The translations under genes and the position numbers were made by a program. This document shows, in pieces, positions 1 to 64,000 of a stretch of DNA of 64,000 bases. The notes beneath the pieces were generated by a model. That model did not search any database. It saw nothing but the letters and a program-made list of their open reading frames with translations, and was not told the DNA's origin. Source of the DNA: Laetmonice hystrix (lineage: Eukaryota); assembly GCA_965235115.1 (NCBI GenBank), contig OZ249450.1:15500001-15564000 (forward strand), in the 5' to 3' direction. Numbering within the stretch: position 1 is the stretch's first letter; each line of letters starts with the position of its first letter.

Positions 1-296
1 TATAAACTGCAGGCCATTTTTGGAGCAAAACTCTTAGAAAAAAAAGTTGGGTCTCAACCCTATGAAACATGCTGAAACGTTTATCACTATCAGTTAGATG
101 CTGCACCAGCTTGGTTATAGTTTGAAATGTTGCTGTCCATACGCCAGTATCACCATCATCTCCTATTGAAGACAATATGATACACCTTTGTTTCATTTAA
201 ACTTATGACGATGGATTGTGAAGCACTCTTTTGATTAATGCGTTTTCATGGAAATCTCAGAGATTTTTCACAACTTTTTTTAATCTGTTTGACTAG

Positions 297-490
297 ATAT
301 GCAGTCATTGCCAGTGGTTGTGCCAGCTGTCCCAAGTTGAAGTGTGAACGGCCTGGCTGTGACACCCACTTCTGTTACCACTGTAAGCAGCACTGGCATC
401 CAAACCAAACCTGTGACGCAGCACGGGCCGAACGTGCAGCGCACCTCCGGTCATCTTCCATCTCCTACAGCCACGAATCTAGCTCCCAGA
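297..490 (+). CDS. RNF19: RNF19-type RBR E3 ligase, internal exon (IBR domain C-terminal part)
   Basis: AG acceptor at 295-296 and GTAAGT donor at 491. Translation [43 protein letters not shown] closely matches the IBR region of RNF19A/B as I recall it. Confidence 0.95.
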
Positions 491-955
491 GTAAGTTGTA
501 AGACCGTTGTTTTCACGTTATAGGATTTGAAAGGTGCAATTGTATGAGTGCAGGGAAGGAAACTTGCTTTTTCTAGGAACAGTAACAATGGTTATTGCAA
601 AGTTGCATGTGTTTCTTGATTGGTTCTTGACTGAAGGCTTGTACCACAACCGCATTGCATTTGTCTTGATGGGAAGTCTTGACGTTTGTCAAGGCTATCT
701 GCACGTGTCCCCTTTGTAACATTTCTCTGGCAAGTCTGGGGTCAGTAAAAAGAATCCTAGACCCAGATTGGAATGTTATTTTCCATTTTAAAGATCTAAG
801 TGTACTGGCATTAGCTATTTAGTAACTTCAAAGTGTGTGGTGTAGGACAGAGTTTGATATCAAAATATTAATGATCCTGTGTTTTGATTTAATGACTTGG
901 GTCAGCATTTTATATGATAAGGAAATGATCAAATCATCATATTATCTTTTACCAG

Positions 956-1097
956 ATGAGATCAAGCCCTGCCCACGATGTGGGGCGTTTATTATCAAGA
1001 TGGACGACGGGTCATGTAATCACATGACGTGTGCAGTCTGTGGAGCCGAGTTCTGTTGGCTCTGTATGAAGGAAATATCTGACTTGCATTATCTGAG
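956..1097 (+). CDS. RNF19: RNF19 exon, RING2 (Rcat) domain
   Basis: accag acceptor and GTAAGT donor. [46 protein letters not shown] contains the RING2 catalytic CNHMTC motif. Phase fits both neighbours. Confidence 0.97.
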
Positions 1098-1342
1098 GTA
1101 AGTCAACTTATCTGACTTGCATAATCTGAGGTAAGTCAACTTACCACTGTGATTCATATCTTGACAGTTCAGAAATTATAATGCATCTTTGGACAGACAT
1201 AAAATATGCTTAATAAAAAAAAAATATAAAAAAAAGTTGGCATTTCTGTTAGGTGATTTTATTAATTTTAGGAGGAAAGATTGTGAGAAAATATACAAGA
1301 CGTACAAGAAGTACTAAATTATGTCTAACTGGTCTATTACAG

Positions 1343-1505
1343 CCCGTCTGGGTGCACATTCTGGGGCAAGAAGCCGTGGTCGCGGAAGAAGAAGATACTC
1401 TGGCAGTTAGGCACATTGGTTGGAGCACCTGTAGGTATCAGCCTCGTGGCTGGAATCGCTGTGCCTGCCATGATTATTGGCATACCTGTCTGGGTGGGTC
1501 GCAAG
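1343..1505 (+). CDS. RNF19: RNF19 exon, end of RING2 and first hydrophobic segment
   Basis: [54 protein letters not shown], bounded by tacag and GTAAGA. Confidence 0.96.
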
Positions 1506-1710
1506 GTAAGAATGTTAGAGATTCGTTTAGTCTATTATGTTACAAATACCAGACCTTATGACCAGGCATTGTATGACCTTCTTTGTGTGTGTTCCTGTGT
1601 ATTTTGTGTTTTCACTAATGTATCTCTTAGTTCCAGGGCCGTTAACTTGCACAAAGCAAAATCCAACCATTTGCACAACTGCTCATTGATATAACTTTCT
1701 TACTCAACAG

Positions 1711-1819
1711 TTACACGCAAAGTATGAACATGCACCCAAGCACAAGCGCAACCTTGTGATCACCGGAGGAGTTTCAGCATCCATTCTCATTTCCCCCATT
1801 CTTGCTGGATTTGCTGTTG
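1711..1819 (+). CDS. RNF19: RNF19 exon (absent from the ORF track)
   Basis: caacag acceptor and GTAGGT donor. LHAKYEHAPKHKRNLVITGGVSASILISPILAGFAV matches the RNF19 KHKRNL..GGV segment. Phase 0 in, phase 1 out. Confidence 0.93.
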
Positions 1820-2017
1820 GTAGGTAGAGTTGGTTTCTACTATTTTAATTTAAAATGTTAAACTTCTGTTTTCTCCATACTTAAATATGAAATAATTAAA
1901 TATTTCCTGGTGTACATTGGTAGTATGGGATGAAAACAAAGGAAATATCTTTTTGGCTGATATTTGTAAAAACATTGTTGAAGGTCATTTGGTATTATTT
2001 TGCTTTGTTTCATCTAG

Positions 2018-2185
2018 GTATTGGTGTGCCCATCCTCCTTGCATACGTGTATGGTGTGGTGCCCATCTCGCTGTGCCGTAGTGGTGGATGTGGGGTCACC
2101 ACCACAAACAAAGGGGGAGTACGCTTTGAATTTGATGATGACAATGATGTCACAGTGGGGGTGTCTGGCCCCTATACTGGTACAG
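2018..2185 (+). CDS. RNF19: RNF19 exon, second hydrophobic segment
   Basis: [27 protein letters not shown]...[11 protein letters not shown], bounded by ctag and GTAAGT. Confidence 0.96.
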
Positions 2186-2586
2186 GTAAGTTTTTCTATC
2201 TCCTGGTATTTATGGTGCAAGTCTAGTTTTGTACTTGAATGTTTGAAATTATCATCCAAGCATTTCTTTGTGTCAGTAATTTGCCCAGTAGTATCAATTG
2301 TAATATTGTTGATAGAGTTTCAAGTACATGATATGTCATTCTATTTTGAAAGATTTTTTGTAGCAGGAATGTGTCAAGGGGTTCTCGTGCAAAACCAAAT
2401 CCCGAATCTGGTACCTGAACGTTGTAGGCTTGTGTCCTGTACATAACTCTCATTGATTAGTTAAACCCTAACCTAGCCTTACCAGTCTATGCCTTGATGA
2501 CCTAACCCACATTTTGAGAGAATAACCCTTAAACCTTGCCGTCAAGACTCTGTCCCTTTATTAACCTGGCTGGTGGACTCTTTCAG

Positions 2587-2836
2587 CTGGCGATGGCCAC
2601 AGTGTGGAGACGGCCAGCCACAACATTGCCAACCCGAGCATTGGCCCAAGTATCGGCGAGATGTCCATGGGAATGACCAACAGCCTCAGTGCTAGTGGCA
2701 GCCATATTGACCGCGTGGGTGCCATCCGTGATGAAAGTGACCGAGATTCGGCCAGCAATCGAGCTCTTGCCAGCGCCAGTCTGAATGGATCCCTGTCAGG
2801 CAGTGCTGTGGCAGGACCTAGTGGCTTCCAAAACAG
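2587..2836 (+). CDS. RNF19: RNF19 exon, Ser/Gly-rich region
   Basis: NPSIG...SLSASGSHIDRVGAIRD...ALASASLNGSLSGSA matches RNF19A SLSASGSHMDRIGAIRD. Bounded by tttcag and GTACTG. Confidence 0.94.
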
Positions 2837-2987
2837 GTACTGACTGTAATAGTACACTGTGAATTCGTTTGTAATCTGTATTCATAATGGTTGGGTTCTC
2901 AAGAAGTGTCTAGTCATAGGATTGATAATTTTGTCAGAGATGATATTGCACAAAGACTAAGTGCACATTGTGGTTGTGTTTTTTTAG

Positions 2988-3149
2988 GTTGGAAGTTCAT
3001 GCTGACATCTCAACGAACCCAGCCACACACAAGAGAAATAGTTTGAGCAGCGAGTCAGCAACCATCAGTCTGGATGCCAAGTCAGCTACAGTATCGTTTG
3101 GTGGTGATGATGCTAGTACAAAGGCGCTGGCAGGATCCATATGTAACAG
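2988..3149 (+). CDS. RNF19: RNF19 penultimate coding exon
   Basis: RLEVHADI...DDASTKALAGSICN matches RNF19A RLEVQADV...DNASTKAMAGSI. Bounded by ttttag and GTAATA; ends in phase 2. Confidence 0.93.
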
Positions 3150-3200
3150 GTAATAACTTGAGGTTATCCTTTACTTCGTCATGTGATTGGATCGATTTTC

Positions 3201-3502
3201 AGGGATCTCTCTAGGATAGAATTTAAGCACTCACTGTCAGCGCATTACCATGGGAGGCGGCCCTGCTGCAGCGACCGCAGGTCGCTGCCACGCCGACCAA
3301 AGATCGGCGCGGGGGAGGATGCGGTAGGGGTGTCCCCCCTCCCATTGGTGGGGTCTGGAAAATCCCATGAAAGTTTTGATGTTTTGGTGCCCATAGGCGA
3401 ATTCTGGTGCATTCTGAGAGTAAAATTGGAATCAAAGTCGGCAGAAATACAAATGTGTCGGCAATAATTTAAGCGTGTCGCGCTCGACAAAGTGAGGTCC
3501 CT
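3201..3502. mobile_element. Possible MITE inside the last RNF19 intron
   Basis: GC-rich block in an AT-rich intron, bounded by near-inverted ends AGGGATCTC (3201-3209) and GAGGTCCCT (3494-3502), with an internal GGGGTGTCCCCCCT motif. No TSD confirmed. Confidence 0.4.
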
Positions 3503-3597
3503 TGATTTTATAGAGGTGTAGATTAAAGAATTCATTGAGGTAGTTTGTAATGATTTAAGCGTAATTTTTCTAAGTGGAAGCTTGTGTGTAATTGTAG

Positions 3598-4249
3598 TCG
3601 TTCCCGGCACGAAAGTGGCAGCAGCAACCAAACACATGATATGACGAGCGTCAATCGTGCTGGATCACCAACGTCCGGTCGCAGTGTCAACTTTGAGGAC
3701 TCGTGTCTGGTAAGCCACGGGAGCCGAAGTAAGAGGTACAAACGTCACAGTCTGAGTGTAGGGGATCGCATACATGAACATGCGGAGTGCAGCCCGGAGA
3801 GGCTGAGCGTACGCAGTCTCACCACAGACGAAGGCATGATGCAGATGGCCGTAGCCCAAGTCGATGTGAATGCCAACAACAACAAAACCACATTGCCATG
3901 GTTACAGGAGGCAGGCAGTCCATCCTCTCACAGCAGCGTCTCCTTCGACAGTTCGTCATCGTCCCACCAGAGTGCGTTAGGGGCAACGGGTGGGTCTCCG
4001 TTGGATCTACCGGAAGTGGACAGCGATCGGCCAGTGATGTACATGGTGCATCCACTGTCTGCGGACAATGTCTCGGGCGAGTCGAGCACAGATACAGCAA
4101 CGACGGCCACCAGTACCGACCTCCTTCATAAATGTGATTCGGTCTCAGAGTCGTCGGTTTCGGAGGATGGAGAGCGTACGATTTGTAGGAGACGAGGGAG
4201 CTGTGAACGTGCGTGTCAGAATGGGCGTTTATCTCCTAACCTGTCTTAA
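3598..4249 (+). CDS. RNF19: RNF19 terminal coding exon (Ser-rich, likely disordered tail)
   Basis: ttgtag acceptor at 3596-3597, phase-2 compatible, open to TAA at 4247-4249. The eight visible exons sum to 1840 nt, i.e. 1 leading base plus 613 codons including the stop. Confidence 0.85.
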
Positions 4250-7200
4250 CACAACCTACTGATGTATGAGTACTCCGAAAGCTTCAATAGCAGATCTTTA
4301 TAATGTGCTGCATTGCATTATCTATTTTCCCTTCCTTCCTTATGCTGTCCTAGTACTAAAACCCCATACCAATACATATACGGTCTTACAAGTCTCCCCT
4401 TTCATGTAGCACTTCAGTAACTTAACAAATACTTATAAAATCTGAATGTATGCATGATGCATGCTTTAGATGTTACTGGCCCATGTCTGCACAAGAAGTG
4501 CTAATAATGATAAGGGATTTGATAGGAATATAAAAATTTAAATTACATAGTCTTATATTTAGGTAAGCATCCTTTGCCTCACCGTAAATATACTTCCCAT
4601 GTATATAGGCCTCAAATCAGGTACATGTATTGTCATTAGTATTTTATAGTTAGCTTAAAGTGCCAATCCGATACTAAAAAACTACTAGAGTGATGCAAAA
4701 ATGAGCGGAAAGGGTGTGCTCTCTGCACCCATCAGTATTTAGAAGACCTTGAAGCGTAACAGCGTATTATTTGTGTCAATGTTGGCAGCCAGTTTCAACC
4801 TAGGAGGCCAGGAGGGCTGTAGATCTTTCTGCATTTTCATTTGGTTTAGGCCCACTTATTGGAAGCTTACTGGTGCATTTGTATCCGCGGACAGAGAAGT
4901 TGAGACCATATCTAGTTTATGTAGATTACAGGAATCATTGAAGAACTTGTGGCATAAATACTTGTAAGTCCTTGGCCAGTAGCTGCAGACCGAAATCGTG
5001 TAGCTTAGTAATGACCCAGTGTAGGGATCCATTTGAAATGGCACGTTTTGAGGTTTTGTAGGAGGTGTGGCAAAGTGTGATTATTCACTTTTGAAATGTT
5101 AGCTAGTTCGAGAAGCAGGTCTGGTCTGTGGTCTAAGTAGTAGCCATAGCTTATTATATTTGTCATATCAAGTTTAAATGCTTCAAAGTTGTATTTTTTT
5201 AAACTTTCATTTCAAGAAAGCTTTATACATGATTTATGGCTGGGAAGAAACCACTGAAGCTAAACTAGATTAGGGGAGCAGGATATTTTAGTTTTAAAAG
5301 ATTCGCATTCCTATTTTCAGCTGTTTGGCATTTTTGTACCCATTGAGAATTGTCAGCGTTAAGCGGATGAAGTTTGGCAGGTTTTACCGTCCAGACCGTA
5401 TGTAGCCCCCTGATTTTGAGAGTTGGAACAGGTTATGTCCTCTCAGACGAACAGGTCAGCACAAATAGGGCCTCCTCACAGAAGTCTGGAAATCTTGAAT
5501 CCTGTTGATAAGCTTGTCGGCTTCTTAGATCTCCATTCAACATGTTTCTATTCAAGGAAAACTCAAAGGTGCAATGATTGGTCATCTGTGTGAATTTTCT
5601 CTGCATTTGTAAAATAATCCAGATTGTAATGTTCTTCGACATAAGGTAGTCTAACTATTAGAGGACTTACAATTTGACATGGAAAGAGGACTTGTTGCCA
5701 CAGCGGCATGCAATAATTGCCTATCTACACCTGGCATGAAGACAATAGGCTGATATCCTAGCAGACCAACGTACTGGGCAGATAAAATAAGTGGTATTAT
5801 TCATATTAATCTCATAGCAAACCTATCATACGTGTCTTAATCCATGTTAATCTCAGAGAAAACTCATAGTTTTATCCATCATAATCTCATAACAGTAATA
5901 AGGAAACCCTTCCAATATTATTGAAAGAATTTCCATATATTAATGTATTAGAAGGTCGATACTAACATTAAACAAGATGTTATACATATTAATCTCTTAG
6001 CAAAGCCATAGAAATAGAATATTTATTCCTTATAAATACTCTGATGTCAGCAATACAAATATATATTGATGGCGTGGATACAGATTGTGCGAACCAGTCT
6101 AGCAACAAACTCATTTAGATAAACTTGCCAAGTGACTGATAAAAAATCGGCGCCAGTCTTGTCCAAATTTACAAATGAAAATTCATGCAACGAATTCCCC
6201 AGCGACCATATTTATCCTTTGTGCACTGTCCCGTGTAACGGTAGAATGGCATGATACCTAACTTAAGTTAGAGTAGGAGAATGAATAGCGCCAGGGGTAT
6301 GTTGTGTGTTGCCTGAGTGACACCTTTGTAGGAAAACATCAACTTTGCATGAATAGGAATGTACTGATAAGTTTCAAGTAGACTAGTGTGCTAAGTTTGA
6401 TCAAAGAACGTCAGATAATTATTTGACGTTCTTTGGTTGAATTCTCAAGTTACGGGATGCAGATCATTGTATTGGTACATTTGGCATTTAGGGCTCTCTT
6501 CCAGTTCGTTGACTGACATTGTAAGAAGTTGACATTCAATTGATTCATCCAGAGCTCCTCTTGCAACCAGGTGGAAGGCTCGATATAGGTTGTGTGACAA
6601 TGTGTGCCGTGTGTGTCGGTTACAACCAGCAGTAAAGACATCACTGTACAGGGTATCCCACATGTCGAGGCCCTGAGAGAAACACCGGCTCCTCATCAGT
6701 ATTGGTGTCACATATTAATACCTGGAAAAATTGAGTAGTCTCGTGTATGAATTGAGACGCTAAAAATGGTATTTGCAAGAGAGAAAGTTTAACGGAATGT
6801 CTTTTTCAAAAGGGGTTTAGATGTTTGGGACACCCTGCAAAAAATTCCGACAAAGGCATGTAGATATTTTCAAGATTCCTGATGGCAGAAGCCAGATTTC
6901 GTTGTTTCTGTTTCCATTAGTAGTTGGAGCATGGGTAGAATAATTTATGTTATGTTGCCCATGATTTAAGCTTCGGATTCTATGGTTTTATGTTTCAGTG
7001 GGAGACCTGACCAGTCTTGGACCTGGGTGGAGAATTACTCGACTGTGAAGGTTAATAAATAGAGTTAATGTAAGGTTGGAGTGTACCTAGGTATACTGCA
7101 TGCTGGTGGTGAATAGTCTATTGAAGGAACGAATAATTGTTTAATTATAATGTGCAGATGTTGAAGACTGCGAACGTTTTCCAAGACGTTTACAGTTGCC

Positions 7201-10200
7201 AACGTTACCAGGTTATCCACAGATTGTCAAAGAAGGCTGTGCCCTCTGGCGAGAGTCGTAGGAAACATTCCGGCAGTAAGCGCTAGGAGTCTCGAGCATC
7301 AGTGCGCACCCCCCGACAGCCATTTGTGTTTCCGTTTATATTGTTTTCAATGTCGCAAGTAGCAACCACTAGCATGTAGTATAGTTTAGGAGTTTAGTTA
7401 TGCAGTTACAAACGTTACAGATATTCGTTGAAAGTTGGTTACTTGGAAGCGTTTCATGTTTAAAGCCACTTAATTTTTTCGAACTGAAGGTAAACGTGAA
7501 AATATCTAATGTGTGTGTGGGCCAGATTAACATCCTGTTTAGTTAATCACATTGTATACAGATATTGGACGGACGGTTCATGTATTGTGATAGACGTTGT
7601 TTTCTATGTGTATATATGGGCTGTGTGTGAGCGTCGGTTTGACCTCTGACCTGCTGAATGTCGGCTGTTAGTTTCTATCATGCATACGACTTCACTGTCT
7701 GGATGAGATATCGCACATCATAAGTGACGTTAACTGCACACTTTACTAGATATTCTTTGCAATCTTGAATATTGAACCTGATTTGGGGGGGGGGGGTGTT
7801 TGAAAGAAAATCATAGATCCTTAGAACAAGGATAGCATTTTACTGTGTTTCCCAACAGTGAAGAATATTTTGCAAGCAGTAAGACAACGAAGACACATAT
7901 GGCCGATACTGCACCGGAAAAAAATCGATTAAACGAATTCACTCACTAATGGAGAGTAGGCATGGAATGACTCTCACTGTCTTGTACTTATAAATGGTGA
8001 TGGAGAAATGCAATGCAGGAATGAGGTTAAGTCTCCGCGTTTTTCTCAAAATCCGCCAGGGGGAGTTACTAGTGCTGCCCTCTGGTAGGAAGCGTCTGAA
8101 CTGAGGAGCTCATGCGCACAACGGATTTGAGACCATTTTTCAGAACTGTGATATTGACTTTCTGTATCAAACAGTATACTGCATACACGCATTTGGCGAA
8201 CACATGTTTTTTTTGGATACAGTTAAAGAAATCAAACCGACTTAGTTTGCCCTGTGCGGCGTGCACTGACCTTTAACGTGTTTTACGTTTATGTATGGTC
8301 ATACATTAACCCAATTGTACACGCTTTGCGACCTTATGCATTGTAGTGCTATACAAGTATTCTTTTTAAACTATGATACCAGTCATTGTATTATTCGTAC
8401 TGTTCAGCAATGCGGTGGAGTTAGTGTGAAAAAAGTATGCTTTTTGTATTGTTGTCGAGCGATACTTGGCCAGCACACGGCAGTGTATAATATGATTATG
8501 AATGAGAAATAGGTACATGTGTATGCTGTATGTTTCTTAAATTTCTCTTTTAAACTCTCTGCGTATGTGCGTGTGTGGTTATCTTTCCTAGTATCTTTCT
8601 ATCTGGCAGGGTCTTTGATTTGCAGAAAAAATACTGGACCATGGTCTTAGCCCTGCTTTGCTAACTTCAGTGGCCTACCAGAAGTTTCACTAAAATTCGC
8701 GAGCTTTCGGGTAACTCAATATAACAAAAACTCAGTCGGTCACAATTTCTTTGCAAGTAGCTCGAATGGCATCCACACTTAATGTTCACTGCAAAAGACG
8801 AAGGGCGGCAATAGATGCATGACTGGACATGAGTGTACGGTCTTAATTGTATGATTGTGTCTTTAATTCACGGAAGTCCTAGAGTTAGGTATTGCCCGTT
8901 GCTTATTCGTGAACGCGGAGGTTAGGTGTATTGTTTGACAGAATGTTGTAGATATTTCTGAGCAGTATGAATGCTATAGTCGCATTTCGCGCTATTGCAT
9001 TCCTAAACTATATATATGTATAGATGTTCCTTGGCATTTACTGTGATACTTTAGCTCGGATTTGTGTGGATATGTACTGCTAGGCTAGCTGGTGTACTGT
9101 GGGGTGGTTTTGTTGTATGGAACTACCATCTCAATCCTGGTGCTTGGCTTGCCAGCTGTGCGCTTCTGTTTATACAGTATTTATCTGTGTACCCAGGTAA
9201 AAACATTTATTTTATAGCATAGACAACACATACAATACAAGCAACATGCATGCGATATACCAGTAACCGTAGAGAAATAGCAGGCGACATACCTGCAGGA
9301 GAAAATAACATTAAAATATATTGATAATATCGTTCACACTAAACGTCTAAAGGCAAGAGCGCCTTAGGCGAACTTACTCAGTTTGGATAACTCATACTCG
9401 TTTACAAAGTGCTCTAGTTGAAAAGGTGGTTTGAGAAGGTTTCACAATCCGGCTAAGGTTCTGTGGTAATATCTGTTTGAAGGGGAATTGTCCAGGGCGG
9501 CTAGGTGTTGGTGAAATAGTCTCCATTATATGGGAGCTGGTTATACATAGTAGTGATCGGTATTGCAAAAGATCGCGACCCGACCCTAAGTGGTATGCTA
9601 GACTAGGCACAGGATCCGAGCTTTGGATCTGGTCGCCCGTCCTCTCCGCGGTATGCAATAAGTAGGTGTGATGAGTTGGATAATCTTTATCCACATTCCC
9701 AGGAGTTGAATGTTGGTTCCATTTGTTGCCATAATCATTGTGTTGTTGACCAGATCATTTCTATGATTAGAGCAATCCCGCAAGGAAAAGAAAGAACATT
9801 TTGTTGAGATGCGGTTTCGTCTTGAGAGAGAAGGGAAGTCGTTTATTTGGTATTTCTTGAATAACTTCAGATAGAGGGTTTCAGATATCCTATCTTGGTT
9901 AATTTCTGTAAGTGTCTGTTGATTGATACGCGTTGTATATCCATCATATGTTGTGCATCTGGAACAGGCAAACAAGCTACATATAAACCTAGAAGTAGAG
10001 CATACGATGTACAATGTTAGCAGGCCAAGGTTCCTCGCATGATTTTTTACCTAAGTGAAACCTAATGAAGTAGTGTTATAGTTCCGTTTCCATAGTTTGT
10101 GAGGCTTGCATTGTTATGTCACGTACGTGATATAAAGAAGCGCAGGTGTATAGCCAGCTACCTGGCCTTGAGACGTTTGCGTACAGTGATATTGAGTAGC

Positions 10201-10812
10201 GCAGTCGTTGTCGGTATGAATCAAACCTTGGAGATGATTTAGTTAACCGTTTTGATGTTTAGTGTTCGTCCACACAGGATCGTCAATATTGATAGTCTTG
10301 GTGCTACTTAATGTCCATCAATATATAATATTATACGCGTACGTACTTAGACGAGCGCGTATATATTATGATATGTACGTGTCCTAGCGTCTGGCTGGAA
10401 ATCCTTTGCTGCCGTTTTCTCCGGAAAACCTGGGTCTGTTTCACTGCGGCCTGCCCACCACCACGTGTCAACTACCACTAGTATGTAAACCATTTTGTAT
10501 AAGATTATATTGTTGAAAATATTAAAACACTTGCCGTGTTGTTTTTAATTGATCCCAATTTCCCCAGAGTTTGGATTCCCAGGTAGCTATATGATGAGGT
10601 GATCAAAATGAGCGGGAGCGGGAAGTATTACCAAACGAGAAATTGAGCCACCTAAGTCTCATGACATAAGCCCCAATTCTATATTATATTAGGATATAAT
10701 ATTATCTCCTACTCATGCAAGTAGTTGTATAACTATGGGGTGTTGCTTAAGTATTGGGCTTAGAATGGCATTCAAAATAAGTGTATTTAGAAGGGGCTAA
10801 TCATGCCTTATG

Positions 10813-11759
10813 GGATTACCCCCGCTAGCCCCCCGCCCGCTAGCCCCCCGTTTAGACAAGGCCGAAGGTGTGAGAAATCTGTGCCGGTAGCCCCCCGCTC
10901 GGCTGTTCCACTCCCTAACACTACCCCCCCCCACACACACACACACCACTGAGGCGTGGACGGAGTTAGGTGGGGGGGGGGGGGTCAACGGCGGGACTTG
11001 GCGGTTCATATGCTGCCGATGCAGGCAGGTCAGCCAGCCCCCAAAAGAAAGAAAAAGTATTGACTCTCGATTGTACCAGTGCTTAGACTATGATATGCAT
11101 GAATGATGGAGTCCTGTACGAAGGCGGTTGGCCATATGATGGACAATACTACTGGTACTAAGTAAGGCAGTGGTTGAGTGTATAACTGTGATTCTAACTA
11201 ACACAGTAATACAGATTCAGTCCCGTAACACCCGTAATCAGTCATTTATATATCTAGTAACACCCCCTAATTATTTGTCGCTTGCCTTTTAGTTATCTCT
11301 TAACAAAGAACTATACATTACAATGCAAGTTCTTTGCCCTGACCAAAGGCGGATCCAGAGGGGGGCACAGGGGGCACGTGCCCCCCTTTAGCTTCACTAA
11401 TTATAGGCCTACACGGCTATAGCCTACTCATTTTTAATTAATTTTAACACTGACGGTGTGTCTCAGGGAAACCCCGAGCTACTATGTAGGCCTATACCTC
11501 TAAAACTCTCATTCAAGAGTATGAGCTTTAATTAGTGATGCAAACAGTCATGAATTGCTTTTCTGTGCCGCCCCCCCCCCCCCCCCCTTTAGTGAAATCC
11601 TGGATCCGCCAGTGCTGACCGCTGACCACCCCAAATCTCATTAGGGGGTAGTGTCTGATAGTGGAACAGCCGAGCGGGGGGCTAGCGGCACAGATTTCTC
11701 TCACCCTCGGCCCTGTCTAAACGGGGGGCTAGCGGGCGGGGGGCTAGCGGGATGATACC
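10813..11759. mobile_element. Non-autonomous DNA transposon with ~115-bp TIRs and 8-bp TSD (superfamily uncertain)
   Basis: Exact direct repeat GCCTTATG at 10805-10812 and 11760-11767. Imperfect inverted repeats at ~10813-10927 and ~11644-11759 contain CCCGCTAGCCCCCCG sub-repeats. Confidence 0.85.
11348..11610. mobile_element. MITE nested in the 10813-11759 element
   Basis: Perfect inverted ends GGCGGATCCAG (11348-11358) and CTGGATCCGCC (11600-11610), with G/C tracts inside. CTGACC lies on both flanks and may be a TSD. Confidence 0.75.
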
Positions 11760-12142
11760 GCCTTATGTACTATAATAGAGGTCTACAAGCCAGGGAGTCT
11801 ATAATGCAGAGGAAACTAACTCGTAAATGCACTTATAAATGACTCGATGCCTCTTCCTATATCAATTGTCAGATAGTTGCTGAGAATACACTTGAACCGG
11901 AGTAACATGCAGTACAATCGGAAGTTACTTTGGTCGGGTACCAGAAATAAGTTTACACAGGTAACGGAAGTTACAGGAAAAGGAAGTTTCTTTTTGCACT
12001 AGAACCAGAACTGGAAAGATATGCAGTACAGCAGTAAAATATGTAACACAGGAGTCGGAAATTACTACACAGGAACCGGAAGTTGGACATGCAGTGCAGC
12101 CGGAAGTTACTTTTCACAGGAACTGAGAGTTAGGCTACCTTA

Positions 12143-12503
12143 CCCGGATAATTTTTTTTCCCACGTAATTTTTGTTCCCACATTAGTTCCGGACCCCATT
12201 CTAGCTTCAGCCAATCAGTGAACGCCAGACTCTATCGCTCGCGATATGGGACCGAACAGTGTCAGTGAATGTTTCTTATTGACACATCCACTGCTCATCA
12301 ATTAGTGCCTATTTAACAATAATTTTGGGCTATGAAAACTAACACTAACCCTAGGCCTAACCTTTACCCTAACCCAAACACACTGTCTCGCATCTCGCAT
12401 GTCGTCGCCGGTATTCCATAGCCATATGTGTGCCTGTTTCTGATTGGCTGTATGAAAATGGGGGGTCCAGAACTAATGTGGGAAAAAAAATTTCGCGTCC
12501 GGG
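12143..12503. mobile_element. TA-flanked MITE (Tc1/mariner-like)
   Basis: TA|CCCGGA ... TCCGGG|TA. Inverted arms share TTCCCACATTAGTTC and CAGCCAATCAG; CCCTAACC-like repeats lie centrally. Confidence 0.7.
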
Positions 12504-12625
12504 TACCGGAAGTTTCTTTGCAAGCTACTTTACAAAGGAAGGGCATGCGATGAAACCGGAAGTAACTTTGCAAGGGACCCGGAAGTAGGGTTACACAAAA
12601 CCCCCAAGCAGGGCATGTAGTCTAG

Positions 12626-12897
12626 CAGGGTTTTCAGGGTCATGAAAAGTCATGGAAAATGGAATTTGGTTCTCCAGGCCTGGTAAAGTCATGGAAAATA
12701 GAAAAACGAGGGAGAGTCATGAAAAAGTCATGGAATTTGAGATTTCTTTTGAACCACATTTCAGTTTTTCCACGTTGGGTCTAAATTGTAAAGTTTCACG
12801 ACGTACTATATAGGGAACAATTCTACAATTTTAGTATATTTTGTTAATTTTATCCGGAATTGGTCATGAAATTTGGGAGTTTTGGTCTGGAAAAGAC
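12626..12897. mobile_element. Truncated MITE with AAAGTCATGGAA subterminal repeats
   Basis: Starts CAGGGTT and carries several GTCATGG/AAA repeats. No matching right end seen. Confidence 0.45.
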
Positions 12898-12923
12898 ATT
12901 ATCTCTTCTTGCTCACAAAACTA

Positions 12924-13682
12924 CAGTGGTCCCCCTCTTAAAGACCACCCCTTATAAGCGACCACCCGCCTCTAGCGACCGCATTTCCATTGCATTAACC
13001 ACTTCACACTATAATTCCACCCCTATAAGCGACCACCCGGCACTAACGACCAGCGACCGGCATATCCCTGCATCAACTCCACCGGTCACCCCTTATCAGC
13101 GACCAGCCTTTGAGAATCAGCCAGCCGTGGCTAGTCATAACACTGTTGTCTCCCCATGCCCGCCTGCCTGGCACCCTGCTGACCTAACACCAACACCGCC
13201 CCCCACCCACCCACTTCCATCCCACAATGGCCGGCCACGTGTCTCACCTTACCCGCCCGACTTCCATCACACGGCCCAACCTTCCATCACACTTTAAGCT
13301 AACGGTTTTGCTCCCCCTCCTACTACCATGCCTGTTGAAAAAACGGTATGTCACCAACTGGCTGGTTGAAGCAACAAAATGTCTGAGGCAAACCAGACTC
13401 ATGTATACACAGGTGCAGAGTACGATTTCCTACATATATGCCGTCTGACTAGGATCAGTCACCATTCAGATTCAATCTCTATTGCTGGACACATCACAGA
13501 AATGGCATCATCAAATCTCACTGGGAAGTCGCCACCTAGTGTTAACTGTGTGTAGTTGTCTCATATGCAGCCACCTGGTGGTAACTATGCGTACTTAACA
13601 ACCCCTCGTTTAGGCGACCACCCGCCACTAGCGACCACTTTCTCTCTGCAGCAGGGGTGGTCGCTTATGAGGGGGACCACTG
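12924..13682. mobile_element. pogo/Tigger-like MITE
   Basis: TA|CAGTGGTCCCCCTC...GAGGGGGACCACTG|TA with ~28-bp TIRs and internal GCGACCAC sub-repeats. No transposase ORF. Confidence 0.88.
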
Positions 13683-16600
13683 TATTGCTATTACTAAGTG
13701 ATCCACAAGTGGAATGACATTCAAAATAAGTGTCATTTAGGAAGAGTGAATCTTCACTGGATCGGACACTGTTCTGACGATCGTTTGCAAGCTCTGAATT
13801 TCTCTTAGGTAATTTCTGAGAAATCTGAGGCCTATACTTGTTTCCAGTTCCATCCAGGTAGTATATTCGTTTTAGCGCGTGACAGGTCGCGTCTACGTCA
13901 GCAGATTTGCCTATTCTCTGTGCGGCGAGATAAGGCGAGAGTTAGGCGCGCGTACATAATGCACATGACGTGGTCGAATGCATGCCTACACTATTGCTGT
14001 CTTAGGCACTGCCGGTACGGCTCAAACACCGGAAATGAGGCTTCAGTTGTTAAAACAATGATAACAACAAGGCAGACTATCGTACAAAACACAATGCACT
14101 GTGACTGGAATTGAGACTAAAATGTCCAAGGCGTGACGAAAAGAAGAATGTCAGGTCCGATTTCTTACATCACTCATAATCGATGAAAACCAGTTCAGTG
14201 TTCTAAACTGTGGATGCTCTGTTCTCAATGAAGTAGGATAAAATAAAAATTGGAGAAACACATACGCTAACAATCCGTGCTCTTTGGTTCGGGTCCGGCA
14301 GTAATGAATAGAAGAATTAAAAATTAATGAACGTAATCATTTCTATTTATTTATAATGTGGTTAATAGAATTATTTGTTTCGGCACATTACTAAATAATG
14401 TATTGTTTTCTGATCTATGACATGTACATGTTGGGCATTATTGTGTTTTGTGAAATATTTCAGTACATTTTAAAGAAAACCTATAATGATTCTATTCTGT
14501 TTTAACAGTTCTTGGGGTTCCAACCGGAACTTCTATACTAACATATAAACTTAGTTTACCGCAAGTTTCGTCGAAGAAGTCTCCACACTGGTCCATTTTG
14601 TTTTCGGTCAAGACATTGGTGGACCCATTTGGAAGATGTACGAGGGATGAAAAAAAGGAAGGAGGCTCGCCACTCTGCCTGTGTTAAAGGCTTACCCCTT
14701 GCCGAGATGACAGACCTGGATGGCGCCTTAAATGGCCTGTTAGGCCTGTTCCCTGGCTAATATCCGTGTCTGGACCGGCCTTGTCCCCAGCCCGCATACA
14801 GACGGGATCACTCTCACATGACGTATGTCGGACGTATGCGCTCTTCCGGTTCCTAAATGCCCGGATGGCTTGACAAGCGTCGGAACGCATCCATGGGGTC
14901 TCCATTAGAGGCCCGAGCTATATTGCCCACGTCCACAGTTAGAGCGTGGGACGAAATGTCTTAAATTAATGATCATTAGGGGAGGGTCCCCATGACGGAA
15001 GAATCTGCTCATCTGGAAGAACTGCAAAGGAAGAAGGATGGAGCGGGCTAAGGAAGAACACATTAGATTCTGTGACGTCGGTCTCCTCACGTTTGCCGTA
15101 GCAGATGCCTTTAAAACGCGGGACGCGAGAGGCCATCTAAAATATTTATTCCTTGCCCAGAATAATCTTCCACCTATATGTTCTGGGACATTACGTAGTC
15201 ATGATGACAATTCCTGAAACGTTATGGGGATAACTGGATGAGGATCATAACTGGGGAGAAGCATGATTCCCAGAACCCGCATTGTGCAGGTTTCCAAATC
15301 ATGGAGATTGTTTGTCATAGATAGACCATCCAAGTACATAGTGCACCGCTCCTTCTGTCATGATTCCGATGTCAGGATTACAGTGAAAAAGCTGTAGACC
15401 TCGACCAGGTTAGCTTGATCCGAATTAATTAATTTTTAATCCGAATACGTTTGTATAATATGGGGCATGAGGGACGGAAATGGCATTGTATATGATTGCT
15501 GAGCTCAGCTCAGGACAGTTCATTCTCTTTGGTGGCGGGGGGGGGGGGAGATCGATTGCCGTATTTTCCTTCTTAGTATTTATAGAAGTACATCTCAGCC
15601 AGATAAAAAGCACAGGGAGCCAGTGTTGGAATTACACAGTTGGCCAACCTGATGGTGGACAAAGGTATCAATCTTTGGTTCTTCTGCTCACATGAGGTTA
15701 GAAGTAATGGGAAGGTAACTCAGCAAATATTGGCACGTTGAACGCCCCAACGAGAGCCGGGAATAATGGACCATTAGTCCACGCTTCCCACAGGAGGCAT
15801 CACCATTGACGTTAAATATTGCACCGTTACAACCAGTGGTTATTACAGAAATGTCCCCTGTCGGGACCCAAGCACCATTTGTAATACTAACGGAAACAAG
15901 ACCTTGTCAGCATCATGAAAACTAACATTCTTAGCGTCCATGCAGTTCAGTAGAGAAAGCAGAGAGAGCCAGAAGCAGAGTGGGACAGGAAGATACGTCA
16001 CTGTGAGATTTAAGCTTTTTGGACCTTTCCGGCCTTATTTTTCAGATACACTCAGGTAGCTGAGAAATAAGTCAATTCAACCCCAAAAGACACTTCTGCG
16101 CGCCTATTTACACCCCATGGTGTGACTGAGATCGTTTTAGTAAGTCCCTTTAAGCCGCCATCGGATGCAGAGCTCAGAGTTCATCCCCATTATCGGACTT
16201 GGCGGTAGACGCAAGAGAAAAGTCCTAATAAAACATCGACCAGTCAGAATATTTAAGATCATTATATTCATATCGAATATGAGCAAAGCAAACTTGAAGT
16301 AACGTAATATGTGCCCGTCGGAAACGAGGTGATTGTGACGGTATTCGTGGCGTCTTTGTACGGCCGTCGTCTTGCCGTGAGTAGATGGGCCCTGGCCGAG
16401 TGATAAATGGACAGTGGTAAAGCCACACCGTCTGAGCCAGGCAGCAGGGGCCTTGCTCGCTCATCACCTGTTGCCTTCTAGCTGCATGCATATTGCGCGG
16501 GATGGTACCCAAGGGAGGAACCGGACAAGTCAAAACGCCTCAGCAGCGTGAGATCCCCATGACCACAGCAGAATTCAAATCAGGGGTCTTTGGTTATACC

Positions 16601-19600
16601 TGGACTATTCTACAGGCAAATCACGTCCCGGTCGATTCCTCCTATTATAGCGTTATACATGTAAGTGGTACAGAATAAACTAGGCGGCAATCTCCCCCTT
16701 ACGTTTTAGCCAGAAGTTTTTTTTATTTTATAAAAAAAACGATCTGTAGTTTCTTCTTGAATTGGAATGGACCTGAATTGGAATATAGTATATTCGATTT
16801 TAAAAATATAAACGAGTGGAATATATAGTGTGTCTGTGTTTGAGGTTTGGCTTGATAGAATTGCTTAGTTTTACCTTGGACTAATGCTTTATATTGTTCC
16901 ACTGCATTTATGTTCGTTTTAGGGCAATCTTGCTGCCCTTTGTAGGTCAGCGGTTTTTCATTCCGTCCTTCCTCCCAACGGTAAACGAATCGATCGGTCA
17001 CATTCGACATTTGGTTGTTTCGACTGACATTTAATTTTGCTGGCATGTGATTGTCCCGATTAGGGACCTGTCCACCTCCTGCTCGCCACGATATGGAAAG
17101 TGGATTGACGCTAGAACCACTTGTACAGCCGCCGCCTAACGACTTTGAAATGACCTTTCCGGCAAGACTTTCTATTTCGGACCGAGACCTCCTCTCCGCC
17201 ATTATCCACACAGGCAAGGGCGCGTGTTGTCACTTCCTATAGCTTGACAATACACGAGCGAGTTCGTCCATTATGGACAGATAAATAGCCAGATAACATC
17301 CTTAGCAGGGCGGGGTTTCTTGGGATTTCCTTTAGGAATGTAGGGTGCATTTACACGGTCGTTGACACACAAAGGAAACCTCCGACAAACAATCGATGAC
17401 AGACGTGAATAGTACCCGCGGGAGTGCAGCGGGCCTCGGCCCTTGTAGTTAATGTTTGTCTTGGGATCACTGTAAGATCACCTCCCGGGGTTGAAGGCGA
17501 GCCTTCTCTTAACGTTCTCATGGTGGAGGTCAACTGGGAACAATGAGCCAATGAAAGAACAAACGTTGGCAGGTGCTTTAGCTCAATGTCACTATTTAAA
17601 TTTTATTTTATTTATTTATTGAATGTTAATGTATATGTGGTTAAATCTACCCGAATGGCTTCTGTATAGGCATATCAATATCTGCTCGATATTACGAAAT
17701 ATACCGTCATTTTATTAGTTCAGCGGACCTTATCAAAATATCCTAACCCAAATTTAATAATACCCATGGCTTCCGGGGCTGTCTTCCGACGAGAGAAAGA
17801 GAGCTAAAGATCTGCTGGTGACATTCTTAGTGCAGAAAACGACGCCCAGTTCTACGAAAAAATCGCGTAATTCTGGACCATATGAGGATGTAGATGGTTA
17901 AAATGTTTTTTTATTTCAATCCATGATAGTTACTGAGGCGAGACCAGAATAGCGTTGTAAGAAGACAGGTCAAGACGCCATCAGTTACAGTGCACTGATT
18001 CGACCGCTCACTGATATTTCACAACACAATGGTCTGGCTTGTCAGAATAGACCAATCCATATAGGGAAACCTTTTTCTACCCAGAGCATTTCAAAATAAA
18101 GGTTAACTGAAAATGTTCATGTTTGTTTGACAACTTACAGCTGCATTAAATGCTACAAAATCTTACAGCCATTAGCTCTATTTTAATTTTTTCACGAAGC
18201 GTTTTTAGAAGATAGGAAAAGAAGGAAGCAGAAGGGGAACAATACATGTGCAGACAAGACCTATATTATGAGGCCCTATGTACTTCGCGGCTACTTTATC
18301 ATACAGAGTGTCCTTGGGGGAGCATGGGACGAGTACCTTTTTAACAATTGACCTATCTGTCTGGTATAAGAGGTACTCGATGAATCCGATGATGAGGCAT
18401 GACGGGGAGAGTCACGCGACTCAGTCCATGTGCCAGTAGGGAGTGGTAAGCAGGAGGCGTTCTGGTGGCCACCGTATAGAAGGTGAGGTGGTTTATTGAT
18501 CAGATGTAATATATATTGAGACAAGCTCATTTACTATCATCCACTGTTGCTTTCAGCGACTGATACTGGCTGTAACTACTGATTTACGGAGACGGAGAGA
18601 CGACGTACAGACGGTGACTAAATCAACTACTGGTACCTATAGGATAATCTGAATCAATATATGACGGCCACAAGATGTAAAAACAGAGAAGTAATATTTG
18701 TAGATCGGTGTATTTAAAGTAGGAAACAAACTGAACGACAGATTTAATCGGTCAGTTCGATCGGACAATTCCAAGTAGAACTGCAAATGGATGTCGGATA
18801 GTAAGTCAGTCAGCCAATGTGTTCTAGGAATTCCTACAGACTCTTCTGGCAGTAGAGTCTGTTCCAAGCACCAGGAGTTCCATGACGATTCAAAGGTCAC
18901 TATAACTTGGCAAGACGGCCAAAATGTACCTGGTTGATAAAAATTAGATACCGACAACCACTTTGAATCAATGGATAAATGATGTGTTCTCATACGAGGG
19001 AGCCGTAATTATATTGTATGCTTTGTCCTTCCCTAAGGTGCCGTTGAGGCGTGGCCCTCAATATTAGTAGCTGCCCTTTCTGGATTTCAAAGGGGAACCT
19101 TTATGTCGACAATGTTCTATAGATGTTTGAAATATTGGGAAAATCTTTGCGAGGAATCCTGTTAGCATGGTAACACGGAGACTGTTATTGTAGTGACAGT
19201 CTGTGGGAGGATGTTGGTTGTCACCGTGTCGTGTACGTGTTGCGTGTCATGGCGCCAGAGTCAGACCGGAAGTGTGCGATATCAGCAAACGATGCCCTCT
19301 CCTCCCCGCCTCAGGGGGTCACAGCTGTCTCGGCGATGGCGTTTGTAGAGATTGAGGAGGGTGGGTTAGAGAGTTGGGGGGTTGGCACTTTGTGGCTCAA
19401 GTATCGGAAAGACTTCTCGATGCTTGACATCAGGTCGATCGAATATGGTCGTAAACGGTAGGGTATACTAGATCTCGTCTTGGGTACGGAAGAATTGTTT
19501 GCTCGGTCGAAATTTTCAGCAGTGTTTTGTGGCTTTAATTGTGTTAGATATAGTACTTTTATTCCCAGGGTTTTAATTGGTACCGTTGTTTCCAGCAATT

Positions 19601-22600
19601 GTCTTTATAACACATTTTTCTACTGGATGTTTTCGTTTTAATGTTTATTCAGCAAAATTGCTTCTTTCAACAGTTCCATTAGTAGTCCACCATTCATAAC
19701 TTGGAGTTGTAATAAATTAAAAAGAACCTGGGACTCTGCTCATAAACGTGGCAATCAGTCGGCTGAATGTTGATGTAAAAAGATGCCATTTTTGGCTACT
19801 CCTGTCTGGCAGATTGCGTCGTTTTTCTTGTTTATTAGGACCAATAGTGGCTTCGCTCCCTATTTATTTCACGTTTATTTCTGTCAGAGTTTTCTTCGGC
19901 TTGACATAAAGAAAGATGTACGCTTCCGCTTTGTAATGTCGCAGAGGCAAATTATTCAAACTGAGTTGGTCCTAAATCTGTGCATCCTTCGAATAATTTT
20001 TTTCCACCCGGCCTAGCCCACCTCCTGACATGAATCTACTCGGTCACCCGTTAATACATGCAATGTGGTAGGAGTATAGGCCAACATACGGAGGGACCTG
20101 TATTTAATTTATTACATTGCAAAGCAAATTCGTATGGGGGGGGGGGGTCCATTCATATTGAGATAAGAGTGTAAGGAATGTGCACTAACTGGGAGAAGGG
20201 GACAGTATTTCTGGCGTCAAATGGAACTAAGAACACAACAGCTAGTAACTAACATTTTTTTGAAAAAAAGAGTTTGATGTTTCTTCTTTAATCCTACTAG
20301 CGTATTCCGCATCTCTCTAGATAGGACGTATTCCCAGACGTGACTATATTCAGGTTTATCATGTAACAACAGGACAAAGTCAGACGAGGGTAGAAGGTGC
20401 TATGGAACATTTTAACCTTCGCCCTCACCGAGTCATTATCCATGCTGTAATATATGAGAATATCACACCTTCATATAGAATATTATACACATGAGACCGT
20501 GTAGATTACGCAGTAGACATGACCATATAACATGTAGAATGGCTTCCTTGAGATAATCATAAAACGCTAGCTGAAGGGCAATTACTTCAGAAGATATCAA
20601 CAATAGGCTTATCCCTTTCAACATATTTTGGAGGGGCCTTGGAAGACCTTGCACGTTTTATACATAACGCTTTTTCTTTGCGACGTGTGTCTTGATCTCA
20701 GTTCCGTTCAGCCATCGTTTAATGTGGTTAACAGCAACACCACCATGGCGGTGTGAGCATTGCTTGTAGATTAATACTGTGTTCGAATTACACAAATTTT
20801 CTTTACTAATTCATATTTGAGGTACACAGTTTTATTAGAGTCCAAAATGGAATTTAGAAGTTGGAATATTATAATAGCCCGATACAAATAGCTGATACAA
20901 GTAAAGTACGAAACAACCGTTCGCCATGAGGGTTATTTCATCACATCAGGGGAGAGCGTCTACCTCCCTTGATCAAAGGAAAAATCATCCTCCGGAAATT
21001 AATTGGCCTTTTGCCGAGAAACCTCTGTCAGAGAGCAGTCAGGATCTCTGAGGGCGGACGCGGACCTCTTTACGCAGCCAGTGGCGGGGACATCACAAGA
21101 CATGTTACCAAATTTCATGCACACACAATTTTGCAGGGGCCGTATCGATTTAGAAAAGTCGGTCAGTGCGACTTTTTCCGCCGTTTGTCATTTTCGTAAT
21201 TTCGGTTAAAAGCTTTTGCGTCCGATCTTTTCACATTTCCTGTCCTGTAAAAGTACAGCGGTGAGGTTGGTGGTCCATTCTGGCAGGTTATAGTGTCTGT
21301 AGGACCCGTGAAACACGACAAGGTCGGTGGCCTACACTATACGGAGAATCAGTGATTAGAACAGCGAATAACGGAACGGAAATGTGATGGCAAATAGTTT
21401 ACAACATGAAATATGGAACAAACAATCCATTAGGATAATTTTGAAGATGGCAGGACTCATAGAAAGGTTCTGTCCCAGTTAGATAGTAGGTCAAAGGTTA
21501 GTAGGTGCAGTGATTAATAACGTCCTAACTCTGGACCTTACCATAATAATTGTTTGACGTAAACTTGCCTCCAAAATAGCACAATAAAGTAAATGGTAAC
21601 AACCAGACAGTGTCCGGAATGATTTAAATTGCGCCCTCGCCGAACCATACATTGTAGTTTTACTATGACTTTTACAAGGGTGGTTTCTCACGATGAGGTC
21701 GTACATACCGAGTCCTGTGAACGGTTACCGAGTGTTGTGATTTCTGACCTTGTGGTCGCGTGATAACTTCCAATACCGGACGTTAACGACCACTTTTATT
21801 ATACTACTCGTACATCGATTACCATCAATCTTCTCCCTGGCTCGAGGCGCTCTAAATGGTGCACTATAGGCATCAATTTATGGTGAGGCTCAAACAATTT
21901 ACCGTTTATATATACTGTTTGTAGTGGTTTTATTCGGAGTTCCCCATCTCCAAGTGTATCGTTTAGTATGAAGATATGGCTGGTGTATGTTTAAGTGATC
22001 AGATTCCGCCGCGGGGAAGCACGGGTTGGTTTGCGTGGAACTTAACTTGTGATGGAAACCAGTCAGTACTTAATGTTTTCCTGGGATTCTGTGTTTCTGT
22101 GGAAGTATGCCGCAAGGCACCGGACGACCCCCCCCCCCCGCCTCTATCGGAAAGCAGTAAAAAAAGAAGACAACTCAGAATCAGCCCATGCTCAAACATA
22201 TACATTGACACGCACATACTTGTCTTAAAGTAGGTCTACGTCATGTTAGAATGGTAGACGTTAGGTAGGATAGGGTCCATGCAGAATTCGTTTCCTGCAC
22301 TGCATGCCTTGATGGAGCGGCAGCCGTGGTGCAGTGCGCCAAACGTGCCCTTGACACCTGTTCGCTACTGCTCCTGGCCGGATTCGTCTTACACCTGTCT
22401 GAAGTTGGAGCCCCCCCCCCCCCCGCCCCCGCTTCCTCCAGTCCCTGCGGCCCGGGGGGAGCGGCTGGCCCGTCCCTGCCGGCGCTCGCTCGAGGAAGGC
22501 CCGGGCCGTGATAACGGGCTCCGCTCGGCCCACCTTATCGGTCGGCATACAGGATGCTTTGTATTGACGTCGATAGCGATACGCGTCAAGCTATCTGGAC

Positions 22601-23580
22601 CGACATGGGGATGTAGCTCTTCCCATGAGGCACCCCAGAATTCTCCGCCAGGGCCTCCAGAGGTTCAGAGGAGGACGGCGTAAATATAGGCGAGGACGTC
22701 TGTTATAGTGTGGGCGGGAGTTGGGGTGGGTGGGCCCGCGGTCTTATTTGGTGTTATAGGAAATGGATGTTCTATTGCAATGTTGTTATGTTGTTTTGGC
22801 TCTGTTGGTTCCCAAAGTTTGCCAGGAAATGTAATAATATACGTACTGCAATGCGTCACTGGAAACTAGATTACATAAATTTTATTGTACTGTTTGCGAG
22901 CCAATTTAGCGCAAATGTTGGGAAGAAATGCAGAGGTAAAGGGGCAAAGAAAATCATTTATAAGTTGCGCGAGAAGAGGTCAATTCAGAGACGAGTTGCA
23001 CGCCATCGAGCAGGAGAAACGCTGATATAGTATGGATATCCGAAACAGAGAAAACCCGACATATAGGACAGCAATAAAAACGCATCGGACCAAATGTAAA
23101 TCACTATACTTAGAGTAGGATGTGCAAAGTGTTCCCTGACACTTCTGGTTGAGAACAGGAATGTTGTTTTCTGAGTATAGTCTATTTCGTTGAGTTACCT
23201 GATATTGACATGGCTTCTTGTCAAATAAAAATTGTAACTGTTCCTTTCAAATTTACATTTGAGCCATATTTTCAGTATATGGTTTTTCATTGCCGTTCAG
23301 TATAGGCCTATATGTATCTCCTGGTCTTTTTGAGCAGTTATGTCTGAACTTGAACGGTCGTGTGTGGTAAATATGTGACTTGTGTTTCACAGAGACCATC
23401 CTGCCAGATCATGCTCTAACGAAACACAACTTCGAAGAAATAAAATTGGTAGATATCGTAATTAGAAACGAATATCACACCCCTACACCACCTGTGTCAC
23501 GTTCTCATGGCGTGCCAAATTAACACATTTCTGCCCGGTATAATTCTTTATTGGACCCGAGTAAACTCTTTTATCTTCTG

Positions 23581-23677
23581 CAGCACCTGCAGGATTCACA
23601 TTGTATGTCCCCCAGCACCTGCAGGATTCACATAGTATGTCCCCCAGCACCTGCAGGATTCACATAGTATGTCCCCC
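23581..23677. repeat. Minisatellite, 32-bp unit x3
   Basis: CAGCACCTGCAGGATTCACATAGTATGTCCCC at 23581, 23613 and 23645, with one substitution. Confidence 0.95.
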
Positions 23678-26600
23678 TGCCGCGCACAGGGATGCCCTCG
23701 GCAATGGGACGTGGCAGAGGGTTTGTGTAAACGGGCACCAGCTCAGTGTACGCCTGTAGTAACAAAACTGTTTACTCGGGGATTGAGATCCGCCTCTTCC
23801 TTCAGTGATTAGCATCGAGACGAAAGCCTCCAATGTAGCAGTCCATGTCGTGGTAATTCTGAAATACTGCTATGGCCAGCTGACTGATTATCGCCCACGG
23901 CCGCTAGGCTGTTTTTAAAGCGCAAACTCGGCGTGGGTCGCTTTAGAGAGGCTTGGACGGAAGGCGGTGGGCAGGGTATAATGAAAAAACATCAGGATAA
24001 CGGGTGGACATCATGAGCGCCCTTACGACGGGCGGAGTGCACGGTTTCATCACCCGACCGAGCGGTCAGATGGTAATTTGATCATCGGAATGAGGCGTGG
24101 GACGGCCGGGACACAGGGGTACGCGGGGACACATTGCAGCGAGGGGGCCGGCCTGGCCAATATCGTAGTCGTGGACAATGAATGGGTAATCGTCAAATCG
24201 GCTTGTCACAATACGCGACTCTGAACGGGATACGCTTTCAGAAAGAGGATTTATCTTGTGCCAAATGTCAAGGTTACATTCATAGATTTAGGCGGATGGA
24301 AATATCCTCCAAAAAGTCTTTACGAAAACAACCAAAGTCGTCGACATAAGTATCATCAGATTTTAGTTAGTGTGCAGTCACTGAAAGTCAGAGTGACTAG
24401 GATTTAAAATTTTTAATAGAAACGAAAAATGAGCATAATGTTAAACAATAAGTAACGAGAGTGAGGAAGAAACTGTGCTGAACACTGATATTACGCATAC
24501 CCGGGTTCTCCACCATTTGTAATTTTCCTGTTGTCAACTATACTTGGATGATAATGATGACTCGATATTACTCTCCCTTTTATTACTTGGATGACCGAAG
24601 TTTCCGAGAGAGCAGTTCCAACCCATTGGTTGACCATAAGCCAGAGGTTGTGAACGTTTAGCAATGTATCTAAAGCAATATCAGAATTGAGGCCTAGGGC
24701 TCACTGAAAGGTCATTTGTAGGTGAGTTACGGGGGTTCTGGGAAAAGATAGACCTGTGCGTATCAACTTAGAAGAGTGATGCCTGCACGGCCCCTCAAAA
24801 TAAGTTTCTAAAAGTCAAACAAAAACAATGTGTTTCTCTGAGATTGTACGAGATCATTTGGAGTGTGGATGCGTGGGCGTGTGGGTGTCATCTCGGTGCT
24901 AGTTCGGCCGGCAACCGTAATACAAGGTCATTCAGAAGTAAGGCATGTCAATAATTGATCTGTAGGCCGATTACTTGCGTGCCATAATAATAGGCCTGAT
25001 GGGCCATGCATATTGGAGACCGTGGCTGCTTTTCTGGTTATTAGACGATTCATCATTCGGTTTGAAGGTAGTATCGTTATGCGCACATTAGTGACGTTTC
25101 CGCCTTCGCGTGCGATGTTGTTAACGGGCTGTTTGTTCGCCTCTGTTCCACTTTGCCTCCTGCTTGTTGTCGGGGCGGAGGTTTCCCAGCGAGTGGAGTT
25201 TGGCAAGTGCTGACTCAGCGGTGTCTCTCCTCAGAGGCAGTCGTCCCGCCATGATCCCTGATATAGAGTTCCGTGCCTGCCACTGGTCAGAGAGCCACAC
25301 TCCGCCCCGCCACACCGAGAGCGTTGATCTGTGGACTCCGTCACGCTCCTCGACACTTTGATGGAGTAGCGATACAAAAGGACGTTTGTCATTTAAAGAC
25401 GGTCGGCCATCCAGGAGTAAATTCCATCGACTAGGAGTTACTCACTAAATTTGTCCACTTTTAATCTGGCTTACCATTTCCAATTTGATACCATTTGTTT
25501 TATAAGACATGCTGAGGACGAGAGCTCATCAAGCCGTCGCCTGTAGTTATACCTTGTCAGAGTGGTGTGTCTCGTGACTGCTATATATAATGCCTCCTTC
25601 ATTAAGGGCCAGATTCCACAAATCGAATGAGAGAAGCACATTGTTTGCCATTGTTTCCCTGCGCAATATTGTTCGGAACACTTGACAAAGATGGTTAACG
25701 AAATAAAACGCCTAGTTCGACATGCCTCTCATTATGCTATTCGAACACAATGAAGTGTGCTTTGTTTATGAACCAGTCACAAAATAGGAGAAAAACATGC
25801 ACAATAAATTGCAATTTTACATTGAAGATTGAGACAATGAATTGGAATACTGCACTTCGGTGTGAGGAAGTACAAAAAGAAGCTGTCAAATGTGGCGCTA
25901 AAATAAGTATGATAGAGTTTGATATAATGACCATTGAAACTAACGAGCTTCGTTCGATTCCGTCATGCAATGTTTTATAGAGAGAAGGCGACCGTGGATA
26001 CCACCACCGTCCTTACTGCCCAGTGTTGGCAACTGGGAGTATAGGAAATCTTTCTCATAGTTATCCAATCCGAAACTCACATTATTATTTTGTGCTGGGA
26101 CTATTTCACGCATTATTGTGTGCAATAGCCACCGAAAAGTGGTCAGATTTTTTAAAGAGGGGGACAGTAGAAATTGTGGTGGTGAAGGGCATTTTGGCAG
26201 TCCACATGAGTTGATCATCATCTAGCTACCTTGTACTGACTGTGCAGATGTTGCCTTATATTGGCTACAAGCCGATTACAAACATGAACGATCCTGACCT
26301 ACTACTAGGATAGGAAAGTGGTTAATGAACTGTACACCTCTGTATATGAGCAGTCATATTTTCCCCTTCCTGGTCTTCCGCATTGAAATCCGCGTCTTCC
26401 TTCACTGTGCGCCCTTCCTGCTTACACAGGAAGTCACGCACGCCCGGGATTTCTCGCGTGATCTGTAAGTTCCGCTTATCGAGTAGCAAGGGCTCAGCGC
26501 AATGGCAGTGTCCGATAGGAAGTCGATACCCAGATCTTAAACCCCCATTGCATCGTTGTTAACATTTCAAAGACAGTGAGCTTAAAAATAAAGATGTGGG

Positions 26601-28005
26601 ATAGAACCCATTGGGGATGCCAAACGTCCTGGACAATTCTCTTTGGGTGGCGGTGTCCAGAGACCTCCTGGGGTGAGTGTTCCAAACTGTGCATGTGTAC
26701 AAGTGACTCATCAATCATTGGACAGCTCGCTGTACTTGGATCCCACGAAGTCTGAGGTTCGCGATAAGCACAGGTGGTTGGTCTCCGCTGACGTAATCCA
26801 CATTTTAGGGTGGGGTATCAGGGAGAGCCAGTCGAGCGTTTTTTCCAGATTACATCGGCCTGGCTCACACGCTTGGACCGACCTGTTTATCATCTGATGA
26901 CTTCTGCCGGATTATCAAAACAAGACAGTTAGTGTGCACCCACTTTGCGTCGTACGTTTTGGAGGGATATTTGTGGGGAACAGTCGTTAAAAACAGCCTT
27001 TTTGTATTGGCCGTTTGTCTTGACAATGGAGGAAAAACACCACACGAGGTCGTAAATCCAGTTTAGTATCGATCGAGAAGGCGCAGTGTTTTGCCTGACA
27101 TGCTGCCTTGGAAACGTCCCAACTCATTTAGTATCATCCACTGCTACATCTCACAACTTAACATATTCAATGAGAGCCTTACCACGCCACTGCTGGTGAC
27201 GCCACAAAGGAAAGCATTATAACAATGGTTATCGTGTCAGTGCCACACAGTAAGGGTGATGTTAAAGTTAAGTTCTTAGTTACAGATCGTTAGCGTTCAG
27301 TATATCAAGAAATGGGTCGTGAATGACATACCTACAGGTCCGTTTTAGACGTGCATGTTACATTAAAAGGTAGGAGTGATTTGTTTTCCTTAACCAAGGG
27401 ACATGCCTTTTTCATACTTCCATCAATGATTCATCGCTCATGTCATACACTGTGCCAGCGACCATTAACAAACGAACAATCCTACCAACTGTGGTAAGAT
27501 CTTATAATTATTAACGAGAGAATTAACGTCCTCCACAGCCAGCTGAGATCCTCTATGAACGTGCCTGTGGGACCTGCCTTTCATTGCGCTCGTAATTAAC
27601 GCGAATCCCTTATTAATGCACAGCAATCTCAGTAGAGATTCACTTTATCTCAGTCTGATCATTGCTTTACATTTGACACTCAGACCGAGTGTTTACATTG
27701 TGGAAAGGATGGACGTGTAGGGCGTGTTTCCTTAGTCGCGCACGACTATTTATCCGACGGTATGTATGGGAAAGTGTACGAAGGTCGCCGTAGCCAGTGT
27801 AGCTGTGGAATATATCGGTTTGTAGGTCTGTACATGTTAGGAAGAGATGGTCTCTGCAGGGGATGGTAGATGGATGCGGCCGGCCGCTGGCATCCATCAA
27901 CTCGCTGTACCGGAACCCGCTGGGTTTACCTACAGTCTGTGAGACGGACGATGTGACTGCCATATCACACATCGGATAACGTCACTTACGCACACGAAAC
28001 CCCTA

Positions 28006-29328
28006 CAAACACTGGACAAAAGTTTAGTCCTCAATACAAAATTTAATGTGTCATTTCAAACTGTGATAAGAAAACACCATTTTCTCGCAAAGATCCTAGC
28101 GCATGTTACGGGATATTTTAAAAAGTTGATTCACAACAATTTTGTCGTCACCATGGGTCGTAGGAAGGACGTCAATGAAGAACAGCGGATGATGATCATG
28201 GAGCCGAGACAAGGAGGAATGAAGGTCCATCGCATCGCTGAGAGACTCGGGAGTTTCGACCCGCACCAACTCCCGGGTTTGGCGACGGTTTCAGGAGACA
28301 GGTAACACCTCGAGAAAGTCTCGGTCTGGAAGAACTCGGGGACCACACGTCGAGATGACCGCGTGCTTCGACGACCGACTTCTTCTGGACGATTTGACTC
28401 CCTCACCACAATCAACCGCCAGTGGAACGAGCGGATTCAAGTCGAAACATCTGTAAAGACTGCCAGGCGTCGGCTGTATACTTGGGGTAGTCGCATTGCC
28501 AGAAGAAAACCTCTAATATCCAGGGAAAACAGGATGCGAAGAGTGCGCTGGTGAACCGTATCCGATTCTGAAACACAGAGAAACACTGGGCGAAGATTCG
28601 CTTCTCAGACGGACCTGGGCTTCAACGATAGAAGAGTGGCTTAGCAATGGAACTGGAATGGAACCGTCAAATGTGTCCCAAGTTTGTCGGCAAGGAGCTC
28701 GTTCCGTGATGGTCTGGGGCTGCATCACATTTTCTGGAGTCGATGAACTTGTGGTTATGGAAGGCAACATGAACCACAGAGATTATATCGATATTCTGGA
28801 GCAGAACTTGCTGTACAATCGATTGAGAACACGACCGAAAGATGCCTTTTATATTTTAACAAGACAAAGCTCCAGTACACAAAGCCCAACGATTGGAGGA
28901 GTGGTTCGATGCCAATGGAATCCAAGTGGTGCAGTGGCCTGCCCAGTCTCCAGATCTCAATCCCATAGAAAATCACCTGGGGAGAACTTTTACAAGTCAA
29001 CATTGAGCAACGTTACATTGGCCGACCAACCAACAAAAACTGGTTAACACAATGCTTGTTTCGTGCGTGTGGAAATATCACCCCAGGTATCAGTTATACA
29101 GTCACTGTACCGTTCCATGCCCAGACGTGTCAGAGCGGTTGTAAAGTCTCGTCGTTACACTACAAAGTATTAATTTTAAGTTCTATCTTCAAGAGGCATT
29201 CTGAGTTATTAATGGAACAATTAATATCATTATTGTTACCTTCTTTGTCATGGATCATAAATAAAAACATGTATCAACAGAACACACAAGTGTCTTTTGG
29301 AATGATGAACTGATTTTGTCCAGTATGT
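28006..29328 (+). mobile_element. Decayed Tc1 (DD34E) transposon
   Basis: Left end TA|CAAACACTGGACAAAAG; degenerate right end TTTTGTCCAGT at 29314-29324. About 1.3 kb long with an internal transposase pseudogene. Confidence 0.85.
28153..29173 (+). pseudogene. Tc1 transposase pseudogene (frameshifts and stops)
   Basis: Pieces in different frames: MGRRKDV.. HTH; SVKTARRRL..RRKPLIS; WAKIRFSD; SVMVWGCIT; QDKAPVH..WPAQSPDLNPIEN (34 residues between D and E); C-terminal SMPRRVRAVVKSRRYTTKY*. Confidence 0.92.
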
Positions 29329-30526
29329 CCATTGTACTATTTGTCCTATAGCGACATTCATGGGCAATATTTGTGACAGAGTCAATCTGCATCAATAATA
29401 TAGATTGTATATCTCATACTTTGCTTTTCTTGCTGCAGCTGCCTCAAGAGTTAAAATGTCAAGAGTGCCAATCTCATTTATGTTATTACCTGTAGAAACG
29501 ATGGCATCCAATATGTATGACAAACCCACTTATTTTAAACCGCTTCTAGCGACGCCTATGACATTCGCATCGTGACCGATACAACTGTGACAGGTGTCCA
29601 AGTAAGAAACCAGCTTTGTTTGAGGGTACGACCATTTCTGTAGTTCACTGTGTTCCAGTACATACCGCCCCAGTTGACTCTCAACAACAGCGAGACGGGA
29701 AAGAAATATAACACGGATGCATACGTTATCCACTGTCCCACCCAACGGCTTGAAATTATTAGATTACCTTAATCCCCCACTTACCTGTCCTATTCCCTAG
29801 CGCATAAAACCTCAAATTTCAAACAGCTCAGCATGTCCTCAAAATGTGACAGATACATGACCTGGTTTTGATAGGGCTGTTCTGTTATCGGATGTTACCC
29901 CCGACCAATGGAGTGCCTTTTCGGACTTAGGCGCCCAACACACCCGCTATTTCGTTTATAACTCTTCGCCATCCGTAGCGATATTTGGGTAGGAACATTG
30001 TAAGACACTAATGAAGACATTCAAAAATGTTTACTACTTCCTACGATCCGGTTTGCGATTCGGGTCTTATTGTCGCGAGGGACTAGAAGATAATTGCCTG
30101 TAGTAATCTGAGGAGGCAGTGAATGTATCAATTATTACGAATTTCCATATTAGGCTTGGTATATATCATCATGAGCAATATTGCTCAGTGCTGGGACTAA
30201 GTCTTACCACCAAGGATACCCGAGGCGGAGACTTGACGTTACGTCTATCTCTGCCGATCGTATTAACCTCTATATAAGTCGAGGTCCGTGCCTCATGTAG
30301 GCAGACGGTTCTCTTCCCTTCCGGTCACGTGACTGCCTTTGTTCAAACAAGATCGGATTGAGCGGACGCGCGCCACCGATTAGCAGGGGATCAATCTGTC
30401 AATTTACCATAACTGGCGTCTCTGAAACCGCTAGAACTAACCCCAGCGGAGCAGAAGTCTTAGCTGGCCCAAATATTGGATGACGCTATGCTTAACTTGT
30501 ATACGATGGGTACATGGTATTTAAAC

Positions 30527-30680
30527 ATTTACCATCTGCATGAAGTATATTTACCATCTGCATGAAGTATATTTACCATCTGCATGAAGTATATTTACCA
30601 TCTGCATGAAGTATATTTACCATCTGCATGAAGTATATTTACCATCTGCATGAAGTATATTTACCATCTGCATAAAGTAG
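30527..30680. repeat. Minisatellite, 22-bp unit x7
   Basis: ATTTACCATCTGCATGAAGTAT: six identical copies and a variant seventh. Confidence 0.97.
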
Positions 30681-32963
30681 GCCTATATATACATAGGAAA
30701 CCCGTTAAGGTTGTGTGTCCGGTTCGTGCAGCCCACTGTGGTGTTTTCGTAAGCATGTCAAGCTCTGGATAAGATAAAAACAATCCCTGGCCCCCTGGGT
30801 TCAGACTTTTTGAGCGGCTTCAGATGAAGATCTCCAGCGACATACAATTCAGGCGAGCCAGTCGAGTATCTTCCAGTGGTTCATATCGGGTGGGGAATGG
30901 AATTTGATAAGGAGGCGGTGCCCTTTCTGATCAGATCGCTGTCTTTGCCGCCACTGGGCGCGTTCTATCGAAACTCAAGGTGCCCAGAAAATCTTGGCGT
31001 CGCTTTGCTTATCCGCCGATAGCCAATTGCATCATTGGATAAGTAGCCGCAAAAAAATTACCACTCGGGAACAGTAAAAAAGCGGATTTAGGATGCATAC
31101 GCCCATTGGTAGCTTTTATTGGTATCAAAAGTGAGTATATACGCGGTTAAACTGTTCACTCCAATCAACGGCTCGTTTTTCCAACCAAAGCATGATAGAG
31201 CGTCGAGAAAAGCCGGAATTTCTTTTCGTTTTGTATTTTTGAGTGGGGTTCCATTAAAAGCACCAGCTGTGGTATATTCCCAGCCTGTGGCAGACAATTG
31301 TCAGTTAATTCTAACTTTATTAAACATCTGATGTCTTACATTTCATCTTGAAAGGTTCCATTTAACGGATTTTTGATTTCCAGGCGGCCTTCCCTGATGA
31401 TAATAGCATAATATGCCAGCCGAAATTAATATATTAGTTCTAACTTTAGCGTTATAATGTTAGCTAAGGGGTGTTTTCACAAGTCCTATTTTTACATCTA
31501 ACCGGAGCCAACATAATCATAAAAATCAGATTTTAAATCCTCAAATTAAACACCTGAGTTACTTTTACTGAATTTAATTCAACGGAATAACTTTGACGGT
31601 CACATAAAGCACCAGGTTGTGGTTACGCAGAGAAGCGTCACCTCTCTAAAAATATAGCTGAGAGAGCACAGCATTGAACGACATAAAAACCCAACCTTAG
31701 TATACGTAGGAGATAAAGTGGCATGGATATTGTTCAGATGGTGCCTAGCTCAGACTGCCTTTACCCCATAGAGTCATAGCTCACGGCTGACTTACGACCG
31801 ACGTCCCATCGGACGTCGACTATCAGTCTTTGCCAGCCAGGCTGTCCGGAGTGTCAGATCACGGTATCGAAATTCACGCCTACCGCGATGAAGAGGTCGC
31901 TGTGGTGTCACGGGCAGCTCAATAAAGTATTTTAACTTGTTTAATTCTTTTTCAGAACACTCACAGATAGGACTCCGTCTGTATTTTGGTGTGACTGGCA
32001 GGGAAGTGTGGACAGGTAAGGAAATAATATAAGCGGGTTCGTTCTAATAGATAATGTTCTTATAAGGTATTAAATTTTACATGCGGGTTCTAGACAGGCA
32101 GTTCTTCCGGTAAAAATAATCTATGGCTACAGGCTGACTTCTGCTCTTATAGCGACATGATCGCTTCTAGAGCAAGCATGACATCGCGAGGACGAACACG
32201 AAATGAGCAACTTCATAATACCTAGGACTCATCTGGAGATAGGATGAAAATCCCCTGAGTGTCTATATCTTATGCTTGTAACTACTGTGATTGGTTTAAT
32301 TAGCCAGCTGCAGGCTTAACAACACAACTCGCTGTAACTGTTAATTAGCAGTCCACCCAATGTTTAATAAGGCAGCAGCTTAGAACGCAGGATATTATAG
32401 GTTTTCTATATTTAGGAATCGAACGTATTTCGGTTATATTGACATCTGCTATAGGATCCTGAAAAAGACAGCCTTAGAAGAGGTGGGTGTTCGTTTACCC
32501 GCCCTTCTTTTCTTAACAAATCAATATTTTATATAGTGGATACGCTCAGGTCAAACAGGCAATGGCAGAAATTAACAACTTATCTATTGGGACAACTATT
32601 GGAGGAAAAAGGTCCGGCTGTTAGTCGACCGACTAAATTCGTGGCTTCAACTTCTTTATTCTCGCGAGACGTGGCGTCATTACGAGGCGAGCGACCGCTC
32701 CGTCTGGCGGTTTATTACGTTCTCCTCACGACAAAATTAATAACAAAGAACGGGAGACAAGAAGGAACCCGTCAACCAATAGCTGAGGGCCATGGCTCAC
32801 ATACTGTGGACCACGGTAGGGGACGTCTACCTTTAGAAGTAAAGGCCATGCATTCTTCGTCTCTTTGTCGCTTTGCTATAATTGATTTAAACATATGTAG
32901 ATGAAAATGACAGGCATAACACGGCGGTACAGACGGGGAAGATGATCAATAGTTGGTTCAGTG

Positions 32964-33098
32964 NNNNNNNNNNNNNNNNNNNNNNNNNNNNNNNNNNNNN
33001 NNNNNNNNNNNNNNNNNNNNNNNNNNNNNNNNNNNNNNNNNNNNNNNNNNNNNNNNNNNNNNNNNNNNNNNNNNNNNNNNNNNNNNNNNNNNNNNNNN
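32964..33098. other. Assembly gap (135 N)
   Basis: Run of N, abutting a GA-rich repeat. Confidence 1.
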
Positions 33099-33200
33099 GA
33101 GAGGCAGAGATACAGAGAGGGAGTCAAGAGAGAGAGAGACAGAGACAGAGAGATGGAGAAAGACGGGAGGGAGAGAGACAGAGATACAGAGAGACAGACA
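33099..33200. repeat. Degenerate (GA)n/(GAGACA)n microsatellite
   Basis: Purine-rich AG/AC repeat directly after the gap. Confidence 0.85.
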
Positions 33201-35854
33201 GGGAGTCATGAGTGCCTAAAGAGACTCTTGCTGTTTAAACGGAAGGTGACCCATAACCGTATATGTGTATGTGCCCATATGTTTTATTATGCACAGCCTC
33301 TAACAGGAAACGTCCGGATAGATAGGACCTGCATATTGATATTGATGGAGTATTGAATGTGGCCAAGACTTTGTCTCTGTCACTGTGAATGTCATGCATA
33401 GCGATCCTATGTCATGTCCCTCTCTGGCCCAGTTGTTACCAAAGGAAGATATCTCTTTGCCTAGAAAATAAAAGATATCGAAGCGTCAGGCTCTTTGGAC
33501 ATGCCTACCTGACTCAAGTAGGAAATTAGCTTCTTTAGACAGATTCGGGATGATGCGAAAAAGAGGCAATTCCTGGTCGCTAGTGGGTACCTTGCTTGTG
33601 GAGGAAAGTAGGGGATTACTGCGGTGCATCTAAATGGGCCGTTTGAATCGACGAAACAACGCTGGAGATTTGCATGCGGTCGCAGACCCTTGCGTGGCAC
33701 TTAGAGAAGGCTTTTGCCCATCTGCGCTGATTTCTAACCCGATTGGCCCTCGGCAGGACCCGGATCTGGGCGTGTAAACGGCGGTGTTAGTGTAACCACT
33801 TCGTCTAGATGAAGTGGGCCACAACAACTGACCCAGGTTCAGCTCGAGTCGCAGTCTGACAGTTGCCGTCCCGACGACAGCGAGTAAAACGTTGGCTTCC
33901 ACGGCAACAGACATCGTTCCTCATGGAAACCATCAAACGGAAGAGTGTTCCATATGAGAGTTTGTCATATCCCCATATGTCCGCTGGCTTCACTGCTATA
34001 CCGGAAATGACGTATGCATCATTCATGTCCGCACTAAAGGCCTATTTCCATTTATATTGCTCGGCATCGATCGTATCGCTGTACAGGGCCATTTACGGTT
34101 GCTGATTGGTCGTCTTTAGGATGGTCAATACAGGTGGTTAGTGGGGGGGGGGACAAGCTCTTGATGTGGCCAGCCTCAGGCTCAAACTTGTAGACGTACA
34201 TCCTACTCGATGGAGACGGTTGCGTCGTTGCAACGTCCAGGGGGCGAGCGACCAACCGAATCTGGTCGGCAAAATGCAATTTGGTTGTCGCCAATTGAAT
34301 GAAAGAGATAGGAAGTGTAGAAAATGTTCATCGATCTGTCATTAGAAACAGATCTGTCACTAGCACTAGGGACCTGCTTAGCCTCGGTCCTTGTTAGCAG
34401 CCGACTCGACTGAGTGGATCTAGCGGAGGGAACCTATGTCCGACGAGGCAAGTCACCGTGAAATGGTTCCCATTTGACTGTCCGCCCTCCGTCCTTCCGA
34501 CTGCCGCCCTTGCCCCACCTGGAAAACATTTAAACTGATTAGATCTACCGAATGCCGTGTTACTGGCAAGGTGGTCTACATAACAGAACTCGCCTGACAT
34601 TGCGAAAATCGAAATTTCGAGGATTAATTGACCTTGGGGGAAAGGGCAGGCCTTGTGTTTTTCCGAAGTAAGCTTCGGCAGTAGATCAAATTGCGATAAA
34701 CCTAATATGTTCTATGTATTTTTTCTTTTGTCCGGAGAGAGTATAAATGCAGCGATGATGCTCTAACCTAGCACTAAATGTCCAAGTAATGGTACGTATA
34801 CATAGATAAATTGCTATGTAAGTTTCAGCCCCCGTCGGGACCTGGTCTGGAATGAGTCTCGTCACCCGGCTATATTGTTCTCATGGGCAGACAAATTACA
34901 CTGCACGGTTCGGCTTTTTTCTCTTCAGTTCGCGGGGTGCAGACCTCACGGAGCTATTTCTTGAGTTTGAATACCTGATGTACCACACCTTTTCCCTGGC
35001 ACCCTATGACTGTAGATTACCAAAGGAATTGGTGTCTCCAATCGTACCTATGCTATTGGCTACTTAGAAGCTTCCGAAACATTATAATTATACATTGTAA
35101 TGTGGTGTGAATTTAAGTCACGCCTTTTCATGTGAAGTTATGGCCCATGTGATAAGGATTTTGAAGGGAAGAGTTTCTTTCAGAGAATTCCATGTCGCCA
35201 AATGGGACCGGCCCGCTCTGTTCAGGGTCATCATAGGTCAGAGATCAAAGGTCATAGGTCAGTGGCATCTTCTCCCCGACCTATCCGCGTCTGCTTAGTA
35301 TCCCAGTGTAAACCCGCTTCCGTTCTGGAAGTGTCATATTTATTATTGCAGCACCAATGGACTAGTCATGGATTATTTGTGGCATTTCATGGCTGTCGGT
35401 ATACATTACGTCAAATCTTATATACGTTTGCCCATAAACAGTTAGGTGGTGGAGGGCTGGTAGTTTATGGGCTGAAAAAATGTCCCTCCACCGTGATGCT
35501 TTAGTTATGTATGGAATATCCTCTGCCTGGGTCAGTGATATGTCATCTCCTGGCTATTGTCACATTAGGCATCTGTAGGCGGAGACAGTGGGAGTGGTCG
35601 AAGTGGGCGCAAATTATTTCTAGTTGTCTTATTTGATGATGTATGCAGTCAGAATGTCACTGCCAGTAAATTATACCTAGATATTGGATTTGTTAGAAAT
35701 CGGCCTTTATGATATCCACGTATGAGTTTAAACTATTGATGAAGCGAGGCTAGGTACTATAGTCTATATTCGGTAGATTTATTAATTATAGAACAGACGC
35801 AGTGGTGCGAAGGAACACTATACGTGGAGCTGAGAAGAATGGAGTTAGAACAAG

Positions 35855-35977
35855 CCCCAGTTTTTCAGAAATCTGACTTCTGATTGGCTGCCCTAAGCAT
35901 GCAGACCAGCCAATCAGAAGCCTGTTAGTTTACTTAAGTAAGCTTTAATCAAGTTGAGAATTTTTGAAAAACTGGGC
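35855..35977. mobile_element. Small palindromic MITE
   Basis: Ends CCCAGTTTTTCA and TGAAAAACTGGG. Inner inverted pair TTCTGATTGGCTG (35878-35890) and CAGCCAATCAGAA (35907-35919). Confidence 0.75.
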
Positions 35978-36301
35978 CCAGTTTGAAAAGAGGATTACAC
36001 TAAAAAAGAACTTGACATATTTCATTGGGGAGGCTTCATTTAGGAGAGCGCCCGCAAGGGGGCGTTGTTGTTCCAAACAGAGGAAACGGTACTCCAGACA
36101 CGGCCTCCGAAAAAACTGGCTGAGTTAGAGTCGGATATACATGTGTTCTATGGGCGGAAACACGATCGGTAATTATCTACTGTTTCGGTTGGTCAGCTCT
36201 GTCTGGACACGACATGTCGATGGAGTCTTTTCAGCCACTTAGACAAAGAGAATACAAAAATTAGCAGTATAGGAAGTATCGAACACAGGGGTTGTCTCAA
36301 C

Positions 36302-36487
36302 NNNNNNNNNNNNNNNNNNNNNNNNNNNNNNNNNNNNNNNNNNNNNNNNNNNNNNNNNNNNNNNNNNNNNNNNNNNNNNNNNNNNNNNNNNNNNNNNNNN
36401 NNNNNNNNNNNNNNNNNNNNNNNNNNNNNNNNNNNNNNNNNNNNNNNNNNNNNNNNNNNNNNNNNNNNNNNNNNNNNNNNNNNNNNN
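36302..36487. other. Assembly gap (186 N)
   Basis: Run of N. Confidence 1.
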
Positions 36488-37054
36488 GACTGGAGTAGTA
36501 TAGGCCTATAATTATGAGACTTTTTACTGAGTGGGGCCTTGATATCCCCTTGATACCTCTTGAAGTAGAAAATTTCAAGATGACACATGCAGGGCCACCT
36601 TTTTAACGAATATAAAATATCAATGCAAGGAGGCTATTTCTATTTCACAAAAATACTGAAGGTTGTCTGGGGTATATATCTACAAACAAGACATAATAGA
36701 CACAAAATATGTTTAAAACGGTCAGATATATTTCAACCATGTCGTTGAGGCGAGGTCCGAGGGCGTTGATTAACAATTAGAGATCCGACCATGCCTGTAG
36801 TACAACTAGACAGATGTCGAGGCTGAGATGAACGATATGCGGTATATTTTCTATCGACACAGGGATGGAAACGTTATGGTGATGTTATTGGCACACAAGT
36901 CCGCCTATAGTGGGGACCGGGCACTGGCTGCTGTTGATTAGGCTTACGGTGGAGTCCAACACCATCTCTAATACCTTGGGAGCATGGCCAGGACACAATG
37001 ACTCTATTATTAGACAGGATAAGCATATCCGTGCGGAGCCTCCTTTTTAATGAT

Positions 37055-37335
37055 CTGTTATATATTAGTAATATATTATACTAGACGTATTTATGTGTTG
37101 TTGATAGGCGGAGCTGTTATATATATTAGTAATATATTATACTGGAGTATTTATGGGTTATGGGAAACTGCATATATATATTAGTAATATATTATACTAG
37201 AAGTATTCATCTGTTGTTGATAGGGGAACTATTACATATATATATTAGTAATATATTATACTAGAAGTATTCATGTGTTACTGATAGGGGGAGCTGTTAT
37301 ATATATTAGTAATATATGATACTAGAAGTATTTAT
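37055..37335. repeat. AT-rich minisatellite, ~60-bp unit x5
   Basis: Core TATATTAGTAATATATTATACT recurs five times with variable spacers. Confidence 0.9.
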
Positions 37336-39199
37336 CATTGGAAATATTTCTAGGGCAATTCGATAAGATGGCGATAAAGGTTTGTGTACTTCTCTTTCAA
37401 TTATTTTTAACGTCCCTATATATGATGTTTGGGATGAAAGGATGTAAAATTGCACCTCTTAGTGATGGCTATTATATCCGTGGATCGTACATCAAGATTT
37501 CTTGATCTTGTTGTGTGGCCTCGGTTTGTAAATAGATCACCTCGAGGTTTCTGTTCGCCTTCGGACCGGTAAGCGTACGGTACAGTTCGCGATTGGTCCG
37601 CCAGGTGGCAGTCACGTATTTCATACTGGATAAATAGTGGGAGGAAGAAACACCTGTGGCATGGGTGGGCTGAGAGAATGAATAGATCGGGCCCATCCCA
37701 TGTTCATACCAGTGAAACTTTCGTCCTGCGGGTGGAAAAAATAGAACATAACTGTAGCAGTTGGAGACCGGAAGTCAAGCCAAGACAAATTGGTTTCGTG
37801 TCAAGCCATTACAACCCACGAAATTTACACCCTTCAAACTCAAGAGTTCTAATATTCAGCGGGAAGAACTTGAACAGTACAACACCCAGCAATTACCTGG
37901 GAGTTACGGAAAGGAGATAATCGGAAGGTCGTGTCTGGAAGAGGAAAGGGCGTTCGGGAGGTTTTAAAATGGCGACAGTGGCGGACGGATACGGGTGAAG
38001 GCGGACCGTGCGGAATGAATGGGTCGTCAAGGTCATGTGACCGCCGCTGTGGTTCTGTCAAACGATGTGGCGGGGCTAGCCGCGTGACCCTGTCGGTGGG
38101 CACTGACCCTGGGACAGGTTTCCGGGGAGGAAAGGCTAGAAGGCAGCCTGGCAGTCGTACCGCGGCCAGTGGCGACAACTCAGGGTGGGTACGGCAGGAG
38201 GATAGAGCTACCGTACCCCTTGGCTTCCTCAACAGGTCACACCCTCAAATAGCGCCGGCAGAATCAGTGGTAATGTGGATGTATTTCTGGGCAGCCCAGC
38301 TCGCTTACTGGGAAGCTGTGTCAGTACAGCTTTATTACCGACTGAAGCTCATCATACGCTATGACCGCGAGGGAATGGTTTAAAGGTGAAGTGCTTTGGT
38401 TTCTACATTAAGTACCGACATACGAGAAAATACATCATTAATACCCAGGGTGCCCCAATTACCACTGTGCCATGGAGAGTCACGGTGTAGGACTGGCACC
38501 GTGGTGGCGTCTGAGAAATGTGATCAGCACCCAGCGGAAAGTTATGGTGTCAATAATGGATGGACGTTGTTAGCGGCCGTGATCTCAATACGTCACTCGC
38601 TGGTCACAAGATGGTCCCGGATCGTTGTCAGTGCGAACGCTGCCCGATGATAACAAGCTCACAATTCTTCACTTTGCATCTGTCACCATGACGCATTGTT
38701 AAGCGTTCATAGATACTGGGGGAAGTGTTACGGTAGGAGGTATGTCGACTTTACGGAGACATATAGGTCTCAGCGGTTTTACCCGGTGTCCATGAGCAGT
38801 GCTAATGATCAGAGTTGGGCCAAGGGAAACAGTACCGCCGTCCGCTTAATTGCATCGGTCAGAGGCGGCAAGAGGAATGATCGAGCGTTTGTCACAAAGG
38901 AGGTCAATGAAAGTGCCCCTTTGGAGGACCGGCAAACGACCTCATGTAGTCTGACACACGGAGGACGCCAGCGTCTCAGCCAGGGTACAGTATCCAATTA
39001 CGTCAAGATCGTAGGGCATCAGGAGCCGTACATCAGTTTAGATCAGCGTTTATAAAAAAAAAACTTTCTGCATGGTGCCAAGTCCCATCAAATACAGAGC
39101 TTTGTTGGTCGTCGTGTACCGTTTTCTTGTAACGACGGTATCGGTTACCGCGGAGTCACAATTATAGAAGCGTGCAAGGTAGGAGAAGGAGAAAGAGAG

Positions 39200-40084
39200 A
39201 GAAAAAATTGGCACCGGATGGTACGGTTGTCAGTGCGCACCTGAGTCGGTGTGGTGGCGGCGATTCGGTCATCACCAAGCGTCTCTAGTGGTGTTTCGGC
39301 GCGCGCACGTGTACCGGGGACAGTGTGGACTCCTCCCAGTCGGAGAGGTAGACACCACCACCACCACCACCACCGCCACCACCACCACGTGCAGTGCAGG
39401 TGTGGTGCAGTGAGCGTTGTCAGAGGGACACGTAGACTGACTGACTCCGTGGACGGATCACTGTGACTGACGGAGGGTGGAAGGACGTCACTGGGACAGA
39501 CCCGTCGGCTCGCTGCATGCACGCGGCACCCACTGCTCGCTCGGGTACCGTCTGACCAACCGTCCGGTCCAAGTGTACAAGGATCCAGTCTCACTGTGAC
39601 GCTATGCGATCTATGCGCTGGCTCGGAGAACTGAGCGACGGCCGTGGACGTGTACGGAGAGCGAAACTTTACAACTTTGACACATGGCAATTGGTATAGA
39701 TATCTGACATACGGATCGCGTGCCACTGAGCTGTGGTTTGGGAAGATAGCGTCTGCCATATACTTCAGATGAATGGCGTTTCACAAATATACGGATAACG
39801 TGTATAATATTTTTATATATCTGCGATTTCTCCCGGGATTGTCATATTTCACAACCATGGGAAATGTTCATATCTCGATCACTAGACAAAGTGCAAAGTG
39901 ATCGCCGATTCCTTGCGTTACGCAAACTGAAGAAGATAACAGCGGTTGTGGATATACCGCTCCTGATTGCTCCCGTATTTCATGTTTGACCATCACACCC
40001 GCCTTGAAGAATTCCTAAAGGGTTGATCATTTTATTTCTTGCGACAAAGAGGAAAGTGCTCAAAGTATTTCATCGCCCCCCAAA
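39200..40084 (+). promoter_or_regulatory. CpG-rich putative promoter/5' UTR region of the GPCR gene, including a (CAC)n tract at ~39355-39389
   Basis: GC/CpG-rich block directly upstream of a signal-peptide-encoding exon. TSS not determinable. Confidence 0.45.
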
Positions 40085-40372
40085 ATGCGGAATACGATGT
40101 TGTGTGGCGGGTGGTTGATTGGGTGGAGTTGGCGATTGGTAGCCGTTGTGGTATTGTGGACGATGGTGACGGTCACCCAGCCGTCCTCAGGCTCAGCGCC
40201 CGCCAAGACCCGTCGAAAGGACATCTGGCTGCTCGGGCTGTTCCCGTTTAACGGCTCGTGGGCCGGGGGTCTGGGCCAGCTGCCCGCCGTACAGATGGGA
40301 CTAGCCGACGTGAATGCTGACCCGTACATTCTGCCGGACTATACCATCAGCCTCACGGTCAACAACACTGGG
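40085..40372 (+). CDS. First coding exon of a GABA-B receptor-like class C GPCR (signal peptide and start of the Venus flytrap/ANF-receptor domain)
   Basis: ATG at 40085 (second at 40097), hydrophobic leader, then IWLLGLFPFNGSWAGGLGQLPAVQMGLADVNADPYILPDYTISLTVNNTG. This aligns to GABBR1 [42 protein letters not shown]. The phase-0 GTAAGT donor at 40373 falls just before the expected conserved Cys. Subunit identity is uncertain, and receptor guanylyl cyclases share this fold. Confidence 0.85.
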
Positions 40373-43366
40373 GTAAGTAGACCAACTCATGACTTCCATA
40401 CATAAATCCTCAAAATCTCAGGCAGAGATAATAAAAAGTGTCAAAGATGTGAGTTAGAAGGATATTGCATAACCGATTTGTTGGCGGGAGTTAGGCGTGT
40501 TCCTGCAGGGAACACGCAGGGGGTGTGGTGGCCGGTTATCATCAGTCTGGGAGGTTTACATCTGCTATATGGCAACCACGCCAGCGAGTTGTTTTTCAGC
40601 CACTCAGATAGGGTACACGCGAACACTTAGCGCGCAAATACCACACCCGCAGGTTCCTGGGGGTGGCAGACAAGGTTACTACCACCGTCTGGGGTTCTCC
40701 AAGTACACGGGTGAAGGGGACACGAGGGCACCTCCAACGAACACCTGCAACCTTCACCTCTCTTCACGTGAGCCTCGCAGGCTATAACATTTGAAGTAGT
40801 GTATAGCGGCAGTATGTTGCCAACAACCAGTTATAGAAAACCACGTGTTGATAGCTCAAGCCATTGCCCAATAATTCCAGGCTTGTAGAATGTATAGCTT
40901 CTTTCCCGTGTATGTATGTGGTGTTGAATCTGGCGATAACAGCAAGTCAATGTATAGTTTTTTTTCGGATGGTAACATTTTTCCACATGCTCAGCATCTC
41001 TTCGGCTTCGGTTGGGTGTTTTAACAGGGCTGGTTCCAGCAGGTACATCTCCCGCGTCCGTCATGACGTAAACCATGACGTCACGTAGAGCTTATCCGGT
41101 TTACCAAGACGAGTGACGTACATTGAGCAAATACTTATGTTAATTCAGTCATGCGTTTATAGAAACTTCTACAGCTTCTCGTAGTCCTAGATCAGGAGCA
41201 AATTTTTAAAATGATTTATGGATCATGTCGTTGGGAAAGACAACATTGTGGGAAGTGTCATGCTTAAAGAACCTGATAAAAATAATGGTGGTTAAAGCAT
41301 GGTAAATCCATGATATGAGTGTATATGACCATGAGGCTGAGATCTCAATTTGTTGATCTGGTCAGAGGCCGTCGGTGACTGCATGGCGAGGTTTTATGGA
41401 GATGTAGTCCGACTGCGGTGTGTTTCACGCCGCCCTGGTCGAGAGGTAATAATTTATCCCTGATGGTCATACAGCTATTTCGGTGCCTCACGGTGTCAAT
41501 TCGGTCGGGGACAAGCATCGATCGATCAGTTGATTTATTCGGATAGAGGGATAGCCTGAAATAGATAAAGGGACCCCCCCCAACCTAAGGATAGGGATAG
41601 AGCGGCAGACAGATATCAACGAGAGCAATTGGAAGGCGGAAGCTAAGGGCACGGGACAAAAGTGGAAATTGACTTTCTATCATGGAGGATCGTGTTTCTG
41701 GTGGCAGCCAGCGGGACGGCCTGGTCAGGTTGGGGGTTTGTCCTCACGTGTCGGGTTGAGTAAAGGTGGTCGGCCCCGTCAAGGTTACGTCCACGTGGAC
41801 TACCCACTCCACATTCACTGACACTGGTCGCTTCCGTTTTCTCGCTCCCAGACTCTACCGTCGTCATAATGTATTTGCCAAATTGGTCCTGTTAGAATGC
41901 AAATCACTATGGATGAATGGTAAGAGAGCGCGGAGTGGTTCTTCTCATTGACAGAACCACCCAATCAAAGGTGACACCGAAATACGAGGCCAATATTCTA
42001 CATACTTCCTCAAATACGGGACACTTTTACAGGAGGTCTTGGTTACTGATGACAGCGCGTTTCGACATGATACGACTCGGCCAACTGGCACCTGGAATGA
42101 ATCAGAGTGCTGTTATAGCCAACTAATGAGGATGCCGGCGTCAGGTTCGAATTTCGATGACGACCTTAAAAATCAGAGACTGCGTTAGCTTTGATCTGTC
42201 CATTCCAGAGCAACGTCTGTGGAGTGGGCTGAATGATTCGTCCCGCCGCCATGTAGACGGAAACGGAGCAATGCGCAGGCCGCGTGCGCAGTCCGTCATA
42301 AACTACCGGCGACAAATGGAAGCCGTCGTATGATTTTTTCAGGAGGATGCTATCACTCACAGACATATAGAAAATACATCCATCGACTCTCCCGCGCGAC
42401 TTGCTGCACTCCGCGCCGTATTACCTACCATGCCAGGGTCCGCTTGGGGTCCCCGGCCTTCCTCCCCGTACTCTTTGATGTGTAATCTTCGAGACCCCAG
42501 CCTGTCAATCGTTCATACAAACCATTCCCAGCCACTTAGATATATACGAGTGTTGGCGGCCGGTGAGCATGAATTCAAGTGCGGTAAGCACATCCCATCT
42601 AGATTGTGAAGCGATATACGCAATACTTGGAGCGGCCGTCGGGTATAGAGTTGGGTGGGGATCGGTAGGTTGTATATACATGTAGGCCTAAAGCTCGCGG
42701 CTATAGCACAGAAATAACATTTACCTCAGCCACTCATTATGGTAAAGATCACAACACATAACACAGTATTTCTGGCGGCTGAGACCTCAAACTCCGCCTT
42801 ATTTGAGATTTACGGACATGAGTGGTAAAACAAAAGCCTACGGAAGTTTGGGATGGCTCCAGGCGAGAGACCCAAACGTGACAGTTGCTCTCTCCCACTC
42901 CTTCTGATTTTGACTAGAACGTTGTCTAAAGTCCACATGACAATTAGCCATGATCCATGATGTCATGAAAAAGCTGTAATTAGGATAACGCTCACATCAG
43001 ATGCGAGAAAAGTGATAGTAGTGTTATAATCAGCTGGCGCGCAAAGGGAGCTCAAAATAGGTTCCACAAAGTTTTCGTCTTCAAAGTTGTGATGAGGTTC
43101 CTAATTCATCTGAACTTTGGACCAGCTCTCCCCAGTTTGACATTGTCTCGGAGTTGGCGGGGGGGGGGGGGGGGGGTAGACCGTACCTCAGGGAGGATTT
43201 TTTTAAATCATGCCTTTGGGAATATCTGGAAGGGCTAAGATCAAGTACCCCAAGTCCCATCATATACACACATAGGCCTGCTATTTACAGTACATACCAC
43301 GTACATAGCAAACGATATAGGCGCTATATGTGACCAGACAACCGAACCCTTTCCCGGCTAACTATA

Positions 43367-45323
43367 TATCGGGTGGATAAAAAAAAACGCCCCGAACTTC
43401 AAACTTCAATATCTCAAAAAGTAATGATTGTAATTTAATGAAATTTTTTATAGTATAACTTCATGATGTTGTCTCTTAGTTATCAATGTTACAACTCAAT
43501 AGCTTGGATATTAATTCCGTGGCACTGAAAACAAAAATCAATGTCCAAAAGCGCAATGCCGGGCTAAAGCGTTTTATTGTCGCACATAGAGTCCCTGGCC
43601 TCACCTAGAGTAGGTGGTCAATCGGCCCCCCGTTTTCACCGCATACTGCTCTCAGTCTCTTCTTCCATGATCCAATACACTTCCTAATCTCTGATAGGGA
43701 AATATCTTCCCAACATTGGGCAATACGGTTTTTCAACTCTCGTTCAGTGAATTTCTCAATGCGACCACGATACACCTTCTCAACGAGAGAATTCCAGATG
43801 TGATAATCCATTGGATTACAGTCTGGTGACTGTGGAGGCCAGTCATCTTTCATAATAAACTCAGGCACAACTTCTGCAAGATGATCTTGTGTGACTTTAC
43901 TTGTATGGGATGTGGCCCCATCCTGCTGGAATATGTAATTGTCATCTGGGTACAGACGACGACAATCAGGAAGAAGTCCTTCATCCAAGAGTTTAATGTA
44001 ACGGGCAGAGTTAACCTTGGTTTTCTCAGTGTCTATGAAATGTATCCTTGTCTTTCCTCTCCATGAAACACCTGCGGAAACCATGACCTTTTTTGAAAAC
44101 CTTGAAGTCTCGTGATAAAGTCTGGAAACTGGAATGTCCTTTTTCCTTGTACCATAGACAACATCATTCTGTCTATTCCGGGCAATTTCCTGAGTAAAAT
44201 CCTTTTCATCAGTGAACATGATCCGTTCAACATCTTTCTTTGAATACCAGTCATTTAGTCGTTTGCAACGAGTTTTCCTCTTTTTCTGAACAGTTTTATC
44301 ACGCCGAGTCACTCTATTCCGTTTGAAAGCCTTGAGATGAAGTGCTTTAGTCATGTTCTGAATAGATCGACGACAAACTACCAGATCTTTAGCAATTTGC
44401 CGCTGTGATTTGTGCGTTCCCGGTTGTTCCTCCTGGGATGCTATCATTTCCCCGACATAGTCAATGTTCTGCTGCGTACAGGCAGTCCTAGGCCGACCAC
44501 TCCCCAGCTTTCTTGCAGTGGATCCTGTTGTTTCTAACCTTTTGATAATCTTATTAATCGAACTTCTGTTCCAGTTCTTTCCAGGGAATTCCTGTGCGAT
44601 CTTTGCTCCGCGCCATCCTTTCTCAACAAAACAAGTCTCAATCAAAGCCTTATCAGAACTACTGTAAACCATATTGAAAGCAGCTGTGTACAGACTGAAA
44701 TGAACAGTTTGTGGTCTTCCCGCACCATCTACAATGCATCCAGACTACATGACCCATTGACCCCATTTCTAAGACCACACTTGGCATGTGACACTTGATT
44801 GACAGGAGTGACGGAACGTTCTGAACGTGTTGCTAAACGTGATAATGATACGATTTCCCTTGAACTTCTGGTTACAGCAATATCGTCCTAATGTTGCAGT
44901 TTCTCTGTAGGGTTTGGCACATTAAACATCTGGTTTTCTCTAAAAGTACTATAAATATAAGGAATAGCACAAAATTTATTATATCTAGTGGTCCACAACA
45001 TTATAGGCCTACATATTGTAAAACATGCAAAACTAAATATTGATTTTTTTTTACCCAAGGTACAATGCGGTGCATTAAACAGGTGTGAAATTGGACACCT
45101 GACAGCTGCATGATATTTGACCTAATTCCGGCATTTCGTTTTTAGACACCGATTTTTGTTTTTAGCGCCACGGGATTAATATCAAAGCTATTGAGTTGAA
45201 ACTTTAACATACCAGAGATAATATCATGAAGTGATACGAAGAAAAATTTTATTGAATTACAGTGCATAGTTTTTGAAATATTGAAGTTTGAAGTTCGGGG
45301 CGTTTTTTTTTATCCACCCGATA
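43367..45323 (-). mobile_element. Full-length IS630-Tc1-mariner element, DD37D (maT) type
   Basis: TA TSD at 43365-43366 and 45324-45325. The outer 46 bp of the TIRs are a perfect inverted match (TATCGGGTGGATAAAAAAAAACGCCCCG...). Imperfect inversion continues to ~196 bp (43367-43562 vs 45128-45323). Confidence 0.96.
43605..44672 (-). CDS. DD37D transposase, intact 355 aa
   Basis: ATG to TAG uninterrupted. N-terminal HTH with GSGRPR; IMFTDEKDF, FQQDGATSH and WPPQSPDCNPMDY, with 37 residues between the 2nd and 3rd Asp. Minus-strand AATAAA at 43573-43578. Confidence 0.97.
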   Translation of the reverse strand: MVYSSSDKALIETCFVEKGWRGAKIAQEFPGKNWNRSSINKIIKRLETTGSTARKLGSGRPRTACTQQNIDYVGEMIASQEEQPGTHKSQRQIAKDLVVCRRSIQNMTKALHLKAFKRNRVTRRDKTVQKKRKTRCKRLNDWYSKKDVERIMFTDEKDFTQEIARNRQNDVVYGTRKKDIPVSRLYHETSRFSKKVMVSAGVSWRGKTRIHFIDTEKTKVNSARYIKLLDEGLLPDCRRLYPDDNYIFQQDGATSHTSKVTQDHLAEVVPEFIMKDDWPPQSPDCNPMDYHIWNSLVEKVYRGRIEKFTERELKNRIAQCWEDISLSEIRKCIGSWKKRLRAVCGENGGPIDHLL

Positions 45324-46394
45324 TATTTATATATATACCTGCGGTAGAGCAGTGAGATGACAGGAAGTGACATGTACATCGGCATGTGTTTGAAAGATGA
45401 CCTGGTCTTCCCTTACCCTGTCAAGCTGTACAGTTTTGATGGATCCCAGCACGACAGCTCGCCCATGCAGTGTCTTAAATTAAATTTTACCACCAACTGC
45501 AGGCAACGTATACCCAGCCTTTGCCCGCCAAAATGATTTCTGATTTTCGTTTTGATGTTATTATATTCTTTCTCATGCGCCAACATGTATTCAGTGTCTA
45601 TGATGCACATTCCAGAGCATTTATATGTGCGTGCATGGTTTATGTGTGGTGAGTCGCCATGTATAGGGGAATGTTGGGATAAGATTCAAGGGTTTCGAGA
45701 AGAAAACATGACCGATATGTTGTAGGAGCTCTCCGATATCAGATGCTAATCCTAACGATACCCCTTCATCGGAGGAAGGAAAGCGGGTTCCTTGAAGTGA
45801 AAAGGGGGTCGGCCTAGCGTCCGGTGGGCACAGGAGGGTCCGTGCCCGGGTGAAGGATGTCTATACACCATCCGCAATTAGTCCCGGGCCCGGAGTGGGC
45901 CGCCAACCCCGGCTATACAGCAGGAGACACTCCATCAACTATCCCTGCACCGACTCGCCGCCGGACGCCGTGCGGGAGGCGGGAGGCCATGCTTGCCTTG
46001 TCCGTGTCGCCCCGTCCTCCTGTCCCCGTACTCGGTTCATCTCAGCTTATGCTGGGAATCGCTGGAGAAATTCGGCCAAATCCGGAGAGATTGATATTGC
46101 CATCATGTTTGCTTCGCCCGATATCAAGAAAATAGGTCTATCGATTACTCAATAGCTGTGGATAGAGACATGGGAAGACAGAGAGTAGTTACCTACAGAT
46201 AAAACAAGCAAACAAAAGATAAAAATAGATGTTTTTTAAACGAAGAATATGTGCCCAAGGTTTGATGGAGAGGTGGGGGACTGTGTACTCAAGTACATAT
46301 GATAGAAAGAAAAAAGTGAACGCTTGGTATGTTGTCTTTGGACAATTATAATAGAAACTGTGAGGTCTAACCTCAAGATCTGGACTATATAAAA

Positions 46395-46595
46395 AGGTCC
46401 TTCACACTTCTAAGCAGAACTTTTTAGGCGTACGAACTTTATCGTCGTACGAACTTCGTAAGGAATTTTCGATGTTCGTATAGGTGATCGTGCAAACTAG
46501 ATTTTTGCTCACGAACTCCATTCACACTTCGAATTCTGCGAATTCACACTGCGAATTCACAAGCATGCAGTCATACGAACTTTAATTACGAACTT
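46395..46595. mobile_element. One-ended Harbinger-like MITE fragment
   Basis: Begins AGGTCCTTCACAC and has multiple TACGAACT/CGAATTC sub-repeats. No right TIR found. Confidence 0.4.
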
Positions 46596-47724
46596 GGTTC
46601 CCACTGCCATTGCCGTGTCAGTCAAAAAGCGTCCGTGTGAGAGGGTAGTTGTAGGAACCGGACATTTTTCTTTCTCCGGGCGCCATCTTTACTACAATGC
46701 CAAATACCGAAACGGGTCTAATAAATGGGACCATTCATCCCCTGATACGTCGTGGCATCCCGTTTCTGCCAATTTGATGGACCGACCAACCAGTTGATGG
46801 ACCGGTTTCATTAATACTCATGGCAGGCCCGTGGAACGCGTTCCCACAATTTCTCAACCTGCCACCATGGACAGCTCGTAATGTTGTGCGCAAAGAAAGA
46901 GTATCTCTTTGTGTGACAAACGGTGTCCTGTTGAACTGTGTCCTGTCGCAGGTCAACTGACCGGAGTATTTTGTTGTTGATGTTCCGGTTTCATGACCGA
47001 ACCCCTCTTTCAGGGACAGACCAACTTGAGGTGAATCTTAAAGTAAGAATTGGGCGGTTTCCCTTTGTGTAACCAAACATCTGTCCCTCAATACATGTCC
47101 TTTTAAAGAACCTCCTTTCAAATATTGGCTGATCCTGATCAGATGGCGAGGGAGCCTGTTGTTATCTTTGCTCCAATTACAGTGTTTATTTAACAACGGC
47201 AAATGGTGCAGGGATTAAGATAAATAATCGCACTGTAGTTATTGGAAATGTCAATCTCTCAGCGGATGACAGGTGAGCATGGTGATGCGCATGGATTCAG
47301 CTTCAGATCCCATTGGCATGAAGAGCCTGAAGCAATTTTCCCCTTGTCTTAGAAACCGCGCAACAAAGATTTGTATGGATCTGCCTCAATTTAAAGGTTG
47401 CGGTCAGTTTACAGAAGATGTAGTCAGTTGTTATTATAGCGCTAATGGTTTGTAGCTCATGTTCATTTACCAAGAGTTGTTGTTGATAGATTGACATGTT
47501 ATGTTTAGCATTAATAACCAGCAGTTAAAACCTCATGTGTCAATGACGGCAATCACAAGAACACGTGCCCGTTTCAAAAGCACGTTCAATTGTTTTTGTT
47601 TCATTCATTAATTTTGCTTATGCATGACATGCCATCTCATGTTTGCGTGAAGCGATGACTCCTTTTGTCACCCGATCTGACGTGAACAAAGACCATCGGT
47701 TCTCTTTGCAATCTGATCTTTTCA

Positions 47725-48115
47725 TAACACAGACCAGTGGGTACCTCTGGCATCTGATCTCATACCTCAGACTATTGGGTCCCTCTGGCATCTGATCTCA
47801 TAACGCATACCATTCGGTACCTCTGCCATCTGATCTCTTTATAACGCAGACCATTGGGTCCCTCTGCCACCTGATCTCTTGATAACGCAGACTATTGGGT
47901 ACCTCTGGCATCTGATCTCATAACGCAGACCATTGGGTCCCTCTGCCATCTGATCTCTGTACAACTCAGACCATTGGGTCCCTCTGCCATCTGATCTCTG
48001 TACAACTCAGACCATTGGGTACCTCTGCCATCTGGATCTCCTCATAACTCAGACCAGTGGGTACCTCTGCCATCTGATCTCCTCATAACTCAGACCAGTG
48101 GGTCCCTTTGCCAGC
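47725..48115. repeat. Minisatellite, ~37-43-bp variable unit x10, with decayed similarity to ~48480
   Basis: Core AGACCATTGGGT(A/C)CCTCTG(C/G)CATCTGATCTC repeated ten times. Confidence 0.92.
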
Positions 48116-48564
48116 GGATGCCTTCTTAATGAAGATTATCAGATCCCTTGTGATATCATAACATAGAGTCCCTTCAGCATCTAGTGCCATCTCTATGGGG
48201 ACAACTGAAGACCTTTGATTTCTGATATCTGTCATTCTAAACGTAGACCATTGAATACGTGAAACATCGTGTCGTGGCCCATTTCACCCCACTAAACATT
48301 TGGCCCATTTGCCATCTGATATCTTAGACCATGGAATCATTTTCGTTCGAGCTAGAAGCTACTTAACGTACATCAGTGAATCCCTTTGGCATATTGTCCG
48401 TTCTTAACTTATAAACCAATGTAATCTTTGACCATCTTATAATGTCCACTTGACGTAGGTCAATGGCTTTCTTGCCATAGCTTGTTGTGTGAACGTTTGT
48501 CTCTGCCTTTGTCTAACCATATCGTACCGTGGAGTCTGCCATTGCCGTGTCAGTCATTTTAGAT

Positions 48565-48916
48565 AGTACCACTGAGGTAGTGTTATTAGCATACCAATCA
48601 GGTGTAGTCAAACGTCACAGTGAGTACCACTGAGGTAGTGTTATTAGCATACCAATCAGGTGTAGTCAAACGTCACAGTGAGTACCACTGAGGTAGTGTT
48701 ATTAGCATACCAATCAGGTGTAGTCAAACGTCACAGTGAGTACCACTGAGGTAGTGTTATTAGCATACCAATCAGGTGTAGTCAAACGTCACAGTGAGTA
48801 CCACTGAGGTAGTGTTATTAGCATACCCATCAGGTGTAGTCAAACGTCACAGTGAGTACCACTGAGGTAGTGTTATTAGCATACCCATCAGGTGTAGTCA
48901 TTTAAACGTCACAATG
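48565..48916. repeat. Minisatellite, 58-bp unit x6
   Basis: AGTACCACTGAGGTAGTGTTATTAGCATACCAATCAGGTGTAGTCAAACGTCACAGTG at 48565, 48623, 48681, 48739, 48797 and 48855; copies are near identical. Confidence 0.97.
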
Positions 48917-51900
48917 AGGTGGCAATGATGCCTGCGTACAGAGGGAGACATGATAACGCCATGCAGGCATTCACCTGGATCTCTGTCATGACGGCAGCCA
49001 GTATGTACCTGACAGTTCGGGTTTAATTCATTGTCTGTATTGATGGTCTGTTGACCTATAGGATTGATCGAAGTATCTCAATATAATCCTCCAGTGGCTG
49101 CAGCAATGGTCACGGGCGTGTCGTCGTGTTGACAAAGGTCGCCGGTGCAATATCCGCTCGTGTCCCTATTCCACCTGCGTGAACACGTCGATTTATACAC
49201 CAGCGTATTAATCAACCTCGCCGTACATCTATTTATCGGTCCATACAAGGTGTGGATTCACCGCTTGGAAACCGGCCAGTTTTACTAACAACCATTGATT
49301 ACCTTCGGTCTCAGTTACCTTGTGGAACACACCCACAGTGTTTTGATAACTTGCGATGTCTACATTTTTTTTTATAATAATGACTCCCATTAAGGATTCA
49401 TGTCATTGGGAGTTGGCACAAAGGAGGTATCTCAGAGGGGGCGTCACCTTGCCTGCATGCAGACAATACGACTTGACATAGCCGTGTGTGTCCGCATTAG
49501 TTAATCAACGGCCAGGAAAGAGCATTAGCGACACGCACCCTCACACCTCCTGTGTCTGTCAGGGGAGTGGAAATGATGCTTGCTCGCATCGATCCCTCCA
49601 GTCCTTGTATACGTGCAGAGCAAAGAGCTATGGACAACGTGTAGCTGAACGTGATATTCCACTTCACGTTTTCATCGGAGCTCACACTCGTATACATGTC
49701 ACCGGTAACTGTCAAATATGGGAAACTGCAACTGATGTAATACCAACGCTGGGAGGAGCCCACTCGACTTAATACAGGGGTCTATATTAGCACCGTACTT
49801 CATTGGCAGCGGGTATTCATGTTATAAGTATTTGTATAGGGTATTATAATGCCCATGCATATTTTACCATTTTTATTGTGGTAATGAAATCAAATGTTGC
49901 ACTATTGTTGTCTCTAAACATCCATACTTTCATCTACAACAAAAAGGGACGAGTAATAATTTATGAGAATTGGATGTAGATACTCAACCGTAAGAGGTTC
50001 TATGCAATACGGTGTATGGACATTGACAAGTTATTGAATGCGGGGAAACCTGCCTGACGTGGTCAAGCCGTCTAATTTGTAATGTGTAGTAGAATCATTT
50101 CTAGGCGTAGTGCTTTGGCCACTGAAAGCGGCCAGACTTCTGGTAAAAAAAAGGATCTGGAGCCCATAGCTCAGATTATTAATAACTTAACCTTTAAAGA
50201 GAAATGTAATTAAACAGAACCGGACAGTGCTGATTGGACTGAAGAAAAGTCCATGAAATCGCATACACACGTCGTCTTCTGACGACGGTAGTCGTTGTAG
50301 GGATTAGCGTAGCCGTCGCCATTTTAATTGATGTCGGTTTGGATACTTGACCAGCAATAATGACCAGTCATTTAGGTGTGGTCGGAATTGGAGGCCAGAT
50401 ATCTGGCCGCTTCAAGTGTACCTCCTCCTCTAACGGATGGCTGTCATGAGGCTGTGGCATACTTCGTGCCTTTTCGTCAACGAATCCATTACCGGTGGGA
50501 AATGGCGGGTTTCTATGACGTCTTGACCTTTGGAAGACGTTTCCATGAAATACCAGACGTCTTTCCATGACGTAATATTGTAGGCAGTACAATCTCGAGA
50601 ATTCCCAGTTCATTTCCTCATTTCTGATTAGCCGTTTTTCCATGACAACCATTAAATGTACATCGATCGTGGCGTCTCCGTGGCCGATTGACCCCAGGAT
50701 TGTGCGAGACTATCGAGGCAGGGGACGTTTATGTCACGTGACTTTCTGGACCAATTATCTTCCATCTGGCTGACCACCGGTTACCTAGGATACCTCTTCT
50801 CGTAATGACCTGGGAGCATTATCTTTATAACCGAACCGGACATGTTTACTAGCGAGGAGCTAACTTTAGGAGGTATTTGACTGGGTGAAGGGTGATTGGA
50901 CATATAAAAGTCCTGATCGTGGTCAGGGCTGATTACTTTCTCTTATTTGTAAATGGAATAAAACATGACAGAAAGGTTGAATGGCACGGTTTGCGAGCAG
51001 TCGGGATTTAGCATATTTCGGTTTATTTGCACCTATATAACAGGGCCGTGCCCAGGTCAATTGTTGAGGTGTCTCTAAGCTTTTCCCCGGTCCTATAGAA
51101 AAAAATTATGTTGAACCATTTGAAGCGAGAGAATTTAAACTTTTCCTGTGAGCTGACGCCTGGACCTCCTTGCAGGACATTGAAGTTTGGAAGAAGACGT
51201 AACACCCGCAATTTAAACCATTTAAAACATCTGAGGCGCGATGCTTTAGATTTAGAATGTAAGGTTATTAATGATCAATTAAGATAGAAAACACCCCTGC
51301 ACTTCAGTCTTAATTATGTAAAAATGAATACAAAAGTTGTATCTCCCGTCCGAACATGAGGTGTTAGAACGCTGTGTTAAATTCCTGACAATGTGACGTT
51401 TTCTTCGTGAAGAAAACGATCCGTGAAGCTACCTGCGATATATGAGACGGAGACAGCTGTCATTCCGCTAGTCGTTCACTAATCTATTCTAAGAGAATGC
51501 CGTTTATTCTGACGCCAAGATTAAGCTATCATTATAATGTACCACTTCTTGCAACAGACGATTGCGAGTGTTCTACATAGATATGTATGAGTTATGCAGA
51601 CATCTCCGTTTCTTGAATGAGCAACGTGGGGAGTTTTGATTGAAATTTCATCTTCGCGGTCATTTTTGGCAGGAGAAAGTCACGAAAACACGATTGAGAA
51701 TTGATAAACATTATGGTGCAGACCATTACACCCCTTTTTCGCATCTGTTAAATGTTAAATACATTACTGGTCTAGAATTTTTCTCACTAGACTGTCACGG
51801 TCTTGGCATAGGCCTATACTCAACATAATGAGACGATAATACACTCAAAATTGACATGAGAAGATTATACTAGATTTTACCCTTGAACAGATTGCCAGTA

Positions 51901-53194
51901 ATTTAATATGTTTTCAACAGATTGGTGTAGGTTCCACAATGCAGTTTGGATACAACCTTATACGTTGGCGATACAGTACTTTTGATCTACCGTATAGTCT
52001 GCTGGAAGTTTACGGCCTACTATATGAAGCAGCGGTGTCCATAACGCGAGCTTGTCTGAACGCTTGTCGGGCTTCCAGTTGGCTTCCTTTAGCACCTCAT
52101 AGATACAACTCACGATAGGACTCGGTTGGGTTGGGTGATGGTTGGGTAAAGTTATGTCCTTGGACAAGTTCCGCGAGGTACAGTTATAGGTAATGACGTA
52201 TTACTTGGAGCAGATGTTATTGGTTGATTTCGATCGCTGTCCGTGGCTCCTGAAGACGTTACACCACTGGAATGTCGTCTCTTGATTCTGTATATTACAA
52301 CTTACCGCCCATCATGACCCTTTCACAGTAGAAGCGATTGTATAGCGCCAATTGCTCTCGGATACGCCTGGTTGTTAGGGGAAACCAGTAAGGAGGTCAT
52401 TGGGTTGTCTGGAACTGATGGAGCGGAGGTCATGAAATGTGGGAGGCCAGCAGATGGCCTGGCCATGCTGGGTGATGTTGACAAGAGGCACACTCGTCAG
52501 ATATCATCACCGTATCAGTCACTGCCACCAATGGCACCTCTACCGACTGCCGTATCAGAGACAGCACCGGTTGGCCACCATCGCCGGCCGACCAAAGACC
52601 TGCCGCCGGCAGTGGCTACATGGTCACTGGCCTCCCCATGCTGAGGACTACCTCGCTCAAGTCGGCGGCCAATGCCGTATGCTGGTGACCAAAGGATAGA
52701 TTTAATATCTGCCACCATTGTGTAACAGGTAATTCTGATAATTGAAGGATTATCTAATTAGTTTGGTAAGAATTGTCTTCCCTAGCGGGTAATTTGATAA
52801 CACGTGTCGTTTTATGGCTGTACAATCGCTCTTATCTTTGTTATAGTCCCACATATGTAGGAAAACATATCTTAGATAGCCAGAAGAGGATCTTCACGTG
52901 CCAAGATCGGTTTAGGTCGCGTGATATAATGTCTGTATAATAATAAATGTTTATATGGGGCTCCTAGCTGCCTTCATGGGGTTGATGAGCAATCATACTG
53001 TATATAGCCACTTAGCGATGTTATCGGTTCTAACGTCAGACCGGCCTATAGATGTGACATATAGTTCACCCACGCCTCTAGATGTGAACCACGCGATAAC
53101 ACCTTACGCCCTAGACCCGGCCCAGGCCCGGCCCAGACCCGGCCCAGACCCAGGCCGAGCAGATCGGGGCGGAGCCCTGACGACAGCTTGATAA

Positions 53195-54479
53195 AGCCCC
53201 AGTCCCACCAAAGCCGAATTAGCTACGACGTGTCACGATCTGATAAATCGTGTAGAATCGGGAAAGGTCCTAACTCGGTCGTAGAGTAGTCTTGATAGAT
53301 CCTCATAGGTCGCGACAATTTTGAACTGTTCAAAACAATCGGCATTGGTCGGGAAAAAGTTCAGATCGGGGCTATATCGTAGGTCAAACGTTGCTCAGTC
53401 GGGAATATAGTCGGGGAACAATCTGGATAGTTCGTTTCTCGGTCCTGGTTTATCGTAGGACAATTGCCAGATAATTAAGCCCCAGTCCCACCAAAGCCGA
53501 TTGTACTACGTTCCATGCCGTTCTATCAAGATCTAAAATTTATTTTAAGTCGTGATGAATCGTGATGAAATAATGACAACCCGAAGACCTAGCTACGAAT
53601 TGTCACGTTCAACGGCGACTGGGCAACGGTTTTCCAAAGATCTCTCAACGATCACGCTGCGTGCTATCATGTTCTATCTCGACATCCCCCCGACCTTGCC
53701 GACCTATGCAGATTGAGCTACGTCCTATCAAGAACCCGACCCGATGTTTGACCAACGATATAGCAACGTTCTATGCCGTCTGAGCCCCAGCCGAGCTACG
53801 ACCTGTCCCGATGACGTCAGGGCTAGATCTAGGAAATGTCTGGCGATTGTCCTACGATCAACCAGGACTGAACAACGAACTATCCCGATTGTCCCACGAC
53901 TATTCCCGACTGAGCAACGTTTGACCTACGGTATATCCCCGATTTGAGCTTTTTCCCGACCAATGCCGATTGTTTTGAACAGTTTAAAATTGTCGGGGTG
54001 CAATCGTGGCCTATCCCGACCTATGAGGATCTATCAAGACTACTGTACGACCGAGTTAGGACCTTTCCCGATTCTACACGATTTATCAGATCGTGACACG
54101 TCGTAGCTAATTCGGCTTTGGTGGGACTGGGGCTTTGGCCCTGATCTAGACCTGATGTCATCGGGACAGGTCGTAGCTCGGCTGGGGCACGGCATAGAAC
54201 GTTGCTACATCGTTTGTCAATCTTGGTATAGGTCGCTATACATCGGGCCGGGATCTTGATAGGTCGAAGCTCAATCTGCATAGGTCGGCAGTGAACGTTG
54301 CTTTAGTCGTTGCGCTGTCGGGAAGGTCGGGCCGATGTCGGGATAGAACGTGATAGATTCGTAGCTAGGTCTTCGGGTTTTCACGATTTCATCACGATTC
54401 ATCACGACTTAAACTAAATTTCAGATCTTGATAGAACGGCATAGAACGTCGTACAATCGGCTTTGGTGGGACTGGGGCT
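53195..54479. mobile_element. Harbinger/PIF-like MITE (outer copy, ~625 bp when the insert is removed)
   Basis: TAA|AGCCCCAGTCCCACCAAAGCCGA ... TCGGCTTTGGTGGGACTGGGGCT|TAA: 3-bp TAA TSD and 23-bp TIRs. Confidence 0.9.
53478..54134. mobile_element. Same-family MITE inserted in opposite orientation inside the outer copy (657 bp)
   Basis: Same 23-bp TIRs at 53478 and ending at 54134, flanked by TTA/TTG. Its halves are reverse complements of the outer copy's halves. Confidence 0.88.
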
Positions 54480-54580
54480 TAACCTCGGTTAGAATGGCAG
54501 CTCGCCGAAGTTGGCATTACTGAAAGAACAATGATAACGGTCCATCGAGTCAAGCCGAGCCGAGCGTGCCCATCCCGGAT

Positions 54581-54979
54581 GACTCGCTGAGTTTTACCGA
54601 GTTAGCGGGTGACCTTGAGAGAGCCCGGAGGACTCGCTGAGTTTTACCGAGTTAGCGGGTGACCTTGAGAGAGCCCGGAGCACTCGCTGAGTTTTACCGA
54701 GTTAGCGGGTGACCTTGAGAGAGCCCGGAGGACTCGCTGAGTTTTACCGAGTTAGCGGATGACCTTGAGAGAGCCCGGAGGACTCGCTGAGTTTTACCGA
54801 GTTAGCGGGTGACCTTGGGAGAGCCCGGAGCACTCGCTGAGTTTTACCGAATTAGCGGATGACCTTGGGAGAGCCCGGAGCACTCGCTGAGTTTTACCGA
54901 GTTAGCGGGTGACCTTGGGAGAGCCCGGAGGACTCGCTGAGTTTTTACCGAGTTAGCGGATGACCTTGAGAGAGCCCGG
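54581..54979. repeat. Minisatellite, 50-bp unit x8
   Basis: GACTCGCTGAGTTTTACCGAGTTAGCGGGTGACCTTGAGAGAGCCCGGAG with exact 50-bp period from 54581 to 54931. Confidence 0.97.
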
Positions 54980-55722
54980 CGTTGTCCTATTAATATGGCG
55001 ACGTCACTGAGAGGTTTTCTTTATACTGACGCCTTTTGATAATATCGGCTTGCCATGCCGCGGCACGGACCACGGACTGATCTTCATGGAAATCTAAAGA
55101 AAGGTTTTTACACTAGACTGGCGCAAGAAGTTGTGATCACACACATCTTGTCCAATTCCTTGGCCGGGAAATGTCAGTGTTGTCTCTGTGTCTCCTCGCT
55201 CGTGGCGTCACGCTAATAATAACAACCGTTCAGACCAAAAAGTTAAAAAAAAAGGCTAAATGAATATCAGTCGCTCTGTAACGACCTGGACAGTGCAAAA
55301 AACAGTGTTGGACACCTCAGGTTTGAGCTGTGCTGCTGGTTGAAACGTTCTACTTGCGCATACTCAGCACCAATTGTGACATTCTCTGTCGTTTTAGTGG
55401 GCTCATGTTTAAAGGTTGGATGTCGAACTTAGAGTCTGTGGATGAAGACATGGAGACATTGCCCTCATTCTAGAATAAAGAACATGAGGCACATTAAAGC
55501 CATTATTGCCGAAAAAAGAACATTAACCTCTTTTCCCCTGGACAACTTTCCCTTTTTCTACTGGAAGAAATAACTGTAAATCGAAGTGAATCGGGTAAAT
55601 CAACACTTTGGTTCCGAATTGGCCACTTAAACTTTGAGGGTGTGATTGTAGTACAGTAAAGTGGCGATGGAGCGCAAGGCGGGAACACATTTCTCCCTGC
55701 AGCTTCCTGCCCCCCACCCTAC

Positions 55723-55768
55723 CCACCACCACCACCACCACCACCACCACCACCACTACCACCACCAC
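55723..55768. repeat. (CAC)n microsatellite
   Basis: Run of ACC/CAC triplets. Confidence 0.9.
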
Positions 55769-57001
55769 CCCACCATCTCAGTATATTAGCGGCAGGGACA
55801 GAGCCACCCTCCAGGAATTAGAGTAACGAACGGGTCGGCTGGCAAATGTCACTTGCCGTTTAGAAGTGTCCGATCCTGTACACCGTGAGCGACGGGTTGG
55901 GAGGAGGAGGAGGGGGGGGGGGGCTCAGTGGCCCTCCACCCCCCTCTAGGTAACCTGGGAATGCTCATAGATAATTAATACGTGTGGGGGGTCGTCTATG
56001 CTACAAGTTTAAGCCATAGGACATTTTACAGGGTATACCATGTTCCTGTCGACAAGTTTTCTATCTGTCATCGAACTGGTGCATAATTACAAGCAATTAG
56101 GAAGGCGGAAGAAGAATTACAAGTGGGATCTTGAGTTTTTTCCCTTTGTATTCTGGCTTCGTGTCTGTATAGGGCTGTGAACTCAAGAGTTGTTGAGAGT
56201 AATTAAGGTTGGGTTTAATGAAGGAGAGTATAATTATTCGCGTGCTCAATAATAAACTTGCCTTCATATAAGGTGTGACAGTTTGAAAGCTGAGCGGTTC
56301 AATTCCATAGATGAAATTTGTTTTTCAATAATATATTATAAAGCCTTCAATTCGTCCAAACGTATACATCATTGGGAAAGGAGAAAAGTTGGTGCGGGTA
56401 TTGGACAAGCTTGATAAAGAGGTATTTGCCCCAAAGATATGATTGATCTGTCTAGCTCTTAACAAAAATCATTTAACTCCGTCTGGGAGGAAATGTCTCA
56501 CGAGGCGTACAAGGAACTAAGGGAAACGGTTAAAAAGAAGTGGGGAAGAATTTGTGTTTTAATATTCATGGTAAACATCCCTTGGCGTCGCTTGTCACTG
56601 AAGGCGAGTTGGAAGCCTTCCGATTGCTTTTCCAGAGCAAATATATTAACCAAACAACGCGTTTTAGCTAATTAAGTTTCAATTTCCATTTAGATTACAC
56701 CATCTGAAACTGCATGTGTCATGACATCAGTTCGCTTAATTACAGGGCTGCCTGAGGCCCCTTAACTCAATCTGGGCACATAATAATTCAAATGCCACCT
56801 TTTTGTGGTCGATGCATGGGATGGGTTTATGTTGAACGACGAAAACGAAGCATTTGATAGCATGGGTCCCTGTAGGGGGAGGAGAGTTTCTCCTTAATAC
56901 CAAGGTAGGGCGAGCGTCTCATTCTATGTTTCTAAAGTGGGGGTGATTGAAAAGATGTCTGTGCGTGATGGAATTTTTCTCTGAGGGCGTCGCTCGAGTG
57001 C

Positions 57002-57076
57002 TGGCATCATGGTGCTCGCGTTGATGGCATCATGGTGCTCGCGTTGATGGCATCATGGTGCTCGCGTTGATGGCAT
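57002..57076. repeat. Minisatellite, 23-bp unit x3.3
   Basis: TGGCATCATGGTGCTCGCGTTGA, three perfect copies plus a partial. Confidence 0.95.
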
Positions 57077-60000
57077 ATCCTTTGGCATCCTGACGTGATA
57101 AGATCGACGTCATAAATACACCCGGCAAACATTGTACTACGATGACAATCTTTCACGTTCAGCAATAATTTTTAATAAGTTAAACAATTGTCCATTATTC
57201 GCTGACTACGGACTCACATCGAGATCCTTTTGAATGGAGTTATTTACTTCGCGATGTGAGGATACTAATGATGGCACTATTGTTCAGTACGTTAAGGGGC
57301 GAGCCTTACCAGGTGTAATAATTGTGGAGGTGGATGTAATCATTAATAGTAAAAAGGTGAAAACATCTAACCTCATTCTGTGGCCTGGGCAAACCACTGG
57401 TAAAACCCCCAGTCTGTGAGTGATGCCCTCTAGTTACAGGGCATAGTTAAAGAGATGCTATGAGAATAACGTTAGAGGACCAAGAATTTCTACGAATATC
57501 ACATTCTGTTTTCACATGGGGATTTCATTTATTCGCTCAGATACTTTAGACTATATAATACTTGAATAGAATTGGATCCAAGGGAAAGATTGTATTGGAA
57601 GATATAAGAGGCCGGGCCACCTTGACTTGATTAGTTTCACGAGTAACAAGACTTTGATTCCTTTTCTGGAGCCTCCTGAGACATCAGTAAGATTTTAGTG
57701 TTCATAAAATATATAGTTTTATGAAGATATGTACTATCGGTGGTCTTCGGGGACTGCTACTTCCTGTCCGCGATTGTGTCTTTTTATTGTAATTGGGGAG
57801 TTCACAAGAAATAAAAAATACATAGATGTATAATTGTATACTATTTCCATGACCAAAAAAACCTGTTTTGTATGAGATGACATAGTAAAGACGTAAGAGT
57901 ATCCTATTTTCACCCTGAGGTCGGGAAAGAACAGGTCCCTAGCACCTCTTTGCTGTTGGTAAGAATCATCGAATGAGGCAAATGAGGATAAGGAGGTCAT
58001 TTGTGTGCTGGTCAGGGCTGTGGACGTCGATCTGGTGGGAGGTGTTTGTGTTCACTGTGATGGACCATCACTCTCTCTGACTCCCTCGTTTCAATCCTCA
58101 AAGGCTGGGTAATACAAGAGATGTTATGTTCAGTCGGCAATGGGCGCATATCAACTGACTTTTAAATTTTATCGTAAAGAGTGCTGTGCATGTGATTAGG
58201 TGTCCATCTGATCCTGTACATGAATGTTGGTCCCTATATACCCCTATAGTATAGAGGTGAGGAAAGATCTTTCTCTGTGACGTACGATTGATGTATGAGG
58301 TCTATAATTGAGATATACTAATTGAGATATGAGATACACATAATCTTGGGGCCGGGGTTTGACTCCAGTATAGGGTGCTATACAATTTTCTCTTTCCGGA
58401 CATTTTGAAAGTGAACTGGGTTACGCACAGTGGCGATAGGGTCGTTCCATCTACCGTAAAGAAATCACATATCTAAGCGTATTTCTGGATCTTAAAACCT
58501 CCTAGTGGGTGGCAGTCTGAATGACCTACTCGTTGTTTTCAGACTGTCGCCCTGATTGCTAACGTCACGTGAAGTCTATATAAGACAGGGGCAGGGCGTC
58601 CACTCTGACCCGGCTTGGCTCCCTCAGGTTATATCGTGGCCCGGCACAGTTCGTGTAGGTGTGAGTTGGCTCAGGATGAGAATTATGTTTCCATCTCATA
58701 TCGTGGGTGGGCAGCAAAGAGAAAAATCTCACCTCCCACCGTCCCCGTAGTCGGACAATGGATAAAATCATTGAAAGCCACTGCCCATGCACGTTCGATA
58801 AATATTTCATTGACTGATGCAGGGATATTGTTTCAGGATTACTGCCTTACTCGCTCACAGTGAAGTGGTTGACGTCACAATGTTATTGTTCTGACAGCGT
58901 CCCACTGTTTGACTAGCACCTGGAGAACCCGGATGGAGGGATCCGACTGTTTAGCAACAAGCCGCCGGCAGGTGGCGCTGAGAAAGGATGGAGGTGTCTA
59001 CTTCCGGGATACCATCAATCAGATTCCTGAACAGGTGCTCCGAGTCAGTGGTCCTCATCAGTAAATACTTTGTATAACGGGGTATACCTGGTCCTGTGGT
59101 GGCAAAACTTACGGGGTCCTAATCTAATGTAGTCGCCTCCAACCCGCGGCCAGCCCCAGGTTATATCAGTTTAAACGGCAACATCAGACGATGTCTGTTG
59201 TGTCTTACACATTGGCTCTATCAAAAATGAAAGATTTCAACTGTGTCTTGAGGTGGTCGCTGATCATGCAGTCCCATAAGTAAGAAGTACTTATCTAAAA
59301 ACCTCTTGTAAAAAATGATAAGGCTCAGTTGGATCTTACGGAAACTTCACGTAAAAATTATTGGAAACTCGCGTGCCACCCATTCGGTCAACATCACGTG
59401 ATCAGGTACAAACTCATTTCACCATTGTGTCGCAAAGGTCACGACAAAGACAGTATTCTTATTGGGTGTGGCCAAACGAGTGGTCGGACAGGCATGTGTA
59501 CATAGAATAATAAATTGAGCAATATGTACGATTATGTGAAACCTGTTGGAGATTGAGATGGTAGATGTACTTCCAATTAAGCCAGACGTCGCCGAACCCG
59601 CTGCTGTCGTATACAACATAATGTGCAGCAGGCATGTTTTCTACGAACAGAGGCGATCGTCAATGGACGCTGGGTTTGGACAATTAGTCACGTGTTTCGT
59701 GGCGTTCCTCAGACGGTTAGACTCAGGTGTGTGGATGGTAGGGAAATCTCCCATACTACCACCCCTCCGACTGACTGACGGAACCGCCGCCAGGCGGCGC
59801 TGAGACGAGGCGGCTGACGTGAGGCTCATATCGAGGACAGTGGTCTCATTACAGACGGCCCACACCTCCTCGAGGGCGTCATCTGGATGGCTGAGGCAGG
59901 ACTGCTTCACCGGTCGGTTGGCATTGACACTGGCATTCTGTTGACAGAAAACTCTCACGCCTCATTAAAAGAAAACTTGGGAGAGGAAGTATTGTTTGAG

Positions 60001-60128
60001 AGGATCAGAGTCAAGTAAAGGTCAGGTTTAGATGAGGGGAATTTAAACATGTTTTCGGTAGGTTTGATATCAGAGGGAATAATTAGACCAGTTAGCAGAC
60101 ATCAGACCGATGGTGGAATACCGTCCCA

Positions 60129-60238
60129 GACGATCACTGCACGATGTCTCGACGATCACTGCACGATGCCTTTACGATCACTGCACGATGTCTTGACGAT
60201 CACTGCACGATGTCTTGACGATCACTGCACGATCTCTT
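60129..60238. repeat. Minisatellite, 22-bp unit x5
   Basis: GACGATCACTGCACGATGTCTT with a few variants. Confidence 0.95.
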
Positions 60239-60264
60239 ACTCTTTGTATTCTTTCTGGGGGTAA

Positions 60265-60918
60265 TACCCCCATCACACTAGAAGGCGATCTAGCTGCGCT
60301 CTAGAAAATGGGCCAGATCGCCGTAGAGCGTGGATAGAGTGCCTTGAGGTCCTTCTGAGCGTCATAGGAGCGAGATAGTGTCTCCCTGGGTCGCCATATG
60401 GTCACCATGAGCGCCATTAGCGGCGACCAATTTTGAACATGCACAAAATTTACGCCGCAGGGTCGCCGTGGATCTAAAAGCGCAGTTAGATCGAAATGCG
60501 ATCACCATCAGCGTCCTAGGAGCGCAGTACCAGATTCCTGAGAGCGCAGGTCGAGCGCCAGTGAACGGTGTAGCATCGGCCTTCCCGTCCCATGGCGCTG
60601 GCCCGGCGCTCTTACCACGATGCTACCGAGACCTCGGTGACCCTAATGAGCCCTTTACACGCTCCGCACGGTGCTGCCGCTGCGCTCATGACGTCAGAGC
60701 TGCGTTCTTGCTGCGCAGTGAGCGCAGTGTGATCGTATAGGACGTGGTAGCAACGCCATACGACGTGGTAGGGACGGCCTAAATTGTCCGAGAATTGCAT
60801 TTTTCCACGTCGTGGCAGCAGGGTGGAGCGGCATTGCAGTCACACTTGACGGCGACCAACGGCGATCTGCTAGGTCGCCGTGGTCGCCGTTAGGTCTTCA
60901 TCTAGTGTGATGGGGGTA
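60265..60918. mobile_element. Harbinger/PIF-like MITE, 654 bp
   Basis: TAA|TACCCCCATCACACTAGA ... TCTAGTGTGATGGGGGTA|TAA: perfect 18-bp TIR and TAA TSD. Confidence 0.9.
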
Positions 60919-61107
60919 TAAAGGCCATTATGTGCATGGTTTATGTTCTAATGATGTTCTAAATGAGGGGCTATACCCTTCCCAACAAAATGCAGAGAAT
61001 TAGAACAAATTGATCGGTATCACCAGCGTGAAAAGCTACACTATACAGCCAAACATATTTGGTTAACGCCCATGCAGTGACATTTAATAGATTAATCAAG
61101 GGATTAG

Positions 61108-61278
61108 CAGTGGCGGATCCAGAATGGGGGTTACAGGGGTCGCAACCCCCCTTACGAAGTAATTTCTTTTCTGCTTGAAAGGTTCAAACCAAACATACAC
61201 ACCCACCTCTCAACCCTCTCTTGCCCCCTACCCCCACCCCCTACCCCCACCCCTTGGCGCAAACTGGATGGGCTCCTG
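61108..61278. mobile_element. MITE of the CAGTGGCGGATCCAG type (degenerate right end)
   Basis: Left end CAGTGGCGGATCCAG shares the GGCGGATCCAG core of the 11348 element. Probable right end CTGGATGGGCTCCTG. Confidence 0.5.
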
Positions 61279-64000
61279 ATTGGAGTGTCCAACGGTTGTC
61301 ACAGAGAATCCCACACGACTCAAGCCGCAACTTGTGACACAGTGGCTGAACAACGTCATTCTTACAACCACCTGCCCCCCCCCCCCCCCAACACCACCAC
61401 CGCTGGCTGTAGTATATATAGTTCTAAGATTGGGTGCGTAGTTTATCTCAAAGTTCTCGTGCACAGCAACCATGCAGTCAGACAATGGTAAAAAGGTTGC
61501 TATGTTTCTGCCAGGAGAGAGATACTGGCTGTTTTAATTCTGTGTAGTGATAATGTAGGGAGGTATAGTGTGACTGTTTGTAGTCCCCCGCCGGGCATTC
61601 AGTATTGCCTACCGTCAGTACCAGCTTCGTTAGTTCCACATCACAGTATCTACTTATGTCTCGCTTTGATGGCAACATGTATTTTCACTCTATTTCTTTA
61701 AAACATAGATACTATGGACCGTTTTTATCGTTGGCAAGGTCACTGCGATATAACAGGCAATGTCTCGAGTTGCCATCTCATATAAAGTGTGCACGACCCG
61801 AGCTACGATTTTATTACGCTATAGGAAAATCCTACGCCAGCTAAAATTATATTTATTTGAAAAAACAAACGGGATTTATACACTGTATACATCACGTCAT
61901 CTGACACTTGGAAATATAATCAATGGGGGATGAGATTTAATGCAAATGCTCAGTTCCTGGAATAGAAAACGTCCACGGTTTCTCCCGCTCCTGGTGATAT
62001 TCATGGTGCGTACAGTCGGAGCCGGAAGTGCGTTAAACCAGACGAGATGTAAGAAATTCATCCTGAAAACGTTGTATGAACAAAACACAGGATAGCGAAA
62101 GTGAACAACATTTTAACGATATTAAACTTGCCTCGACTCACTTGACGATATCGATGTAAACTAATTTAATAATTTGTGTTTTGTTCTTCACAAACTCCCT
62201 GTTACCCTTTAGCAGGGCTTTGTCTAATCGGCATGTCTTTGTATTATTTCCGTCGGGAACGTCTGACTGCGATTACACAATGCGAATCTTCAACTTTAGA
62301 TTGAATGGAAATTGCGCATGAAAGCGTTATGGAAAGGATTGGTTATTTACTGACTGAGACTTTTCCCGGACTGGGACATAATCAGGCAAGGAATGTTAGA
62401 CTCCCAATGTAGGCAGGATTGATAATCTGGGGGAATGACGACATGGAGAGAAAGAGATTACGGGCCCTGTGGGTCAATCAGTTAATCGAGTGGCAAGATG
62501 CGAGGCAGTTTTGTCCGCATAGAGACTTTCCTCTGCCAGTGAATGGGTGGGACCCGTGGAGGGGTGAGATTTACCGGGACACGTGGTGTATGTATATGTA
62601 ACACGTGTAACGGCTACTTGGTATATCTGTGCCGTGTTTATGTGTGCGAGGTTCACCGCAGTGTTTGTGTGGTTGGATGATACGGCCGGGATGATGATTC
62701 AACCAGGATGATACGACCGTTGGGTGATACAGCCGGGCCGTACCAGCGGTACCGGTTTATGAGTCAACCACCTCAAGAGGGCGCCCGCCACAACGATACA
62801 CTCCGCAGGCCCAATTAAAACACTAACAACATCACGTTATCGGTCGTTCTTTCCGAGCCTCCGGTTCATGTCAGTGAAATTGAAATACGTTCCCTAACCA
62901 TGTTTTTATTTTTGTCAAGGTAGTCCCTGGGTAGGTTCTCTATGGACGACTGGGGTTGTGTGTTTATTTATTCTTATGGCTATTGGCTTCGTGATACTTC
63001 GCAGGGCTCCGAGTACCTGTGTCTCGAGGGGATGCCACGGTTTGGGGGCGGGTGTGAGGGGTATATATTTTGCTGAATCATGGGGTAGGAGGCTGGGGAG
63101 AGTATAGGGAGTGGGGGGTTTCTAGGATAGATATCATCACCATGGCTCAGTGGGACCCGGCGGGATTCGACAAATAATTATTGATAGCACCCTCTGCGCC
63201 TTTCTACGTCCACCCATCTATAGCTGATCGCACTGAGGCTGAAAACTGAATGAAATGACAAACTTCATACTTTTATTACTTTGATATATGAAGTGCGATT
63301 GCATGATTACTGAAGTTCTTTTGAAGGGAGCAGAACTGAAATGAGGCCAGATAAATATTCGCGACTGAGCACTGGCCGAATATTAGGTGTTGGTAAGAGT
63401 CTTCATCAAAGAAAGACATGTAGTGTTGAGTGGTTTATTTCTTAGTAGATGCAGCCAAACCTGACGATTCCCATGGACGAAATCCTACGCAGGCGGCAAA
63501 TTGCAAGTAATGTTTTAAAGAAGAGCTATGAAGAAATGGAGCACTTATAATTCGAGGAAGAACTAAGAGTAAGTTTGGTTTCCTGTTCACGACAGACGTA
63601 AGGGTTGTGCCTATGTTGACCACCTGAAGGCAAGGTTTGGCGGCATTGGGCGAGGTCCGACCACGGTCCGTATCGACGTCACGTCCCGGGTCACGTGAGC
63701 GTGTTGCCAGGGTAATCCAAGCAAGCAGACGACAGGTCCCTTATGAAAATGATTAACCAGACGGACGCTAAGCGTCTCAGCCCCGGAGCTACACGGCTGC
63801 CGTGATTAACCTCACCCCAAGCTTCCCACCGTTTTCTGGACGGACAACGAAAACATACCTGGCGCCGAAAGGAATTAAATTATCATGGCAGATATTATTT
63901 CAAGCCGAATCTAAAACAACAAACTGCAAAGACACATATCGAGAGCGAGACAACCGCGGCAATTCCAAACAACCGGCTAAGCTCGTATACACGCCAAGAT

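What the first reader, a model, noticed from the sequence alone, without database searches (positions are those of the whole stretch)
53195..54479. MITE inserted head-to-head into its own family, giving interlocked inverted repeats (A-B-A'-B')
Seen: four copies of one 23-bp TIR (two forward at 53195 and 53478, two reverse ending at 54134 and 54479). The outer pair has a TAA TSD and the inner pair has TTA/TTG. Removing the inner copy restores a sequence colinear with its reverse complement. The copies differ by substitutions and indels, so they are siblings rather than an assembly echo. A pairs with A' (~280 bp) and B with B' (~350 bp) in a crossed, pseudoknot-like topology. Inference: in the GPCR pre-mRNA this could form alternative long dsRNA stems (ADAR or endo-siRNA substrate). 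Four TIRs also allow hybrid excision units (A-B-A' or B-A'-B').
Basis: partly seen in the sequence, partly recalled or inferred. Interest (0 to 1): 0.7.

Follow-up and report, generated by a model that had tools for sequence, protein, structure and literature searches.

The report
Amplified double MITE, one heterozygous copy
The four-repeat structure is real, but it is not a local accident: it is one recent, heterozygous copy of a roughly 180-copy family of "double" mini-transposons. The family arose once, when a small element landed reversed inside a sibling, and has moved as one 1.3-kb unit ever since.

Summary
Observation confirmed. Window 53195-54479 carries four copies of one 23-nt TIR in the order A-B-A'-B'. 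The outer flanks are TAA/TAA and the inner flanks TTA/TTG.

Interpretation only partly right.
- At least 43 full-length copies at 93-99% identity turned up in one genome search.
- There are 188 composite-specific junctions and 710 TIR hits genome-wide.
- There are 0 sites of the "outer element without its insert" type.

All outer halves form one clade and all inner halves another, and the subfamilies match between the two. So one ancestral reversed self-insertion with a TTA duplication was inherited as a block.

Read-derived contigs from the sequenced sample also hold an empty allele. It skips exactly 1288 bp (1285 + one TAA). The unit therefore went in, or came out, in one step with a 3-bp duplication, and it is heterozygous.

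Outer TIRs are almost invariant. Inner TIRs decay, and one subfamily has lost an inner TIR yet still spread.

The element is most likely a non-autonomous PIF/Harbinger (Tourist-type) element. Its transposase partner was not identified. The dsRNA/ADAR idea could not be tested because no RNA runs exist.

Unexplained: half of the copies have non-matching TAA/TTA flanks.

The scan noted a similar single self-nested MITE elsewhere in this genome (s1-351872).

The parts
53192..53194 (.). Left copy of the 3-bp target-site duplication (TAA) of the whole composite
   Evidence: The empty allele in read-derived contigs joins 53191 to 54480, skips 1288 bp, and 3 letters fit either side.
53195..53474 (+). 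Arm A: the left part of the outer element, with the outer-left TIR at 53195-53217
   Evidence: The outer-left TIR has 0 mismatches over 38 copies.
53475..53477 (.). Left copy (TTA) of the duplication made by the ancestral nesting event
   Evidence: TTA in nearly all copies. The old solo L035 has AAAATT, then 11 bp, then AGCCC at this site, which fits a single TTA before the insertion.
53478..54134 (-). Inner element (arms B + A'): a complete 657-bp sibling in reverse orientation, with TIRs at 53478-53500 and 54112-54134
   Evidence: All inner halves form one clade. Inner TIRs carry 32 mismatches over 38 copies, against 3 for the outer TIRs.
54135..54137 (.). Right copy of the nesting duplication, mutated here to TTG
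   Evidence: TTG only in L001, L002 and L003 (the 1285-bp subfamily), TTA in most others. Family contigs read A at 54137.
54138..54479 (+). Arm B': the right part of the outer element, with the outer-right TIR at 54457-54479
54480..54482 (.). Right copy of the 3-bp target-site duplication (TAA) of the composite

Best explanation
Window 53195-54479 is one young copy of a non-coding composite transposon, a 'double MITE'. It is heterozygous in the sequenced sample. The family has roughly 180 copies of 1.27-1.32 kb.

The founder arose once. A MITE of about 0.7 kb inserted in reverse orientation, with a TTA duplication, into a diverged sibling. That automatically gives the A-B-A'-B' order.

Since then the block has been cut and pasted as a single unit through its two outermost TIRs. 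It lands on T-W-A triplets and duplicates 3 bp, which is the signature of PIF/Harbinger (Tourist-type) elements. The two inner TIRs are passengers that decay.

Shown: the family-wide layout, the single origin, one-step presence/absence at this locus with a 3-bp duplication, conservation of outer against inner TIRs, and the lack of coding capacity.

Inferred: that a PIF/Harbinger transposase, of which the genome has many intact copies, is the mobilising enzyme.
For: -: at least 43 full-length matches (query 1-1285) at 93-99% identity on many chromosomes.
- every one of 30 best loci, and nearly every TIR cluster on C1:1-59 Mb, has the same four-part order.
- 710 TIR hits, 0 in the control.
- composite junction 188; inner-type uninterrupted mid-site 171; outer-type uninterrupted site 0.
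- all copies share the indels that tell outer from inner. The outer lacks 21, 58 and 4 bp. The inner lacks 20 bp.
- the 38 outer halves form one clade (support 0.987) and the 38 inner halves form another. Subfamily groupings are mirrored between the two.
- mean pairwise identity of copies is 98.1% and mean nearest-neighbour identity is 99.1%. Outer against inner is 92.3%.
- in three runs of the sample, a contig joins 53191 to 54480. It skips 1288 bp and 3 letters fit both sides. Its depth is 41/18/36 against 67/43/55 for the shared flank, and it carries its own SNPs.
- all 49 non-redundant copies are flanked by T-W-A on both sides, with 3 exceptions at one end. Outer TIR mismatches are 0 and 3, against 23 and 9 for the inner TIRs.
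- the subfamily of about 1268 bp has one inner TIR destroyed yet has many copies.
- no ORF of 110 aa or more lies in the element.
- at least 151 DDE_Tnp_4 (PF13359) hits, many with intact frames of about 470 aa.
Against: - No autonomous element with these TIRs was found. On C1:1-59 Mb, none of 16 PF13359 hits lies nearer than about 37 kb to a TIR hit. Two loci with widely spaced TIRs hold no long ORF.
- Half of the copies have non-matching flanks (TAA on one side, TTA on the other). A plain copied 3-bp duplication does not predict this.
- The empty allele rests on short de Bruijn contigs with 27+3 letters on the left side, from one sample only. It could equally be a precise excision product.
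Only 49 of about 188 copies were read in full.
Confidence: 0.9

Rival explanations
1. One reading: at this locus a MITE inserted first, and a sibling later inserted into it head-to-head, giving a one-off interlocked structure.
For: The inner element has its own TIRs and T-W-A-like flanks (TTA/TTG). Outer and inner differ by 8% plus indels.
Against: The same junctions and the same outer/inner indels recur in about 188 copies. Outer and inner halves form two separate clades with mirrored subfamilies. There are no outer-only elements anywhere. The empty allele lacks the whole unit at once.
Confidence: 0.02
2. The 1.3-kb unit spreads mainly by recombination or replication processes, such as segmental or tandem duplication and satellite-like expansion, and not by transposition through its outer TIRs.
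For: Some copies stand in tandem with exactly 3-bp spacers (C1:30614924-30618880 with three copies; C8:12024791/12026114). Others stand head-to-head. Tandem MITE arrays were ascribed to slippage in corals (PMC2872659).
Against: Dispersed copies have unrelated flanks that begin exactly at the outer TIRs with T-W-A. This locus shows a precise presence/absence with a 3-bp duplication. Outer TIRs are kept while inner ones decay. Members of the C1 array are not always each other's closest relatives. That fits repeated insertion into the flanking TWA that each insertion re-creates.
Confidence: 0.04
3. Assembly artefact: a collapsed or mis-joined repeat produces the interlocked pattern.
For: None specific. 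The element is a high-copy repeat and no read-derived contig spans it whole.
Against: The same layout occurs in at least 49 independently flanked copies with copy-specific substitutions. Short-read contigs from the sample cover all internal junctions of the family.
Confidence: 0.01
4. The unit is kept because its RNA hairpin has a host function, for example as a source of small RNAs or as an editing substrate in the host gene's pre-mRNA.
For: The predicted fold is extreme: -702 kcal/mol, with a near-perfect A:A' duplex of about 280 bp, and an alternative B:B' state at -599 kcal/mol. The copy probably lies in a long intron of a class-C GPCR-like gene.
Against: The insertion is heterozygous and the family is young and dispersed, which is the pattern of a selfish element. 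There is no Rfam match and no RNA data. Any hairpin-forming repeat would give such a fold.
Confidence: 0.05

Closest known systems
Maize 'double Ds' (one Ds inserted in reverse orientation inside an identical Ds; hAT superfamily). From my own knowledge; the analogy is also used in scan note s1-351872.
   Same: One copy of a non-autonomous element sits reversed inside a sibling, flanked by its own target duplication. This gives four TIRs in the order > > < < and interlocked inverted repeats.
   Different: Double Ds is a hAT element with 8-bp duplications. It is present in few copies and is known for chromosome breakage through aberrant use of its end pairs. Here the flanks are 3-bp TWA, and the doubled unit is itself the successful amplifier with about 180 young copies. 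Use of inner or hybrid end pairs is not detectable.
Nested MITE multimers and self-insertions in rice and maize (Jiang and Wessler 2001, as summarised in PMC5172404)
   Same: Tourist/Stowaway MITEs often land in other MITEs, including their own family, at their preferred short target.
   Different: Those multimers are reported to arise from independent insertion events. Here a single nesting event became the founder of a family that transposes as a unit.
CMITE-IN of Acropora corals (PMC2872659)
   Same: A new mobile element family of about 70 copies was created when a MITE inserted into another short sequence. A presence/absence allele pair was seen. Tandem arrays of whole MITEs occur in the same genomes.
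   Different: CMITE-IN is a piggyBac-type element (TTAA) inside a non-MITE proto-element with direct repeats. It is not a reversed self-insertion and has no interlocked inverted repeats.
mPing / Tourist-type MITEs of the PIF/Harbinger superfamily (PMC2836001; PMC4561436)
   Same: Non-coding, TIR-bounded, with TAA/TTA targets, 3-bp duplications and precise presence/absence.
   Different: The size is 1.3 kb against 430 bp, and the architecture is doubled. No partner transposase has been linked. About half of the natural copies have non-matching TAA/TTA flanks.

Membership tests
Tourist-type MITE (non-autonomous PIF/Harbinger) | 3-bp target-site duplication on a T-W-A target | tested here: met
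   The empty allele skips 1285+3 bp and keeps a single TAA. T-W-A lies at both ends of 46 of 49 copies. Caveat: the middle base differs between the two sides in about half of the copies.
Tourist-type MITE (non-autonomous PIF/Harbinger) | Terminal inverted repeats | tested here: met
   The 23-nt TIR is exact at both outer ends. It shows 0 and 3 mismatches over 38 copies.
Tourist-type MITE (non-autonomous PIF/Harbinger) | No coding capacity | tested here: met
   No ORF of 110 aa or more lies in 53195-54479. The only stop-to-stop frame of 55 aa or more with a hydrophobic stretch near it ends at 53188, outside the element. Other frames shorter than 110 aa were not examined.
Tourist-type MITE (non-autonomous PIF/Harbinger) | Miniature size (below about 800 bp) | tested here: not met
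   The mobile unit is 1243-1396 bp. Only its two constituent halves, at about 625 and 657-690 bp, are MITE-sized.
Tourist-type MITE (non-autonomous PIF/Harbinger) | A PIF/Harbinger autonomous element with matching ends in the same genome | tested here: inconclusive
   The genome has at least 151 PF13359 hits, many intact. None of 16 hits on C1:1-59 Mb lies within about 37 kb of a TIR hit.
Double-Ds-type composite (reversed self-nested element) | A complete copy in reverse orientation inside a sibling, flanked by its own target duplication | tested here: met
   The inner element 53478-54134 has both TIRs. Its flanks are TTA/TTA in most copies.
Double-Ds-type composite (reversed self-nested element) | hAT superfamily (8-bp duplications, Ac-type ends) | tested here: not met
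   The duplication is 3-bp TWA.
Double-Ds-type composite (reversed self-nested element) | Aberrant transposition and chromosome breakage from alternative end pairs | not testable with these tools
   Indirect evidence only: 0 outer-only sites and one ambiguous three-TIR unit.
Foldback element | Two long inverted arms making up most of the element, in the order arm-loop-arm' | tested here: not met
   The order is A-B-A'-B'. The solo relative L035 is not a foldback.

The most novel reading that the evidence does not exclude
Two linked readings are not excluded.

(1) The doubled architecture is itself why this lineage out-competed its single-unit ancestors. Each outer end is backed by a second TIR in the same orientation and by a second set of subterminal 19-21-nt motifs.

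(2) The uncorrelated TAA/TTA flanks are a natural footprint of piggyBac-like 'seamless' chemistry in PIF/Harbinger elements. On this reading the excised element carries 3-nt overhangs from the donor's duplication. After replication, each new insertion then keeps one target-derived triplet and one donor-derived triplet.
Probability: 0.2. Interest if true: 0.6.

Novelty: new variant of a known kind. Interest (0 to 1): 0.38.

Why it matters
Nested and self-nested MITEs are known. They are usually dead-end, one-off structures, and in the hAT 'double Ds' case they break chromosomes. Here a reversed self-nested pair became the only recently active form of its family and is still polymorphic.

The four identical ends offer four possible pairings, but only the outermost pair is detectably used. 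That makes this a natural experiment on how a PIF/Harbinger-type transposase chooses its ends.

The non-matching flanks, if confirmed genome-wide with empty sites, would bear on the proposed staggered cleavage inside the target duplications (PMC4561436).

For annotation the practical point is to model this family as one 1.3-kb unit. It should not be modelled as two nested MITEs.

Tried and rejected
I did not try to obtain more letters by another tool. Two loci with TIRs 2-6 kb apart (L040, L047) are mosaics of fragments and hold no ORF above 199 aa.
- RNA, editing and small RNAs: only four runs of one sample hold this DNA, none of them RNA.
- Rfam: no match at E up to 0.1.
- GPCR context: the first ten long ORFs gave no receptor domain. 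A weak ANF_receptor start was found at 40019-40402. 7tm_3 exon hits lie 74-79 kb beyond the window on the same strand. This is suggestive only.
- Hybrid units: L045:1556-2499 looks like A-B-A' with TTA/TAA flanks. However, L045 and L052 share a similar complex arrangement inside another palindromic repeat. I do not count it as proof.
- Alternative end definitions were considered to explain the non-matching flanks: a 2-bp TA duplication, a 4-bp TTAA duplication, a 1-bp duplication, and a TWA|TWA target with no duplication. I rejected them against the flank table and the 1288-bp skip with 3 shared letters.
- L050 was first treated as a solo. It is in fact an old, 81-91% identical composite that carries the composite junction.
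- Jiang and Wessler 2001 is not held in the library and is cited only through PMC5172404.
- The N runs at 32964-33098 and 36302-36487 were left untouched.

Full report
**1. Observation**

The stretch was read directly and scanned for repeats. The 23-nt terminal inverted repeat AGCCCCAGTCCCACCAAAGCCGA stands forward at 53195 and 53478, and reversed ending at 54134 and 54479. All four copies are exact.

- The outer pair is flanked by TAA/TAA (53192-53194 and 54480-54482).
- The inner pair is flanked by TTA/TTG (53475-53477 and 54135-54137).
- Arm A (53193-53476) is complementary to A' (53834-54136) in blocks of 98, 95 and 86%.
- Arm B (53475-53829) is complementary to B' (54143-54482) in blocks of 84-96%.

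When 53478-54137 is cut out, the remaining outer element aligns end to end with the reverse complement of the inner one. That alignment has 550 matches, 46 mismatches and 90 gap columns, or 92.3% identity over aligned bases.

The A-B-A'-B' order needs no special explanation. Any element inserted in reverse into a sibling produces it, wherever it lands. The description is therefore correct.

**2. The layout belongs to the family, not to the locus**

A search of the window's own 627-Mb assembly with the whole 1285 bp returned at least 43 matches that cover the query from base 1 to 1285. They are 93-99% identical and lie on many chromosomes.

- In all 30 loci fetched, the four TIRs stand in the same order and spacing.
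- I also fetched every TIR cluster listed on chromosome piece C1 between 0 and 59 Mb as an unselected sample. Nearly all are the same four-part unit. One locus (L035, about 80% identical) is an old single element.
- The TIR occurs 710 times at up to 1 mismatch, against 0 for the reversed-pattern control.
- The composite-specific junction (inner TIR + TTA + start of B') occurs 188 times.
- The uninterrupted mid-site of the inner type occurs 171 times.
- The uninterrupted mid-site of the outer type occurs 0 times at up to 3 mismatches. This site would mark a solo outer element or a precise excision of the insert.

So essentially every recent member of the family is the double unit.

**3. One ancestral nesting event**

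All copies share the indels that tell outer from inner. The outer element lacks 21, 58 and 4 bp that the inner element and the old relatives have. The inner element lacks 20 bp that the outer element and the old relatives have.

In a maximum-likelihood tree of the halves, the 38 outer halves form one clade (support 0.987). The 38 inner halves form another clade, next to the inner part of an old composite (L050). The same subfamilies appear in both clades.

The old solo L035 reads AAAATT, then 11 bp, then AGCCC where the composite reads AAAATTA-[insert]-TTAGCCC. This fits a single TTA before the insertion and a 3-bp duplication.

L050 is 81-91% identical and already carries the composite junction. 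The nesting is therefore much older than the present burst.

The copies are young. Mean pairwise identity is 98.1% and mean nearest-neighbour identity is 99.1%. The window copy is 99.1% identical to L002 and to L003.

Length classes of 1317, 1307 and 1285 bp differ by deletions in the inner element. The window copy belongs to the shortest of these three classes. Its TTG flank is a point change shared only with L002 and L003.

**4. It moves as one unit**

Only four public runs hold this DNA, all from one sample and kept as contigs. I laid them on 52300-55300 (3001 letters, within the operators' limit).

Three of the runs contain a contig that joins 53191 directly to 54480. It skips 1288 bp, with 3 letters that fit either side. 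Its depth is 41/18/36, against 67/43/55 for the shared left flank, and it has its own SNPs downstream.

The 27+3 letters on the left side are what a bubble in a 31-mer graph gives. I read this as the second haplotype, which lacks the element and carries a single TAA.

The whole 1285-bp unit is therefore present on one haplotype and absent from the other, with a 3-bp duplication. It was either inserted in one step or precisely excised in one step. There is no intermediate with only the outer element.

Dispersed copies have unrelated flanks that begin exactly at the outer TIRs.

**5. Which ends are used**

Over 38 copies the outer TIRs carry 0 and 3 mismatches, while the inner TIRs carry 23 and 9. 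Two of the inner changes are shared by whole subfamilies, so they were propagated.

A subfamily of about 1268 bp has one inner TIR destroyed (...ACTTTTTTT) and is still common on C1. The inner ends are therefore dispensable passengers.

Products of the other three possible end pairings are not seen in numbers:

- There are no outer-only sites.
- There is no excess of inner-type elements.
- There is one ambiguous three-TIR unit in a complex locus.
- One 290-bp internal-deletion derivative keeps both outer ends (L021:3448-3737).

Why the inner pair is not used is open. It has one end of each subterminal type and often has perfect TIRs.

**6. What kind of element**

The element has no ORF of 110 aa or more and no Rfam match. 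It has a 23-nt TIR, T-W-A targets and a 3-bp duplication. It also has repeated 19-21-nt subterminal motifs (families D3 and D4).

By established knowledge of transposon superfamilies, this is the signature of non-autonomous PIF/Harbinger elements, the Tourist-type MITEs. At 1.3 kb the unit itself is above MITE size.

The genome holds at least 151 DDE_Tnp_4 hits, many with intact frames of about 470 aa. I could not link one of them to these ends:

- On C1:1-59 Mb no transposase hit lies within about 37 kb of a TIR hit.
- L040 and L047 hold no long ORF.

The superfamily assignment is therefore an inference from target and ends.

**7. An unexplained detail**

Among 49 non-redundant full copies, 40 do not abut another copy. 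Their flanks are TAA/TTA in 15, TAA/TAA in 12, TTA/TTA in 6 and TTA/TAA in 4. The middle base on the left is independent of the one on the right (Fisher p = 1.0).

This holds even for 99%-identical copies: L002 has TTA/TAA and L003 has TAA/TTA. A simple copied triplet cannot give this pattern. Yet this locus shows a true 3-bp duplication.

A possible account builds on the proposal that mPing is cut by staggered cleavage inside its duplications (PMC4561436):

- The excised element carries 3-nt overhangs from the donor's triplets.
- These overhangs pair with the target's T-W-A.
- A middle-base mismatch segregates at replication.
- Each insertion then keeps one target-derived and one donor-derived triplet.

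This is inference and was not tested.

**8.

As RNA, the plus strand folds at -702 kcal/mol. The fold uses a near-continuous A:A' duplex, and B' folds on itself. With A forced single-stranded, the best fold uses B:B' at -599 kcal/mol. The two long stems are real alternatives, and A:A' is strongly favoured.

Whether the region is transcribed is unknown, because there are no RNA runs.

- A plus-strand ORF at 40019-40402 has a signal-peptide-like start and a weak ANF_receptor match (E 0.029, below the cut-off).
- 7tm_3 exon hits lie on the same strand, 74-79 kb beyond the window end.
- An intron of a class-C GPCR-like gene is therefore plausible but unproven.

An earlier scan note calls the host a polychaete worm. 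I did not check this.

**9. Comparison with what is known**

- The structure matches maize double Ds in topology, but not in superfamily, copy number or behaviour (my own knowledge).
- Rice and maize MITE multimers are reported to come from independent insertions (PMC5172404).
- The coral CMITE-IN family shows that a MITE insertion can found a new mobile family and that whole MITEs can form tandem arrays (PMC2872659). That case is piggyBac-type and is not a reversed self-insertion.
- I found no report of a reversed self-nested MITE pair that became the dominant amplifying unit. My literature searches were limited.

**10. Verdict**

The origin by reversed self-insertion is right but ancestral. 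The locus-level story, the hybrid units and the dsRNA function are not supported or not testable.

This is an ordinary class of thing, a non-autonomous DNA transposon, in an unusual and well-documented form: a new variant of a known kind. Interest is moderate.

Noticed in passing
L001-L053 (copies of the family); window 53192-53194 and 54480-54482: The two T-W-A flanks of a copy often differ in the middle base: TAA/TTA 15, TAA/TAA 12, TTA/TTA 6, TTA/TAA 4 among 40 copies that do not abut another copy. The left and right middle bases are statistically independent. This locus nevertheless shows a true 3-bp duplication.
   Followed up: partly
G000:C1:30614924-30618880 (L020, L021, L029); G000:C8:12024791-12027381 (L019); G000:C8:24969901-24972526 (L028): Whole 1.3-kb units stand in tandem or head-to-head, separated by exactly 3 bp (TAA). 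This would result from insertion into the flanking triplet of an earlier copy. Array members are not always each other's closest relatives.
   Followed up: partly
G000:C12:27558645-27930799; G000:C1:26032355-26074789; G000:C11:22361676-22374231: PIF/Harbinger transposase (DDE_Tnp_4) hits with identical scores recur at regular spacing. There are about 25 hits every ~13 kb on C12, 7 every ~7 kb on C1, and 3 every 6038 bp on C11. Transposase genes thus sit inside long tandem arrays.
   Followed up: no
window 54574-54979: A minisatellite of 8.1 copies of a 50-bp unit at 95% identity starts 95 bp downstream of the element. The other haplotype differs in it.
   Followed up: no
window 53108-53156: A short GC-rich 11-bp tandem repeat (GCCCAGACCCG, 4.3 copies) lies just upstream of the insertion site.
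   Followed up: no
window 40019-40402 (+); G000:C20:15638287-15643158 (+): A likely first coding exon (signal peptide plus a weak ANF_receptor start) lies in the window. 7tm_3 exon hits lie about 100 kb downstream on the same strand. Together they suggest a very long class-C GPCR-like gene whose first intron holds several transposons.
   Followed up: partly
window 235-1691 (+): Exons of an RBR-type E3 ligase: an IBR domain at E 1e-10 in 826-1098, followed by a hydrophobic C-terminal exon.
   Followed up: no
window 43605-44672 (-): A 355-aa intact ORF with a weak DDE_3 match (E 2.9e-5, below the cut-off). It belongs to the Tc1/mariner-like element noted by the scan as s1-337740.
   Followed up: no
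L045:1480-3880: Two family units sit inside another palindromic repeat. The left flank is the reverse complement of the right flank (...CCCCAGTGGGACC TAA / TTA GGTCCCACTGGGG...). The first unit lacks arm B' and is bounded by an inner TIR.
   Followed up: partly
L014:2795-2975: The outer end of one copy carries three tandem repeats of a 79-bp terminal segment, each including the TIR.
   Followed up: no
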